A stretch of 64,000 bases of DNA from a virus (IMGVR_UViG_3300046683_000929:1-64000), one strand, 5' to 3'; counted from the stretch's first letter, positions 1 to 64,000 are shown. A program made the numbers and translations. The notes: generated from the sequence alone by a model not told the origin.

Positions 1-129
1 CGAATGTAATTTATTATTCCTTTTATTTGATTGATAAGTTCACATTCACTACTATTGTACATGCAAACGCCAGTTTGTTATTCGGTGTCTCTTTTTTAGG
101 TCAATGACCTGGTTTTTAGCCCTCTGCGA

Positions 130-352
130 AACCCATCGAGCCGAGCCATCTAAAAGGCTCACTCTTTAACCAATCGAGCAAAGAGTATAAATGTTAGTGA
201 TTGTAGGGAAACCACCCTTTGATACCCGAATCAAATAGAAAGGCGCAAATACAGTGTAACGACTGTAATAAAATGGGAGTAGTTAACCCGCATCGATGAG
301 TTTGTACATCGATGTAAGCGAGAAAGCCGTGTTAGTGAGTTATCACGCGGTG
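130..352 (+). ncRNA. Putative structured non-coding RNA upstream of the hammerhead
   Basis: ORF-free stretch with consecutive hairpins (143-160, 161-186, 205-218, 218-235, 250-267, 291-314, 327-350); CCCAT(132-136) can pair with ATGGG(273-277). Confidence 0.45.
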
Positions 353-361
353 AGAAGTAAA

Positions 362-427
362 AACGTATACAGATTATATCTGTACTGATGAGAGATTAAA
401 ACAGTGTGTTTTGCATCTCGAAACGTT
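362..427 (+). ncRNA. Type III hammerhead ribozyme
   Basis: AACGUA(362-367) / stem I UACAGAU-uau-AUCUGUA / CUGAUGA(385-391) / stem II GAGAU..AUCUC / GAAA(420-423) / CGUU closing stem III. Full catalytic core present; predicted cleavage after A367. Confidence 0.92.
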
Positions 428-431
428 AACT

Positions 432-447
432 TATATTCACATTCACA
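432..447 (+). promoter_or_regulatory. TATATTCACATTCACA motif (copy of a repeated upstream motif)
   Basis: Identical 16-mer at 432, 3862 and 10486, each 4-15 nt before an ATG; core TTCACATTCAC also at 39, 11945, 15649 and 23818. Confidence 0.6.
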
Positions 448-462
448 TCAAACTAAATAACC

Positions 463-699
463 ATGTTAGCCACCCGATTATTATCAAACAAAGTTATTTA
501 TAACCATGGGCAACAGTCCAATTTTCAACTAAACACCAAACGCCCCGTATTAGACACTATAGGGCGTTTAATCGGGTTTAGGGTGAAAGGTATCAGCAAA
601 CACAGCAGCGCCGTTTACAGCGTATCTACTATATGTGATTTGCTTGATATGGGCAGCGTTACGTTGCCAAATGGTTTAAGCCTCGAAATAGTTAACTAA
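463..699 (+). CDS. Hypothetical early protein
   Basis: ORF with A-rich start context, directly after the ribozyme and the upstream motif. Confidence 0.6.
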   Translation: MLATRLLSNKVIYNHGQQSNFQLNTKRPVLDTIGRLIGFRVKGISKHSSAVYSVSTICDLLDMGSVTLPNGLSLEIVN

Positions 700-718
700 T
701 CCTAAAATATTTTAGACA

Positions 719-928
719 ATGATAACAGATACCCCGCCATGCTCGCTAAGTCAGGGACTTATTGAAGCATACGAAACCCACGGTTATACCGACCGCGTTT
801 TGACCTCGAAAGAGTTTGCAGCCATGTTAATAGATCATGACTACCTATCCACCGAAACCACCGACGAGGCATTAAACGAATGCCCCAATAAATCACTATT
901 TGAACTATTAGCCTTTTTAGGATATTAA
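719..928 (+). CDS. Hypothetical protein
   Basis: Compact ORF in the co-directional gene array. Confidence 0.7.
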   Translation: MITDTPPCSLSQGLIEAYETHGYTDRVLTSKEFAAMLIDHDYLSTETTDEALNECPNKSLFELLAFLGY

Positions 929-963
929 AATTTTATTCACAATCACCATAACCAACCAACAAC

Positions 964-1230
964 ATGAAAAAGTTACTATTATTAGCCTCCTTACTTATTA
1001 TTTTAGCCTCTAAAAGCCACGCACAACAGCGCGTAACAGTCGACAAAGCCGGGAATTATACAGCAGTCAAACGCGACACCGCCCAGACCGCAGCCAAGCC
1101 CACAGGACACACGATCACCGCCACCGATGGTATAGTATACCCAGTATACGAAAGCGCACGCGGTAAGCTGTATTATAACCGAATCAGCAAAGCCGGGCAC
1201 GCTTACAAATGCTACATTAAAACAAACTGA
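964..1230 (+). CDS. Small secreted protein (Sec signal peptide)
   Basis: MKKLLLLASLLIILASKSHA-QQ: signal peptide with Gln at +1. Confidence 0.75.
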   Translation: MKKLLLLASLLIILASKSHAQQRVTVDKAGNYTAVKRDTAQTAAKPTGHTITATDGIVYPVYESARGKLYYNRISKAGHAYKCYIKTN

Positions 1231-1295
1231 TTAAGGCGTTAAAACCGTGCGTTGTATCCCTGCTTATTAGGGGTACAGGTTCAGTAAATCAAAAA
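1226..1295 (+). repeat. Conserved intergenic structured element, copy 1
   Basis: ACTGATTA..AAACCGTGCG-[hairpin]-GTTCAGTAAATCAAAAA; related copies at about 1994, 3019, 3501 and 6195. Confidence 0.7.
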
Positions 1296-1304
1296 CTTAA
1301 AATC

Positions 1305-1790
1305 ATGAACACTAAAGAAATTAACCCAAAATTTGAATTGTCAAAAGACGGCGAAATAAAATTCACAGGCAGCGAAAACGATTGTTATATTAAACTACAA
1401 CGGCTACAATCTCAATCATCTGACTGGGCGATGAAAAATGAGGGCTGGGCGATCAATCCCGTAACAGAGCCAAAAATATACACCCGCAAGCAATTACTAA
1501 ACAAAGAATGCACACACCGCCAATATTACGCCCAATTCGTTAACGAGGGCTTAAAAAACCTTGTTAATAGGTGGTTTTCTACAGAAGAATTGACAAAAGC
1601 CATAAAGGAAGACGAGCATTTAAATAGTATTCCCTTACATAGATGGGATGCATGTAGCGACAGTGTTAAAAATAGCGGTTTTGGATTATCCGCTCAACTT
1701 AAAGAGCGCGGCGACGGGCTATCGTTGGCCGGGCTTGTATGTATCTGCAAAGAGGCGGCCAGACAAATTATTGAATCTTCAAAGCCTTAA
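1305..1790 (+). CDS. Hypothetical protein
   Basis: 161-aa ORF with AAAATC-ATG start. Confidence 0.8.
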   Translation: MNTKEINPKFELSKDGEIKFTGSENDCYIKLQRLQSQSSDWAMKNEGWAINPVTEPKIYTRKQLLNKECTHRQYYAQFVNEGLKNLVNRWFSTEELTKAIKEDEHLNSIPLHRWDACSDSVKNSGFGLSAQLKERGDGLSLAGLVCICKEAARQIIESSKP

Positions 1791-1794
1791 TATC

Positions 1795-1992
1795 ATGAGA
1801 AAATCAGACGAGTTACTAATAGTAAGGGATATAAATTTATCTTTTAACGACCGCTTAAAAGCGGCAGGGATTGAAACCATACGAGAACAAGGCAAAAAAA
1901 TAAAGCTAAAGTTTAATGATATTATTATACCGCGCCCAATTGTTAACGACATTGAGCGGATATGTTATGAATCATTTGAAGTACATATTTAA
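1795..1992 (+). CDS. Hypothetical protein
   Basis: Likely start is MRKSDELL at 1795, just after the upstream stop. Confidence 0.6.
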   Translation: MRKSDELLIVRDINLSFNDRLKAAGIETIREQGKKIKLKFNDIIIPRPIVNDIERICYESFEVHI

Positions 1993-1993
1993 C

Positions 1994-2069
1994 AACCGTG
2001 GCAGCGGTATACAAACTGTTAGGCTGCCAGCGTCCCGGCTTATTTAGTCGGGGGTCAGTAAATCAAAAA
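1994..2069 (+). repeat. Conserved intergenic structured element, copy 2
   Basis: AACCGTG..GCG-[CCCGGCT-tattt-AGTCGGG]-GGTCAGTAAATCAAAAA. Confidence 0.65.
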
Positions 2070-2074
2070 TCATC

Positions 2075-2431
2075 ATGGAAACTTTAACTCAAAAACTTAA
2101 CGCCCTAAGCTTTGAAGCACTGGGTATTATTAAAAACCACCTGTCAAAAAATAACGGCATAGTCATATATGCAAGCACCGAAACAGCGTATAATAAGGCA
2201 GACGAATGCCTAACCGATGACTTTTTAACCAACTCATTTAACACGCTATTAGATACCCAATATAGCGAAAACGAAGATCTGTACTTTCTAAAATTACAGC
2301 TACTTGAAGACGGGCACACGGTTAACATAACAATGATAGACGAACAAGGAGAAGACCACCTTTTTGAGTTAGGGCAATCATTTACAGACGCGCAAATTAT
2401 TGAATTTGCGGATTTTGTTAACACTTTATAA
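2075..2431 (+). CDS. Hypothetical acidic protein
   Basis: 118-aa ORF with good start context. Confidence 0.8.
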   Translation: METLTQKLNALSFEALGIIKNHLSKNNGIVIYASTETAYNKADECLTDDFLTNSFNTLLDTQYSENEDLYFLKLQLLEDGHTVNITMIDEQGEDHLFELGQSFTDAQIIEFADFVNTL

Positions 2432-2849
2432 GTGGTCGTCTTTTACCGCGTATCATTCAATAATTGCGAATCCTTTATTGTACCCGCCACCGATACACAA
2501 CAGGCAAAAAATATAGCTATTGCCTATGCCCTATCCTTTTTAGAAGCAAGGAAACAGCCATCTACCTACAGTAAACAAAGAATTAATTTAACTAATTGTA
2601 AAGAACATGGAAAACCCAACGAATAAAATAGTAATTGTAATACGGGGCGGAATGCCGTCTGTTTACATATCGTCTGATCTTTCAGTTTCATTAAGCATAA
2701 ACATACTTGATTATGATTTGCAAAATGAAGAATACCCCTTTAGTCTTGAAGAAGCAGAAGCGGAAAGCTTTATTAATTCTGACATGCTTTTACCTGTTAG
2801 CTTTTGAAGAAATTAACTAATCTATTCACCATACCAACAACTAAACACC

Positions 2850-3023
2850 ATGATCATTTTAACCAAGTACACCGTAAACGGCACCCAGTTTCAAACCGCT
2901 AATTTCTTACATGCAGCAGCCAGAGCCAAAACAACAGCCACCCGCAAAGCGCCCGGGATCATAATGGCCAATAACCAGGTTGTTGCCAAGGTGCGGAAAA
3001 ATGGGCTGATAGTTGCCGGCTGA
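2850..3023 (+). CDS. Small basic hypothetical protein (57 aa, below the ORF-track cutoff)
   Basis: MIILTKYTVNGTQFQTANFLHAAARAK...LIVAG, fills an intergenic gap. Confidence 0.6.
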   Translation: MIILTKYTVNGTQFQTANFLHAAARAKTTATRKAPGIIMANNQVVAKVRKNGLIVAG

Positions 3024-3102
3024 TTATCAAAACCTTACATAGGTCGGTGTTTTGGAAACGTCGACCTCTTTAGTTAACTTCATAAACCAAATCCAATTAT
3101 AA

Positions 3103-3507
3103 ATGAAAACCACCCAAAACATTGCCATACTTGTGGCTATCGCAATTCTTTTAGCCGTCTCCAGTGGGCAAGCTCAAACATTCAAAGGAAAATATATTGC
3201 CACAGAGACCCGAAAATTAAGCTCTGGAGACATGCAGCACGTGCCATTAAGATCACCATTGACGGGGATAATCAATTTGGAGCAATCAGCCCTTACAGTT
3301 GATGGAACAAAATATATTATTCTGAAACATGGGGGCCGCGAAATGGAAGACGAACTTTGGTCTACCATTTCAATTTTCATTGTGGAGGCATCGAATAAAA
3401 AAGTTATCGAAGCCATACTCCTTTATAAACCCGATAAAAAAACTCTTTCAGAGGTTATATTCAAAGGCGAAGCCGGGAGGCAGTATTCCTATATTATTTG
3501 TGATTAG
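3103..3507 (+). CDS. Secreted hypothetical protein
   Basis: N-terminal hydrophobic signal ending GQA-Q. Confidence 0.75.
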   Translation: MKTTQNIAILVAIAILLAVSSGQAQTFKGKYIATETRKLSSGDMQHVPLRSPLTGIINLEQSALTVDGTKYIILKHGGREMEDELWSTISIFIVEASNKKVIEAILLYKPDKKTLSEVIFKGEAGRQYSYIICD

Positions 3508-3586
3508 TCCTTTGGGGGACTTTAAACCACGTTAGGCCCAAAGCGGTTTCCCGGCTTATTGCTTGGAAACGTCAGTAAATCAAAAA
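3501..3586 (+). repeat. Conserved intergenic structured element, copy 4
   Basis: TGATTAGTCC..GGAC..AAACC..GCG-[GTTTCC..GCTTATT..GGAAAC]-GTCAGTAAATCAAAAA. Confidence 0.65.
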
Positions 3587-3594
3587 ATATCACA

Positions 3595-3855
3595 ATGAAA
3601 AATCCTTTAATAATTTACGTGCAGCATTGTAGCCAAGTCACTGAAGCGACCCTGACTAAGCTAAGCTTTGACCCAGGCGAATGCATGGACATTGTAAACG
3701 CTATGTCCCGAGAAGAGACTATTGAGTTTTTAGTCTGGAATGATCCTAATGGTGTATTTTCAGATACAGCAGCAATGGGTGAAGGGTTAGACCCTCTTAA
3801 ATCCTGTGAAGCTAAAGTATATGCTATGAAGATTCTTTGGGAAGCTTCGCTATAA
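3595..3855 (+). CDS. Hypothetical protein (WNDPNG motif)
   Basis: Likely start is MKNPL at 3595. Confidence 0.7.
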   Translation: MKNPLIIYVQHCSQVTEATLTKLSFDPGECMDIVNAMSREETIEFLVWNDPNGVFSDTAAMGEGLDPLKSCEAKVYAMKILWEASL

Positions 3856-3889
3856 TAAACCTATATTCACATTCACAACCCATCAAACC

Positions 3890-4858
3890 ATGCTTACTGT
3901 AAACAGCCTGTCAGGGGGCAAAACATCGTCCTATTTAGAAGCTCATTACCCTGCCGATGTGTCGCTATTTGCGCTTGTATGCCTCGATAATCATAACGCA
4001 AACGCCGGGAGCAAGACTTTTAAAATTGATAAGCATGTACGGCAGTTGGTAAATGATAAGCTGCAGAAATATTGCAGCCATATGCCCGAATTTATGGCCA
4101 CGGCGGAAGATCCTCTGATTATTAAAACAATGTTCGACTTAGAGCAACACACAAGCCGGGAAATTGTCTGGCTAAGAGGGGAAAGTTTTGAGTCTTTGGT
4201 AGAAGATAAAGGAACGCTACCCAATAAACATCATCGTTGGTGTACTACAAGATTCAAGATCACGCCAATATTTGAACATTTATTCATGTACCATACATTG
4301 CCCTGCAAAATGCGGATAGGATACCGAGCAGATGAAGCCGAGCGTGTTAATAGCTTTAAGGACACATTCAAATACCAGACGCACGCAGAATTGTATTATA
4401 CCAAGTGCGGGGAAACGGCACCCGCTAACTTCAAAACTAAAAATCTTGCTTGGATTCAAAAAGATGGAAAGCCCAGTAAAGATTATTTTCGCGGAATAAG
4501 TCACCCACACCAACACAGATGGGCAGAAATATCCTTTCGTATTGGTGAATTCCCTTTAATAGAAGATGGAATTGACCAAAGCGATGTACAGAGGTACTGG
4601 AAAGATAAAAACGTTCAGTTCCCAGTCGACAGCAATTGCCAATTTTGTTTTTGGAAACATCCACAGCAGCTAAGGCAAAACTTTGACACCCATCCGGGTA
4701 TAATGAATTCAGCTGTCTATATTGAATATATGAAGGATGATAAATCTACATTTCACCATCAATTTTCAATGCAGGATATCAGGGACAAAGTTTGGTTACA
4801 AGGAGATTTATTTCAAATGCGCGGCGGCAGTTGCCAAGGCGGCTATTGTACAGATTAA
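3890..4858 (+). CDS. PAPS-reductase/adenine nucleotide alpha-hydrolase family protein
   Basis: N-terminal PP-loop SLSGGKTS, R-W-C-T...K motif, IGYRADE, FPL, C-terminal CQFCFWK and SCQGGYC. Confidence 0.8.
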   Translation: MLTVNSLSGGKTSSYLEAHYPADVSLFALVCLDNHNANAGSKTFKIDKHVRQLVNDKLQKYCSHMPEFMATAEDPLIIKTMFDLEQHTSREIVWLRGESFESLVEDKGTLPNKHHRWCTTRFKITPIFEHLFMYHTLPCKMRIGYRADEAERVNSFKDTFKYQTHAELYYTKCGETAPANFKTKNLAWIQKDGKPSKDYFRGISHPHQHRWAEISFRIGEFPLIEDGIDQSDVQRYWKDKNVQFPVDSNCQFCFWKHPQQLRQNFDTHPGIMNSAVYIEYMKDDKSTFHHQFSMQDIRDKVWLQGDLFQMRGGSCQGGYCTD

Positions 4859-4868
4859 TATTTTAAAC

Positions 4869-5123
4869 ATGAAAACAGCAGAAATAACAAAATTAAAAAC
4901 AAGGACTATTGGCTATCTTGATTTATGGAAAGCCAAAGGCGGTAAAACAGGTGGATTATTTTGCCCTCACTGTAACAAACCCAATGAAACAACAATACCA
5001 ACTAAAAAAGATGTTTCATCAAAAGGCTATTGGGATAGCCTAACCACATGCTACGAATGTGGTGGATTATTTATGTCTTACCGATACGTAGGCGGTGAAA
5101 TTAAAGTATTCAAGCCTGAATAA
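4869..5123 (+). CDS. Zn-ribbon protein
   Basis: CPHC...CYEC; likely start is MKTAEI. Confidence 0.65.
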   Translation: MKTAEITKLKTRTIGYLDLWKAKGGKTGGLFCPHCNKPNETTIPTKKDVSSKGYWDSLTTCYECGGLFMSYRYVGGEIKVFKPE

Positions 5124-5220
5124 TGGAAATAATAAGATCAATAATAGCAGCGGGATCACAAGGTGTTTGCCTGCTAATTATCTTAATTATTCTTTTTAAA
5201 AACCGTAAGGACATATTCAG

Positions 5221-5988
5221 ATGAGTAAATCAAAAAAAAGCGACATCCCGCCAGAGTTCCTCAATTCCTTCACAATGGAACATGAATACAGCCCGGTACA
5301 ACTTCGCCCAGACGAAGAGCCTGTAAAGCTTATTAGGTGCTCAAATGGATACTGGGTAATGTTAGAGTATGGCGAGTATTTAAAAGATGAGAAACGCCGG
5401 CTTATTGTCATCCCAGAAAAGGAGGCTAAATTAGGCCGGGCGCGTTACCTGCTAAACTTCAGTGAACAGATAGCAAATCAAAAAGGCGAAATGTATGAAA
5501 AAGCTATTCAAGAAGAGGTTACCCGACTAAAAAAACTAGTTGACATCCGCGCTGAAAAAGATCTTTCAAAAATGAGGGAGATATTTGTATTGGCAGGAAA
5601 GATTAAACCGGAGGGATTAGAAGCTCTTTTAATTAGCGCCGTTGAAAACGCAACTGGTAACGATCCGTTTCAAATCAACAACCAAAACAGAGTACAGCAC
5701 GAGACAAAGAAAAAACTGGCTTTAGAACTTGCTACCGACGACCTTATGCAAGCTTATGAATGCATGCAATCGCTTCATAAGGCAGGCGAATACGCTACGC
5801 TATATAACCATTTCTTTCAAGATGGACTGCCTCAATTAGCATCCTTTGACCACCACAACCCAAAGCACCAAGCGGCACTGATCAAAAACTTCTCCAAGGA
5901 TAAAATAATGGCTACCATAGATAACATTCAATCGAAAGATCATCTATACATGGTAGCTAAGTTTAAGGTCGACAAACAGCAAGCATGA
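5221..5988 (+). CDS. Hypothetical protein
   Basis: 255-aa ORF with ATGA overlap to the next gene. Confidence 0.8.
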   Translation: MSKSKKSDIPPEFLNSFTMEHEYSPVQLRPDEEPVKLIRCSNGYWVMLEYGEYLKDEKRRLIVIPEKEAKLGRARYLLNFSEQIANQKGEMYEKAIQEEVTRLKKLVDIRAEKDLSKMREIFVLAGKIKPEGLEALLISAVENATGNDPFQINNQNRVQHETKKKLALELATDDLMQAYECMQSLHKAGEYATLYNHFFQDGLPQLASFDHHNPKHQAALIKNFSKDKIMATIDNIQSKDHLYMVAKFKVDKQQA

Positions 5989-6194
5989 TAGCCATTACAA
6001 AAAAACAAGCAGAGCAATTTAACCGTATGCGGGCAGCCCTCATTCAAATTGCAAAAGAATACCAAACACCAGTACAGCTTAAACGTAATTCAGGAAAACA
6101 ATATGGGCTGGACTATGAAGAGGTTCTGGAAATGTCATATGAAAATATTCAGGATGAAGCAAAACTTGCAAGCAAAGGAGTAAAAGCACTTAAA

Positions 6195-6249
6195 ACTGAT
6201 TAGGGCGTGGAAACCGTGCGGCTCTCTTTATAGAGAGCGTTCAGTAAAA
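6195..6249 (+). repeat. Conserved intergenic structured element, copy 5
   Basis: ACTGATTAGGGCGTGGAAACCGTGCG-[GCTCTC-tttata-GAGAGC]-GTTCAGTAAA, closely matching copy 1 outside the hairpin. Confidence 0.7.
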
Positions 6250-6260
6250 TAACAATCATC

Positions 6261-6545
6261 ATGTCAACCCAAATCGAAACTATTGCAAAAGAATTCGGCA
6301 AAAACCTTGTAGAATGCCTCGACGATCACGAAATGCAATCCATCATCCAACTAAACACCACCACCGACTATTCGGATTGCTGCGCTACTCATAACTACTG
6401 CGATGCTAATATGCCAATGGACGAAGCATTTACTAAAGTGGTAGGACGTGAAATAGATCTTCAATCACAAGAGGATATCTTGATTTGGAATATGGCTTGG
6501 AAACATGCCCGAGATAACGATTTTTTCTATTTTGAACAACTATAA
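6261..6545 (+). CDS. Hypothetical protein (CATHNYCDAN motif)
   Basis: 94-aa ORF following element copy 5. Confidence 0.75.
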   Translation: MSTQIETIAKEFGKNLVECLDDHEMQSIIQLNTTTDYSDCCATHNYCDANMPMDEAFTKVVGREIDLQSQEDILIWNMAWKHARDNDFFYFEQL

Positions 6546-6755
6546 AAATTATGGCAAGAATATCACAGAAAGAACGCGAAGTTCTTTTATCCCTATTAGG
6601 TCAGTTTGAACTACCCAGAAGAGGCCCACACAAAAGATTGATGCTATCCTATGTACAAGCTTTTGAAACGCTTAAAACTAAGCAAATCATATCCATTGAC
6701 TACGATGGAAACATATCGTTCGATAAGGCGCAAATTGAAAAAATAATCACAAAAC

Positions 6756-7481
6756 ATGAACCAACCATTTCTACCGAATCCATCGAAGCCTGAAGAAATT
6801 TGGGCCCTTATAGGCTGTGAGGAAAGCCAGGCAATCACACTGGAACTTTTAGCAATGGGTGTTAATGTCTATTCATGTGATTACAAACCCTGTTCCGGTG
6901 GGCGTCCAGACAGACACATCCAGGGCGATGTGCTGGAAGCCATTGCAAGCCGCCAGTGGCACTATGCTGTATTCCACCCTACTTGTACCCGGCTAACAAA
7001 TGCGGGCGTTCTGAGGCTTTATTATGAGGGTAAAAAGATAAATGGCATAGATCCTGTAAAATGGGCAGAAATGGTTGCCGCGGCAGAGTTCTTTAACAAA
7101 TGCCTCAATGCCAATATCCCGCACATTAGAGTAGAAAATCCAATACCCCACGGCTACGCCATGAAAATCATTGGACAGAAGTACGCACAGATTATCCAAC
7201 CCTATAACTTCAACGAAGATGCAAGCAAAGCAACATGCCTTTGGACTAAGAACCTGCCTATCATTCAACCTACCAGCTATTTCCCACCAAGATATATTGA
7301 TGGGAAACCTCGATGGGATAATCAAACAGATGGAGGGCAAAATAAATTGCCGCCAGATAAAAAAGGGCAGGAAGGGCGCCGCGCAGAACTGCGATCAAAG
7401 ACATACCCAGGAATAGCGCAAGCTATAGCGAAACAAGATATTTATCACATACTTAATCCACAACAAATAAAACTTTTCTAA
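6756..7481 (+). CDS. Phage DNA cytosine methyltransferase-like protein
   Basis: IGCEESQ, SCD, GDV, HPTC, ENP, K-T-LW and RSKTYPGIA motifs resemble the divergent phage C5-MTase family. Confidence 0.65.
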   Translation: MNQPFLPNPSKPEEIWALIGCEESQAITLELLAMGVNVYSCDYKPCSGGRPDRHIQGDVLEAIASRQWHYAVFHPTCTRLTNAGVLRLYYEGKKINGIDPVKWAEMVAAAEFFNKCLNANIPHIRVENPIPHGYAMKIIGQKYAQIIQPYNFNEDASKATCLWTKNLPIIQPTSYFPPRYIDGKPRWDNQTDGGQNKLPPDKKGQEGRRAELRSKTYPGIAQAIAKQDIYHILNPQQIKLF

Positions 7482-7634
7482 TAGAAACTAAAGTCGGAGA
7501 CCGGTCACTATAATTATGTTTTATATCCACAGCACCAGCATAAACCTGACTGTACTGATACAAAACATAATTTTTATCTGAATAACATTATCCTGTAAGC
7601 TAAGGCAATTATCAACTCTTAACTAAAATATTTT

Positions 7635-8597
7635 ATGAATTATCAATGGGTAGATGGCTTTGAATTAACTGTACTTTCATTTGGAGCTGGGCAGGACAGC
7701 ACCTATATCCTTTACAAAATAATTCGCGATCCGTCATATAGAGCGCAATTTGTGAAGGGCAGGCTTATCGTTTTAATGAGCGATACTGGAAACGAACACC
7801 GACACACCTATGAGCACATTGTCTTCATCCGCCAGCTATGCATTGATAATAACATAGAATTTTACTTCATCACCGCCGATATGGGCTACCATCCTAACAC
7901 ATGGCCAAGCCTGGAATACCAGATGATCAAAAATAATTCGATCATGTCTATGATGATGCCGCGCTCATGTACGGATAACCTAAAGATAAAGCCATTCTAT
8001 AATTTCCTGAATGTTTGGCTTGCTATTAACTTATTCGGAGAGGAAGCACCAAGCAGCACCAGAAACCGCAAGTACATATCTAAGTATCATTCAATGTATG
8101 GAAAGATCAATGTTATAATAGGCATTGCTGCGGGCGAAGAAGGGCGTGTTAAGGTTACTAAAAAGCAAAAGAAAGCTGCCCAAATGGATTTATTTATAAA
8201 ACCCAAAAAGGCGGGAAACGTCTGGATGTCAAAATCAATCAATCGGTTTTATCCGATGATTGAAGAGGGAGTGGATAGGCAAGGTGCACAAGACTATATC
8301 AATATAACACCATGGCCAATGCCATTTCCTTCAAACTGCCGCTTCTGTCCTTTCTTATCCAAGCAGGAAATATTATGGATGTATCGCTTTGAACCGGATG
8401 ACTTTGCCCTTTGGGTTATGTACGAGCAAAATAAGCTTAACAGGAATCCTGGTCACCCACGCAACCTCGGAGTCAAAGGTGAAAAACTCCTGCAAGAAAT
8501 ACTGGCGGAAGCAATAGCCGAATTTGGCCACTGGTCAGATGATGAGCTTAATGAATACAAAATGTCACATGGTCACTGTGTTAAATCTCAATATTAA
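7635..8597 (+). CDS. Second PAPS-reductase/adenine nucleotide alpha-hydrolase family protein
   Basis: SFGAGQDS PP-loop, DTGNE, RSCT..K, IGIAAGE, C-terminal SNCRFCPF. Confidence 0.8.
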   Translation: MNYQWVDGFELTVLSFGAGQDSTYILYKIIRDPSYRAQFVKGRLIVLMSDTGNEHRHTYEHIVFIRQLCIDNNIEFYFITADMGYHPNTWPSLEYQMIKNNSIMSMMMPRSCTDNLKIKPFYNFLNVWLAINLFGEEAPSSTRNRKYISKYHSMYGKINVIIGIAAGEEGRVKVTKKQKKAAQMDLFIKPKKAGNVWMSKSINRFYPMIEEGVDRQGAQDYINITPWPMPFPSNCRFCPFLSKQEILWMYRFEPDDFALWVMYEQNKLNRNPGHPRNLGVKGEKLLQEILAEAIAEFGHWSDDELNEYKMSHGHCVKSQY

Positions 8598-8603
8598 AAC
8601 TGT

Positions 8604-11600
8604 ATGGAAATTATCGCTAATCAAATCTACGTGAGTCGAATGGACAACATGGCTCCGTTAGTCATACTTGCTGTTATTGGTAAGTATATTATGTTTAAGC
8701 CGCATAAATCACGGCAGCATCCACAAGTATATACCAAGGCGTTTTTTAAACAAGCCTTTATTAAAGACTGCAAATACAAACTAAAACATTTTAGACATGG
8801 AACAACCCATTGAAAACAAAGGCTGGAAACAATTATCAATCGGCACATACAGCGGTGCCTTAACTGGACCATATATTGAAATAAACCAGGGAGCCAATAG
8901 TATATTCCTATCGCCAGAAGGACTAAAAAATCTCGTGGAATCCAGCACTGAAATTTTAACTTATTTCAAAATAGAATAATCCCATGGAAGACAATCTTAA
9001 ACCCCTCTACTTTAAAGTAGGAGATCAAGTAGTTACTAATCGATTTGAAACAACACCGCCATTAACGTTCCTTTCCAGAATGAATGAATATGTGGGGAAA
9101 ACAGGGCCAATTCAAGAAATATTTGAGAACTGTATATTAGTACATGGCTTTTATTGGCCATGGAGTGCTATTGAGCATCCAAATTCACTCCTGCAAGACG
9201 ACGATTCATTTAATACCGCTGTCGCCCAAGAAATAAAAGAGCGAGAAGCATTTTTGAATTATCATGCCGACTGGATAAAATCACAGAGAGATGGTGAATT
9301 GATATATAATGAGGCTATTAATAAACTGGAAATTGATAAAAAAATAGCTCATGAAATCAAATCATCAAAGATTAAAACCCATAACGACTTTGTAGCCGCT
9401 AAGAATAAACTTATGGTTGTAATGTACGACCATTTTGAAAATCAAATTGACACGGCCAAAGTAGAACGCATGGTAGAAAAGTATAAAGCTAATCCCTGTG
9501 CTTCTCCAGAAGTTTGGATTGCTCTGGAACCTATGAATGAGGCCGAAAAACAAGCTTTCCTTAATGCCATTGCTACCCTGCCAGAATCAAAGTATACCTG
9601 GCTAAAGCTTACACAAGAGGAACTTTCTGATTTAGTCCACGCACTCGACTATACCCGCGATAACTATACTGGGGTATGGGGTGAAAATAAAAGGAAACGT
9701 CACTTCGAACTTCAAGCCATGATCAATAAATATATTTCACCATGAACGAACCCCTTATCCAACTAAACGCCATCCTGGTAGAGAAAGGTTTAAATATCTG
9801 CTTCTCTGCACAAGATAATCATGGATTCATTACAGTTTACATGATCAAAAATGGTATAACCACAACCCTTAAATCAAATGCTACTCCACCTCAAGTTACT
9901 ATGATGTGTGAAGTAGCTATTAAAATCTTAAGTTAAAATAACATGGATATATTCGAACAAATCGCTAACGATCCCGGAGAAATGATACATAATTTCGATG
10001 AATCACATCGCAATGTTTTTATTTGCACCGGTTACCAAATGCGGCACGCCAAAGCAAAAGGTTTTGAAAGATACGTAGGGCGCTTAGAACAAGTCAGGCT
10101 TGAACATGGACAGTTCGGTAGCGACCTAGTATTTATCCTCCATCATGACGGTGTTACATGGACTCATGAAAATCAATCCTTCTATCTTGTTAAAAAAAAA
10201 TACATTCCAGAATTAAGCGAAATGTACAAGGATTTTGACGTAGTGCCCGACACAGAAGCATGGACAAGTAAAGGTGAAAATCCGGAATATGGTTTTATTA
10301 TCCCTTCTAAAATTCCGGAAGGAGAAACTACTCCACTGCGAGAAGTCAAATCAGACATATACAAAACACTCGACGATATTTTTGGATCTTAAGTTAGGTT
10401 TGCTGAATGGTCAGTTTAATACTGGTCATACCACCGGGAAGTGATTAGCCCGGTGGTTATTTTTTATCACCTTTTACGCTAAGTTTATATTCACATTCAC
10501 AGCCAATGACAACAAAAGAAGTAACAAGTTTTGAATTCTCAACCCAAGAGGTTCAGGCAATACTGCTTAAGCACCTGGTCAATAACGAAAAGATAAATCT
10601 TCAGGCCATGGACACGTCGCAGATATTCTTTAACTCTGACAGTATTTGCCTCACAGTTACAAAAAAACGAAAGAAACCATTTAAGCTATAAACCATGAGC
10701 GACACAACCAAATGCTTCAACTGCGGAACACCAACCGCTATGCCCCAGAAAGTAAAACTGGACGGCAGCGAGATATTATTTTGCCTCGCCTGCTTCGCCT
10801 GCGCGAAAAGTGCAGCGCCACGACACATATCACTTTTACAAGAGGACAAACAATACCTCCAGCTACGAGACCACCGGAACCGACAATTAAACGTCGTAAT
10901 GGAAGGGGGCTTTCCCGCACCTACGAAGCACCTGGACGCATCACTTGAACTATACGAACGCAAAATGGGAACAGATTACTGCGCTGTTCTTTATCATAAT
11001 CATTTACATAGATAACCACCATGACAACTATCCAACGCGAAGCCGCAGAACTCTGGAAAACAGCAACCACCTTTGAGAAGATAACACTCATTGCCTGCGC
11101 AGTATCAGTTATTGTTTTAACTATTTACGATTTTTTTATTTAACCCAAATCACTATAGTTATGAATTTGCAAAAAGAAAAAAGGCTTTTTGATCTACAGT
11201 ACTTCGATCAAAAAGTTTGGATGTTTAGCCATATCCCCCCGCACGCCAAAGAAGAGTTGCGACCAGTTGCACGAGATTTTGCAGGAGAATCAATTGGATA
11301 CCTGCTTCTTAAATCAATAAATGATTTAACCGATGAAGAGGCTATGAAATTGGCACTCGTTTTAGAGCCGGAAGTTTTTACAATGGATGATGTTATTACC
11401 GTTCAAAGGTTTCCAGATTTTATTTTTATGATGTGCAATCAAGGCCAGGTCCAAATTAACTTCAATGGCCCAGAAGGTTTATTTTCGAACGATGATAATT
11501 ATCTTTTCCATACAGATTTAATATATCAGTGCTATTCAATGCTGAAGCTTTGGGGTTATTTATTACCCTTCACCTACATAGATGAAACCGGCAAGCCTGT

Positions 11601-14600
11601 AACATTGTCCCCGGAAGAAATAATTGCTCTTAAATGGGCTCAATACGCTACAGCATGAATCTAAGCGACATCAACGAGCGCCTGGATAAATTTAAGAACT
11701 TCCTTTCATGGCACCTACACGCAAAAGTTAATAACGCATTCGGCGGCAATATGAGAGCCGGGACATTTGATCAATGGCTATATTCAAAACACATCGACCA
11801 CCTGCTTACGCCAGATGCCGAAATAATCCCGCAAATAACCAATCCTTTAGGCAAGTACTGGAATCAAGCCGATCAACGCCGCATTTATATTGACAGAGAA
11901 AATGCCTATATGGAAGAATCTGAATTTAATAAACTATGCAATTATTCACATTCACAACCATCCGGCGTTTATATTGGAAAGTGCTGGAAAGGTAAAGATA
12001 TCAACGGTTGGTATTTAGCCTGGTACGGCCCGCATCCTAACCCCGACTTTGTTTCAAATAACTATCGAACCATCCACATTCTGCCGGCAAGAAACTACCG
12101 TTATGAAATGGATGAGAAACGCACATTAACTATTTTATCATGAAAATCGAATCTTCAAATAAATCTCAAATGTAATGGCATTCAGTATTTTTACTCTATT
12201 TACAAATCGAAAAAAACGGGCCAAAAAACCGTCTATATTCAGTATAAGAATGCCGAAAGAATTTTGGCCTCAATTGATCTGCAGGTATACTATTAACGGA
12301 ATTACACACTATACATACAGAAATCCCGCAACCAACTTTATTTACCAACATCAGTTTGATGATGAACAACAGCTATATATACGAACAGTTTATTTATAAC
12401 CCCATTTAAATATGAAAATTGATCTTGAAAAAATAATGATTGCCCACAGCCCACTAACAGGCAATATTTATGCAGGCAGCATATCCAAACCAGGAGTTTG
12501 GAAAAACAAAGTAGATGTCACAGACAAGGTATACGCTGCAGTTATTGAAGCAAACCTTAACCAGGTTCATAATATGAGCTTTGGCGATAGAACCTTTGAA
12601 TTGACTGTAAAAGAAATGCCTCTGATCATTCCTCCTGCCTACTACAACTGCGCAGCGTGCGAAATGGACTACAATGCCTCTGACCTATCCAAAAATTTAG
12701 AATGTCCCGTTTGTCATATAGTTTGCGACTGCGTTTTGCTTGATGAATTGGCTACTGCAACTTTCGAAGGCTTGAATCAAGAAAATGAAAAAGCAGTCGA
12801 AGCCATAGAGATCACTTCTGAAAACCTGAAAGCCCTTGGCTTTACTGAACACCCCTACGAGGGGCTGGCGTGGCTGGAAATTGAAAAGCCGCACCCATCC
12901 GTCCTGCTATTCACTGGCGATAAAAACGGATATCTGGAAGTAGTTCTGGAAATAGCGGACATCGAAATCAAACGCATGCGGTATCTTCATGAAGTAAAAA
13001 AGGCAATCAAATTCTTTAAGCCATGAGAATAGCGGCTTACCTTAATGTACACGGTGTAAACACAAGTGTAATCCAAATACACGGAAATCTTAAAAAGGGA
13101 ATTAGACTAAGGTCCTTCCTGTTTAAAGACTCAATGAAAATATCCTGTTACTTTCAAGTATATGGGGTTAAGCTTAGCTACTGGTTTTCAGGAAACATGG
13201 AAACCTTTGAACGCTATATGGAGACATATGATCCGGCCTGGCATAGCGATTATACAGTACTGGGCACCGAAATAAAACGAACATTGATCATGGTGCCACC
13301 GAAAGAGCGATGGCACGAGATTAATGGATTGCAACGCATGTTGGGCCTTACAAGTAGGTTTATGAATATTGGCAGTGTTAAAAGTAATCCGTTTTACTGG
13401 ACTGAATTTGCCCATCCAACCGATATCAATCCCCTACCAATAGGGCCACTTCCTGAAAATCCTTGGTTTGAAAAACAGATGGCAGAGTTTAACACCTTGT
13501 ATGGCTCATTAACTTCAAGAATTGGAATCCCAAAAGATAAAACTGGAGAACCTATTGGAAATACAAAAAGTAGACTATATAGGTTTTTCATTCCTGCATC
13601 CCCCGATATCGTCGACACATGGGGCTTTAGAAATCCCTACGCAGGGCTGAATTTACCGCCGCCAAGATTTCCCAATATAGCAGAATCAGAAAATGCTTAT
13701 GGCCCGTATCGCAATTACTTCAAATTCTCAAACAAAAAATACCGAATCCCGCGCAAACTCAAAAAACGCCTAAAGAAAAACCCTAAAGTAATCCCAGAAT
13801 TTAACAGCAAAGCACTATGGGAAAGATAAAGCATTCTATTGGATATGATCCAGTAAGCAATAAACCAGGTGTAGCATCTGTGTTTACATTTCAACTTCCA
13901 GAAACGCCCGCAGATAAAATGATAGTCATTTATGCTGGCCGGACAGAAACGGATTCATTTTATGACGAAGTTTTAAAAATGGCTGAATATTTCGGGGTGG
14001 CTATCACAGAAGAAAAGAAACCAAACCCAAAATGGATCGCCGCCATGAAACGTCCATTCTGGAGAACACTTCGCCGGCACTCCCTTCGCAAAATAAAATC
14101 ACGCCGCAAAAGGCTTATATATCTTATCTGCTACTTTGTTAAAATAAAACCATGAAAGAAGAACTTGAATGGAAATCGTTAAATCCAGAAAATAGAAAAT
14201 TTACATTAGACACGAACAAGGATGCCCACGGCTGGATACAGTTCAAAGGAGGAAGTCTTTGTATGGATGTACATTGCACATGCGGTCACCATAGCCATAT
14301 TGATGGAAACTTTATCTATTTCCTACGATGCCCTGCCTGTGGATCTATTTATGAACTAAATGGGCACATCCAACTTATTGAGCGACCAGACCTTATACTT
14401 AATGAAGATATCAACATTCACGATCCACAAAATTAATCACCACCACGATGCAAACACCAAAAGAAATACTGAGCCAATGGGATGGAATGCCATTCTCAAA
14501 AGACACAGACTGGTTTTCTGAAAAAGCAGTATTAAGAGCTATGGAAGAATATGCCCAGCAGTTCAAAGACAATATTTCAGATATGGAAACCAAACATTCT

Positions 14601-15616
14601 GAAGATCTAGCTAACTACAATAGTTACGCAGCTAGTGAAATAGAATCACGCTGGGAAGAGAATCGTGATAGGCTAATTGCTAAATACGAAAGCGACATCA
14701 AACTGTTTAAACTCATAGATGAGAAACACCTGGCAGTTCATATTTGGAATGGAGTTATTGACGATCTAAAAAAGATTGAATTGTGAGAACAATAATCAGG
14801 CAGCTATACGTATCTGTCGAAAGCAAAAATATTCTTAAAGAGATATGGCGGGCATTCCTGCCATTTCTTGTTTTTATAGGATTTGTTGGAGCCGTTGTTA
14901 TTACCTTTATCTTAATTGCAAATTAAAAACGCCATATGGAAAAGTCAGCAGATCATAAATCTTTTACCGTTAAATTCCTTCACATAACCGGGAAAGCTCA
15001 GGTTTATAAAGCAGGAAATATCTGGATGGCCTTTATTCAGTTCCCAGCCTGCTATTTAATGCCCGGAGCAAATAATTATGCCATTCCCAATATCTTTGGT
15101 CGTACTGTAGATGAAGTTGCTGAAATAGCCTATATGCAGTTCAAAGAGTTTTATGCAGTTCTGGATAAACCTCTAAGGCTAATCGGTAAACACAACTTCT
15201 TTGTCACCAGGAAACGATTTCATACATCAATATCAAAAAAACTGGAACACTTTACTGGTAGCTTTACCTTCACTGGGCACTACTTCTGCATCTCCGAAAA
15301 TGTAGATGGAACCAAATTCTTTAAAACTATTTTCGGCGACAGGAATCAGCTTAATACCTTGGCAGCACTTATGGTTATTAATTGGAATGAATTTGTCCTT
15401 CCAGTTCAACAATTAGGTTTCAATAAAAAGTTCCTTGGAAACTTAATGATCCGCCATGATAAAGTAAAAGCCCACCATCTCCGTTACCATTACGACAAAG
15501 AAGTTTTCGATGAAGTAGCTAAACATCCAGATAAAATCACAAAGCACGTATCCCTTCAAAGAGAAGAATTCTTTAGTGCTATGGTTATTCATAAAATGAA
15601 ACCTCCAACGGATTAA
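8604..15616 (+). other. Array of about 20 small co-directional hypothetical genes
   Basis: Tightly packed or overlapping ORFs (e.g. 8984-9745, 9943-10392, 11161-11658, 12412-13026, 13023-13829, 14152-14436, 14936-15616), several with CxxC pairs; no confident families. Confidence 0.7.
10430..10465 (+). terminator. Intrinsic terminator
   Basis: ACCACCGGG/CCCGGTGGT stem followed by TATTTTTT. Confidence 0.7.
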
Positions 15617-15667
15617 TATTATTTACTTCTTTTTTAGTATCGCATATGTTCACATTCACAAAAACAC

Positions 15668-15675
15668 TATCTTTG
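15668..15675 (+). promoter_or_regulatory. Bacteroidota -7 promoter element
   Basis: TATCTTTG matches TAnnTTTG; intergenic, just downstream of a TTCACATTCACA motif. Confidence 0.5.
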
Positions 15676-15681
15676 TTTCCC

Positions 15682-16104
15682 ATGAAAGAAGATATTAACG
15701 AAACCACCGCAGAATCAACAAAAAGCCGAGTTGAACCATATAGTTTAGCCGAGTTTGCCACGCTAAAAGATGTGCCCGAAGAAGCTGTACTGCATGCAGT
15801 ACAACAAAATAAACTTCGCACTGTGCAGAAAAAATTGCCCGAAATATTCATACCGCCATACGAGGCCAAAGAATACAACTTCGAAATGATATCCGTCTAT
15901 GACTACGCGGCCCGCAAAAACGTTAGCGCCAGATCTGTTTATAATAAAATCAGCAATAAGTCAATAAGCTACACCCTTAAACCTGGTTCATCCGCCGAAG
16001 AAAAGGTTTATCAAATTGACTGGACAGCCTTTGGTGATGTTCATTTCAGGGCTGTCAAATACAAGTATCGTGGCAAAGACAAAATTATTGACAATAAGCA
16101 CTAA
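15682..16104 (+). CDS. Tandem HTH (excisionase/MerR-like) DNA-binding protein
   Basis: Two repeats: SLAEFATLKDVPEEAVLHAVQQNKL and SVYDYAARKNVSARSVYNKISNKSI. Confidence 0.55.
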   Translation: MKEDINETTAESTKSRVEPYSLAEFATLKDVPEEAVLHAVQQNKLRTVQKKLPEIFIPPYEAKEYNFEMISVYDYAARKNVSARSVYNKISNKSISYTLKPGSSAEEKVYQIDWTAFGDVHFRAVKYKYRGKDKIIDNKH

Positions 16105-16371
16105 AACCATGATGACAGATAAAGAATTGCGCAAAGAGCGCCACGAAGCATACCTGCTTATTTTATTCATTGGAATAGCCGCTTTCTTCATGTTGAGTGG
16201 GCTTGTTTATTGGGTTGAAAAACTTAATTCGTGGGGGATAAAGCAAAATAAAAGGTCAATAATTGTAAATGGAATGGGTGTGCCATTTACAGATACGGCA
16301 GTTTGGATTGTCGTAAAAACAGATAAGGACACATCGTTTATTTACATTAATGATAATCTTAAATTAAAGCA

Positions 16372-17199
16372 TTGGAAATGAAAATAGAAGAAGTAAAACA
16401 ATGGAATTGCGGCAATGGGCTTGCAGTTGCCGTTAATCCGTATATATACACCGAGAAAGATTTTTATATAAGAAAATCAGAGGGGGAAAGCTGGGGCGAC
16501 TTTTATAGTAAAAAAAGTATTGAATTTAATAAGTGGGCATCCGATCCCGCCAACCAACCAGTAACAGACCTTTCGGGTGTTTATAATTCCGATCAGGTTA
16601 AAGAGGTATGGGAATACAGAGGAGTACTAAGTGACGACTGGGCACAAGATCGACCAACTGTTTATGCATTGTTTCCTTCGTTTGATGCATATTCAATATA
16701 TGCTAAATCCCTTTGTGCAGAATGCGAAACCCGCAGGCGTTTAGTACTTGCTGAACCAAAAATATATCACAGTATTCATGCTGATGGAGAAAAATGCGTT
16801 ATCTGTAAAAGAGATGCTGATAGAAAAATAGGTGAACAGATATTGAGCAATAACCCTAATAAGTTCACCCATGAATTGACTGCTTATGTTTGCAATGGAT
16901 GCTTTGACTTAATCTTCAAAAGATACACTAATACACCGGCTGAGATAAAGATCATAGATGAAGCTGCCCTATGTAATACAGATAGCAGCGTTAAAGAGGA
17001 TAAGCCAATTACTGATATTTCCAAGTTACAAGCCCAGTTTGATAATCAAATGAAGCACAAAGAAAGCATTAAGCAGTATTGGTTATCATGCTCTGAAAGT
17101 AAAAATAAATGGGTTGAAGCCATTAAAGAGTACTTCGATGGTGGACATAATGAAATTTCAACTTTTGAGGATTTTAAATATCAATTTGATTTAGATTGA
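16372..17199 (+). CDS. Hypothetical protein with Zn-finger
   Basis: CVIC...CNGC. Confidence 0.7.
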   Translation: MEMKIEEVKQWNCGNGLAVAVNPYIYTEKDFYIRKSEGESWGDFYSKKSIEFNKWASDPANQPVTDLSGVYNSDQVKEVWEYRGVLSDDWAQDRPTVYALFPSFDAYSIYAKSLCAECETRRRLVLAEPKIYHSIHADGEKCVICKRDADRKIGEQILSNNPNKFTHELTAYVCNGCFDLIFKRYTNTPAEIKIIDEAALCNTDSSVKEDKPITDISKLQAQFDNQMKHKESIKQYWLSCSESKNKWVEAIKEYFDGGHNEISTFEDFKYQFDLD

Positions 17200-17861
17200 C
17201 CATGAGCCAACCAAATAACCCATGCCCAACATGTGGCGAGTACAATAATACAGTATGCAGTAACTCATATCATTTATGGGTTGAACCTGAAATTGAAATC
17301 GATTCGTTACATGTTGGGGAAATGGTAGGCGAAGCTGCAATCGATTCATTAATAATGGATGAATACGATACAGAGCGACCTTATACGAGTGGCTTTATCA
17401 GGGGCGCTAACTGGATGAAAGATAAACTATCAGAAGCCGGGGAAAGTAAATGGATTGATGTAAAAAATAATTTACCTGAAGTTGCCGGATTTTATTGGGT
17501 GAATAGAATTGTAGTTGATACACATACCGACGATCATGGCAATGCTCAATTTATAAATGAGCAAGAAAAGATATTTTATTTTAAAGAACGAAATGTAACC
17601 GGATGGGAAAAAGATTGGACTGCAAACCCATCTAATGTTACCCACTGGCAACCCCTACCATCAGCCCCCAACGAAACTAATGTGGCACCCCGTTTATACA
17701 CCCATGCTGAATTGTTAGCATTCGGGGAAAAAGTAAAGGAGTTGGCAGCGGAACAAGGTACTATTATATATATAGAATCTGAAACAAAGGATGGTATAAT
17801 TGATGCAGAAATTGACAAACAATCTATCTTATCAATTGACCTTAACGAATTAGCAAAATAA
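17196..17861 (+). CDS. DUF551-like phage protein
   Basis: WIDVKNNLPE ... VTHWQPLPSAP signature. Confidence 0.7.
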   Translation: MTMSQPNNPCPTCGEYNNTVCSNSYHLWVEPEIEIDSLHVGEMVGEAAIDSLIMDEYDTERPYTSGFIRGANWMKDKLSEAGESKWIDVKNNLPEVAGFYWVNRIVVDTHTDDHGNAQFINEQEKIFYFKERNVTGWEKDWTANPSNVTHWQPLPSAPNETNVAPRLYTHAELLAFGEKVKELAAEQGTIIYIESETKDGIIDAEIDKQSILSIDLNELAK

Positions 17862-17863
17862 AG

Positions 17864-18073
17864 ATGGCAACAAAACATACAAGCCCATGCTTAAAAAAGG
17901 CAGGCGATGACGAAACTATATTTGTGCTTAGAGCGCAAGACGTTACTTCGCCCATAATAGTTTTGGAGTGGATTAAAGCAAACTTTGAAACATGCCCGAA
18001 TGATAAGCTAATGAAAGCGTTTGAATCGGCTTTATCTATGAAGGATTTTAAAGGCAGAAAATCAGCGGATTGA
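17864..18073 (+). CDS. Conserved phage hypothetical protein (DETIFVLRAQD)
   Basis: Motif is common in small phage proteins. Confidence 0.7.
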   Translation: MATKHTSPCLKKAGDDETIFVLRAQDVTSPIIVLEWIKANFETCPNDKLMKAFESALSMKDFKGRKSAD

Positions 18074-18722
18074 CCTTAATAAAATTGAAATCAAATGAAA
18101 AAACTTAAAATTAGGATATAGTTTTATGATACCAAAGATAAAGGGGTGTCAATATCATACACTCAAAGCATGCCTGATGGTAGTCAATCTAATCATTTTT
18201 GGGATATAGACGGTTTTTTTAACTGGTTTTATCATGAATAACATTTAATGTAATCCCCCAACCACCTAAATAAACAATATGAAAAAGACAAAACGAGAAG
18301 GGATGTACGAATTGGTAAAATCTATCAATTGGAGAATTAAAAAGGTAAAGGGCAATATGAACACATTTAATAAAAAAGTTGATGCTGTTGGGATATCCTT
18401 AAATAATTTAACCACTACTTAAACAAACAAATGAAAGCCTACACGGAATTAGAATTAATCGGCATGATTGAGGTTGCCACCAGTAAGGAGGAATTGGCAA
18501 ATGTGACTAATCATGTATTTCAAAACAAAGAAATATACCCGGGAATGTGGATTAAAATACAAACAATGTGCATGAAGAAATTAGTAACAATTTAAACCTA
18601 ATAAGATGCCAAATGAAATACCTTTTAATCGCCATATTCACCGCAATACTATTTACATCTGCCTGGATAGTTTATCACAAAATAACAATACACAATACGG
18701 GTATTAAAACCACAGATACAAG

Positions 18723-19061
18723 ATGACCGAAAAAAAGCCGCTTGAAATTCATTCCCCTATAGCTTTAATGCCATTCGGAAAAAATAAAGGAGAAATTATC
18801 TGGTCATTGGGCCTTTCAAGTTTGAGCTTTATGCTTTCCAGATGGAACTTATCCGAAAGAACCAGGCAAACATTTAAAGATGCTTCTGCTATGTTTATCC
18901 GAAATGGTGAATATGCTGTGCTTCGTAAATTTAATCGCGAACCGAATTTTATAAAGCTAATGGGCATATACAACACTAGAACATATGCCGAAAAGCAAAC
19001 AAAATATAGTTCAGGGAACTATGACGATATTGTTTATCATATCGAAGTTCCAAAATCATAA
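18723..19061 (+). CDS. DUF3820-like protein
   Basis: MPFGKNKG motif. Confidence 0.5.
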   Translation: MTEKKPLEIHSPIALMPFGKNKGEIIWSLGLSSLSFMLSRWNLSERTRQTFKDASAMFIRNGEYAVLRKFNREPNFIKLMGIYNTRTYAEKQTKYSSGNYDDIVYHIEVPKS

Positions 19062-19087
19062 ATTAATAAAACCACTAAAATAAAATC

Positions 19088-20278
19088 ATGGAAAACAAAG
19101 AAATTGAATCGCCTGCAGAAAACGAAGCCGCCGCAAATTCTAACATGCCAATACCAATTACTCCAGACCAGCTGGCCTCCTTCATGGACTCTCGGAAATT
19201 ATCAATTGCCGGCAGGCAAACAATCAAAATCCTCGTTCGAAAAATATCTTTTCGCCCTGGACACAATGTTACAAGCGAAGAAAGCTACGATAAGGAATAC
19301 ATTGAGCAGCTTGCCGACTCCATTCAGGAATTAGGTTTAGAGCATCCTATTACCGTTGATCTTATGAAGGATGGAACGGCCTATGTTTTGTGGGGCCATG
19401 GACGCTTACTGGCTCACCGGCTGTTAATTGAACGTGGAGCCAAACGCAAAGGCAAAGGAAAGGACAGAAACAAAGAAAAAGGCTTCGAATATATCGAATG
19501 CTTCCTTGCGCCAAAAGATTACACCGAAATAGATCGTACAACAGCGATGATTTTGGAAAATGTTAAGCGCCATGTAAAGCCGATTGAACAAGCAGCCGGT
19601 CTTTTACGCTTAAAAGAATTTGGCTTGAGTAACGCCGCTATTTCAAAAATGCTACCAGGTATAAACGAAATGCAGATAGGCTTAATGCTTACCCTGGCTG
19701 GATTATCCAAGGAAGAGCAGGATTTGATAGCAGATGGCAAAATTAGCCCGACTGCGGCCGTTAAATTAGCCCGAAAGGAATCAGACCCAGCCAAGCGCGT
19801 AGAGATCATAGAAAAGGCAGCAGCAGGCGAAGACGGTAAACTCAAAGTGACCGAGGTAGATAACATTATCTCAGACCAGGAACAAGCCGACAATATCGCA
19901 TCTATGATGATGGGTAATGCAGCCAATGGCGAAACAGGAGATCCTTTTGCTAACGACCGCTCTGACTATCTTAAAATAAATTCAGGAGATAGTAACGATC
20001 CAAGCATGAAAGGAAACTCTGGAAAAGCACACGAGTCTACTCAGGATCCTGCCATCAAATCAAAAGACCAGCCTAAACCCCTGGATGAAGACGATAAAGA
20101 TGATCACGACATCGTAACCGGCAAAGCTACCGCCCGCGATATGATTGCTGAATCGGTTGAAATATGCAAGAAGCTTTCCTACGAAATTGAAAAGGATCTT
20201 AGCCCTAAAGGTATTACTCTTCTTTTTGATCTTGAAAAGAAATTACTTGATCTTAAAGCTATCTTAAAAAGTAAATGA
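19088..20278 (+). CDS. ParB/Srx-like N-terminal domain protein with HTH
   Basis: IEQLADSIQELGLEHPITV...GHGRLLA, EN..R, followed by an HTH-like segment and an acidic tail. Confidence 0.8.
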   Translation: MENKEIESPAENEAAANSNMPIPITPDQLASFMDSRKLSIAGRQTIKILVRKISFRPGHNVTSEESYDKEYIEQLADSIQELGLEHPITVDLMKDGTAYVLWGHGRLLAHRLLIERGAKRKGKGKDRNKEKGFEYIECFLAPKDYTEIDRTTAMILENVKRHVKPIEQAAGLLRLKEFGLSNAAISKMLPGINEMQIGLMLTLAGLSKEEQDLIADGKISPTAAVKLARKESDPAKRVEIIEKAAAGEDGKLKVTEVDNIISDQEQADNIASMMMGNAANGETGDPFANDRSDYLKINSGDSNDPSMKGNSGKAHESTQDPAIKSKDQPKPLDEDDKDDHDIVTGKATARDMIAESVEICKKLSYEIEKDLSPKGITLLFDLEKKLLDLKAILKSK

Positions 20279-23200
20279 ATATTGTAACCATTCTTAAAAA
20301 GCCCATAACCGAAGAGATAATCGAAGCTATGGGCTTTACCGACTACGACGACGAGCACTGCACCTGGGGAAATAGAAGATTATTTTTCGGAGCCGGCAGT
20401 AAGATAAGTGGCGACCCATGGTATCAACTTCAAATTATTGACTACGAAGATTGGCCAGATGAACATGAACCAGAGTTTAATGATTGCTTTTATTATTCTG
20501 GTTGGTTTGAATTGATAAAGGATTTTCGCACAGATGGAAACTGGCGGCTTAATACAGTAAAGGACATATATAAAATCATTTATCTATATCACCGTGAGTG
20601 GCTGCCAGAATTCAAACAGATACTTTTAAAACTTAAATAATATTGCCATGCCAATTTTTCCTCTTGTTGACCCGGATTCAAATCTACCAGAAGGATACTT
20701 CCCAGACAACGCATTATACCATAGTAAAATTACAGGCGCCTCCGTGCCTATTAAAGTCAAAAGGGCTTTCACCACTTCATGTATGTATGGGAAACGGCAT
20801 ATAGTCATCGAAAGCGAAATGGGCAACCGGTATCTTCCGGAAGAATTAGAATTTTTAATCATTAAAACACCATGAGAGCAATTCATTTCCCACAATCAAA
20901 CAAAACCTACGTCAAACCGCCCAGTATGACCGATGAAGAGTGCTATCCTGTATCAGTGTATGAACATAAAGATGCAGAAGGCAATATTGAGTTCATTAAC
21001 ACAGTCTGGCAGCCAAACAAAGAGGATATCGAAGCCATAAATGCCGGCAGGCCCGTAGTAATGAATATGCGGGCTGGCTTTCTGATACCCCATGCCCTTT
21101 ATACCTGCGACGAGAACGGAAATATTAACGAGTAATCCAATGCAATATATACTCACAGAAAGCAACCATCTACTTGGATTAAAAGGGATGCTAATTGCAA
21201 GAGAAGAATATATTGCAGTTCCTTATTATGACCGAGCTCTGTTTCAAATTGCCCAGGAAGAATCCGAATATGCCTTTCAAGTTGTAGCCGACTATGGCAA
21301 TAAAGAAGTAAAATATTTTATTCGGCACGCTATGGCTCTTGAAGAATGGATGGATGAAACGCACCTTGATCGATCCGTTGCTGAATGCTTTGCGCAGCTT
21401 AAAAAACATGGCAAATACATTATCAACTTACCATTAATCTCCTACACTTTTACTAAAACACCATGAAAACAACACTCATTATCACCGCAATTTTAGAAAA
21501 TATACTGCTCGGGGTAATAGGCATGCAAGTTATCAATTGCCTGAATCCACCACACCTTACATTGCTTTTAATTGGATGGGATTTGTATATCATCATCAAA
21601 ATGGGCAATACAAATATTAATAAATAAACCAAAAAAATCACACCATGCATTTTAAAGTAATTAAAGGAACACCGCTATTCGACACCCTTATGGGTGTACA
21701 CGAAAAATTACAAGAATCACATAAAGCTATCAAAGCTCTTTGTAAAGAAGTAGGCGCTGATGGACATGCCGAAGCCAGCTACAGTTATCTAAAAGGCGAT
21801 ATAGCTGCATTCCATTTTGAGATGTGTCGCCCGCCATCGGACGTCTGGATGAAAAAACAAGGATGTTTCTTTATGCCAAAATCCGGCAAGAAGTTTATAG
21901 AAGAAACGGGGCATATACTGCAAAAAATAAAAGAAATCCCTAAAGTTAAAAAAGAACTCTTGATGGATGCTATACAGGCAAAGGAACAATGGTATAATGG
22001 ACTGACACTATTTTCTCGCCCCGGATTTGCGGTCTATCCTGAATACATTCTTTTCTCTTTCCCAAGCGAAGTTAAATATGAGCCCGTTGAAGGAATGGTA
22101 GAAATACTGGGATCGGAATTTACTGCGCTATCTAAAAAAGAAGAAGCTCTTAAATATCAAGATTAACCGCAACATCATGAATAAACACCGTTTCTTTACA
22201 AGATGCATGGCCTGTTTTTTTGGTCATAAGTGCGATAAGGTACATATCCCGCGAAAACTCAAAAATAAGCTCAAATCTGTTCTTGTTCTCGTTGGTAAAA
22301 ACCTACTCGGCCGGGAATATTACAGTGAAATATGCACCATTCAATCATCCATTAAGAAAATAACCCCTCTTCTTTCCAAACACAAATACCTTGTTAAATA
22401 CATTAAACAAATAGATCTGCTAATTAAACATGCCTGGGACTACGACGGAAACGAACCTCGTATAGATGAAAAAGGGGATCTGGTTTGGCTCTGGGAGGAT
22501 GACGGCGACTATGGCGGCACAAGCGGACATATGAAAACATGCTACACCAAAGAAGCTGCCGGTAAAACATGGGCCTATTCAGCACTTTCAGATGTTTTTG
22601 AAAGTATGTATTCAATGGAATTGCCTGCCTGCATTAAAAGCGATAACGATTTGCTTAAATACATCAAAACTTACCCACCTTACAGTATAAATTAAAAACA
22701 TGAAAAAATCAATCTTAATTACCGTAGCAATAGTAGCTGTATCCATGCTTGCAAATGCCCAATTAACATTCAGTACCGCAGCCAGCGATGAATCAACCTA
22801 TGTCCTGTCAACCTTCTTTTTTAAAAATAGCAGCTACAAGGTTCTGGATACCACCTATTCTATTAAAGACAGCCTCCCTATGCGAACAATACGCTCAAAA
22901 TTTAAAGAGTCAGACAGAAACCGTTCGCCGGGTAAATGGATGATGACCACCGAAAATTGCACCTGGAGCGAAAGGAATCAGATGTTTATATTCTACTCTG
23001 CAAGTATTGAGCCATATGTGGAACCATTAACTTACACACCTAACTACATTAACGAAGATCGGTTTTATTTAAGTCAACCACATCCATTCTGGCAGAAAAT
23101 TACACCCACTAAACCTAAAAATAAAAAATAACCATGAACAGCACCATCAAAATAGAAAAGTTCGGCGAGAGACTTATTTGTATTGGAGGAATAGGCCATA

Positions 23201-23816
23201 TGTTCCATCAACATGGGTTTCCGTTGGGTATGTCAGCTAAAGAACTTCAAAAAAAGGGGATTGAACTTAGCTGGTTTCATGTAATCAAAGAACTTTATTT
23301 TCAATATACCGAAAATGACCGGCTCTATAATAAAATAAAGCATGAGATTGAGGACTCAAGCGTAGAGGGGATATCTGTTGACCTCAAAGAAATCGAACGA
23401 TTTATATACGCAGATACTGAAACTCAAAGAGAAATGATATTTGATTTTCTTTTTAAAGGAGACGTTAAACTTCAAAAAGACTTCCTAATTTATAAATCAT
23501 TATCTTAATGGAAGAAGATATCCGCAAACTTCCCAAAGCTCAGCTTGACCTTATAGATCATGATATTTATAAATGGCATTGTTGTGCAGAAGGATGTAAA
23601 GGATTTACCAGGATAAGAGATTATGGTGAATCGCCGTTTTATTATCATCGAAAAGGATGGTATGATCTTACTCATTATTGGTGGCTATGTAGTAAACATT
23701 GGCCAATGGATAAAAAGGGGATTCAGTTCCCTTTAAAAGAAGATTACTACGGAATATCTAATATTATCTTCGAAAAATCAGTAACCTTTTTAGGAACACA
23801 GTCGGAACAAACTTAA
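20275..23816 (+). other. Array of small hypothetical genes
   Basis: ORFs 20275-20640, 20648-20875, 20872-21135, 21645-22166, 22177-22695, 22700-23131 (signal peptide ANA-Q), 23134-23508, 23508-23816. Confidence 0.7.
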
Positions 23817-23917
23817 CTTCACATTCACATGGACCTCCTGCAATTATTAATTCTAATCTTATGCTTCCTTATATATTTTGCAGGCATAAGCACACCAATT
23901 TTCCCATATCGTAAACC

Positions 23918-24439
23918 ATGAAAATACTATCACTACTACAGCCCTGGGCAACACTTGTTGTTACCGGCGCTAAACTCGTTGAAACACGCAGCTGGCAAAC
24001 CCCTTATCGCGGGCCTGTTTTTATTCATGCCTCCGGCGATCTTAACAAGAAATTCAAAGGGATGGATATTACGCCGGCACTAACATCCTTATGCCCCCAT
24101 TTTAAAGATTTCATCAAGCCACAAACCCTCCAGTTCGGCAGAATAGTCGGCATGTGCGAAATTGTAACATGCGTTCGCACGGAGGATATCGCCCCCACAC
24201 TTTCCGAACAGGAATTAGCTTTTGGTGACTATACCAAAGGTCGCTGGGCTTGGCAGCTTAGCAATCATGTATCCTTTGATCACGCCATTCCTATCAAAGG
24301 ACAACTGGGTCTTATCAAATTCGTACTCGAAACCAGGTGCAAGATGTGTGATAGCGGGCACTTCCCTACTGATAAATTTCATGTAGTTTGGGTCGCAGGT
24401 AAAAAACAAGAAGTTATACGTTGCCAAAATATATTGTAA
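23918..24439 (+). CDS. ASCH domain protein
   Basis: LSLLQPWATLVVTGAKLVETRSW...RGPVFIHA...IKGQLGL. Confidence 0.9.
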   Translation: MKILSLLQPWATLVVTGAKLVETRSWQTPYRGPVFIHASGDLNKKFKGMDITPALTSLCPHFKDFIKPQTLQFGRIVGMCEIVTCVRTEDIAPTLSEQELAFGDYTKGRWAWQLSNHVSFDHAIPIKGQLGLIKFVLETRCKMCDSGHFPTDKFHVVWVAGKKQEVIRCQNIL

Positions 24440-24464
24440 TCATTTCACTACATATAACAAAATC

Positions 24465-25475
24465 ATGAGTAAGATAGAATGGACCGGGCTAACTTGGAAC
24501 CCTACAATAGGCTGCGACGAGTGTTCCCGAGGATGCCTTAACTGCTATGCCGCTGTAATGGCATATCGCTTAATGCATATACCAGGACAAAAAGAAACAT
24601 ACGCCGGCGTAGCGAAGAGACTACCCAATGGGCGACGAGTATTCACCGGACTTGTAAAAGAGCTTCCAGAGCGCCTAAAAGAACCACTGGCGAAGAAAAA
24701 GCCTACTGTATATTTCGTCGATAGCATGTCAGATCTTTTCCACAAGGATGTGAGCTTCAATTTCCAGTATAAAGTATTCGAAGTGATGCTCCTAACCCCA
24801 CAGCATACATACCAGGTTCTTACAAAACGACCAGAAATTGCTCGCAAAAGAATTCAGGATATCTGGTTTCATTTAAAACGCAATTACCCAAATATTGAAT
24901 TCCCACTTAAAAATGTGTGGGGAGGAACTTCGTGCGAAGATCAGAAAACATTAAATAGCCGCATGCCACACCATTTGGAAACCCCTTGGCACCTTCATTT
25001 TCTATCTTATGAACCAGCTATAGGACCAATTGATTTGCTAAAAATAGACAGCCAGGGCTTAGGCTACATGGATATTTTTGCTGAAAAAGAATTTGCCTAT
25101 TTATCTTCCTTATTCCTACCCGGCAATCCTAACTTTAAATATCAGCTAAGCTGGGTAATATGTGGCGGGGAAAGCGGTACTGGTAAACTTATTCAACCAA
25201 TGAAACCAGCCTGGGCCAGAAAGGTACGCGATGATTGCAAAAAAACCGGCACCGCATTCTTTTTTAAACAATGGGGCAACTGGTCGCCAACAGAAGACCA
25301 TAAAGGAAACCGTATAATAGGAACCAGATACGGAAGATTCGACGGCGATACATTTCTACCTGGTAATTGGGTAGTTACTGCATTTCCAGCTGATACTGTT
25401 TATATGACCCATGTAGGAAAACACCGGTCTGGATCTTTACTTGATGGAGTTGAACATAAAGAAATGCCTATATGA
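24465..25475 (+). CDS. Phage Gp37/Gp68 family (DUF5131), radical-SAM-like
   Basis: IEWT..TWNP..GCDECSRGCLNCYA, SMSDLFH, LTKRP, SYEP, WVICGGESG, FFFKQWG. Confidence 0.9.
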   Translation: MSKIEWTGLTWNPTIGCDECSRGCLNCYAAVMAYRLMHIPGQKETYAGVAKRLPNGRRVFTGLVKELPERLKEPLAKKKPTVYFVDSMSDLFHKDVSFNFQYKVFEVMLLTPQHTYQVLTKRPEIARKRIQDIWFHLKRNYPNIEFPLKNVWGGTSCEDQKTLNSRMPHHLETPWHLHFLSYEPAIGPIDLLKIDSQGLGYMDIFAEKEFAYLSSLFLPGNPNFKYQLSWVICGGESGTGKLIQPMKPAWARKVRDDCKKTGTAFFFKQWGNWSPTEDHKGNRIIGTRYGRFDGDTFLPGNWVVTAFPADTVYMTHVGKHRSGSLLDGVEHKEMPI

Positions 25476-26255
25476 GACTATTAACATTAGAAGAAATAGC
25501 TGAGATTGAAAAACAGCAAGGTGACATGCGCCAGATGACAAGAGAGCTTCTAAATGAAGTGTTTGTTTTCTACACGCCTGAGAGTAGAAATATGCTCTTA
25601 TCAAGAGGGATTAATTGGGAGTCATTCAAAATATTTGGGAGCCTTCAGCTATATGATTTCAAATATAATTATCTCAGAGAAATATACCCTAAAGGCTTTG
25701 TAGTAGAGCATCCAATTCCATTCACATTACCAGGCCCCAGAATATCACTTACCTTAAAGCCACAAAGACTCCACAAAGTTGAAATAAGCTTTAATATATA
25801 TCCCACCGGAATTGGATATGCCTTTGAATTGGAGATTGACTATATACGCGGACGTGATGATTTAGAGCATATATTTAAACAAGAAATTAAGCGATTTGAA
25901 ACATCGATTATTACTCAATTATTAACTGAACGATTTGAATCGTTTGCAAACTCAAAAAGATAATGCCAGAATTTGAAGTTAGATTTTCAGGCCACTCCAC
26001 AATAGTTGCGGATGACCTGGCCCATGCAGTAAAAGTATGGGATGCTATTAATGGTAATATTAAAGCCGCTCATGGAGTTTGGGTAGGGCCAGATAGATTT
26101 ACAGAATGCAGCAGCGCCAATGCACCAGCAGATGTAATCGGTATTTGTGAATGCTGCGGATATCCCGTTTTTGAAGATGAGGAATACGGAGTAGGTGAAG
26201 ATATTATAGCTCATGAACATTGTGAACCTCGCGATTATTAAACAAAACCCATAAA

Positions 26256-27167
26256 ATGGAATCAAAACCAATGACACCTAACGACGTTATTCGCTACCTT
26301 ATTCACCACATCAACTATGAGAACAAGGCCGAATTTTACAAACTTGCTGAGAAATATCTTTCGGAACTAACCGTTGGTGGTAAAAACTACCATAACATTC
26401 GAACTGTATTGAATCAGAAACCAATGAAAATGATGACACTTGAATCCTTAAGTAAGGATGTAAAGGCACTGATCAGCAGTGATCAGCAAAAGGATGAATT
26501 CGTTTTCTTAAACAGTGATATCGGGCAGTTAATCGAAGAAATACTTTTCGAGTGGGAAAATAAAGAAATCTATCAATACCACAATTTGAATATCCGGAAC
26601 AAAATACTCTTGCATGGGCCAACCGGCAACGGCAAAACTACTGTGGCCAGAAACATCGCAAAGCTTAGCAATTTACCGTTTGTCGAAGTCCGTAGCGATA
26701 TGATGATTGATAGCCATTTAGGAAACACCGGGCAAAATATCCATAAACTGTTTAACTCAATAAAGGAACCCTGTATCCTATTTTGGGACGAAGTTGATAG
26801 CATTGGAAAAAGAAGAGGCACCCGGTCAGACAACTCAGCAGCGTACGAAAACGAGCGCATGGTGAATAGCATCCTGGTTAATATTGATAAACTGGCCAAT
26901 GACGTAATATTCATTGGAGCCACAAATCGCCGCGACATTTTAGACGAGGCGTTTGTTCGTCGGTTCAATATACTTCACGAAGTGACTAACCCATCCCTTG
27001 AAGAAAAAGAAAGTTTTGCAGCCGGGCTTTTAGAATACCATAAAATGCCCGTAGCTAAAATTCATGTTGATCACCTTCTTAATTTTTCAGAAATCAAAGA
27101 ACATGTTATTGGCATAGCTCGGACATTTGTAATAGAACATCTACTAACAAAAAAAGCCAGCATTTAA
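26256..27167 (+). CDS. AAA+ ATPase
   Basis: Walker A GPTGNGKT, Walker B LFWDEVD, ATN...LDEAFVRRF SRH. Confidence 0.92.
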   Translation: MESKPMTPNDVIRYLIHHINYENKAEFYKLAEKYLSELTVGGKNYHNIRTVLNQKPMKMMTLESLSKDVKALISSDQQKDEFVFLNSDIGQLIEEILFEWENKEIYQYHNLNIRNKILLHGPTGNGKTTVARNIAKLSNLPFVEVRSDMMIDSHLGNTGQNIHKLFNSIKEPCILFWDEVDSIGKRRGTRSDNSAAYENERMVNSILVNIDKLANDVIFIGATNRRDILDEAFVRRFNILHEVTNPSLEEKESFAAGLLEYHKMPVAKIHVDHLLNFSEIKEHVIGIARTFVIEHLLTKKASI

Positions 27168-27178
27168 ACTGGCTTTTC
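27151..27178. terminator. Probable bidirectional terminator
   Basis: AAAAAA-GCCAG-catttaaa-CTGGC-TTTT between convergent ORFs. Confidence 0.5.
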
Positions 27179-27198
27179 AATCTAAAATATTTTATCTA

Positions 27199-27420
27199 TT
27201 AACCCAATGAAGTACCAGGCGTTTTGCTGGAGTTTCCATGGGCTTCAGCGCCAAGTAAATCCTGGTTACTGTAGCCAAACTGGCCAGACTGATTATGGTC
27301 TTCCTGCCATGCTCCATGTGCCTGGTGAAGAGATGTATCCGCGTAATCCACTACACGGCCCTCTGAATCGAATGTGTTTGCATGCGCCTTAGGCACTGTT
27401 CCTGAATGTACTGATCCCAT
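27199..27420 (-). CDS. Small Gly/His/Ser-rich protein on the opposite strand
   Basis: Good start context (AAAAAGTAGAAATC-ATG); fills the gap between + genes. Confidence 0.55.
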   Translation of the reverse strand: MGSVHSGTVPKAHANTFDSEGRVVDYADTSLHQAHGAWQEDHNQSGQFGYSNQDLLGAEAHGNSSKTPGTSLG

Positions 27421-27479
27421 GATTTCTACTTTTTAATGATGATAATACAATATTACACAATTAATTACTATTTAAGTTT

Positions 27480-27857
27480 ATGGAAATTTTAATTCTTGGC
27501 CCGGAAGAACGAGCCAAACTCAAAAAAATAGTCGACTATGCCCACGAAAACCCATATACCATGGATGATCTCTTGGACACAATTAATAACCCGGCAAATG
27601 CACCTGGCACAAAACCGGAATACCAATGCGAAATCCCGGAAGGATTTAAGGTTGTTTATAGCGTTAACTGCCTGCCAGAAGGTAAAATTAGGCACCTCTC
27701 GATATCGATAAATAAAAAAAACACGATCCCTTCGGTTCAGTCTGTTGAAATGATCATGAATGCATGCGGGTTCAAAGAAGATCTTGGAGACTGCCAAATA
27801 AGGTTTGAAAAGTTAGAACCAGGCTACACCGCAGTAGAAATTGGAGAACTCATTTAA
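27480..27857 (+). CDS. Hypothetical protein (RHLSIS motif)
   Basis: 125-aa ORF. Confidence 0.75.
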   Translation: MEILILGPEERAKLKKIVDYAHENPYTMDDLLDTINNPANAPGTKPEYQCEIPEGFKVVYSVNCLPEGKIRHLSISINKKNTIPSVQSVEMIMNACGFKEDLGDCQIRFEKLEPGYTAVEIGELI

Positions 27858-27895
27858 TTAACTAAATTCACATAAAATCAATTAAAAAAAAACAA

Positions 27896-28189
27896 ATGAA
27901 AAAATTCCTCACCACCGCTGCATTGTTATCATGTTTAATTTTGACAGCATCGGCCCAGACAGCCTCGCCACGGCCTCCGGAAGAACCAATATACATAAAG
28001 GTACTGCCGAGCCAACTCAACCAATTACAGCAGATATTACAATTCAGCTTCCAGTGGCTACCTACCAGCGATGCAAAAGCCAAAGAGGTAGGTATAATAA
28101 TGCCAATAATACAACAATTGTATCCGCTATTGATCGCCGATACCGCGTACAAAAAAAAGACACTGACCCCACTGTCCAAGAAAAAATAA
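27896..28189 (+). CDS. Small secreted protein
   Basis: MKKFLTTAALLSCLILTASA-Q signal peptide. Confidence 0.7.
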   Translation: MKKFLTTAALLSCLILTASAQTASPRPPEEPIYIKVLPSQLNQLQQILQFSFQWLPTSDAKAKEVGIIMPIIQQLYPLLIADTAYKKKTLTPLSKKK

Positions 28190-28196
28190 ACCACAT

Positions 28197-28230
28197 AAAA
28201 AATGCCCGGCTAATTGTCGGGCATTTTTTT
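28197..28230. terminator. Bidirectional terminator at the convergence of the two genome arms
   Basis: AAAAATGCCCGGC-taatt-GTCGGGCATTTTTTT. Confidence 0.85.
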
Positions 28231-28753
28231 ATTGTTGGATCATCGTATTTCTCAACGGAGGCGATGCTTTTTCTTCTATAGGAGGTTCAGGCTCTGGCTG
28301 CTCAATTGATTCGGTAATTACCGGCGTACGATCACTACCTTCCTGATCAACAGCTACCACTACCGGAATATCTTTTACAACGGGAATATCCTCGGCTTTA
28401 ACCGGCACCTCCGCTGCTTTAACATTTGCCACAGAAGCATCAACGCTTGCTTTAACTTCAGCATATTGATTTTTTAGATCCTGGGCTAAGGTTATATAGT
28501 CTTGAAGATTGGCATCTGGCTTAGCCAGCGCAGATGTGTCTTTTACCGCGAACTGAGGCAGCGCCACCATACCACCTGAAAGGCCCGCCAATATGCCAAG
28601 CCAGGATTGCGGGAAATCGGGGAATTGTGCCTTAATGGTTGCCGCGATAAGCCCAAGCAAAAGGCCTATATATCCTATTACTTTCCAAAAAATTGGACTA
28701 TCGGCCAATAACCGCTGCTTTAGGGTTAATGGTGGTTCTGGTTCTACTGCCAT
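28229..28753 (-). CDS. Putative holin
   Basis: Two N-terminal TM helices after RLLADSPIFWK, acidic tail; last gene of the late arm. Confidence 0.55.
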   Translation of the reverse strand: MAVEPEPPLTLKQRLLADSPIFWKVIGYIGLLLGLIAATIKAQFPDFPQSWLGILAGLSGGMVALPQFAVKDTSALAKPDANLQDYITLAQDLKNQYAEVKASVDASVANVKAAEVPVKAEDIPVVKDIPVVVAVDQEGSDRTPVITESIEQPEPEPPIEEKASPPLRNTMIQQ

Positions 28754-28798
28754 CTTTTTTTTATTATGAAATTATTAATTAACTTTTTATATAAATAC

Positions 28799-29008
28799 CT
28801 ATTTTAAATCCTTTATTTTTTCTTTTAGATAATCGTTTTTGTCTCGTTCCTGATCTAATTGGTGTAAAAGATCACGAATCTTATCCTCCTTTAGTTTACC
28901 CATCGCATCATTTATTTTATTATCAACAGCTTGCATAATTATAAACCACGCGCCGCCCGTAACAGTGCAAGCTATGCCAATAACCCCTACCCAGTCCCCT
29001 GATGTCAT
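28799..29008 (-). CDS. Small membrane protein with coiled coil
   Basis: One TM helix followed by a heptad-rich tail. Confidence 0.6.
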   Translation of the reverse strand: MTSGDWVGVIGIACTVTGGAWFIIMQAVDNKINDAMGKLKEDKIRDLLHQLDQERDKNDYLKEKIKDLK

Positions 29009-29403
29009 GCTGTTAATTCTTTACGTGCTATAATATCTGGTGTGAAATGACTAATCCACTCCATCAATCTATCAGGCCAATATCCCCCGTCCTTCCGTAC
29101 AACCCCATCAACCCTATACCAAAATAATTGCTCATAGATAAGAGGCGTGAACGCGGCCGAGACTACTATTATGCGTATTCCAGGATATTCAGCGCGCATC
29201 ATCTTAATAGCATCCATTGGATTATAATTGGCCATCCTTAAGTCACTTATGACCAAATCAATATTCTTCGATAGGGATGATAGAAATTCATTTGCCTCGG
29301 TAAAGCATTGCAGCTCATATAACGGATTATTACGTAATAATTCTTTAACTGCGATCACATCGCCTTCATTATCTTCTACAAGATTGATTATTACCTTAAT
29401 CAT
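29005..29403 (-). CDS. Stand-alone response regulator receiver (REC) domain
   Basis: LVEDN acidic pocket, VISDLRM phospho-acceptor Asp, IIVVSA, VVRK. Confidence 0.85.
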   Translation of the reverse strand: MIKVIINLVEDNEGDVIAVKELLRNNPLYELQCFTEANEFLSSLSKNIDLVISDLRMANYNPMDAIKMMRAEYPGIRIIVVSAAFTPLIYEQLFWYRVDGVVRKDGGYWPDRLMEWISHFTPDIIARKELTA

Positions 29404-29696
29404 GACCTGCGCATTTCCTTATAAATATCCGTAACTGTAGTATTGAAAGTGTGAATTTCGCCTTCCATTTTATTTTTAAACGAAGTAAATTCATTTTTAT
29501 ACTCGGATAGTGAACTTTCAATGGTAGCCCTTACCACATTTTCAATAAACTCCTGTTTTTCCGTCTTTTTATTTTTAAAATAAGCATTTATATAAGTAAT
29601 AAATGCGACAAGAAATCCAAACACGCCGAGTGAAACTTCGATTATTTTTGTGAGGTCTACGTTGTTGTCCAATTTTTTAGTCTTTAAATATGTCAT
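29400..29696 (-). CDS. Membrane protein with coiled coil (lysis-associated?)
   Basis: One TM helix plus coiled coil. Confidence 0.6.
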   Translation of the reverse strand: MTYLKTKKLDNNVDLTKIIEVSLGVFGFLVAFITYINAYFKNKKTEKQEFIENVVRATIESSLSEYKNEFTSFKNKMEGEIHTFNTTVTDIYKEMRRS

Positions 29697-30045
29697 TTTT
29701 TATGCCGGTAAATAAAATAATAATGGTCGCTATACAAACGGCGCTATTATAAACAGTAAATGCTAATACCGGGCTTTTTAAATGTAACTGATACGTAAAT
29801 GTAATTAAAAAAACATTTACAAGTACAGATATTTTACCGATAATATTGAACTGTTCATGCAGCCAGGTTTTATACCGCAATAACTCGTCCAAAATTAAAA
29901 ATGCAACCATTAAAGCCATTGGCCAATAAAATCCATACAGTTTCAACCAATATAGCTTACCTATATCATTGTAAAACCTATATATGTACACGTTTACACT
30001 CATACAATACAAACATAGGCCAGACGCTGTTATTATACCTCTCAT
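29677..30045 (-). CDS. Multi-pass membrane protein
   Basis: About four hydrophobic segments. Confidence 0.6.
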   Translation of the reverse strand: MRGIITASGLCLYCMSVNVYIYRFYNDIGKLYWLKLYGFYWPMALMVAFLILDELLRYKTWLHEQFNIIGKISVLVNVFLITFTYQLHLKSPVLAFTVYNSAVCIATIIILFTGIKNDIFKD

Positions 30046-30278
30046 CCTGGGTCTTTAACGCATTCGCCCGTTTGTGGATCACGAATATATCCTGCAGGAC
30101 AAAGCTTTGCTACAACTTCTTCCGTAATGGGAACCGCAGCTTCGGCTATAGTTTTTGCATGCTTATGCAATATGGCTTTAACAGCTGATTCTGCCAACTG
30201 CGGAATTTCCTTTATTACAATACCTGCTAATCCCGCAAAGAAAGCATCTAATATTGGATTTGATTTTTGATCTGACAT
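30042..30278 (-). CDS. Small protein with C-terminal Cys loop
   Basis: CPAGYIRDPQTGEC. Confidence 0.6.
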   Translation of the reverse strand: MSDQKSNPILDAFFAGLAGIVIKEIPQLAESAVKAILHKHAKTIAEAAVPITEEVVAKLCPAGYIRDPQTGECVKDPG

Positions 30279-30294
30279 TTTATATTTGTTTTAA

Positions 30295-33200
30295 TTATTG
30301 AAATAGTGACCAATCAAATGTTACCGCCCCGGTTAATCCGGCCAAATAAACGACATCAAATGTTGTAGTCGTTTTATTTGTTACATAGAATACTGCGGCG
30401 GCTACCAAGCTGGTAGGTGTAACATTCACTTTATAAGTGTTATTCGGCTGTGTACTGCCGATAGTAACCGTAAATGTTGTTGTTGCGGTTCCTGTACCTG
30501 AATAACTTGCGGCTATTGGTGTAACTATTGTATATGTTCGATTTGCTGATAAATCTTGTGTTACCCCATTAATGGTTATCGATCGCGTTCCTAATACATA
30601 ATTATTAAGCTTGGTTTGCATTCCCGCCAATGAATAACTATTAGCTACAGCTCGTACAACCGAAGTATCATTGCTCAATGTTATACTTCCTGCCCCGTTA
30701 GTTACTACTTGACCAGTGCCCGCACTTCCTGTTATGGTTTTTGCCTCCATGCCGGTAGCCCCGCTGTTAGCACCAACGATTTGATTAGCTGTTAAATCAG
30801 TGCCGTTTAATTGGAACAATCCGGTTTTTGATATCCTAAGTATATTTGACAGAGTACCCCCTAAGTCTGCCGCTGTAGATGTACCAAGTGCTAACAAATA
30901 ATCACCGCCACTCCCTGAAGTATTATAGAACGGATATGCATATAGTATTGTTGATCCTGCTGAACTGGTCTGTGAGATAGTGGGTGCCGCTCCTATCATA
31001 TATTGTCTTGATGCAGATGCATTGTAAGTACCATCAACCCCGAGTGCAGCCCCCGCGCCGCTTGTCCCTGCACCGAATTGAAATGTCGGCAATGTAGTTG
31101 GAACGGTGTTTATAGTAAAAGTTCGCCCTGAATTCAGTTTTATAGCTAATGGTCTCTGGGTTCCAGTCCCAGATGCAGCCACATTTAAAGTATATGTATT
31201 ATTTACCCATGACCATGTAGCCCTCTCCAAATTAGTTGTTTGGTCAACGGTATTATAGTGAGCAAACCCATTTCCTGTATTAGATAATGTCAGTGAATTT
31301 GTTGGGATAGTTTTTATACCCAGCCAAGAATTAACCTCGTCAAATTGAGTTGTTTGAGCCGACCCAAAATATACTTTACCCTTAGTCGCATTTGCAGTTG
31401 ATGTCAATGTTAAGTTTTCACTTGCGCTTGCCCCTCCTATTACTGTTTGTGATCCCGCTAATCCTGTAAGCAATGTATTACTTTGATCTAAAATAAATTT
31501 AAATGTCTCGTTTTTGCCACCTTGCTGAATTTTAACAGCATCGGTTATTGAATAGTATTCCTTTAAATGTCCAGCCTCATTTAAATGGGTACCATCCACT
31601 AAGTCGGTTGAAACTATAGACACGCTAATTGTTTTACCTGGATAAGATGATGCAAGATGAGACGCCATAGACGTTTGATCCAATGCAGGTTCATATAGTG
31701 GCATAATGTGGAATACCTTGATACCATGCGCTACTAATGAATCAACGAACCTATCATAATTAGCATTACGTGTTGCAGGTAATACCCCGCCCCTATCATC
31801 GTTACTTGAAAACGACAATACGGCATATTTAGGATTGATTGCTAATGTTTCATTGATTAAAGTTAGCATGTCTGCTGTAGTATTACCTCTGCCAGCTTCT
31901 ACTACCACACTATTATTCGTAATTCCTAATAATGTAGCTACGTTCGAGGTAATGAATTGTGTTCCAAACCTAATCTTACTATCCCCTATCAAGGCTACAT
32001 TTGGATTTTTAATTTCTCTGCTTGTAATGGTAATAGACGTAATTTTAAAAGCCCCTCCGAGGTTATATAGCGAAAACTGGCCCATGTTTGGTTGATATAT
32101 GCCAGCACTGCCATTAAATTTCATGGTAACAGTTGCTGATACATACGCGGAACCCGTTGTAATATTCCTAATAGAAACTGTAAATTTATTTATAAATCGC
32201 TCAACAACTAATTCAACCGAATCATTTACTGACCAGGTTAGTGCGGTTGTTGATGTTGTTAGAGTTGGATACAGGTTAGTAATATCACCCCCAACAAGGC
32301 TTACTTGCCCAGACGCTGCGTTGCTCGTCATGTCAAACTTTCCTGCTATATTTATCTTACCAGTCCCAGAGTACGTGCTCTGGGTACCGAAAGCAAAACC
32401 ATAGGATGTTGCAGATTTTTCTAAAACAACCCCTTTTATTACTGCTCTATACTTTTCCAGTGCTGTATTCCCAGTAACTTGTAATTGCTTGACAAAGGTA
32501 TTATCTCCGCTACCTGTGGCGAAATTTAGCGTGCCTCCACTAACGGTTACGCCACTTGATACATCGGTAAACCCGCTTGTTGAGGTGAATGTACCTCTAT
32601 TAAATATCTGGCCTAAAAAATGTTCTGTTTTAGAGGTATCCTGTTTTAGTGAGGCGATACTGTCTGTTTGTGTCCCTGTTATCAGCGTCCCCGATGTAGC
32701 CGGCATATATAAATCTATATTAGATGATACTGTCGAACCAGTTATTTTAGGATACAATTTCACCTCGTAATTGCTTATTGGGTCTCTGTAACCGAAATAA
32801 CTTGATCTATATACAGACAAATTTCCGGTATTATCAGTTACAGTAACCGCTTGCGGCTCCAACGCGCCTGTTCCACTGCCATTACTAACATATAGGCCTA
32901 CACTAAGATTGCCGGTTCCAGCAGTTATTGTTCTCCCAATAAAATCGTGAGTTCCTAAGTTCAAGTCGGTTGTCGCCCCTGTATACGGAACATACAGACT
33001 TAGGTTCGGTGCATATGTTGCGATTAAACTCTTTACTCCACCAACGTCAGTTATAGCCCTGTCATTAGCCAATTGAGCGGCAGTGTTATCCTTTGAGTAT
33101 ATAAGTCCTATATTATCAACGTCATCAACAACAGATAATCCCGTGCCCTCATAGGTTATATCCAATGCTTTATACTTATTAACCGAACTTATCTTCTTCA

Positions 33201-33753
33201 TTGTACCAATGAATGCCCGGGCCGTATTGGTGCTATTCCCCTGGATAAACATCTGTGCATTTCTATTAATGCCGGCGCTTGTGATAAAATATGCCTGCCC
33301 ATTATCAAATTGAAACTCTGAAAAAGTAGTAAAATCAGATTTGTAGGCCGAAAGATTCCAACTATAATCCCCAACTGTTTTTGTTACTCCAGATGTTAAC
33401 GTGCCGCCGTCCTGTATATCATTGACAACTTTTGTCAAACCATTGGACGCCGTATAAACAGCAGCAGATGGCAATATGGCCAAACTGCCATCTCCCCTAA
33501 TATATTGTGAGGTTGTGCCTGCCGGATGCGGATAATAGCCCAATAGAATGTTAGTGAGCTGCGTGCTGGAAATTGGCTGCCACCATTTATAAGTTGCCCC
33601 ATTCCAAATAAAATACTTATTTGTAGATGGCTCAAAATCAAATTCAACAGTAGTCAATTTAATAGGAGAAACAGGTGGAACTACCGGAGGGCTTACTTGT
33701 CCTGAAACCTGTAAACAAATAAATAAAGATAGAATAAAAAGTGCTTTTTTCAT
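30295..33753 (-). CDS. Fibre/spike-like protein with SGNH/GDSL hydrolase domain and N-terminal signal peptide
   Basis: Thr/Gly/Ser-rich beta segments; GDS (block I), G, N-D, DGTHLN (block V); fibre-like motifs YVPYTGAT and RSITINGVTQDLSANRTY. Confidence 0.7.
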   Translation of the reverse strand: MKKALFILSLFICLQVSGQVSPPVVPPVSPIKLTTVEFDFEPSTNKYFIWNGATYKWWQPISSTQLTNILLGYYPHPAGTTSQYIRGDGSLAILPSAAVYTASNGLTKVVNDIQDGGTLTSGVTKTVGDYSWNLSAYKSDFTTFSEFQFDNGQAYFITSAGINRNAQMFIQGNSTNTARAFIGTMKKISSVNKYKALDITYEGTGLSVVDDVDNIGLIYSKDNTAAQLANDRAITDVGGVKSLIATYAPNLSLYVPYTGATTDLNLGTHDFIGRTITAGTGNLSVGLYVSNGSGTGALEPQAVTVTDNTGNLSVYRSSYFGYRDPISNYEVKLYPKITGSTVSSNIDLYMPATSGTLITGTQTDSIASLKQDTSKTEHFLGQIFNRGTFTSTSGFTDVSSGVTVSGGTLNFATGSGDNTFVKQLQVTGNTALEKYRAVIKGVVLEKSATSYGFAFGTQSTYSGTGKINIAGKFDMTSNAASGQVSLVGGDITNLYPTLTTSTTALTWSVNDSVELVVERFINKFTVSIRNITTGSAYVSATVTMKFNGSAGIYQPNMGQFSLYNLGGAFKITSITITSREIKNPNVALIGDSKIRFGTQFITSNVATLLGITNNSVVVEAGRGNTTADMLTLINETLAINPKYAVLSFSSNDDRGGVLPATRNANYDRFVDSLVAHGIKVFHIMPLYEPALDQTSMASHLASSYPGKTISVSIVSTDLVDGTHLNEAGHLKEYYSITDAVKIQQGGKNETFKFILDQSNTLLTGLAGSQTVIGGASASENLTLTSTANATKGKVYFGSAQTTQFDEVNSWLGIKTIPTNSLTLSNTGNGFAHYNTVDQTTNLERATWSWVNNTYTLNVAASGTGTQRPLAIKLNSGRTFTINTVPTTLPTFQFGAGTSGAGAALGVDGTYNASASRQYMIGAAPTISQTSSAGSTILYAYPFYNTSGSGGDYLLALGTSTAADLGGTLSNILRISKTGLFQLNGTDLTANQIVGANSGATGMEAKTITGSAGTGQVVTNGAGSITLSNDTSVVRAVANSYSLAGMQTKLNNYVLGTRSITINGVTQDLSANRTYTIVTPIAASYSGTGTATTTFTVTIGSTQPNNTYKVNVTPTSLVAAAVFYVTNKTTTTFDVVYLAGLTGAVTFDWSLFQ

Positions 33754-35024
33754 GGCTGTGGTCCAACTATAACGTCAAATGTATTATCGGGTAATATATA
33801 TCCAAATGTTCTAAACATCTTATTTCTCCAAAAATATCTTACTCCTAAATCCCTATATGAATTTTTAGTCGTATCTAATATATAACCCAAATCTGTAAAC
33901 TTGTAAGTATTTCCATTCCTAAGATCGAAGATTAAGTTGTCAGACCCGCTAAAATTTATATTTGTAAAGGTGGCATTATCTTGAGACCAAGCTGCATAAC
34001 CATAAGGCTTAGCTCCCCTAAATTTTATCAATGAGGTATCAGAAGCAAGATTAAATGTTAAAGGATGAGACATAGAACCCTTTCCTCCGGGTGCATCAGA
34101 GTAATTTGTAGTGTTTACCGTAATAGTATCGCCACGCCTCACTACAGACACATCCACTGTTACGCCAGACCAGGCAGCAGTCGTTTGATAAACCCCAGCG
34201 CTACCATTCACTATTGTTCGCTGTGTTGGCAGATTATAATCATAATAAACAATATAAGATTTTGAAACATTCTGCCTTTCCCTTATCAATGTTAATGTGT
34301 GTTGCCTGGGAATAAGACTGTCTGTTACATTTACTTTATATGTATTGGGATCTAACCCATATGCCTGATTAGGAATCATATGAAGGCTGTCTTCCATAAA
34401 AGCAATTACAGTACCTATAAAATCATTGTCTCCACTGGCTGCCGATAACGTTAAAGTATGAACATAATTTGAAAAGCCTTTGGGCGATATAAAACCGACA
34501 AAGGAACCTGTATTAAGTGTGGATTTTACCGCATTAGTTACGGTGTCGAAAATCCAACTATTAGTAGCATCAACCCTTACTGGCATCTGTCCATTTATAA
34601 GTATTCCACCACTGGAAGATGGACTCCCTCCGTGAGCAAATCTTTTGAATGAATTAAATATTTGCAATTGAGTTGCTGATCCTGAAGCAAAGGCACTATC
34701 TTTTTGACTATCCGTATAGATAAACTGCCCATAAACTAATGGCTCTACAGGTAAATAATTATTTGAATTGTTGCCAGATGCCGCCAATGTCTGCCCGCTT
34801 AATCCAATCGGCAGAGAAGGCCTGGCATTAATAAATTTATCGATTTGATACCTATCATAAAATCCGATATATGCATTAGGCCCGCTACCTCCACCAATCC
34901 TTCTTAAAGTATCATCCCCTCTTTTTTGCCATTGAATAGTATTGCCAAACCCATACCATACCTGCGCATGGCCTAAACTTGCGAAAAGCATCAATAATGC
35001 TACGAACGTTATTCTCTTCATCAT
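33750..35024 (-). CDS. Beta-rich protein with signal peptide (possible receptor-binding/lectin-like)
   Basis: MMKRITFVALLMLFASLGHA-Q; DNDFIG motif in a beta-rich domain. Confidence 0.55.
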   Translation of the reverse strand: MMKRITFVALLMLFASLGHAQVWYGFGNTIQWQKRGDDTLRRIGGGSGPNAYIGFYDRYQIDKFINARPSLPIGLSGQTLAASGNNSNNYLPVEPLVYGQFIYTDSQKDSAFASGSATQLQIFNSFKRFAHGGSPSSSGGILINGQMPVRVDATNSWIFDTVTNAVKSTLNTGSFVGFISPKGFSNYVHTLTLSAASGDNDFIGTVIAFMEDSLHMIPNQAYGLDPNTYKVNVTDSLIPRQHTLTLIRERQNVSKSYIVYYDYNLPTQRTIVNGSAGVYQTTAAWSGVTVDVSVVRRGDTITVNTTNYSDAPGGKGSMSHPLTFNLASDTSLIKFRGAKPYGYAAWSQDNATFTNINFSGSDNLIFDLRNGNTYKFTDLGYILDTTKNSYRDLGVRYFWRNKMFRTFGYILPDNTFDVIVGPQP

Positions 35025-35680
35025 ATTACTGTAACTATTATATCCTGTGGTGTACTTGTGTCAAACCCATAAAGACCGGCAGGAGTAACAGATTTATCAT
35101 ACTGGGTATTTACACTCTTGCCATTTGACATTGTCAGAATAGGCCTCCTGTTCACCAGTAGGGCGTTCGGAAGGTAAAGACTGCCAAAGCCATCATCCAA
35201 TAAATTCGAAGCGGTAAAAGTCAAATCTACCGGGCCCGTTGTTGGAGGAATCCCGGAAGGTACCTGCCCGGATATTTGCAAGAAACCATTCGTGCCCCTG
35301 CTGAAGTCAAACGAAATACTCAGAATATCTTTTGTTTCGTCGTCATCCTCATAAGTAATATTTGGCACCGCACCGAAATCTCCCTGAGCTGGGCCGCCCG
35401 GCAAATCATAAATAAACAGCCAGGGATTGTTGCCGTAGAGAGGGTAGTAATTATCGTGGTAATTATCCAGAACTAAGCTCGGGCTATCATCTGTAGTTAC
35501 AAAGGAGATCTTATCACTATTGAAATAAACTACACGATTTGCGATATTAAGAAATAAGTCAGCCAACTCCCACCAACAATCTGTTTCATCCTGTAGACTT
35601 ATGGAATTTGGTCGCGTTTTTATAAGTATTTTGGTTCTCACCCTTTCCTTATACGCGGCAATATCACTTGCTAAACTCAT
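35021..35680 (-). CDS. Putative virion/tail protein
   Basis: 219-aa ORF, co-transcribed with the fibre genes. Confidence 0.55.
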   Translation of the reverse strand: MSLASDIAAYKERVRTKILIKTRPNSISLQDETDCWWELADLFLNIANRVVYFNSDKISFVTTDDSPSLVLDNYHDNYYPLYGNNPWLFIYDLPGGPAQGDFGAVPNITYEDDDETKDILSISFDFSRGTNGFLQISGQVPSGIPPTTGPVDLTFTASNLLDDGFGSLYLPNALLVNRRPILTMSNGKSVNTQYDKSVTPAGLYGFDTSTPQDIIVTVI

Positions 35681-35693
35681 TTCCTAAAATATT

Positions 35694-35996
35694 TTATACG
35701 AAACTTTTAACCCACTGCTTAACATGGATATGTGCACCGCTGCAATTGGCACATTCATCCGCGCACTTTTGAAGATATTCCCACTGGTGTATATTGATTG
35801 TGCCGTATTCAATGCCTTCAAATTCAATGAAAAAACCTGTAACCATTTTGTATTTATTCTCTTGAGGATACCAGGCTCTTTCACTTTTTTCACCTATGAC
35901 TTTGGCTGTATTGCAGTCCACGAAGAGTAAAACTGGACAAGGAAGTAATTCACCATCCTTATATATTATAGGGAATTCTATTAATGCCTTAGCCAT
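35694..35996 (-). CDS. Hypothetical Cys-containing protein
   Basis: 100-aa ORF. Confidence 0.6.
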   Translation of the reverse strand: MAKALIEFPIIYKDGELLPCPVLLFVDCNTAKVIGEKSERAWYPQENKYKMVTGFFIEFEGIEYGTINIHQWEYLQKCADECANCSGAHIHVKQWVKSFV

Positions 35997-36052
35997 ATAG
36001 GCATTAAAGATAAAACTTATTTTCGGATTCTCTAAAATATTTTATTTAACGC

Positions 36053-36088
36053 AAAAAAGCCAGGATGCTTTTAACTATCCTGGCTTTT
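36053..36088 (-). terminator. Intrinsic terminator closing the RNA island
   Basis: Minus strand GCCAGGAT..ATCCTGGC followed by TTTTTT. Confidence 0.75.
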
Positions 36089-36123
36089 GCCCTCCGCATA
36101 CCCAGTGCACTGATGTTAGCGGC

Positions 36124-36230
36124 AAAACAATTTATCAAAGTTTGTATCCTACCCCCTAAACGACCGCGTCACCCAATCACAGATACATAGCAGGCCGGGA
36201 TCGAACCGGCGTCTCAAACTTTAATGTCCT
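36124..36230 (-). ncRNA. Circularly permuted tRNA-like RNA (YrlA/Y-RNA-like) B
   Basis: 5' stem TTAAAGTTTG, AGAC, T-arm GCCGG-TTCGATC-CCGGC, loop-closed acceptor CTGC..GCGG, TC, D-arm GTTT-AGGGGGTA-GGAT, A, 3' stem CAAACTTTGA; no anticodon loop. Confidence 0.7.
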
Positions 36231-36408
36231 AAGTACCATACCAGCAGTCTCTCAACTACTGGCTGCCTTCGCCGGGATATCTGTCGCATTAGTTTTCTAA
36301 TCCCTATAACACAACTTGCTAAAGCATTTTCCCTTTTGTTGGGGCCAGCGGTTTACTGGCCCCATTTGCATCTACTCTGTTTCCGTAATAACGGGTTCTG
36401 TATATCGG

Positions 36409-36474
36409 GGTATGTTCTAACCATTCTTGAACTATTAGCCTAAACCAAACGGGGATCGAAACCCGTATCTTACC
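36409..36474 (-). ncRNA. Circularly permuted tRNA-like RNA (YrlA/Y-RNA-like) A
   Basis: GGTA, AGAT, T-arm ACGGG-TTTCGATC-CCCGT, closed acceptor TTGGT-ttag-GCTAA, TA, D-arm GTTC-AAGAATGGTTA-GAAC, A, TACC. Confidence 0.6.
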
Positions 36475-36670
36475 ATCTTCTTGAAGCTGACTTATTAAGG
36501 ATTACCCATGCAGCTATATGTTTTAGCGAACTTAAAGAGAGTAATAAATTACCACGAACTTAAGCCGCTTTTTTTCATTTTAAGAAAGAGTAGCCAACCT
36601 CGCGTCAACTACCCTTCAACCTAAACCTTATCACAATTAATTACCTTGGCAGGTAATTCCTATTGAGACT

Positions 36671-36678
36671 CAAACATA
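36671..36678 (-). promoter_or_regulatory. Bacteroidota -7 promoter element for the ncRNA block
   Basis: TATGTTTG on the minus strand, in an AT-rich spacer after tRNA-Tyr. Confidence 0.5.
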
Positions 36679-36722
36679 AAGTTTATTTTTTAAAATAAAA
36701 AATATAAATGAAAATAAATTTG

Positions 36723-36806
36723 TCCAATGGATAGGATTCGAACCTATTAAGCCGCAAAGCAATGGATTTACAGTCCATCCCAATTCACCGTCATTGGAGC
36801 CAAAGG
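36723..36806 (-). tRNA. tRNA-Tyr(GUA), atypical acceptor stem
   Basis: ATGGA-CTGTAAA-TCCAT anticodon arm, long variable arm, ATAGG-TTCGAAT-CCTAT T-arm; acceptor CCTTTGG/CCATTGG has two mismatches. Confidence 0.75.
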
Positions 36807-36816
36807 ATATTAAGAG

Positions 36817-36899
36817 CGGAGAGTATAGGACTCGAACCCTGCGCTTACACGCCGCGCCTGTTTTCAAGACAGGATGTTCACCAATGAACGCTACTCTCC
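36817..36899 (-). tRNA. tRNA-Ser(UGA)
   Basis: GGAGAGT/ACTCTCC acceptor, CCTGT-CTTGAAA-ACAGG anticodon arm, G73; T-stem imperfect. Confidence 0.85.
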
Positions 36900-36905
36900 A
36901 AGTTG

Positions 36906-36988
36906 CGGAAAATCTGGGATTCGAACCCAGGCAACCTTTCGGTTGTACAGATTAGCAATCTGCTGCCTTACCACTCAGCCAACTTTCC
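36906..36988 (-). tRNA. tRNA-Ser(GCU)
   Basis: GCAGA-TTGCTAA-TCTGT anticodon arm, long variable arm, canonical T-arm, G73. Confidence 0.93.
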
Positions 36989-36992
36989 TTTG

Positions 36993-37073
36993 TACCCCAT
37001 CCCGGACTCGAACCGGGACGCCGAAGCATAAGATTTTAAGTCTTACGTGTCCTACCAATTTCACCAATGGGGC
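36993..37073 (-). tRNA. tRNA-Leu(UAA)
   Basis: TAAGA-CTTAAAA-TCTTA anticodon arm, canonical cloverleaf, A73. Confidence 0.93.
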
Positions 37074-37076
37074 ATG

Positions 37077-37150
37077 TAGCCTGCCTCAGACTCGAACTGA
37101 GAACATCTTGATCCTAAATCAAGCGTGTCTGCCAATTGCGCCAGCAGGCC
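37077..37150 (-). tRNA. tRNA-Leu(UAG), short variable loop
   Basis: CTTGA-TTTAGGA-TCAAG anticodon arm, 5-nt variable region ATGTT, A73. Confidence 0.9.
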
Positions 37151-37152
37151 AT

Positions 37153-37186
37153 AAAAAAAGCCCCTTGATTTTGTCAAGAGGCTTTT
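37153..37186 (-). terminator. Attenuator terminator immediately 5' of the tRNA array
   Basis: GCCTCTTGA-caaaa-TCAAGGGGC plus T7, ending 2 nt before tRNA-Leu(UAG). Confidence 0.85.
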
Positions 37187-37206
37187 AAAAACTTTCATTT
37201 ATAAAT

Positions 37207-37281
37207 CTAATCCATAGGATGCCTCTTTGCGTCGTATAACGAATAACTTAACAAGAGACTATATAGATTTTTATTTTTCAT
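37207..37281 (-). CDS. Leader peptide MKNKNLYSLLLSYSLYDAKRHPMD (putative attenuator)
   Basis: ATG AAA AAT AAA AAT CTA TAT AGT CTC TTG TTA AGT TAT TCG TTA TAC GAC GCA AAG AGG CAT CCT ATG GAT TAG; contains AAGAGGC, complementary to the terminator 5' arm. Confidence 0.8.
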   Translation of the reverse strand: MKNKNLYSLLLSYSLYDAKRHPMD

Positions 37282-37364
37282 ATTAAAACATCAATGGCAA
37301 CAAGCGATAGTATCTTTATTTTTCTACCAACGAAGTAAGGTACATCTACGGCACATCGATATCA

Positions 37365-37372
37365 CAAAAGTA
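37365..37372 (-). promoter_or_regulatory. Bacteroidota -7 promoter element for the leader/tRNA operon
   Basis: TACTTTTG matches TAnnTTTG, about 85 nt upstream of the leader ATG. Confidence 0.55.
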
Positions 37373-37410
37373 AACTAATTTTTTAAAATAAAAAATGTAA
37401 TTCAAAATAA

Positions 37411-37438
37411 AACTGGCCGACATTAATGTCGGCCAGTT
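37411..37438 (-). terminator. Intrinsic terminator
   Basis: Perfect AACTGGCCGACA/TGTCGGCCAGTT stem with a T-rich tail on the minus strand. Confidence 0.75.
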
Positions 37439-37445
37439 AATTGCC

Positions 37446-37577
37446 GTGGTAAGGTGCTGCAATGGTTCCCATGTAGTACATCCAGCCGCGCTCTCTTTAG
37501 CTACGCTCTCCAGTTAAAGTCTTAGGATTATGACGGCTTAGATGCATCTACTTATATATATGCATTGAGGTTACCAC
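37446..37577 (-). ncRNA. Putative rod-like structured RNA
   Basis: Nested pairings GTGGTAA/TTACCAC, CAATG/CATTG, GTAG/CTAC, TGCATCT/GGATGTA, AGCCG/CGGCT. Confidence 0.45.
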
Positions 37578-37578
37578 T

Positions 37579-38010
37579 TTAGCCAACAGATAAATCTTTT
37601 GCTTTCGAAACTTTACTTTTCGCCTCGACTCTTGCTTGTGTGGCAAGCTCCAAATAACGCTTTGCGTCATTAAGTAAATCATCGGCCTCTTTTAATAACT
37701 GCTTCTTAATAGATATAAAGTCTTTCACATAGCCGAGTTTTTGATAAACTTCGTATTCATCAAGAAACATGAAATGATATCCAGCTGGATTAGCCGAAAA
37801 ATGAGTTACACTGCCCCTATCTTGCATAGGCCCATGATCTGGCACTATCTTAATGTTGGCACACACAGAACTCCATGGCCGGGTAATTAAAGCCACGCAA
37901 ACATCGGCACCATTGCTTCGAGCAGCTGAATCATCTGGATTTGGAAAGAAAATGACAGTTTCGCCAAGTTTTGGCATGCGTTCGCTGAACGCTTGAGAAT
38001 TATTTTCCAC
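37579..38010 (-). CDS. Hypothetical protein
   Basis: Probable GTG start (VENNSQ); PKLGETVIF motif and coiled-coil C-terminus. Confidence 0.65.
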   Translation of the reverse strand: MENNSQAFSERMPKLGETVIFFPNPDDSAARSNGADVCVALITRPWSSVCANIKIVPDHGPMQDRGSVTHFSANPAGYHFMFLDEYEVYQKLGYVKDFISIKKQLLKEADDLLNDAKRYLELATQARVEAKSKVSKAKDLSVG

Positions 38011-38069
38011 TTTTTTAATTTTAAAGTCCCCGCAACATCGCGGATATTTAGTCAAATATATAAAATATT

Positions 38070-38444
38070 TTAGTAATACGTATCAGCCTTTTCGTTGTCG
38101 TCTTTATAATCTGTTACTACAAACCCAGTCCATGTACCTCTTACCAGAAGCTTTCTTTTACATCCCTGGCAGTTCATTGTATATTGCATTTCATGAGACT
38201 CTCCAACTTCTTGCTCACAAGTACAAATAGGGCATTTAAATATGGATGATACTGTAGAGATATGACATGCCACTTTTGGCTGCGCGATCCATTCGAATAT
38301 TGACGAAAACCCGAATTTATGACAGATAATATCTGCCTGCTTTTGGTAGTCATCTTTACGAACTCCTTTAAACATCCCAGCCTTTTTTAAACCGGCAAAG
38401 TCAAAGTGCTGTTCCATGAAACTTTTTAATGCTATATCAACCAT
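38070..38444 (-). CDS. Zn-ribbon protein
   Basis: CPIC...CQGC. Confidence 0.7.
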   Translation of the reverse strand: MVDIALKSFMEQHFDFAGLKKAGMFKGVRKDDYQKQADIICHKFGFSSIFEWIAQPKVACHISTVSSIFKCPICTCEQEVGESHEMQYTMNCQGCKRKLLVRGTWTGFVVTDYKDDNEKADTYY

Positions 38445-38501
38445 ATTTTAAAATTAAAGAAGGCGCTGATATAAGTATCGATGCGCGATAAGCTAAAATA
38501 C

Positions 38502-41500
38502 TTACTTTTTCTTTTTAATTTCCTGCCCCTCAGCAACTATCTTTTGATAACTAAACTTTTCAATGAGTTTCTGTTTAGCATATTGCGCTGCTACTGTAGC
38601 AGCTCGCTTCGGTGCCATTCCCCTCTTTTCAAGCTCCTGCTGTTTGGGCTCTTTTATCTGCTCGTAGTAGTCCTGGTGTTCTTGACTAAGCTCTATAACT
38701 TTACTTCCAACTTTTAGTGGAGTAGGCTGGCTAAGATCACGATAATTGGGCTCATGAAATTTACTGGCCAATCCATATTCTACTTGCTTCCGCAGCGCAT
38801 CTACAGACCGGTTAAAGTCGGCATCATTTAAACCGGCAAAGGCGAGCATGTTTGATAACATACTACTCGCAATCACCGCTTTCTGATAAGGGGTAATATT
38901 AACTGGTACACCATATTTATCAGTGTTGTCGAAAATACGGTACGTGTCTTTGGCGATATCCCCCATGCCGTTAAATGCAGCCCCATACATACCATAATTG
39001 TTCGCTTCGGATATCTGTTGCCCTACTGATATATTTGGCTCATAGAAAAACTCACTATTGGTTAATTTATTGATTCCGCGCTGGGCCGCATCCTGTGGGG
39101 CGTTACCCAATCCGCCGAAAAAATAATTACCTAAAACGTTGGTATACCATTGCTGCAAGAAATTATCTCTTTTCTGCTGCAACTTAATATCTATTTTATC
39201 AAGCACATCTTTTTTCTCTTTATCGTCCCCAAAAATAGATGTAAGGCCATAAGCAAGCCCTTTAGTGACAAGTGCTGTTATTCCATACCCAATTGATAGT
39301 TTAATCCCCTGGAAGAACGTTTCCTCTACCAAAGCACTCATTAACGATTTCGCAGCGACGCCGGCCTGGTTCTTTCTATAGTCAGCATCAACAAATGTGT
39401 CCTTACTGGCAATAGTTCTGAAATTTTCAGTCAACGTCTGAAATTTATGCATGTTGAAAGAGCCAAACGGGAATAACAATGTTTTGGCCGCCATGTAGAA
39501 AGCATTGTTGGAATTAATCAACTTTGACCTGGCTGATTTTGAATTTTCATTCAGTTGCTTAGCGGTCATATTCTCTGCGTAGTCGGCAGCTTCCCTGTTT
39601 GGGGTTTCCGCTTCTTTTGCCCAGTCAATTGCTTTAAAATCTACCGCTTTCCCGTTTTTCATTAGATGATCAGCATAGTAGGTAACCCACGCCCATTCCC
39701 CTGTTTTTACGTCCCCATACTTTATAGGTTTCGCTATCTTTCTATCTACCGTTGTGCCGTCAGGATTTAATTGAAGTAAGTACTTGTCAATTACTGTTTC
39801 GGTGTGATCGAACATTTTTTTGATCACACCTTTCTCATCGTTCCCTTTTATCGTATTATCCTTATCGGCCAGCGCCTCGTCGCGCAGGGTATTCAGCGAC
39901 GCCATGTTATCGCCACGCTCACTGATAGGATGTTTTTTTATCAGCGCCTTAACCTCATCGCTATTTAGCACGCTCGCGGCATCACGCATTAGCTTCGCAT
40001 CGCCGCCGATATTAACCAGGGTATTGAAGATGGTGGCAGATGCTTGTTTTACCAAAGCCGAATAACTCAACAACTGTTTAAATGTACCTAGTTTAGTGAT
40101 GATGTTTAAGCCCTGCTTCATTAACCTCAGCTCCTTTTCGCCAACGCTATTATTCAGACCCATCTCATTCAGGACATTGTTGCGTACAGTCTCTTTATAC
40201 ATCTGGTGGTTTTCGTTCCCCAAAGCATCCCGCAGCGTACGATTTTTCAATGCCTCGTCAAAGATCTGCCGGCTTTTTAAAGTATGGATATCGCTGAGCT
40301 GATCTTTGATGTTCTGATTTTGCACGTCGAAGAAGTTAAGGTTTAAAACCTTTTGCTTTTCGCCCGATTTTGAAGCCAGCGGATCTCCTTTCACACGCTG
40401 CAGCGTCGCTACCGATCCGTTGGTAGTATTTTGCTCCATAGCAGTAAATCCGAGGCCCTCCCCACTTACTACATCCACCAAGCCGGTACCAAGAAACCTA
40501 TAACCATCCCGCATGTGATTGCCCCATGCTTCATATGGCATGTTCAATTGACGCTTTACCACATCCTGGTGCGCAGGTCGTAGTTCATCATCCGCAGCAC
40601 GATAAACATCATAAACTTTACGCTCACCAGGTTCCAGAAATTCAATCTGGCGAATCTGATCATAACTCAGGTTCTTTAATTGATCGCCATCCGAAACATC
40701 AATTCCAGTTGCATCTTTGATTTTATCTGAAAACCCCTGCCAAATATCCCTTTCTATGGCAGCTTCGCTATTATCGTTTTTAAGGCCCTCGGCGGCTTTC
40801 AATTCAATATCCCGCTTGATTATATCAACCCTGCGAATAAGCTCGGCATTCTGCTGCTCTGGCGATGAGAACTCCCTATTTTGATTTATGTAGGAAAACA
40901 AAGAAAGGCGCTGGATTGACTCCGGGCTTTTTGCAATTGTCGGATTCTCTTTAAAAACAACCTCCAGTTTTTTACCTATTAATTCATCATACCTATGTTT
41001 CGCCTGTGCAAAGCCATTCCTAATTTCATCAAAGTGGCTACCGGTATTAAGCTTGCTGAGGAAATCAAAATCGTTATTGGCTATTCGGCTCATTATAACA
41101 CTTAGGTTCGCCCCAACAGCCCGCAATTCACCGAGTTTAGTTTTAAACCTGGCACTTTTGCTTTTACGCCCTGTCTCTTCCAAGTAATTAGGTAATTTTA
41201 ATGCCCCCTCGTCTCCATTACCAATGGCTTTCGCCTCGAAAATACCTATTCCACTATGATCGTCATTATTGATCACATTCTCCAATACGTTATTAAACAA
41301 CCGAAGTGTATCAGCATCCTGCCCGGCCAGCGGCACCTCTTTAAGGATTTTCAAGCTTTCCTTCTGCTCTGGCGACATTGATGTATCTATTTCGATTAGA
41401 TCCTGTTTAGCCGAAGCAATATTCTCCAATGACTCCCGAAGCGTTTCTGAAAGTTCATTTGGCTTATCGTTGATGGTGTCAAGTATTTTATGAAAATCCT

Positions 41501-44500
41501 CCGCAGGTGTATCAGCCACGGAGTTACCTTCCGGATCAATACGAATACTGTCCTTTACCGATTGCTTGTAGATATCCAGCGCATCATTGATGTTATTTAA
41601 CTTTTTAATCTTTTCATTGTAGGTGGTATCCGGATCACGAAGAACACGGCTTACGGTACTGGCTATTTCCGACCTATCCGGCAGCGTACTGAACTGCGTT
41701 TGCTTATAATTGAATAAATCATCTCCATAATAAAACTCCTGGTGGTTTTGAATTATATCGTCAGCCCTCGTAGTTAAATTATGCTCTCTTTCCTCATTTA
41801 TAAAATCATGGACTTCCTGCATAGGTACAGAACTGAATTCCTTCATCCTTTGCCCATTGTTGATGTCATCCAAAATTCTATTTAATCGCTTTACATCTTT
41901 GGCATCATATGGGTTGATGGTAACCAAGTCCTTTATGGCATCTTTTATGTTTTGAGGAACAAAGGAGGCTTTTAATAATTGCCGGGCATCCTGTATCCCA
42001 GACCGGGCATCCTGTACATCGCGGATAACTTCGGCATCCTTTGCTGCCCGCGCAACGAAGTCACGAAACCGATCAAGGCCCCTCTCTGTCTTAACTGAGT
42101 TTAACTGATTGGCAAAGCCCAGCAATTGCTTATCACTGAATTTTATTTTACCAAATGCGCCAGACTTATTTAAGTCGACGATGATATTCTTTATTTCCTT
42201 ACGGATATTATTGAAATTGTCTTTAAGGGCCTTTGTCTGATCTTGGCGAAGTTGTTTTTCCTTGGCCAACCTTTCATCATACTTACCTTTTAGCTCTTTA
42301 AGTTTTGCTTTCTGCTTTTCTCCCTGGTCACGAACATACTCACCAAACTTCTCTTTGGTCAAATCGCGCTCCTTTTGTAACCTGTCGGCAGCTACTTCTT
42401 TTTGATAGCGATCATATTCCAGGAACGCAGCTTTCTGCTCCAGTTGAGCAGCTTTAAACCCAGCATTAAAATCACGATTAGCCTTCGCAATTGTTTCGCG
42501 GACAGGGGCCAGGTTCTTTTTTAAATTCGCAAATGAAATATCGTCACCAGCAGCCTGCTTTTCTTTTATCCAATCCAAAACCCGACCGGCATATTCGGCA
42601 CTTGTTTCGCCGGCCTGGCGAAGAGGCCGTTGCTTTTGCTCGGAAACAGCATCCGAAAATTCCTTATTACCGATATCGCCGATCTTAACTTCGCTCAATA
42701 AGTATTTGGAGTTAATGGTATCCAAAAACTCATGCATGCTCATGTTCTTTATATTCTTGAACTTGCTGATATCATAGCCTGTTTTCTCCAATACATAACG
42801 CTGAAATTTAATCCAGCTATCATTGATGAATTTTGCCACAGTGCCGCGTGTGCCGCTGTTCTTTATAACTTCATTAAGCTTCCCTTCTCCATCGCGGCCC
42901 AGCATGGTAACAAAAGCCTCTTCACCCATCCTATTGCCAGATAACTCATATCCTTTTTGGCGAAGCTCAGCATGAACGCCGGCTGCATCATTGCCGATAC
43001 GGATCATTCTATCCCATAAGCCAGGCGCGTTTTCTCTGGCCCACCTGGTTAAGATATGCCCAAACTCGTGAATCTGCGTGTCAGCATTTACTCTTTCAGG
43101 GTTAAAATGAATTATGTTCTTTGTATCTACGAAAGCGTTGGGTAAAGCGTCGCCTGTAGCCTCAATACCGACTTTCTTAGCCTCTCTTTCAAACGAATCA
43201 ACATCGGAATGGAATTTCGTTTCGACGCTGGGGAAAACCTTCTCTAAAAGGTTCTGGATAGCCTTGGCGCGTTCCGGTGGAAGCTTATCGCCTTCCCCCA
43301 ATTGAAATGGCAAGTCGCCTTCTTTTGGCGTTGGCCTTTCATCCAACCGACCCTCCTTTTCTTCCCGTTGCTCTAAAAATGACCCTAAAGTAGTACCTAA
43401 ACTTTGCAGGAATTTTTCTTTTTGCTCTGGCAATTCCTTGCCGCTTAGCACCTCTTTTAAGCCTAACTCTACCTTTTGAATTTTGTTTATGCCCAAGACG
43501 TTTTTGACGGCGCTTAAAAGCTCATTATACCACGCTTTTGCTTTGCCAATCCATGTATTGCCAGCGTTAGAAGACTTAATAAATGAATCAGCCGCATTTA
43601 CAGCCCACCATTCCGATGGTGAAAAAAATTCATAGTAGCCATGTGGAACTACCCTGCTTCTAAAAATATCCTTTAACTCTTTACGGATCTCTTCCCTTTT
43701 GGCATAATCGTTTTCGGTTTGCATTTGATCTGCCAAAGTAAGATATCTAATAGCCTTGGATAATTTGGCTTTTTCTTTCTCATCTTTTGATGCATCTATC
43801 TTGTCTTCTAATAAAGACTTTTCTTTATGCAGGCTGTCACCCCACTCTTTTAAAATACCGTCCCTAATTTCAGTAGGTAAAAATCGCTCGGTGTGATGGA
43901 ATATTTCATGAATTGCTGTGCTTTTTGAATTGTCCTTAAATAGAGTTATTAAAGCATCTTGGCTACTGTATTGCCCTGCGGCAAATTTGTCTTTTTTAAG
44001 CGTGATATTGATAGCTAAGTCTTTAAATAGCTCAGGGTTCTTATTTAATAACGCACTGGCCAAATCAGCTGATTCCTGGCTAATTTTCCCTGCCTTGACG
44101 CCCTGCGATATTCTTTTCGAAACAAATTCGACTCCGCGCCTCGATGGTTCAAGATCACGAACTGCTTTTTCAGCAATCTTTAGTGCTTTTTCAGCATTAA
44201 TAATGTGCTGCGGGAACTTGCTTAACATATCCTCTATCGATTTTCCTTGTTTCATCAAGTACTTATAATCCCATTTTGGCTTTCCAGTAGCAAGCAATTT
44301 TTCAAGATAGGCTTTGTTTCTGTATACATTCCCTAATTCATTTTTAGCCCTTCTAAGTTTATAGTTAGCCTCTTCACGGGACTTGTCTAATCCATAGTCG
44401 GCATCTTCCCCAGAATCGTCCTGGTAAGGCGATGATAGCTCATTAGTTATTTTTTCTGATCCGCCTGTTCCTTCTTGTGAGATAGCACCGCTACCTTCAC

Positions 44501-47500
44501 CCGGACTTGCAAATTCTTCACCATTTGCATTATCTCCGGCTTTGTCATTGTTTTTTTCATCTAAAATATCGTTAACTATAGTTTTTAAATCCGCAGGCAC
44601 CTCTTCTCCATTAAACACATCGTGCCAAATGTTGAACATATTCGATGGATCGTCAGCATAATCATTGAACTGATCGCGGACGTTTTCTAAAACGTGTTCT
44701 GGGTCGTTTAATGACGGATCACTTAATTTGTCTTCTATGAACTTACTAACCTTGTCTTCGTTGGCCAACCCGTCGTATTCGTTTTGTATGGCACGGATCT
44801 CGCCCATGGTTACGTTGCCGTATTGCCTGGCAAGATTTTTTGCGAACCTATTACTAATTTCCTTACCGGTTAGTTCAGCATATCTATCCGATATAGCTTT
44901 CAATTCAGCGTTGCCGGCAGCTGTGGTATAAGTTGCGGCACCTCCCGGATAGTTGATCATAAATTCTGCCAGGTCGTTCGCAGTTACCTTATCTTCTCCG
45001 TTAAAGGACTGGCGATTTATTTCATCGGCTTGATTATTTAAGTCAGCATCGCCGCCGTCTTTTCTAAAATAATTTAGACGGATACCACCGGTTTCATTAT
45101 TAGGATCGTTCACTCGTCCAAACTCTTCCGAATTGGTGCGCGGGCCATAAGCCGCTATGGCTGCCTCAATACTGCCGGTATCCTGAAGTTCTTTTACCTT
45201 ATCGTCATACATGCGGGCAACCTCTTCCGGATTATCTGTACCATGAAGACGCGCTTCCTGCTCAGGGGCATCAAGTTTATCAGTATCAAAACCAAATAGG
45301 CTTTTAATATCTTCTTTCGGCAGGGACATTTCTGTACCATCATCAAACTTGACATTGAACTCGCCCGCTTTACCTGGAGTAATATTTACTGGGTTGAATT
45401 CTTTGGACCTGTATTGAAATTCCCCTTCGTTAACGTTATTGTTATCGACTTGGCCGGTTCCTTGCTCGCCTCCGTTTCCGGGCAAACTTTCTCCAGCAAC
45501 TGCATTAACTCCATTTCTTTCACTATCGACTGGTAGAGCCCCTTCGGCATTTCCTGTATTCGGAGATACGGTTTGAGCCCTTTCAATTGGAGTTGGTCGT
45601 TCTCCTGGCTCTTCAATATGTTGTTCTCCATGTATTTCGTCTGCTTTATTAAGTAAGTCAACCTGAATATCTGTCCTTTTTTCGACTAAATCAATTAAAT
45701 TATCGACAGCTTCCGGATTAGCTACTGGATCCGATCCAGTAGGGGATGCCTGAATATTATCAATTTCAGAAGTTAAATTTTCTACATTATCCTTGTTGAT
45801 ATTTTGCTCAAGCTTTTTAGGATTCAATAAATTATCAATCTGATCAAATTTAGATATAAGTATCGCCTTGTCATCCGGCTTGATATCAGACTGAGCGATT
45901 GAGTGCACAAATCCATCTTTATCATTAATTATGGCATTAGCTACTCCTTTTGCATCAGATGCCCGCGCATAGGTTTTGGCCAACAAAATGAGCTGCGCTT
46001 TTTTATCGGGATCGGTTTCGAGCCGAGCCTGAGCAGCAACATCTAAAGCCTTCGCATTTAAATCACCGGAGGAAACCGGACTATTGTATGCTTCTATAAT
46101 TGCTTCAGGAGTAGCTCTATTAAAATTCTCTAAAGCGTCTGTCTGCCTGGCGTTCATATAGGTTTTGATTTCGTCGTTCGCGAAATTATTAGCCTTTACA
46201 CCTGCGTATGCTTTCAAACCTCCAAATACCAAACCAGTGCCAATCCCAGATTCTATTTGACGCTTCAAATCCTCTTTATCAATTGGCTGTCCATCGATTA
46301 AAGCAGCGCCTCCAACCTGAACTATTGGCGCGGCACCAAATATCGTTGCATCCGACAAAATATCTACGCCGCCCTTTGTTATTGCACCATTAGCTGTAAC
46401 AAGCCCGCGTTTTACAAGCTGACTAAACCAAGCATCTGACATCTTGCCGGCAATTCCACCAAGCACACCAGCAGAGACTCCGCTTACCGCTCCTTGCCCT
46501 GCCCCTTTCGCAGCAGCAATAGCAGCATCAGGCTCATCTTCCCCATGCTGCTCTGCCTCGCCATATGACTGTAAAGCTCCTTTAGCGACCATCCATTTTG
46601 TAAATGGGTTCCATACGTATCGTCCAAGCGTGTTTAGTGCCGTAGGGATTTCTGCGGCTTTCGACTCAGGAAGCAATGCGGTTGCGGCGACATCGGGTAA
46701 GAAATCAGTCATATCTTTTGTGACACGACCTGCAATAGTATTCGGAAGCGGAAGGGCATTCATTACATAATCTGCTTTTTTTGTTTGCCCATCAAGACCA
46801 AGTATCATCTTACCTAATGGGTCGGTAGCCCCATCTTCTTCAACTATCTTTCCATACGGGCTTAAAGAACCATCTTCATTATAGAGCTTTATAGCCGGTA
46901 TTCCGTTAATATTATAATTTCTTGTCAGATTAACCAAACCAGAAAGTGTTTTGGTTACTGTACTAGAGGTTGCGCCAGCGAGTTGCGCCGGAACGTTTAG
47001 CCACGATTCTTCTTTGGTGTTTTCATGGATTCTCTTTTTAATATCCTCAGATATTTTCAAGTCCTCCTCTGCTGCATCTTGATAGGCAATATCACTGCCA
47101 TATTGAGCTACGCGCCGTTGTTCCCTTCCAACAGGCGTGAGTTTATTATAAGACGCATTAGCGTTTAGTACCTGTTGTAATGCGGCGCGAGACTCTGGCG
47201 TATCCTGGGTGGTTAAATGACCTATTAGGTCATCTGTTTTTTTATTCTCGGCAACAAGCCTTAATTGATCTTGTATAGCAAATTGCTTTACTGTATCATT
47301 ATTGAAGTCAGACTGCTCTTTATCTGCTATACCATTTGCCTGAGTTACCGCAGCGTCTTTATCTTCTTGTTTTACAAAAGGTATAGGACTTGCTTTTTTA
47401 GAAAATGGCAGAACAGGAATGCCATTAACCAGGGAACTTTGGAAAGGTGCTAATCCAGAATCTGATGAGGATGAAGAAGGCGTACCATCGCTGCCACCGG

Positions 47501-47591
47501 GATTTTTTTTTTCACCGAGAATTCCCAGTGGATCAATTGCCGGTGCAGATGATTTCTTTAAGATGCCAAGTGGGTCGTGTGCGCCGTCCAT
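38502..47591 (-). CDS. Giant (3029 aa) putative internal virion/ejected polyvalent protein with two zincin-like HExxH motifs
   Basis: IHEIFH and IHEFGH motifs, Ala/Gly-rich N-terminal region, coiled coils; last of three helical genes after the tail genes. Confidence 0.65.
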   Translation of the reverse strand: MDGAHDPLGILKKSSAPAIDPLGILGEKKNPGGSDGTPSSSSSDSGLAPFQSSLVNGIPVLPFSKKASPIPFVKQEDKDAAVTQANGIADKEQSDFNNDTVKQFAIQDQLRLVAENKKTDDLIGHLTTQDTPESRAALQQVLNANASYNKLTPVGREQRRVAQYGSDIAYQDAAEEDLKISEDIKKRIHENTKEESWLNVPAQLAGATSSTVTKTLSGLVNLTRNYNINGIPAIKLYNEDGSLSPYGKIVEEDGATDPLGKMILGLDGQTKKADYVMNALPLPNTIAGRVTKDMTDFLPDVAATALLPESKAAEIPTALNTLGRYVWNPFTKWMVAKGALQSYGEAEQHGEDEPDAAIAAAKGAGQGAVSGVSAGVLGGIAGKMSDAWFSQLVKRGLVTANGAITKGGVDILSDATIFGAAPIVQVGGAALIDGQPIDKEDLKRQIESGIGTGLVFGGLKAYAGVKANNFANDEIKTYMNARQTDALENFNRATPEAIIEAYNSPVSSGDLNAKALDVAAQARLETDPDKKAQLILLAKTYARASDAKGVANAIINDKDGFVHSIAQSDIKPDDKAILISKFDQIDNLLNPKKLEQNINKDNVENLTSEIDNIQASPTGSDPVANPEAVDNLIDLVEKRTDIQVDLLNKADEIHGEQHIEEPGERPTPIERAQTVSPNTGNAEGALPVDSERNGVNAVAGESLPGNGGEQGTGQVDNNNVNEGEFQYRSKEFNPVNITPGKAGEFNVKFDDGTEMSLPKEDIKSLFGFDTDKLDAPEQEARLHGTDNPEEVARMYDDKVKELQDTGSIEAAIAAYGPRTNSEEFGRVNDPNNETGGIRLNYFRKDGGDADLNNQADEINRQSFNGEDKVTANDLAEFMINYPGGAATYTTAAGNAELKAISDRYAELTGKEISNRFAKNLARQYGNVTMGEIRAIQNEYDGLANEDKVSKFIEDKLSDPSLNDPEHVLENVRDQFNDYADDPSNMFNIWHDVFNGEEVPADLKTIVNDILDEKNNDKAGDNANGEEFASPGEGSGAISQEGTGGSEKITNELSSPYQDDSGEDADYGLDKSREEANYKLRRAKNELGNVYRNKAYLEKLLATGKPKWDYKYLMKQGKSIEDMLSKFPQHIINAEKALKIAEKAVRDLEPSRRGVEFVSKRISQGVKAGKISQESADLASALLNKNPELFKDLAINITLKKDKFAAGQYSSQDALITLFKDNSKSTAIHEIFHHTERFLPTEIRDGILKEWGDSLHKEKSLLEDKIDASKDEKEKAKLSKAIRYLTLADQMQTENDYAKREEIRKELKDIFRSRVVPHGYYEFFSPSEWWAVNAADSFIKSSNAGNTWIGKAKAWYNELLSAVKNVLGINKIQKVELGLKEVLSGKELPEQKEKFLQSLGTTLGSFLEQREEKEGRLDERPTPKEGDLPFQLGEGDKLPPERAKAIQNLLEKVFPSVETKFHSDVDSFEREAKKVGIEATGDALPNAFVDTKNIIHFNPERVNADTQIHEFGHILTRWARENAPGLWDRMIRIGNDAAGVHAELRQKGYELSGNRMGEEAFVTMLGRDGEGKLNEVIKNSGTRGTVAKFINDSWIKFQRYVLEKTGYDISKFKNIKNMSMHEFLDTINSKYLLSEVKIGDIGNKEFSDAVSEQKQRPLRQAGETSAEYAGRVLDWIKEKQAAGDDISFANLKKNLAPVRETIAKANRDFNAGFKAAQLEQKAAFLEYDRYQKEVAADRLQKERDLTKEKFGEYVRDQGEKQKAKLKELKGKYDERLAKEKQLRQDQTKALKDNFNNIRKEIKNIIVDLNKSGAFGKIKFSDKQLLGFANQLNSVKTERGLDRFRDFVARAAKDAEVIRDVQDARSGIQDARQLLKASFVPQNIKDAIKDLVTINPYDAKDVKRLNRILDDINNGQRMKEFSSVPMQEVHDFINEEREHNLTTRADDIIQNHQEFYYGDDLFNYKQTQFSTLPDRSEIASTVSRVLRDPDTTYNEKIKKLNNINDALDIYKQSVKDSIRIDPEGNSVADTPAEDFHKILDTINDKPNELSETLRESLENIASAKQDLIEIDTSMSPEQKESLKILKEVPLAGQDADTLRLFNNVLENVINNDDHSGIGIFEAKAIGNGDEGALKLPNYLEETGRKSKSARFKTKLGELRAVGANLSVIMSRIANNDFDFLSKLNTGSHFDEIRNGFAQAKHRYDELIGKKLEVVFKENPTIAKSPESIQRLSLFSYINQNREFSSPEQQNAELIRRVDIIKRDIELKAAEGLKNDNSEAAIERDIWQGFSDKIKDATGIDVSDGDQLKNLSYDQIRQIEFLEPGERKVYDVYRAADDELRPAHQDVVKRQLNMPYEAWGNHMRDGYRFLGTGLVDVVSGEGLGFTAMEQNTTNGSVATLQRVKGDPLASKSGEKQKVLNLNFFDVQNQNIKDQLSDIHTLKSRQIFDEALKNRTLRDALGNENHQMYKETVRNNVLNEMGLNNSVGEKELRLMKQGLNIITKLGTFKQLLSYSALVKQASATIFNTLVNIGGDAKLMRDAASVLNSDEVKALIKKHPISERGDNMASLNTLRDEALADKDNTIKGNDEKGVIKKMFDHTETVIDKYLLQLNPDGTTVDRKIAKPIKYGDVKTGEWAWVTYYADHLMKNGKAVDFKAIDWAKEAETPNREAADYAENMTAKQLNENSKSARSKLINSNNAFYMAAKTLLFPFGSFNMHKFQTLTENFRTIASKDTFVDADYRKNQAGVAAKSLMSALVEETFFQGIKLSIGYGITALVTKGLAYGLTSIFGDDKEKKDVLDKIDIKLQQKRDNFLQQWYTNVLGNYFFGGLGNAPQDAAQRGINKLTNSEFFYEPNISVGQQISEANNYGMYGAAFNGMGDIAKDTYRIFDNTDKYGVPVNITPYQKAVIASSMLSNMLAFAGLNDADFNRSVDALRKQVEYGLASKFHEPNYRDLSQPTPLKVGSKVIELSQEHQDYYEQIKEPKQQELEKRGMAPKRAATVAAQYAKQKLIEKFSYQKIVAEGQEIKKKK

Positions 47592-47592
47592 G

Positions 47593-49077
47593 TTATTGTT
47601 TTAAATTTCCAAGACTAACTGCTTGCTGTATCTGATCTTCTGTATATCCAAGCTTAAGTAAGTCTGAATGGGTATAGGAGTTCCCGTTCGAGGCTTTAAA
47701 AGCTGCATTGGGATTTATCGCTGGGTTTTGAAGGCCGCCTTTAACATATCCCTTACCGTGGGCGCTTACTGCCTTACTCAAAGATACATGCTCTCCGGTT
47801 ATGTCATTTAATAATTGATTTAAGCCAGCCTGGTATGTTTCTGGATTTGACGAATCCAGTCTTACTGCATGCTTTTCAATGATATTGCCACCTACCGTCC
47901 TTTGAGGAATGATGAAAGTCTGGATATCCTTGTTCTTTTTATCGATATTTATTTCGAGCGGACCTCCAAATTGTTGATTGGCGGCAACAATAGCTTTAAG
48001 TTCTTCGCCCGCGCCAATACCCTTATCATTCTTAACACCTATCCTCGCCCTTTCAATTAAATCCTGGCGAACGGTCGGTGCATCATTAGGATCTTTTCCA
48101 TCGGCTTTTAATCGTGCTATATTTAACGCATTTTGTCGATCAAGCTCTTTTTGTGCAGCTTCAAACCCCTGGCGCATGCCTTCCGTTTGGCGCTGTTGTG
48201 CCCCCTGCGCTTTTATCGTTGCAAACTGATCTTCATTTACATCTGACTTTTTAATTTCATCAAGAGGCATATGGAGTTTTGCTTCATCTATAACAAACTG
48301 ATTATAGTCGTTATTGTGAAGGGCCTTAAGGCTGTCAGGCATATTGTCAAAAGCTTTACGCCTGGCCGATTCTAATCTTTGCCCGTATTGATCTACCCCG
48401 CTTACATTTTGGGCTAAGGCCATAAACTTTTTAGGGTCTACCTTTTCGCCTTCCTCTTTGGTGATATACTTCCCATCTGATTTTGATGTGGCGTATTTAT
48501 ATTTTGACAATTCCCCTATCGTCTTATAAAAGGCATCCGGATTATAAACAAGGGGTGGTTGCAATGCAAAAGGACGGCGCTGAGAAATTGGCGCTGCGAT
48601 AAACGCATCTATTTTTGCTTTATTTTCCGGCGTATTAAATTCCGGATGTTGATCAAGGAATTGTTGTTGTTTAGCTGCGTAGGTAGCATCCATTTGACTT
48701 TGGGCCAGGTTCTGACGAAATGCCCCTTCCCCTTGTTTTAGCTTTATAGCTTGCTGGGGATTACTCAATGGATTGCGGATAACGCTAAAATTATTTGCCA
48801 GATCTTTGCCAACACTGGCATATTGCCCCATCAACGCTGTCTGGTCGGTGCCAAGAATTCCTTTTGTATCGATAGAGCCATAGATATCCAGCGCAGCCTT
48901 CAAATTATCATCATGCTGTTTAAGTACATAATGATTGGCCTCTGCCTGCATATCGGCAGCATGTTGAAGATATCCAACCGTTGCCGCAGTATTTAATACA
49001 GGGTCAGCACCGCCATAGCCGCCTTGTGCATAATCTGCATCGCCTTTGGCGCTAAGAATCTCTGCTAATGATGGCAT
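47593..49077 (-). CDS. Putative ejection (internal virion) protein
   Basis: Gln/Ala-rich helical 494-aa protein; synteny. Confidence 0.55.
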   Translation of the reverse strand: MPSLAEILSAKGDADYAQGGYGGADPVLNTAATVGYLQHAADMQAEANHYVLKQHDDNLKAALDIYGSIDTKGILGTDQTALMGQYASVGKDLANNFSVIRNPLSNPQQAIKLKQGEGAFRQNLAQSQMDATYAAKQQQFLDQHPEFNTPENKAKIDAFIAAPISQRRPFALQPPLVYNPDAFYKTIGELSKYKYATSKSDGKYITKEEGEKVDPKKFMALAQNVSGVDQYGQRLESARRKAFDNMPDSLKALHNNDYNQFVIDEAKLHMPLDEIKKSDVNEDQFATIKAQGAQQRQTEGMRQGFEAAQKELDRQNALNIARLKADGKDPNDAPTVRQDLIERARIGVKNDKGIGAGEELKAIVAANQQFGGPLEINIDKKNKDIQTFIIPQRTVGGNIIEKHAVRLDSSNPETYQAGLNQLLNDITGEHVSLSKAVSAHGKGYVKGGLQNPAINPNAAFKASNGNSYTHSDLLKLGYTEDQIQQAVSLGNLKQ

Positions 49078-49080
49078 GGG

Positions 49081-49887
49081 TTACGCTGTTTGAAGGTAAG
49101 CGCTCAAGTCTGTACGATATGGGCTATTTTGGTAATTGCTCAATATTTTTTGCATTGCAGCCTGACGTGACTGATCATTGAAGGTCTGCAACTGATCATA
49201 TGAGTTTGGAATATTTATATTGGGAATAGTTGCCTTGGATGGACCTTGTATGCGATCCGTAGGGCTTGACAAAGACGGATCTATTGCCGTAAGAACACTC
49301 CCATCGGGGCCTTGTTTAATAGGACTAACATTATCTTTATAAAGTTGGCTTGTCGAATAAGCCGAAGCTGCGCTCCCTAACGTATTTAAGCTATTATTCA
49401 TTTCGCCGGCAGCTTGTGCCTTTTGCCCAGCTATTGATTTTGCCTCATCAAGATATGGCTGATATTTATCCAGCACCCACTTTTGGGTTTTTTGATCAGC
49501 AAGATCTTTGTTCACCCCCATCAAATAACGAATGTTATCGACGTGTTGTTCTGAATCCTTTGCTGCGATAGCCATGTTATTCTTATCGTAGCTATCATAA
49601 AGATGACTGATACTATTTATACCACCACCGGTTTGAAGCAGCGCACCTATACTGGAGCCCAAACCACGATCCGCCTGGCTTTGGTAGTAATTTTTGGATG
49701 CTTGGGTCATTCCACCCTGTGCCAGCCCTTCAGCAAGGTTCTGATTTTTATAATACTCGTCCTGGATATTAAAAGTAGGGCGGATGTTTAATCTGGCACG
49801 ACGCTTTGCCGCAGCAGAATCATTGGCACTCTTTATTGCTTGATACCCTGCAATTCCGGCCAAAACTAAAGGAGCTACTATCGCCAT
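49081..49887 (-). CDS. Putative ejection/pilot protein
   Basis: Hydrophobic Gly/Ala N-terminus (MAIVAPLVLAGIAGYQ), typical of podovirus pilot proteins. Confidence 0.6.
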   Translation of the reverse strand: MAIVAPLVLAGIAGYQAIKSANDSAAAKRRARLNIRPTFNIQDEYYKNQNLAEGLAQGGMTQASKNYYQSQADRGLGSSIGALLQTGGGINSISHLYDSYDKNNMAIAAKDSEQHVDNIRYLMGVNKDLADQKTQKWVLDKYQPYLDEAKSIAGQKAQAAGEMNNSLNTLGSAASAYSTSQLYKDNVSPIKQGPDGSVLTAIDPSLSSPTDRIQGPSKATIPNINIPNSYDQLQTFNDQSRQAAMQKILSNYQNSPYRTDLSAYLQTA

Positions 49888-49889
49888 TT

Positions 49890-50339
49890 CTACCCTTTAT
49901 AATTAAACTTTAAAAGTATGCATTTACGTCCGTAATATTCAACTTTATTTTGGATAACAAACTCGTTCTTTATAAGATGATTAAGTGCCTTAACATTCCA
50001 TTCGTCAATGGCTATATAAATATCACTTTCAAATGAAGATTTGATCAAATCCCAGAATAATTTAACACATTCCGGGGTCCTAAAACCTTTCCTTAACAAG
50101 AACGCCTCCAGAACAGATACTTCGTTAATTGGTATTGCCTGGGCGAAATATCCGACCACCTGCCCATCATCATCTCTTACAGAATAAAAATACGTTGTCT
50201 TCCCAATATTATTGACAATGTCATTCACGCATGCTTCAAGTCCCCCTGGATAGTTTTTTATTAACTCCAAATCAAGCGCACATGAACTAAGAACGAATGG
50301 CCTTATATCTGTTTGTAATTCCTTTTTAAAGATCTCCAT
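49890..50339 (-). CDS. GNAT-fold acetyltransferase-like protein
   Basis: VVGYF, FLLRKGFR, N.KALNHLIKNEF motif-B-like segment; position before the ejection genes. Confidence 0.5.
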   Translation of the reverse strand: MEIFKKELQTDIRPFVLSSCALDLELIKNYPGGLEACVNDIVNNIGKTTYFYSVRDDDGQVVGYFAQAIPINEVSVLEAFLLRKGFRTPECVKLFWDLIKSSFESDIYIAIDEWNVKALNHLIKNEFVIQNKVEYYGRKCILLKFNYKG

Positions 50340-50341
50340 TC

Positions 50342-50707
50342 CTATATAAAATTGGCAGCGCCAATACTTCTGTTGTAATTGTTTTGTATTGATGACTGAA
50401 TCAAATCTGCCACTAATTTATCAAACTCTCCGGTTTGAAACTGCTTCCTTAAATAGGGGGCGCTGGCTGTCAAGGTCCCTTGATTTTCAAGCATAGTAAA
50501 ATACCCCATCAAAGTTCCGTCCGGCATTTCGATCTTATAGAAGACGCTGCCAGGCTGAATGTTTTTTATTTTTGACTCCACGCACAAATCTAAAGCCTTT
50601 CCGACATTAACGCCAAAAGTGCTCAATAGCGGAATATCATCGGAATACATGCCATATAATAGGGCCCTGTACTCATCAACTAAAACTTTATGCAACAGTC
50701 CTGGCAT
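50342..50707 (-). CDS. Hypothetical protein, weakly similar to the adjacent GNAT-like gene
   Basis: LMGYF and YLRKQFQT echo VVGYF and LLRKGFRT of the neighbour. Confidence 0.45.
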   Translation of the reverse strand: MPGLLHKVLVDEYRALLYGMYSDDIPLLSTFGVNVGKALDLCVESKIKNIQPGSVFYKIEMPDGTLMGYFTMLENQGTLTASAPYLRKQFQTGEFDKLVADLIQSSIQNNYNRSIGAANFI

Positions 50708-51011
50708 TTTTAGCTTTCTCCCTGTTAACTAATTTACGATACGCATTCTGAGCGTTTAATGCTGGAATGTATTTGCAGCCGGGCCGCGTTACAAACTCAA
50801 CATATTTTTTCCTATTGGTAAACAGAACTGCAGAATCTATTAATTCAACCGGCTGCACAATGCCGCCTGCAATATCAAGCTCAAATATCCTATGCCCTGG
50901 TTTAATATCGGTGATATCAATAGTACTGGTAACCTGTTTAATATTATCTACCTGGATAGATGTTTCCATCTTGTCCTGATAAACCTGCTCCATCATTAAT
51001 GCTTCTTTCAT
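50688..51011 (-). CDS. Hypothetical protein
   Basis: 107-aa ORF, C-terminal YIPALN..NA motif. Confidence 0.65.
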   Translation of the reverse strand: MKEALMMEQVYQDKMETSIQVDNIKQVTSTIDITDIKPGHRIFELDIAGGIVQPVELIDSAVLFTNRKKYVEFVTRPGCKYIPALNAQNAYRKLVNREKAKNARTVA

Positions 51012-51054
51012 TACAGTCTAAAATATTTTATTCTCCCGAATAAAAGTAGCCAAT

Positions 51055-54000
51055 TTATTTCGCCTTTTCAAACCCAATAAATTGCATAAATATTGCATCC
51101 ACCTCATTGTACTCGTTCATTCGCTCTAAGTCACGGACAAACCTTACGATACAATATTCGCCTGAGATCTTAGCGCCACCATCTAAAAGCATTGATACCA
51201 CTGGATGAAGAGTATCCGGGTAAGAAGACATATCCCGCAGCACCGATGCGTACCAGGAATTATTTTTCCGCCGCCAGTGCGACGCCGGTATATAGCTGAA
51301 CATGCGTGGGCGATTTGTCCTTATCCTATCCACAAAATATTTCAGGTCTGGACTTTGAACAATCAATGATTGATATGTTTTATCCTTATCTCCTGACGTA
51401 AATGGAATCTCAATAACCTGCGAATCCGAAACACCGTAGAATTGATTGAATGTATCAACATCTATGGAATTATGGAAGTAGGGGATGCCTGCCACAAAAC
51501 TAATTAGCTCGTTTCCAGTAAATGATTTACGGAGCGTTCCATAAAATTCAGGGACAAATGTTTGGAATTGTGTCCACCGTTTCTGATCGAGACTAAAGGT
51601 AAATGTTTCCGGGGCCGTATAAAGCACGCCGCGCTCTGTATTGGCAAAGTATTGAGCGTCGCTTGTTAATTCATTGCGCGGCCTGAAAGACACATGTAGC
51701 TCCTTCATTTTATAATCAAAGGCCATTGACTTATCAAATAGATTACGTACGTACTTATCAGCAGCCAATAGCTGATTGTGCTGCCTTATCAAAGTAAATT
51801 TATTCGTAAAGTATGATTTGTTATCGATGTTTGAAATATCAACAGCATTCTTATAATCCATAGCCACAATGGCTTCGTTTTTTCCGTCGATCCAGAATAC
51901 TACGCCATCCATGTCATTAATAACAACAGTGCCGGTGTCTTCAAGTGCACAACCGTACCGGTTATTTACTTTTTGAAATGGCTCCCCCAAAATCTGGTCT
52001 GGTGCTGGCACAATTAGTCCCTGATCAGAAACTTGTATTATATTTAAATCGTAATTGGCCATAAACCAATTATTCTCGCAAATAAATACAACCTGTTTAT
52101 TCTGCGCATGAATAGCCACTATGCCGCCCATATCATGCACCTTATACTCTTTTCTGTTGGTTCCCCGAAATCTGCCCAGTCCATTTATCCTGCCTTCGTT
52201 TACAAACTCATCTGATTTTATAACATCGCCGGGGTACCATTTTTGAACTGCTTGGCTATCCTTTACGAGTTTCCTGCCACAGCTGTCGCATCCCAAGCCA
52301 AAATAATCTGAAACAGATAAACTTGCAAAAGGATGTATAATGGCCTTTCCTGTACATTGCTTAATATGAAAGGCCCGGCTTTGATAATAGGTATCAAAAG
52401 TATCCAGGTTAAACACCTGAGCTGACAATCGATTATCTATGATCGGATAAGTTCCGATAATCTCACAATATCCATCAATCTGCGAAGTATCCTTTGGCGT
52501 TTGAATCTCGATCCAAAATCCGCAGCCGGCAAGTTCATTTGAATCGCTGCCATCTATGATATTATTTAAGGCAAGCAATCTTTTGTCAAATGGAATGATC
52601 AAAGTTTTACCATCGCCTGTATCTGTGGTTTTTGTAGTAGTGGTTGTAGTTGTGTTCGTCGCGGTATCTGTTTTTGCAATAGATAAAGAACCCTCTGGAA
52701 CGCTATCATTAAAGTTCGTGCCTAATACCAGGTAATCCATCAAGCCTCCGTTAGTCGGATCGAAAAGATTACCTTTGCCGTCATCATAAAACCTTACAAT
52801 GTCCCCTTTCGAGAACTGATACGTAGCGGTAGTAGAAAAGTTATTGTTTGTGTTGAAATCCAACAAGGACTGAATGGTGATACGGGCCCTTATTGCACCG
52901 GCACCAGTATTCGTAACTTCCCCATCCTTATCCAAAAACTCTATCTTATCACCTACCCACTGAATGTATTTTTGAAGCTTTTTATTTTTAGTTCTGAAAA
53001 AAGTAATGTATCTAGATGCATCATCGAAGACGATATCATTAAGCAATTCAACCTGCAGTCCAGGCAGCGTTATGCTTTTCTTTTCCATAAACGTAGGCAC
53101 GTCTACCGAATTAAATTCCTGTATAAAGGTTGCCCGCCCAGCCAAATCAAAGACTGCACAGCCCACGCCATAACTCCCTCCATCCTTTAATGAATTTGAG
53201 GCGTCAACTACGGTTTTCATATTAACATTAAACTCAACGGGATATATTCTTGGCAAACATTTTACACACGGAGCCAATAACATATCGTAATTAAATATGG
53301 TGCCGCAGCTTTCATTGTCTGGAATAATAAAGCAGCCATTACTGTTACCTGAATTAATATAAATCCTATCTTTTCTATCACCCAGAGATCCCTCATGTAC
53401 TATTAATTCATATGAACCATCGGTAGAAGAATAGGTTGTCGCACCACGCGTACTTGTAACCCCTACGCCAGAATAACCCAGTCCGGAAATTTGATTAATA
53501 ATTTTACCCCTTATTTTAACTCGGTTACATTCCCCAAAGCCTCCCAGATTATCAAATAAGGACACATTGTACCTTGCATAGATAGTTACGTTTTTTCTGT
53601 TTATATGCGTTTCAGCTATTTTAGCGAAGGCGTTGCAATTTGCTATTCCGCTAAATATTACTTCCCCATTCATTGCGTGACGTGCACCCATGTAAAGAAA
53701 ATAAAAACCATTATGATCGGTTGTGAAACCATATCTTAAATATTGTGGCTGTCCATCATATCCATTCGGCTTTGAAATATAGCCCAAGTTCTCAATAGGT
53801 ACTGAGTTACCTTCCTTTTCGTAGACATAGCCATCAATAAACCGAATGTCCTTTCTTACTATTATTCCTTTTCCAAAAAGTCGTTGTGGAGCATATATGT
53901 AGAAATAGTTTTTATCTGGCGTAGTTAAGGAATCCCAATCCGAATTGCAAACATTGATTTCCATCTCCTTATCGACAGTGTCCAGCCTGCGATTTATCCT

Positions 54001-55770
54001 TCCTATTTCATTAGGATCGGTACCAGTTAAATCAACTCCTGAAACTCCATTTATTTTTACTTTACTCACAAGGCCCATCACCCACGTGGATGTTTTCTCA
54101 TATTCTGATTTATAATTGGCTTTGTGGCTGCATATTCTTGCTATGTATTTACCGGCCGGCACTATGAATTCAAATTTATGTAATACATAACCCAGTACAC
54201 TTGCCGCATTTTTTATCAATGCTACTTGATCCCCTTTTTTTGCATCAACAACATCAATATTTAACAACGACCCATCGGAATTCATAATGCATTGAGTGCT
54301 TACCGCTGTATATGGCGTACCTGCTAAATATGCTTGAAAGCCAGTATTTCCATCTATGAAATTTGCATTAAAAAAATCAGCATCTGGATGACTCAGCGTA
54401 ATGTCCTGTGGTATATTTGATCCATTTGGAAAAGAATATAATACACCGCCAAATCGCACCTGGTCTTCCCCGTCTTTCCAGTTAAATTGGTTATAACTAC
54501 CATCCATTGCTACATAGGCATAAATAGTTATCTTCCTGGTTTTAACAAGCGTATCCACCGATGCATCTACGACGGAAGCTTTAAATTTTGATATGTCCAG
54601 CTTCGGAAGGTTATTGTAATTATAAAGATTATCTCCAAGTATTATCGAATCGCCGGCGGCGCTCATTCCGATAGATATCAATGGTAAATCACTCTGAAAG
54701 GAATTAAAATCATCCTGGTCCACAATATCCAGCTGCCTATCGCCACATATTTGATAAGATATGGTATTATCTACTTCATTGTATGAGTAATCGGCCCATT
54801 GGTCTTCCCTCAGCCAATAGGAATTATTTGTTGGGCCAGTGCCAAAGCGCTCAATAATATCATAAAGATACCAGTCTGCACCACAGGGTTTCAGGAAAAC
54901 CTTTATCCTTTCAACCAGCGCAGATCCAGCATTAAACTTTGCAGTATAACACCGTGGTTGGTTTGTGTTATTTGGATCGCAAACGTTTTGTTTTAACGCT
55001 ATGGGGCTGCTATAGGGACTCGATGTGGTTGGTCGCCCATCAGTTAAAACATACTGGTAAGCCACCTGGATGCTTTTATCTATAAAATAGTTTGGCTTTC
55101 CAAAATCGGAAGGAACCGGCGGCACAGGGGATAGTTCCGGCGCGAACATCGGCGGACGAACGGCAAGTTGTAAAAGTTCTTCCCTGTCAAAATGTGGTGG
55201 GCGCAATTTCCAATATGGAAAGTCATCTGGATTGAATCCATTGCTTTTTACCGCAGCCTCCACATTAATAAATCCCTGCCATTGATTTCCATCGGTATAT
55301 ATCAATGCTTTTTCATCAATTAACCTGGTATGGCTTGCATCCCTTTTATAGGTTACCCGGATAGATATTCTGTGAGCAGGTATTTTAAATGCAGGGTTAT
55401 TGCTGAAATTCAATTTTGGATCAATGATAATAATGTCCGGCTTTAACGTTACCCCGTCGATACGATACCAGCCATGCATATTATTTGAATTCCAGTTCGC
55501 AAAATAAATCTCATTGGTTTCTTCGCATTCATAAACCCCAATGGTCAAGTTATCTCCGGCAGGCAACGTAATTAAAGCGTATTTCTTATTGGCCCGGTTT
55601 GGGGTGCCCTTGCCGAAATTACCTCCCTCAACCGGCGCACCCTCGGTTTTATTGGCATTGAACGTCGTCCTGTAATTTTTTAGATATAGCGCTTCATTTT
55701 CAGTTAGAAATTTTGCACTCCTATCCGTAACTACATATAGTGGTTTGTTCTTTGCTATTTGCTGGGCCAT
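51055..55770 (-). CDS. Tail stabilisation/nozzle (muzzle)-like protein
   Basis: 1571 aa, beta-propeller-like N- and C-terminal regions (TFTFS....WTQF.TFVPE, ISGEY); follows the ring-like genes as in crAss-like podoviruses. Confidence 0.6.
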   Translation of the reverse strand: MAQQIAKNKPLYVVTDRSAKFLTENEALYLKNYRTTFNANKTEGAPVEGGNFGKGTPNRANKKYALITLPAGDNLTIGVYECEETNEIYFANWNSNNMHGWYRIDGVTLKPDIIIIDPKLNFSNNPAFKIPAHRISIRVTYKRDASHTRLIDEKALIYTDGNQWQGFINVEAAVKSNGFNPDDFPYWKLRPPHFDREELLQLAVRPPMFAPELSPVPPVPSDFGKPNYFIDKSIQVAYQYVLTDGRPTTSSPYSSPIALKQNVCDPNNTNQPRCYTAKFNAGSALVERIKVFLKPCGADWYLYDIIERFGTGPTNNSYWLREDQWADYSYNEVDNTISYQICGDRQLDIVDQDDFNSFQSDLPLISIGMSAAGDSIILGDNLYNYNNLPKLDISKFKASVVDASVDTLVKTRKITIYAYVAMDGSYNQFNWKDGEDQVRFGGVLYSFPNGSNIPQDITLSHPDADFFNANFIDGNTGFQAYLAGTPYTAVSTQCIMNSDGSLLNIDVVDAKKGDQVALIKNAASVLGYVLHKFEFIVPAGKYIARICSHKANYKSEYEKTSTWVMGLVSKVKINGVSGVDLTGTDPNEIGRINRRLDTVDKEMEINVCNSDWDSLTTPDKNYFYIYAPQRLFGKGIIVRKDIRFIDGYVYEKEGNSVPIENLGYISKPNGYDGQPQYLRYGFTTDHNGFYFLYMGARHAMNGEVIFSGIANCNAFAKIAETHINRKNVTIYARYNVSLFDNLGGFGECNRVKIRGKIINQISGLGYSGVGVTSTRGATTYSSTDGSYELIVHEGSLGDRKDRIYINSGNSNGCFIIPDNESCGTIFNYDMLLAPCVKCLPRIYPVEFNVNMKTVVDASNSLKDGGSYGVGCAVFDLAGRATFIQEFNSVDVPTFMEKKSITLPGLQVELLNDIVFDDASRYITFFRTKNKKLQKYIQWVGDKIEFLDKDGEVTNTGAGAIRARITIQSLLDFNTNNNFSTTATYQFSKGDIVRFYDDGKGNLFDPTNGGLMDYLVLGTNFNDSVPEGSLSIAKTDTATNTTTTTTTKTTDTGDGKTLIIPFDKRLLALNNIIDGSDSNELAGCGFWIEIQTPKDTSQIDGYCEIIGTYPIIDNRLSAQVFNLDTFDTYYQSRAFHIKQCTGKAIIHPFASLSVSDYFGLGCDSCGRKLVKDSQAVQKWYPGDVIKSDEFVNEGRINGLGRFRGTNRKEYKVHDMGGIVAIHAQNKQVVFICENNWFMANYDLNIIQVSDQGLIVPAPDQILGEPFQKVNNRYGCALEDTGTVVINDMDGVVFWIDGKNEAIVAMDYKNAVDISNIDNKSYFTNKFTLIRQHNQLLAADKYVRNLFDKSMAFDYKMKELHVSFRPRNELTSDAQYFANTERGVLYTAPETFTFSLDQKRWTQFQTFVPEFYGTLRKSFTGNELISFVAGIPYFHNSIDVDTFNQFYGVSDSQVIEIPFTSGDKDKTYQSLIVQSPDLKYFVDRIRTNRPRMFSYIPASHWRRKNNSWYASVLRDMSSYPDTLHPVVSMLLDGGAKISGEYCIVRFVRDLERMNEYNEVDAIFMQFIGFEKAK

Positions 55771-56840
55771 TATTGGTAGCTTTTATTGAAGTGGTCTCTG
55801 TTGTGGTCAAAGTAAATGCTCTGGGTAGAATTACGGGCAAAATAATACTCGTAAAATTCATTCAGCATGCATGCAGACATCTTGTCGCGAAGGGCCCGGA
55901 TAGCGTCGGTATATCTTTTCTTCCACTTGTTAATATTTCCCTGGGTCTCCTTTTTATCATAATCAGCAACCTCGAACTTAATACCGGCCATGAGCGCCTT
56001 TTTAGCCATTCTTGGAACCAGAATATCCTTGGTTTTTTCAAATGCGTAATAACGAAGCAAAACCTTGTCAAAAGGGAAATTAGACGGAAATATTATCCGC
56101 CTTCCATCGTTTGAAATATTATAAGTTTGGGACCGGGGATAGTATCGTGGCGACGGGCAACCCCATTCACATACCATGTCAATTTCCGGATGAAGCACCA
56201 TGTTACTTGCATGCTTATCCCATAATGAGCGATTGTGCGGATTGTCTTTGACACAGCCGCACTCTTTTATATCCAGCCTACATAATAAAGTTTCAGTGGT
56301 TTCTAAAACAGTTGAAGTATGTACCCTGTCTGTATATACCGCAGTTGGCTCATTAACCTGGACAAAAACAGAACCATCCTTTGCTATGCGCTTCCGAATG
56401 GTTTTTGTAAAGTATTGACGGGAGTCGTCCGGCATGATAGCCTCGACCTGCTCTTCGATCCCCTCATACTGGCGCTGATAGTTACACAATGCATCGGTGC
56501 ACTCGCATTCACAATCCTTGTCCAGCCCCTGGTCAACAATGTCGTCGTTGATTTCTGAATTGAACACCAACGGCTCAATTCTGCCATCGCGATTAATTAC
56601 AGATATGGTGGAAAATTTGTAATAATTATCGGGCAATACTATTCCATTTAAACGCCGGTCTAAAGTAAATAAGACGCGCTTCGTTTGTTTAATAGCCGAA
56701 AGGTTAAGTTCTGAAAAAACCTCTTTCGCCACTTCAAGATAGCGCCAGCGATAATTGCCAGTGACATCGCCTTCCCGGCTTAATATCGACTGCACAACCT
56801 CGTCAATGGTTTGAAATTGCCCGCTGTTAAAATCTTCCAT
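55770..56840 (-). CDS. Tail ring/tubular protein-like
   Basis: IVLPDNYYKFSTI, VLLRYY, Cys-rich insert; synteny. Confidence 0.55.
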   Translation of the reverse strand: MEDFNSGQFQTIDEVVQSILSREGDVTGNYRWRYLEVAKEVFSELNLSAIKQTKRVLFTLDRRLNGIVLPDNYYKFSTISVINRDGRIEPLVFNSEINDDIVDQGLDKDCECECTDALCNYQRQYEGIEEQVEAIMPDDSRQYFTKTIRKRIAKDGSVFVQVNEPTAVYTDRVHTSTVLETTETLLCRLDIKECGCVKDNPHNRSLWDKHASNMVLHPEIDMVCEWGCPSPRYYPRSQTYNISNDGRRIIFPSNFPFDKVLLRYYAFEKTKDILVPRMAKKALMAGIKFEVADYDKKETQGNINKWKKRYTDAIRALRDKMSACMLNEFYEYYFARNSTQSIYFDHNRDHFNKSYQ

Positions 56841-56848
56841 TTGAATTG

Positions 56849-57061
56849 TTATTGCGCGGGAGCACCCTGCGCTCCTGCAGATATTGCTTCAGCAAGAAGC
56901 TTCATTACAGACTGGCAGTCCCCAGCCTGTATAAACTGTGCTATCTGTGCAACAGCTTGTCCCGGAATCATAAGGTCCTGCATAGCCCCCTGTGGGGCAG
57001 CTGCCTCGGCACCTGCTTCCGGATCGCCGCCATTGTATTCCCGTTGAATATTAACTGCCAT
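56849..57061 (-). CDS. Small Ala/Gln-rich protein
   Basis: 70-aa ORF packed in the operon. Confidence 0.55.
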   Translation of the reverse strand: MAVNIQREYNGGDPEAGAEAAAPQGAMQDLMIPGQAVAQIAQFIQAGDCQSVMKLLAEAISAGAQGAPAQ

Positions 57062-57063
57062 TG

Positions 57064-57726
57064 TTATAGTGTTTGAGGTGAACTAATTTTTGAATTCATA
57101 GCCTGAACTACAGGGCTGCTATCGTCGCGCATGTCAACGGGCTTATCAATAACCCGCAGCACGACCAAAAGTACGTAATTAATAATCTCCCAAACGACAT
57201 CTTCCGTGATATCTATATCGTCGTTGTCAAGAATGGCGACCATTTCCACCATTGAAACAGAATCATCTCCGAAAACCCTTATTTGATCTGCATATGCTAT
57301 ATAAATCATAGCGCCAGTATCTTCCAGAAATTCGGTTGTGCAATATAGATGTTCAGAGCCCGCAGGCGCTTTTGTAAAATTCCGATTGTAGTTTATTTTC
57401 CCTTCAGCATCAATAGCAGTCATTCGGAGTATGCCATCGCCATCTGGCATCCGCAGGATTTTATCGTTATCATAATCAAACTCTACGGTTTTACGCCCCC
57501 TGGCATCTTTGATAACTTTATATTCTCCAGGCTTTGAATTGGCAGTCAAAAAATGATAGATACTTTCACTTCGCTGCTTTTCGTCAAAATAGAATTTACG
57601 CAGCACAGAGCCCTTGGCAGCTTTACACATCTGGAGGAAATCCCTACGGTCAAGCTTCTTGCTGGATCTTATAACACCATTGTTATACAGCCCATTAAGA
57701 ACATCTGCTACTACTATAATTTTCAT
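57064..57726 (-). CDS. Tail ring protein-like
   Basis: Helical ends with a beta core, C-terminal P.D..DD motif; synteny. Confidence 0.45.
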   Translation of the reverse strand: MKIIVVADVLNGLYNNGVIRSSKKLDRRDFLQMCKAAKGSVLRKFYFDEKQRSESIYHFLTANSKPGEYKVIKDARGRKTVEFDYDNDKILRMPDGDGILRMTAIDAEGKINYNRNFTKAPAGSEHLYCTTEFLEDTGAMIYIAYADQIRVFGDDSVSMVEMVAILDNDDIDITEDVVWEIINYVLLVVLRVIDKPVDMRDDSSPVVQAMNSKISSPQTL

Positions 57727-58352
57727 TTGCGGGGCTTATATAACAAGTAATTAAGGTACGATAAGCAAAACACATTTGCAATCCAAATCGCCATTATTTT
57801 TATATTGATTATTAAAAGAAAATTAGAATCTATTCCAAAAATCAAAGTGGCTGGAATTAAAAACGTAAATATGCTCCAGAACGAAGCCATGCAAACAACG
57901 CAGGTGATAATTGGCTTGCGCAGGTATTTTGAAAATTTATAAACAGTTTCGTAACGATAAAAACTAACCGTATTTGAATGCTGATCATATTCAGTTTCCG
58001 CATTTAGATAAGCTGTTGCCCAAAGCTTCAGCGCATCCACCAGGGCAAACTCTTCATGGAAAACAAATGTATAGGCTCCCAGCGCATCGTTTTTAATTAT
58101 AACTCCTTTTTTATAATACGTCGCCATCGGGTTATATTTCAATAGCTGTTCCCCAGTAAAGTAAATTTTTTCTGCCGTGTTCTGGTTTAAAAATTTATAC
58201 AGTGGATAAAGAATCATTTCACTATCCGCATGTTTTCCATCGGGCAGTATATCCGTTCTCCCATAGGCTGATATATAAATCCCATTTATTAATAATGCCT
58301 GGGGGAATAGATAAACTAAAAATAAGAGAATTGCGATCAATAAATCTATCAT
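57723..58352 (-). CDS. Membrane protein with CxxC (DUF1360-like)
   Basis: KPIITCVVCMASFWS preceding TM helices. Confidence 0.55.
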   Translation of the reverse strand: MIDLLIAILLFLVYLFPQALLINGIYISAYGRTDILPDGKHADSEMILYPLYKFLNQNTAEKIYFTGEQLLKYNPMATYYKKGVIIKNDALGAYTFVFHEEFALVDALKLWATAYLNAETEYDQHSNTVSFYRYETVYKFSKYLRKPIITCVVCMASFWSIFTFLIPATLIFGIDSNFLLIINIKIMAIWIANVFCLSYLNYLLYKPRK

Positions 58353-58819
58353 TTTAATGGCTGCTTTAAATACCCTTCATTGCCCTGCTTTTTCAATTCA
58401 TTGAGCTTTACCCGAAGCATGTCTGAATCATTTTCGCCAAACAAAGGAACTTCTCCTGCCCCTACAAGATTCCTTTTTAGAATATCATTTATAGCCGGAT
58501 CGTCTTTTGCCATTAATAACTCCATGTCTCCAGCATCTATTTTACCAGAAGGATACGTTCTGTAATATGGATGCGTGTTTTGGTCTGGCACTTTCTTTGC
58601 CCAACCACCATACCAATCAGCATAGGAATCAAAACTCATCCATGCCATTCCTGATTTGTTGGCTTTATCCATGTCTGCCTTTGTTATTTTTACGCCATGC
58701 TTCCCGATTACGACATTAGGGTCATCTGTTTTTTTATAATTAGGCGAAGTGGATGGAGCACCTGGCTCGGTTATAGGCCTTTTTAGTAGCGCTTTTTCAT
58801 AATATTCCTTTGTAAGCAT
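58349..58819 (-). CDS. Hypothetical protein
   Basis: Likely start is MLTKEYY, after the upstream stop. Confidence 0.6.
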   Translation of the reverse strand: MLTKEYYEKALLKRPITEPGAPSTSPNYKKTDDPNVVIGKHGVKITKADMDKANKSGMAWMSFDSYADWYGGWAKKVPDQNTHPYYRTYPSGKIDAGDMELLMAKDDPAINDILKRNLVGAGEVPLFGENDSDMLRVKLNELKKQGNEGYLKQPLK

Positions 58820-58829
58820 AACTAAAATT

Positions 58830-59588
58830 TTAGAATAATCCTTCTTTTTTGAGAACGGCCATAGCATTACCAAGCTCACCATCACGAACATACATCGCAT
58901 ATAAAGTATTCATTGCTTTAAATAGCAAATCATCTGCATTAGTTCGCCATTCCGTTTCTACCGCACCTGGCATAGCTGGATCATAGTAATAACTATCATC
59001 TGTATTTACCCCATAGCCATATCTGTATATTTTAGGCTGGCGGATGTAATGTAATTCAATGAATGGTATATCATAGGGGCATACCTTAATGAAATCTGAT
59101 TCAAAGATACACCCGATAGGAAATTCAAATGTTGGCGTTTTATAGGAGTGGTTGGTTATGTCGCTATACTCATCTTCCTCAACCATATCAACATCCCAGG
59201 ATATTGCCTTACTTTTTTCCTGGGCATCCATTAACTGTTCTTTTGTAGGTGCTTTGTCCGGATCAAGCCCATCAATGACCATGCATTCCTTGAAGTCTTT
59301 TTTTACAAAAATACTAGCCCCAGCATAATGACGATAATCATCCGGCAATTCTGCCTTTCCAAACTTGACCGGCAAAAGAACTTGTTTTAAATACGGGCGA
59401 AGCAGATCCTTAATATATTGATTCTCTCCGAACACCTTTACTCCCTCAGTCAAGATAAACGAAGTCACAGCATTATAATGCGTATCAAACACGTTTGGCG
59501 GATAATACTGATTTTGCTCGGCATTAGCCTGGGCCAAAACCTGCCTTAACGTTCTGTCAAGTGTTTGATCGTTGGTTTTTGCTGCCAT
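58830..59588 (-). CDS. Tail ring/adaptor protein-like
   Basis: LPDDYRH, ELHYIRQP, Y..P..F motifs resembling Bacteroidota podovirus ring proteins. Confidence 0.55.
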   Translation of the reverse strand: MAAKTNDQTLDRTLRQVLAQANAEQNQYYPPNVFDTHYNAVTSFILTEGVKVFGENQYIKDLLRPYLKQVLLPVKFGKAELPDDYRHYAGASIFVKKDFKECMVIDGLDPDKAPTKEQLMDAQEKSKAISWDVDMVEEDEYSDITNHSYKTPTFEFPIGCIFESDFIKVCPYDIPFIELHYIRQPKIYRYGYGVNTDDSYYYDPAMPGAVETEWRTNADDLLFKAMNTLYAMYVRDGELGNAMAVLKKEGLF

Positions 59589-59589
59589 A

Positions 59590-60429
59590 TTAACTATCTA
59601 TCTCTATGCTTATCAAATCCGGAGAATTAATTGGGCCAGTATTGGTAAGCGTATATGTCCCAGCTGCTGTTATAGTAACCTGGCTAATAATAGTTACCCC
59701 GTTTTTAACGAGTCTCAAATATATAGGATATGCAGGAACGGTACCCGTCAAGGTAGCGCTTATGGTGCCTGAGCTTAACGATGCTGTATAATCGCTTTGA
59801 GTGCCAGCAATGGTCGCATTGTTAAATGAAGCTGGAATACCAGAGGCCGTTCCATTTCTTACATCGGTAAACACCATACCAAAAGAGGCATTCACACTGA
59901 TATTGTTAGGCGTCGGACTTGGATTGTTTACCGTTACGGGCGATGTATATGCGCTGGCATATACTGGAGTAGTTGAGCTATCGCATATTCCGCTTCCTGT
60001 AACCAGGTAATCTCCATATAATCCTGCAATCAATGGAATACTGAATGTCCCTGTTTGCGTACCAAAATCATGGAAGTATAGTGAATTGCCGCCATTGGGA
60101 TCCTGGACATTAACATGGATCTTAGTTTGAGCTCCAGCCAAGGTAGCAGTAACAGATATATTGCTTCCGGATTTGATTGCCGTAAAACTAACGGGGGCAG
60201 TACAGCCTATCGTTTGGCCAGCAACCCATGGAGAAAAGGCACCATTGCTGCATAGGCTCCGGACTCCAACTTCATATTGCGCAGATGGAAGGCCATTGAT
60301 ATCAAATGGCAATTGGTCTGGCGTTTTTGTTAGTACAGTAAACGAAGCGCCAGAGCCCAATACGCGATACCTGATATGAACCGAAACTGCGCCATCTACA
60401 TCATTGGCCGCTATTGTAAGCTTTCCCAT
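59590..60429 (-). CDS. Fibronectin type III/Ig-like virion protein
   Basis: IRYR...INGLPSAQYEVGVRSLC FN3 signature. Confidence 0.65.
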   Translation of the reverse strand: MGKLTIAANDVDGAVSVHIRYRVLGSGASFTVLTKTPDQLPFDINGLPSAQYEVGVRSLCSNGAFSPWVAGQTIGCTAPVSFTAIKSGSNISVTATLAGAQTKIHVNVQDPNGGNSLYFHDFGTQTGTFSIPLIAGLYGDYLVTGSGICDSSTTPVYASAYTSPVTVNNPSPTPNNISVNASFGMVFTDVRNGTASGIPASFNNATIAGTQSDYTASLSSGTISATLTGTVPAYPIYLRLVKNGVTIISQVTITAAGTYTLTNTGPINSPDLISIEIDS

Positions 60430-60441
60430 TTTAAATCAAAC

Positions 60442-60675
60442 TTAATGTGAAATTGTTTGCTGAGCTACAGCATCCTGGCAATCGTTGCTAAAATATTTTA
60501 CTATATAATCCGGCACATCCGGCACTCCGGTTATTGTTCCGGAAACAGTAGACCCAAACGGGCCGGTAAATGTTGTTTGCCCAATCGGCGTATTAGGAAA
60601 TAAAGCATCATAGGCAACTGCCACATAATTGCCGGAATATCCTACTGCCGGTTGAAAGCTAATATTTAATGTCAT
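60442..60675 (-). CDS. Small beta-rich virion protein
   Basis: Ig/FN3-like pattern. Confidence 0.5.
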   Translation of the reverse strand: MTLNISFQPAVGYSGNYVAVAYDALFPNTPIGQTTFTGPFGSTVSGTITGVPDVPDYIVKYFSNDCQDAVAQQTISH

Positions 60676-60713
60676 AATAATTTACGTTAAAAATAAACAT
60701 TTACTATCATATC

Positions 60714-61721
60714 TTAAAATGTCGTTTTGGTTAGCGTATTTGTCGAAACAACATAGTCAAGCTGTAGAACAGGTGAGCCTATACCAATTCCTACTGTGCC
60801 ATTCGCACCCGCAGTTACGTTAGTAGAATAGCTGGTTACACCCGGTGAAGACACAGCCGAAACGCCAGGTATCATCAACCCGCCGCCATAATCTCCCATT
60901 ACCAAGTGACCCTGTGTAACATCTCTCAATGCATAGGATCCACTTACAGCCTTAATAGAGTCACTTCTTCCCCTTACGATAAATGTAAAATGATCAATTG
61001 CGGGATATTGCGTAATAAAATACGCCATATTTACCCCAAATCTTCTTGTCGGAGGGCCGGATAGTTTATCAGAAGACAACAGATAACAGTTCGCCGGATC
61101 ACGTCCATCGTCTGGAAACCGAAGAGGTCCACCATTTGCGGTAGAAGATACTATATTACCTGTTTCGGCTACACCTATAGTATCACAATAAAGACAAAGA
61201 TCCGCATATACATCAACCAGGTAATCGATTAGAAGTGTAGAAATTAAAGTATCATCAATACAGAAACCATGCGCATTGGCGTAATCCTGCCCATTTGCCG
61301 CTATATCAGCCAGGGCCTGATCGTTTGCATTTGCCAAACTTATTAGGCTACTATAGGTACTGGCAGGCACTACATAATCTACTGCAGTTCCAGATTGCGG
61401 GGAAACACAATCATTTCTTGTAAAAACCTCGTGCTGTCTGTCATTATAATATACAGTAGGGGATGGCGTTGTATAATCGTGCGTTATGCTTGTGTTAGAA
61501 CATGCTGCACTTACCCATACTGTATATTGGGTCCCAATCGCCAGCCCTGATATAACAACTGCAGGTACAAAATTACCGCTTGGAGACACCTGAAAATCGC
61601 CAACGTTTGTGTAGCTTCCGGCAATATCCGAATCAGATGTCACCCTGTACTTCACATTGACAAAAATATTTTGAACAACAGGATTGCCGAGAGTGACCGA
61701 TGTTAAGGTTATTGCTGCCAT
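60714..61721 (-). CDS. FN3 + DUF5977 domain virion protein
   Basis: ISGLAIGTQYTVWV; YYN...FTRNDC...YSSLIS...AN..A......GQDYAN..G.C. Confidence 0.75.
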   Translation of the reverse strand: MAAITLTSVTLGNPVVQNIFVNVKYRVTSDSDIAGSYTNVGDFQVSPSGNFVPAVVISGLAIGTQYTVWVSAACSNTSITHDYTTPSPTVYYNDRQHEVFTRNDCVSPQSGTAVDYVVPASTYSSLISLANANDQALADIAANGQDYANAHGFCIDDTLISTLLIDYLVDVYADLCLYCDTIGVAETGNIVSSTANGGPLRFPDDGRDPANCYLLSSDKLSGPPTRRFGVNMAYFITQYPAIDHFTFIVRGRSDSIKAVSGSYALRDVTQGHLVMGDYGGGLMIPGVSAVSSPGVTSYSTNVTAGANGTVGIGIGSPVLQLDYVVSTNTLTKTTF

Positions 61722-63769
61722 TATGATACGGAACCCGTCATGTTAGTTACCGGCGCACAAGTGGCGCCAGCTGTAAATACTCCCGAAACATTAGTTGGTG
61801 ATGTACATGCCGGAGCTGTACATGCTGCCACGATAGCACAGAATTGGGCAGACAGCGTACTATCTCCCGAGATCGCACTCAGTATTATTTTTGCAATGTC
61901 AGGGAAATAAAACCGCGCACAAGAATCATTCTTTAGCCCAAACAGCCCATCGGTAGATATTACCGTAGCCGTGGATGGCAAAAATGAACTCTTATACATT
62001 TCGCAACCAACTACCACAGATGTTATCTTGTTAAACAAAGCACATTGCTGAGCTATGACGGTAGATAGCAAATCGGAAACTGGAACGGTCGGATCAATAG
62101 CTGTCGTAACCACAGCACCGGTAGAATCAAATGAGCAGATGTTTTTCCCAGATAATCCAAACAAAACCTGAGTCGCATCAAGCGCACATATATAGTCCAT
62201 TATCTGTGTAAGAATGCCAGACAAAGTGATACACGCTCTGTTAAATTGCCTGGTAACATATCCAGATCCAATTTGCAAGACAAGATCCGTTATTACATTT
62301 GGATTTGCATTACTTACTATACTCACAGAAGTAGAGTCCGCATCCAGGTTAACTGTAAAAGTTCCCAAAGATAGGCCATTGAGCCATGCTGAAATACCGG
62401 CTGCATTTGTCAACAGCAGGGTTGACGGCGCGGCATAAACCGTGCCTGCAATTTTTATCGATGTTACGATTTTTCCTGCAGGTATCTGTTCTACTAAAAG
62501 GTAATCACAATTTGTTATCGTAACAATACAATTGCTTGTTATACCGCTTAAATCCACGCCAGAGCCAACAGACCCAATTATTAGCTTTAATAATGCTGTT
62601 AGCTCTTCGCTATCCTGTATTTGCGTAAGCATAGTTAATGCCAACGCGGCATAATCAAATCCTATACTATAAATAGTCCCGTATTGAGAATCTACCCTTG
62701 TGATCGAAAAATTTGTATCATTAATGTCCTGTTTTGTGAATTGGAATATTTTTGATGATATAGTGTATTGCGTAACAGAACCAGCCGTAGAGGCCGAGAC
62801 AGTAACACCACCAGCCTGGACAATAGCAATGCTACTTCCATCACCGCCCGGAGTAATTCGAGTAGGCTCTAATAATATAGGAATACAATTGCAATCGCAG
62901 TCAAGAATTTGCTTTATTTCAGAAACTTCTTTCGATGCATCTTGGCCGAGCTTTTCTTTTACCAAGGCAACATCCAATGGTATCCCAACCCTATCCAGTT
63001 TATCCTTGGCATCAATGCCCCTTTCCGATTTCGGGGCCTTGTCATAAACCTGTTTAGCATCATAAATGCAGCATAACACGCTGGATAATGACGACTGGCA
63101 ATCGACAGAAAATTTTAAATTAGTAAAATATTTTATTTCTACAAACACGCTGTCCTCAAGATCGTATCGTGCTGTAGAAACGTTTTTAACCAAGTAGTCG
63201 CCGGTATATAAAACATCTACAACAAACGGCGTAAACTCAAATGGGACGTCACTGATTGTTCCTTGCGGATAAAACAGATTGCCAGATTTCGAGAAAGAAG
63301 CTGGCTGCTTTGATAGATAATTAAAAGGGGTCTGCTCACCTATTTTAATGGAAGGAGAATAGCAGTTTACGTCAGCATCCATTATCCCATTAACATAACC
63401 TTTATCAGTCAGGCCGACTGGAGGGCAAATGTTTTTCTGAAGCGGGATACTATAATCATGCCCATCGGAATCGCGAATAACGCCTGTTATATTCCACCAG
63501 CCAAAAGTATATTGCTGCGATGGTATATCAACATCTAAGGTTAATCCATCGGCAGGCACAATCGCAGGGTTTGTAAAATCGATATCCAATAACGTAATTC
63601 TTACAGGATCGGTTATCTTGAAACAAACGCCCTGGACATTCGTTAATCCACTTCCAATGAAAGTGGTTAAACCGGTTAGGTCAAAGGATATTTTTTTATC
63701 ATAAAGCTTAAACACGGTAGTAAACCCAAAGGTTCCTATATTCGAGCTATTAATGTTTATTGGATTCAT
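61721..63769 (-). CDS. Cys-rich structural protein
   Basis: 682 aa, Ser/Thr/Cys-rich (CDCNC), in the late operon. Confidence 0.6.
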   Translation of the reverse strand: MNPININSSNIGTFGFTTVFKLYDKKISFDLTGLTTFIGSGLTNVQGVCFKITDPVRITLLDIDFTNPAIVPADGLTLDVDIPSQQYTFGWWNITGVIRDSDGHDYSIPLQKNICPPVGLTDKGYVNGIMDADVNCYSPSIKIGEQTPFNYLSKQPASFSKSGNLFYPQGTISDVPFEFTPFVVDVLYTGDYLVKNVSTARYDLEDSVFVEIKYFTNLKFSVDCQSSLSSVLCCIYDAKQVYDKAPKSERGIDAKDKLDRVGIPLDVALVKEKLGQDASKEVSEIKQILDCDCNCIPILLEPTRITPGGDGSSIAIVQAGGVTVSASTAGSVTQYTISSKIFQFTKQDINDTNFSITRVDSQYGTIYSIGFDYAALALTMLTQIQDSEELTALLKLIIGSVGSGVDLSGITSNCIVTITNCDYLLVEQIPAGKIVTSIKIAGTVYAAPSTLLLTNAAGISAWLNGLSLGTFTVNLDADSTSVSIVSNANPNVITDLVLQIGSGYVTRQFNRACITLSGILTQIMDYICALDATQVLFGLSGKNICSFDSTGAVVTTAIDPTVPVSDLLSTVIAQQCALFNKITSVVVGCEMYKSSFLPSTATVISTDGLFGLKNDSCARFYFPDIAKIILSAISGDSTLSAQFCAIVAACTAPACTSPTNVSGVFTAGATCAPVTNMTGSVS

Positions 63770-63796
63770 CCTGGATAATTAAAAAAATATTAATTT

Positions 63797-63838
63797 AAAA
63801 AAAGGCATTGGTTCCGGAGTTACCCATCATCCAATGCC
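63797..63838 (-). terminator. Intrinsic terminator
   Basis: GGCATTGG/CCAATGCC plus T7 on the minus strand. Confidence 0.55.
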
Positions 63839-64000
63839 CTCTGTTTGGGAGCAAATACTACCCGGCTGTAACGGATAGATTCTTTGGCGTAATTTCTCCC
63901 ATTAAACTCTTAACGTCCGCAGCCGCAGCCACCCCCGTTTTCGTCATCGTCGCCGCCATTTCTGAATTGTTTTTTCATGGCCATTATTTTAAGGGTTAAA

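Follow-up and report, generated by a model that had tools for sequence, protein, structure and literature searches.

A putative leader-peptide attenuator in front of a phage tRNA operon, with array-matched leader ORFs before other phage tRNA arrays

In the genome of an uncultured virus, five tRNA genes for Leu, Ser and Tyr are preceded by a short open reading frame (ORF) carrying 11 consecutive Leu, Ser and Tyr codons. This cassette is probably a transcription attenuator of the ribosome-mediated (leader-peptide) type that controls a phage tRNA operon, with the reservation that there are no expression data and that conservation of the leader itself is untested. Since the 11 codons and a switchable stop stand before the tRNA genes, the phage probably makes these tRNAs only when ribosomes slow on Leu, Ser and Tyr codons. 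As a rule, phage tRNA genes are viewed as constitutive cargo that compensates for codon-usage mismatch or replaces tRNAs lost to host defence.

The window, that is, the whole stretch of 64,000 nucleotides that was analysed, covers the first 64 kb of an IMG/VR virus record that is 98,180 bp long and has a G+C content of 39.9%. On its minus strand, an upstream terminator, a promoter, the leader ORF, the attenuator terminator and the five tRNA genes follow one another in this order and form one insulated cassette. The coordinates that an earlier note on this DNA had assigned to the promoter, the ORF, the terminator, the tRNAs and the motif AAGAGGC were all correct on the minus strand. The parts are as follows.

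37411..37438, minus strand: upstream intrinsic terminator, strong, with a 12-bp stem and a T-rich tail (terminator scan)
37365..37396, minus strand: promoter P1, predicted from consensus, with the A/T-rich 19-mer ATTTTTTATTTTAAAAAAT (37396-37378) and the -7 box TACTTTTG (37372-37365)
37207..37281, minus strand: leader ORF with ATG start, 24 codons and a stop, MKNKNLYSLLLSYSLYDAKRHPMD (from sequence)
37234..37266, minus strand: control run of 11 consecutive Leu/Tyr/Ser codons, codons 6-16 of the ORF (codon-run count)
37251..37269, minus strand: region 1 (core GTCTCTT, 37259-37253), within the control run, predicted partner of region 2 (MFE folds)
37209..37230, minus strand: region 2 (core AAGAGGC, 37227-37221), in ORF codons 18-21, predicted partner of region 1 or of the terminator 5′ arm (folds, shuffles)
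37153..37182, minus strand: attenuator terminator, consisting of region 3 GCCTCTTGA (37182-37174), the loop CAAAA, region 4 TCAAGGGGC (37168-37160) and T7 (37159-37153) (sequence, folding)
37076..37150, minus strand: tRNA-Leu(UAG), 75 nt, without a long variable arm (tRNA model, 44 bits)
36992..37073, minus strand: tRNA-Leu(UAA) (tRNA search)
36905..36988, minus strand: tRNA-Ser(GCU) (tRNA search)
36816..36899, minus strand: tRNA-Ser(UGA), with an unusual body whose best Rfam match is the tRNA-Sec model, below threshold (Rfam)
36722..36806, minus strand: tRNA-Tyr(GUA) (tRNA model, 30 bits, just above threshold)

The terminator at 37438-37411 is predicted to insulate the cassette from the preceding genes. 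Transcription from P1 is expected to start at about 37360, a position that rests on the consensus and not on mapped 5′ ends. TAnnTTTG is the sigma-A -7 box of Flavobacteria; it has been mapped in Flavobacterium, where it spans -12 to -5 (PMC9723704). The 16-mer core of the A/T-rich element occurs in two exact copies in the window, each 5-6 nt before a TAnnTTTG box. Because the exact duplicate stands after the array, with its own TAnnTTTG box directly behind tRNA-Tyr (36703-36671), P1 appears to be a genuine promoter type of this phage. An untranslated stretch of 79 nt precedes the leader ORF, whose start context is A/U-rich and lacks a Shine-Dalgarno sequence. The attenuator terminator has a G+C-rich stem of 9 bp, which becomes a 13-bp hairpin of -16.6 kcal/mol (ViennaRNA) with its A-U extension, and it ends only 2 nt (AT) before the first tRNA, which begins at 37150. 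The consensus terminator scan did not pick it up, presumably because flanking A/U bases lengthen the stem into the U tract, although this reading is unchecked.

The tRNA array occupies 37150-36722 on the minus strand in the order Leu(UAG), Leu(UAA), Ser(GCU), Ser(UGA) and Tyr(GUA), and these five are the sole tRNA genes of the whole 98,180-bp record. The tRNA-Leu(UAA) is ~79% identical to tRNA-Leu(UAA) of Cellulophaga phage phi4:1. The isotypes present are the three class II ones only, i.e., those with a long variable arm, and some of the tRNAs have altered bodies.

The control run reads CTA TAT AGT CTC TTG TTA AGT TAT TCG TTA TAC. When all six frames of the 98,180-bp record were scanned (~196,000 codon positions), this was the longest run of Leu/Ser/Tyr codons, and the next longest were three runs of 8. 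From the six-frame background frequency of such codons, 0.22, only 1.4e-5 runs of 11 codons are expected in the 300 nt that precede the array; the amino-acid set was fixed by the tRNAs, so that no post hoc choice enters this figure. The earlier note had also pointed out that 10 of the 11 codons are readable by the array. The count is true but not above chance (P = 0.23 for at least 10 of 11), because the five tRNAs can in any case read 77% of the Leu/Ser/Tyr codons used in the phage's own genes. The codon-level match adds nothing past amino-acid identity.

The leader RNA also carries pairing signals. Only 46 of 5000 dinucleotide shuffles of the leader (P ~0.009) contain, as the ORF does, a 7-nt stretch that is perfectly complementary to the terminator 5′ arm, and the 140-nt leader folds far better than its shuffles (z = -3.4). 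The MFE structure consists of two hairpins, in which region 1 (GUCUCUU) is paired with region 2 (AAGAGGC), and region 3 GCCUCUUGA with region 4 UCAAGGGGC. The predicted helices 1:2, 2:3 and 3:4 (-13.7, -11.6 and -16.6 kcal/mol, respectively) are mutually exclusive. Region 1 is a near-copy of region 3 and region 2 a near-copy of region 4, which is the requirement of a three-way switch.

The earlier note had held that a ribosome completing the ORF would mask the antiterminator, and folding with and without a ribosome agrees with this. In the masking model, the ribosome has a 30-nt footprint on the nascent RNA and region 4 is not yet made. Without a ribosome the probability of helix 2:3 is 0.18, since region 2 is then tied up with region 1. 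It rises to 0.88-0.98 for A-site positions from codon 1 to codon 14, and from codon 15 through the stop it is 0. The contrast is weaker when pairing of the terminator 5′ arm with any upstream sequence is counted, a looser measure: the model then gives 0.82 at the stall vs. 0.53-0.62 late in the ORF, which is a weak contrast for the window. Applied to 11 cassettes, this measure supported the model in 6 or 7, was uninformative in 3, and in one case the terminator was missed by the rule; no contrast was seen in 3 of the 10 analogous cassettes. The equilibrium ddG for upstream pairing of the terminator arm without a ribosome was worse than in shuffles. The poor value follows from the sequestration of region 2 by region 1, which the model expects, and the no-ribosome ddG alone is no useful test of the model. 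In the full transcript with region 4, the terminator always wins at equilibrium. Thus, the switch must be kinetic, like classical attenuators.

From these parts, the following mechanism can be proposed. Transcription would start from P1 (~37360), and a ribosome following RNA polymerase at a short distance would translate the 24-codon leader. Fast decoding of Leu, Ser and Tyr codons would bring this ribosome to codons 15-24 and the stop, where it would cover region 2 (AAGAGGC); the terminator 3:4 would then form, and transcription would end 2 nt short of tRNA-Leu. A ribosome stalled within the 11-codon run (effective A-site positions ~6-14) would cover region 1 and leave region 2 free; free region 2 may then pair with the 5′ arm of the terminator while region 4 has yet to be transcribed, and the polymerase would enter the five tRNA genes. 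That the leader is translated, that ribosome and polymerase are coupled and that read-through depends on stalling are all inferences. Since the products are tRNAs for the tested codons, the loop would feed back negatively on decoding capacity rather than on the supply of amino acids. Slow decoding could be caused by a poor match to the host tRNA pool, by loss of host tRNAs during infection, or by a tRNA-cleaving defence. Leader-peptide attenuation has been inferred for amino-acid operons of Flavobacterium (PMC9723704), and hosts with the TAnnTTTG-type promoter can therefore probably run the mechanism. A promoter, a short ORF with a codon run, a terminator, a suitably placed antiterminator and a correspondence between codons and genes, by which an attenuator is recognized, are all met here in tests on sequence or model; the parts, their order and their statistics can be read from the DNA itself.

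Other phage tRNA arrays were surveyed for the same design. The survey started from an IMG/VR scan for a tRNA-Leu D-arm word, which gave 120 loci; the surveyed loci were selected by tRNA-Leu and leader sequence motifs and are not a random sample. All arrays were ranked by the longest array-cognate codon run in the upstream 300 nt. The window ranks first, and cassettes of the same layout with other specificities stand directly behind it. For example, loci L074 and L116 have a TAnnTTTG promoter, the leaders MKMKTLVTLLSLCLLVVCTDTSSYVIT and MKNLVTLLSLCLLVLVTSTSSYAVT, which are rich in Leu, Val and Cys, a terminator, and then tRNAs for Cys, Val and Leu. The leader of L045, MKNINNTSVLLLLCLVLDRMGYAC, is unrelated in sequence to these two and precedes Cys, Cys, Val, Val, Val, Leu and Leu. 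At L122, a leader beginning MRNLINIFENEFFAAEADF... and containing FENEFFAAEADF precedes Asp, Asp, Phe, Glu, Phe and Glu, and at L039 a leader with ...PLFYLVP... precedes Leu, Leu, Tyr, Leu, Val, Pro and Phe. A further group, L118 and its relatives, has a sigma-70-type promoter, a Shine-Dalgarno sequence and the leader MFKTNTTNITCWPPGSRGMS, followed by Trp, Pro and Cys.

A motif scan extended this last group to a family of 38 loci, of which 37 have an array that starts with tRNA-Trp. The leaders contain Trp, Cys and Pro codons together with Gln, Ser, Ile(ATA) or Tyr codons. The ORF is open with the same stop in 37/38 loci despite indels of whole codons, and the remaining one is cut by the contig end. 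Leader content follows the array in part: ATA ATA codons accompany tRNA-Ile(UAU) or a tRNA with CAU anticodon, Tyr codons accompany tRNA-Tyr in one of two loci, and Gln, Ser, Pro and Cys codons occur in many loci together with their matching tRNAs. Another recurrent feature is a copy of the terminator 3′ arm in the distal part of the ORF. It is 8 nt long in the strongest cassettes (L074, L116, L045 and L122), 7 nt in the window, 5-6 nt in the tRNA-Trp family and only 4 nt in L039.

The correspondence between leader and array was evaluated by permutation, without hand-picking of cassettes. Since relatedness within families inflates simple counts, all 54 sub-arrays with a terminator adjoining the first tRNA were clustered into 21 sequence clusters before permuting, and the best leader-ORF enrichment for each cassette's own array was compared with that for permuted arrays (pass at P < 0.02). 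Six of the 21 non-redundant cassettes were enriched for the amino acids of their own array vs. 0.82 expected, and none of 5000 permutations reached the observed count or the summed score (19.2 vs. 8.9 +/- 2.0).

A cultured phage belongs to the same picture. Cellulophaga phage phi4:1 (NC_021788.1) carries three cassettes behind repeated TAnnTTTG promoters, each with a run of cognate codons:

Leader MKIQRLHLQELEQPIISGGTGV, run of 11, before Pro, Glu, Gln, His, Leu, Leu and Arg
Leader ...TKTGITVIDKTKGARA..., run of 16, before Ala, Lys, Ile, Gly, Met, Asp, Thr, Val, Arg and Met
Leader MKTNYCTYNNSNWSFSY..., run of 10, before Tyr, Ser, Asn, Trp and Phe

The leader ORF with the run of 16 lies inside gp075, annotated as a 'hypothetical protein'. 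The leaders of two uncultured families were absent from cultured phage records. In the survey that the earlier note had proposed, then, the codon runs of micro-ORFs change with the array in other phages, several of them with Bacteroidota-type promoters and one of them cultured, and recurrence with array-matched leaders is established by this comparison. The attenuator reading that the note had put forward is upheld by the run statistics, the three helices and the position of region 2 in the distal ORF, and above all by the survey: as far as sequence comparison can tell, the comparative evidence is its strongest support.

Close relatives of the window's own leader were also sought. The 158-aa protein encoded just upstream of the cassette has 47 homologues, and none of the relatives reached through it (55-73% identity) has tRNA genes nearby; one complete 77-kb genome among them has no tRNA at all. 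When the leader was compared by blastn with 50,697 phage records, only chance-level A/T-rich matches were obtained. Exact-pattern scans for the tRNA-Leu(UAG) and for the promoter found no relatives of the cassette, and a scan of genome contigs for close relatives of it found nothing.

The same observations bear on other explanations. AT-rich intergenic DNA yields many short ORFs, and with no expression data and a thermodynamically dominant terminator, the tRNAs might simply come from unregulated read-through of a leaky terminator behind a constitutive promoter, the small ORF being a chance frame. This is very improbable given that the longest run in ~196,000 codon positions falls in the ~0.1% that precedes a Leu/Ser/Tyr array, that the 7-nt antiterminator complement is itself rare in shuffles, and that array-matched leaders of the same design recur elsewhere. 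It is just as improbable that the ORF encodes a small functional peptide, e.g., a membrane-active or signal-peptide-like one with its own terminator, so that the codon bias would reflect peptide function rather than regulation. The leaders of L074 and L116 (MK..LVTLLSLCLLVVC..) do resemble lipoprotein signal peptides, and some leader peptides, such as peTrpL, are reported to act in trans (PMC7298713). However, the window's peptide has only 11 uncharged residues, which are rich in Tyr and Ser and too few to span a membrane, and peptide function accounts neither for a composition that follows the tRNA set (Asp/Phe/Glu; Trp/Pro/Cys; Pro/Glu/Gln/His/Leu/Arg) nor for a copy of the terminator arm inside each ORF.

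A switch that needs no translation is the remaining alternative. The leader RNA could be read by tRNAs in a T-box-like manner or by a phage or host antitermination protein, with the codon run serving as an RNA binding surface. T-box leaders do control termination by sensing uncharged tRNA with a codon-like specifier, and helices 1:2, 2:3 and 3:4 would suit any antitermination mechanism. Against this, an Rfam search of 36000-38200 at E <= 1 gave no T-box (RF00230), and among leaders only a sub-threshold Phe_leader (RF01859; 23.9 bits vs. a gathering score of 55, E = 0.44); no Rfam leader family reached its gathering threshold on eight analogous loci either. Eleven codons for three amino acids suit a ribosome better than a single specifier would, and frame, start and stop are kept open despite indels in the 38-locus family, which argues for translation. 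We give this alternative, too, very little weight. On the sequence evidence, each of the three fails on leader composition following the array or on frame conservation.

As a leader-peptide attenuator, the cassette resembles well-studied systems. The thr leader (Thr and Ile), the ilvGMEDA leader (Ile, Leu and Val), and the trp, his, leu and pheA leaders are attenuators of E. coli and Salmonella. Like the thr and ilvGMEDA leaders, the window's element has a promoter, a short ORF with codons for several amino acids, exclusive 1:2, 2:3 and 3:4 helices of comparable energies and an intrinsic terminator. Unlike amino-acid-operon attenuators, it gates tRNAs and not biosynthetic enzymes and would sense tRNA supply; moreover, it is viral, has a Bacteroidota-type promoter and no Shine-Dalgarno sequence, and shares no sequence similarity with them. 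Leader-peptide attenuators also stand before synthetase genes, as in E. coli pheST. In Streptomyces, they precede leuS, trpS, alaS and thrS (PMC8079986). These share with the window the attenuation of a component of the translation apparatus for the control codons' own amino acid, but they control cellular protein genes with one amino acid each, whereas the window's element is viral and is directed at RNA genes for three amino acids. The T-box binds tRNA directly and needs no translation. The window's element is similar to it in that termination or antitermination is keyed to the state of particular tRNAs, but it has no T-box signature.

The earlier note knew of no described attenuator that controls phage tRNA genes. 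No publication describing one was found, and full-text searching revealed no account of attenuators before tRNA genes in general; tRNA genes are not mentioned by Naville and Gautheret (2010). A Phe-rich leader before E. coli pheV/pheU was considered as a precedent and rejected: in MG1655 the two loci contain no ORF of this kind, and the promoter lies directly against the tRNA. Among published inducible accessory tRNA arrays, the closest is the trn operon of Anabaena sp. PCC 7120, a long, horizontally mobile array that is off until translational stress and is controlled by the repressor TrcR, which binds direct repeats over the promoter (PMC8421152, PMC10272220). Neither a leader nor attenuation nor a terminator comes up in the TrcR paper on this operon.

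The cassette might further be an inducible counter-defence, in which nuclease-resistant replacement tRNAs are switched on only when needed. A class II tRNA-Tyr of T5/T6 rescues infection when retron-Eco7 or Septu cleaves the variable loop of host tRNA-Tyr, and escape from Septu occurs by amplification of the tRNA-Tyr gene segment (PMC13096335). The window's array likewise holds class II isotypes, but nothing links this phage or its host to such a defence. A link to tRNA-cleaving defence is conceivable, with the class II-only array and the lack of the long arm in tRNA-Leu(UAG) cited for it, but it is untested, and the data are accounted for just as well by a simple match between supply and the host's tRNA pool. 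We regard the counter-defence role as unlikely on present evidence.

If the attenuator reading is true, phages gauge the decoding speed of given codons by means of a test ORF and make the matching tRNAs on demand, and leader-peptide attenuation reaches beyond amino-acid and synthetase genes to genes for RNAs. This would also yield a rule by which the tRNAs that are limiting for a phage in its host could be predicted from sequence, and the cassettes would be compact, programmable sensors of tRNA availability. Phage phi4:1, which is cultured and has three cassettes, makes direct testing possible.

The tRNA array of the window and its immediate surroundings, all on one strand, hold several features apart from the leader ORF itself.

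37316-37345, minus strand: 9-codon mini-ORF (MYLTSLVEK) within the 5' untranslated stretch
37076-37150, minus strand: tRNA-Leu(UAG), just 75 nt long and without a long variable arm
36816-36899, minus strand: tRNA-Ser(UGA), for which tRNA-Sec is the best-scoring model, below the threshold of that model
36671-36703, minus strand: second exact copy of the promoter (the 19-mer ATTTTTTATTTTAAAAAAT plus TATGTTTG), directly after tRNA-Tyr

The second promoter copy faces about 600 nt without ORFs (36050-36660). This stretch and the tRNA array appear to form two adjoining RNA cassettes, each driven by its own promoter. The mini-ORF has Tyr, Leu, Ser and Leu codons inside five positions; it may be due to chance or may serve as a second test ORF.

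The adjacent pair Leu(UAG) and Leu(UAA) is also found in the cultured Cellulophaga phage phi4:1 (NC_021788.1), where the two genes are 76 nt and then 82 nt long. In the annotation of this phage, the "hypothetical protein" gp075 (12210-12329) overlaps with what looks like a leader ORF of a tRNA array. One of its tRNAs, annotated as tRNA-Pseudo, is tRNA-Asn(GUU) according to ARAGORN, and this call agrees with the Asn codons of the third phi4:1 leader. In two other surveyed loci from IMG/VR, L163 and L139, the leaders contain ATA ATA codons, and the tRNAs behind them, called Met(CAU), may be tRNA-Ile2 with a lysidine-modified CAU anticodon instead of tRNA-Met. One member of the tRNA-Trp leader family, L016, has a glutamine riboswitch on its contig at 11172-11224 (RF01739, 54.6 bits), which hints at cyanobacteria or other marine hosts for the phages of this family.

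Outside the window, an identical 7-codon stretch, YLLSSLS, occurs twice on the plus strand of the whole record (86142-86162 and 97176-97196), and this duplication at a distance of 11,034 bp suggests that the 98-kb record contains a long internal or terminal repeat. CheckV puts the completeness of the record at 55%. This may be too low, since a relative (IMGVR_UViG_3300010397_000002) is complete at 77 kb, with direct terminal repeats. No tRNA genes were found across the complete genome of this relative; therefore, the tRNA cassette of the window was probably acquired recently.
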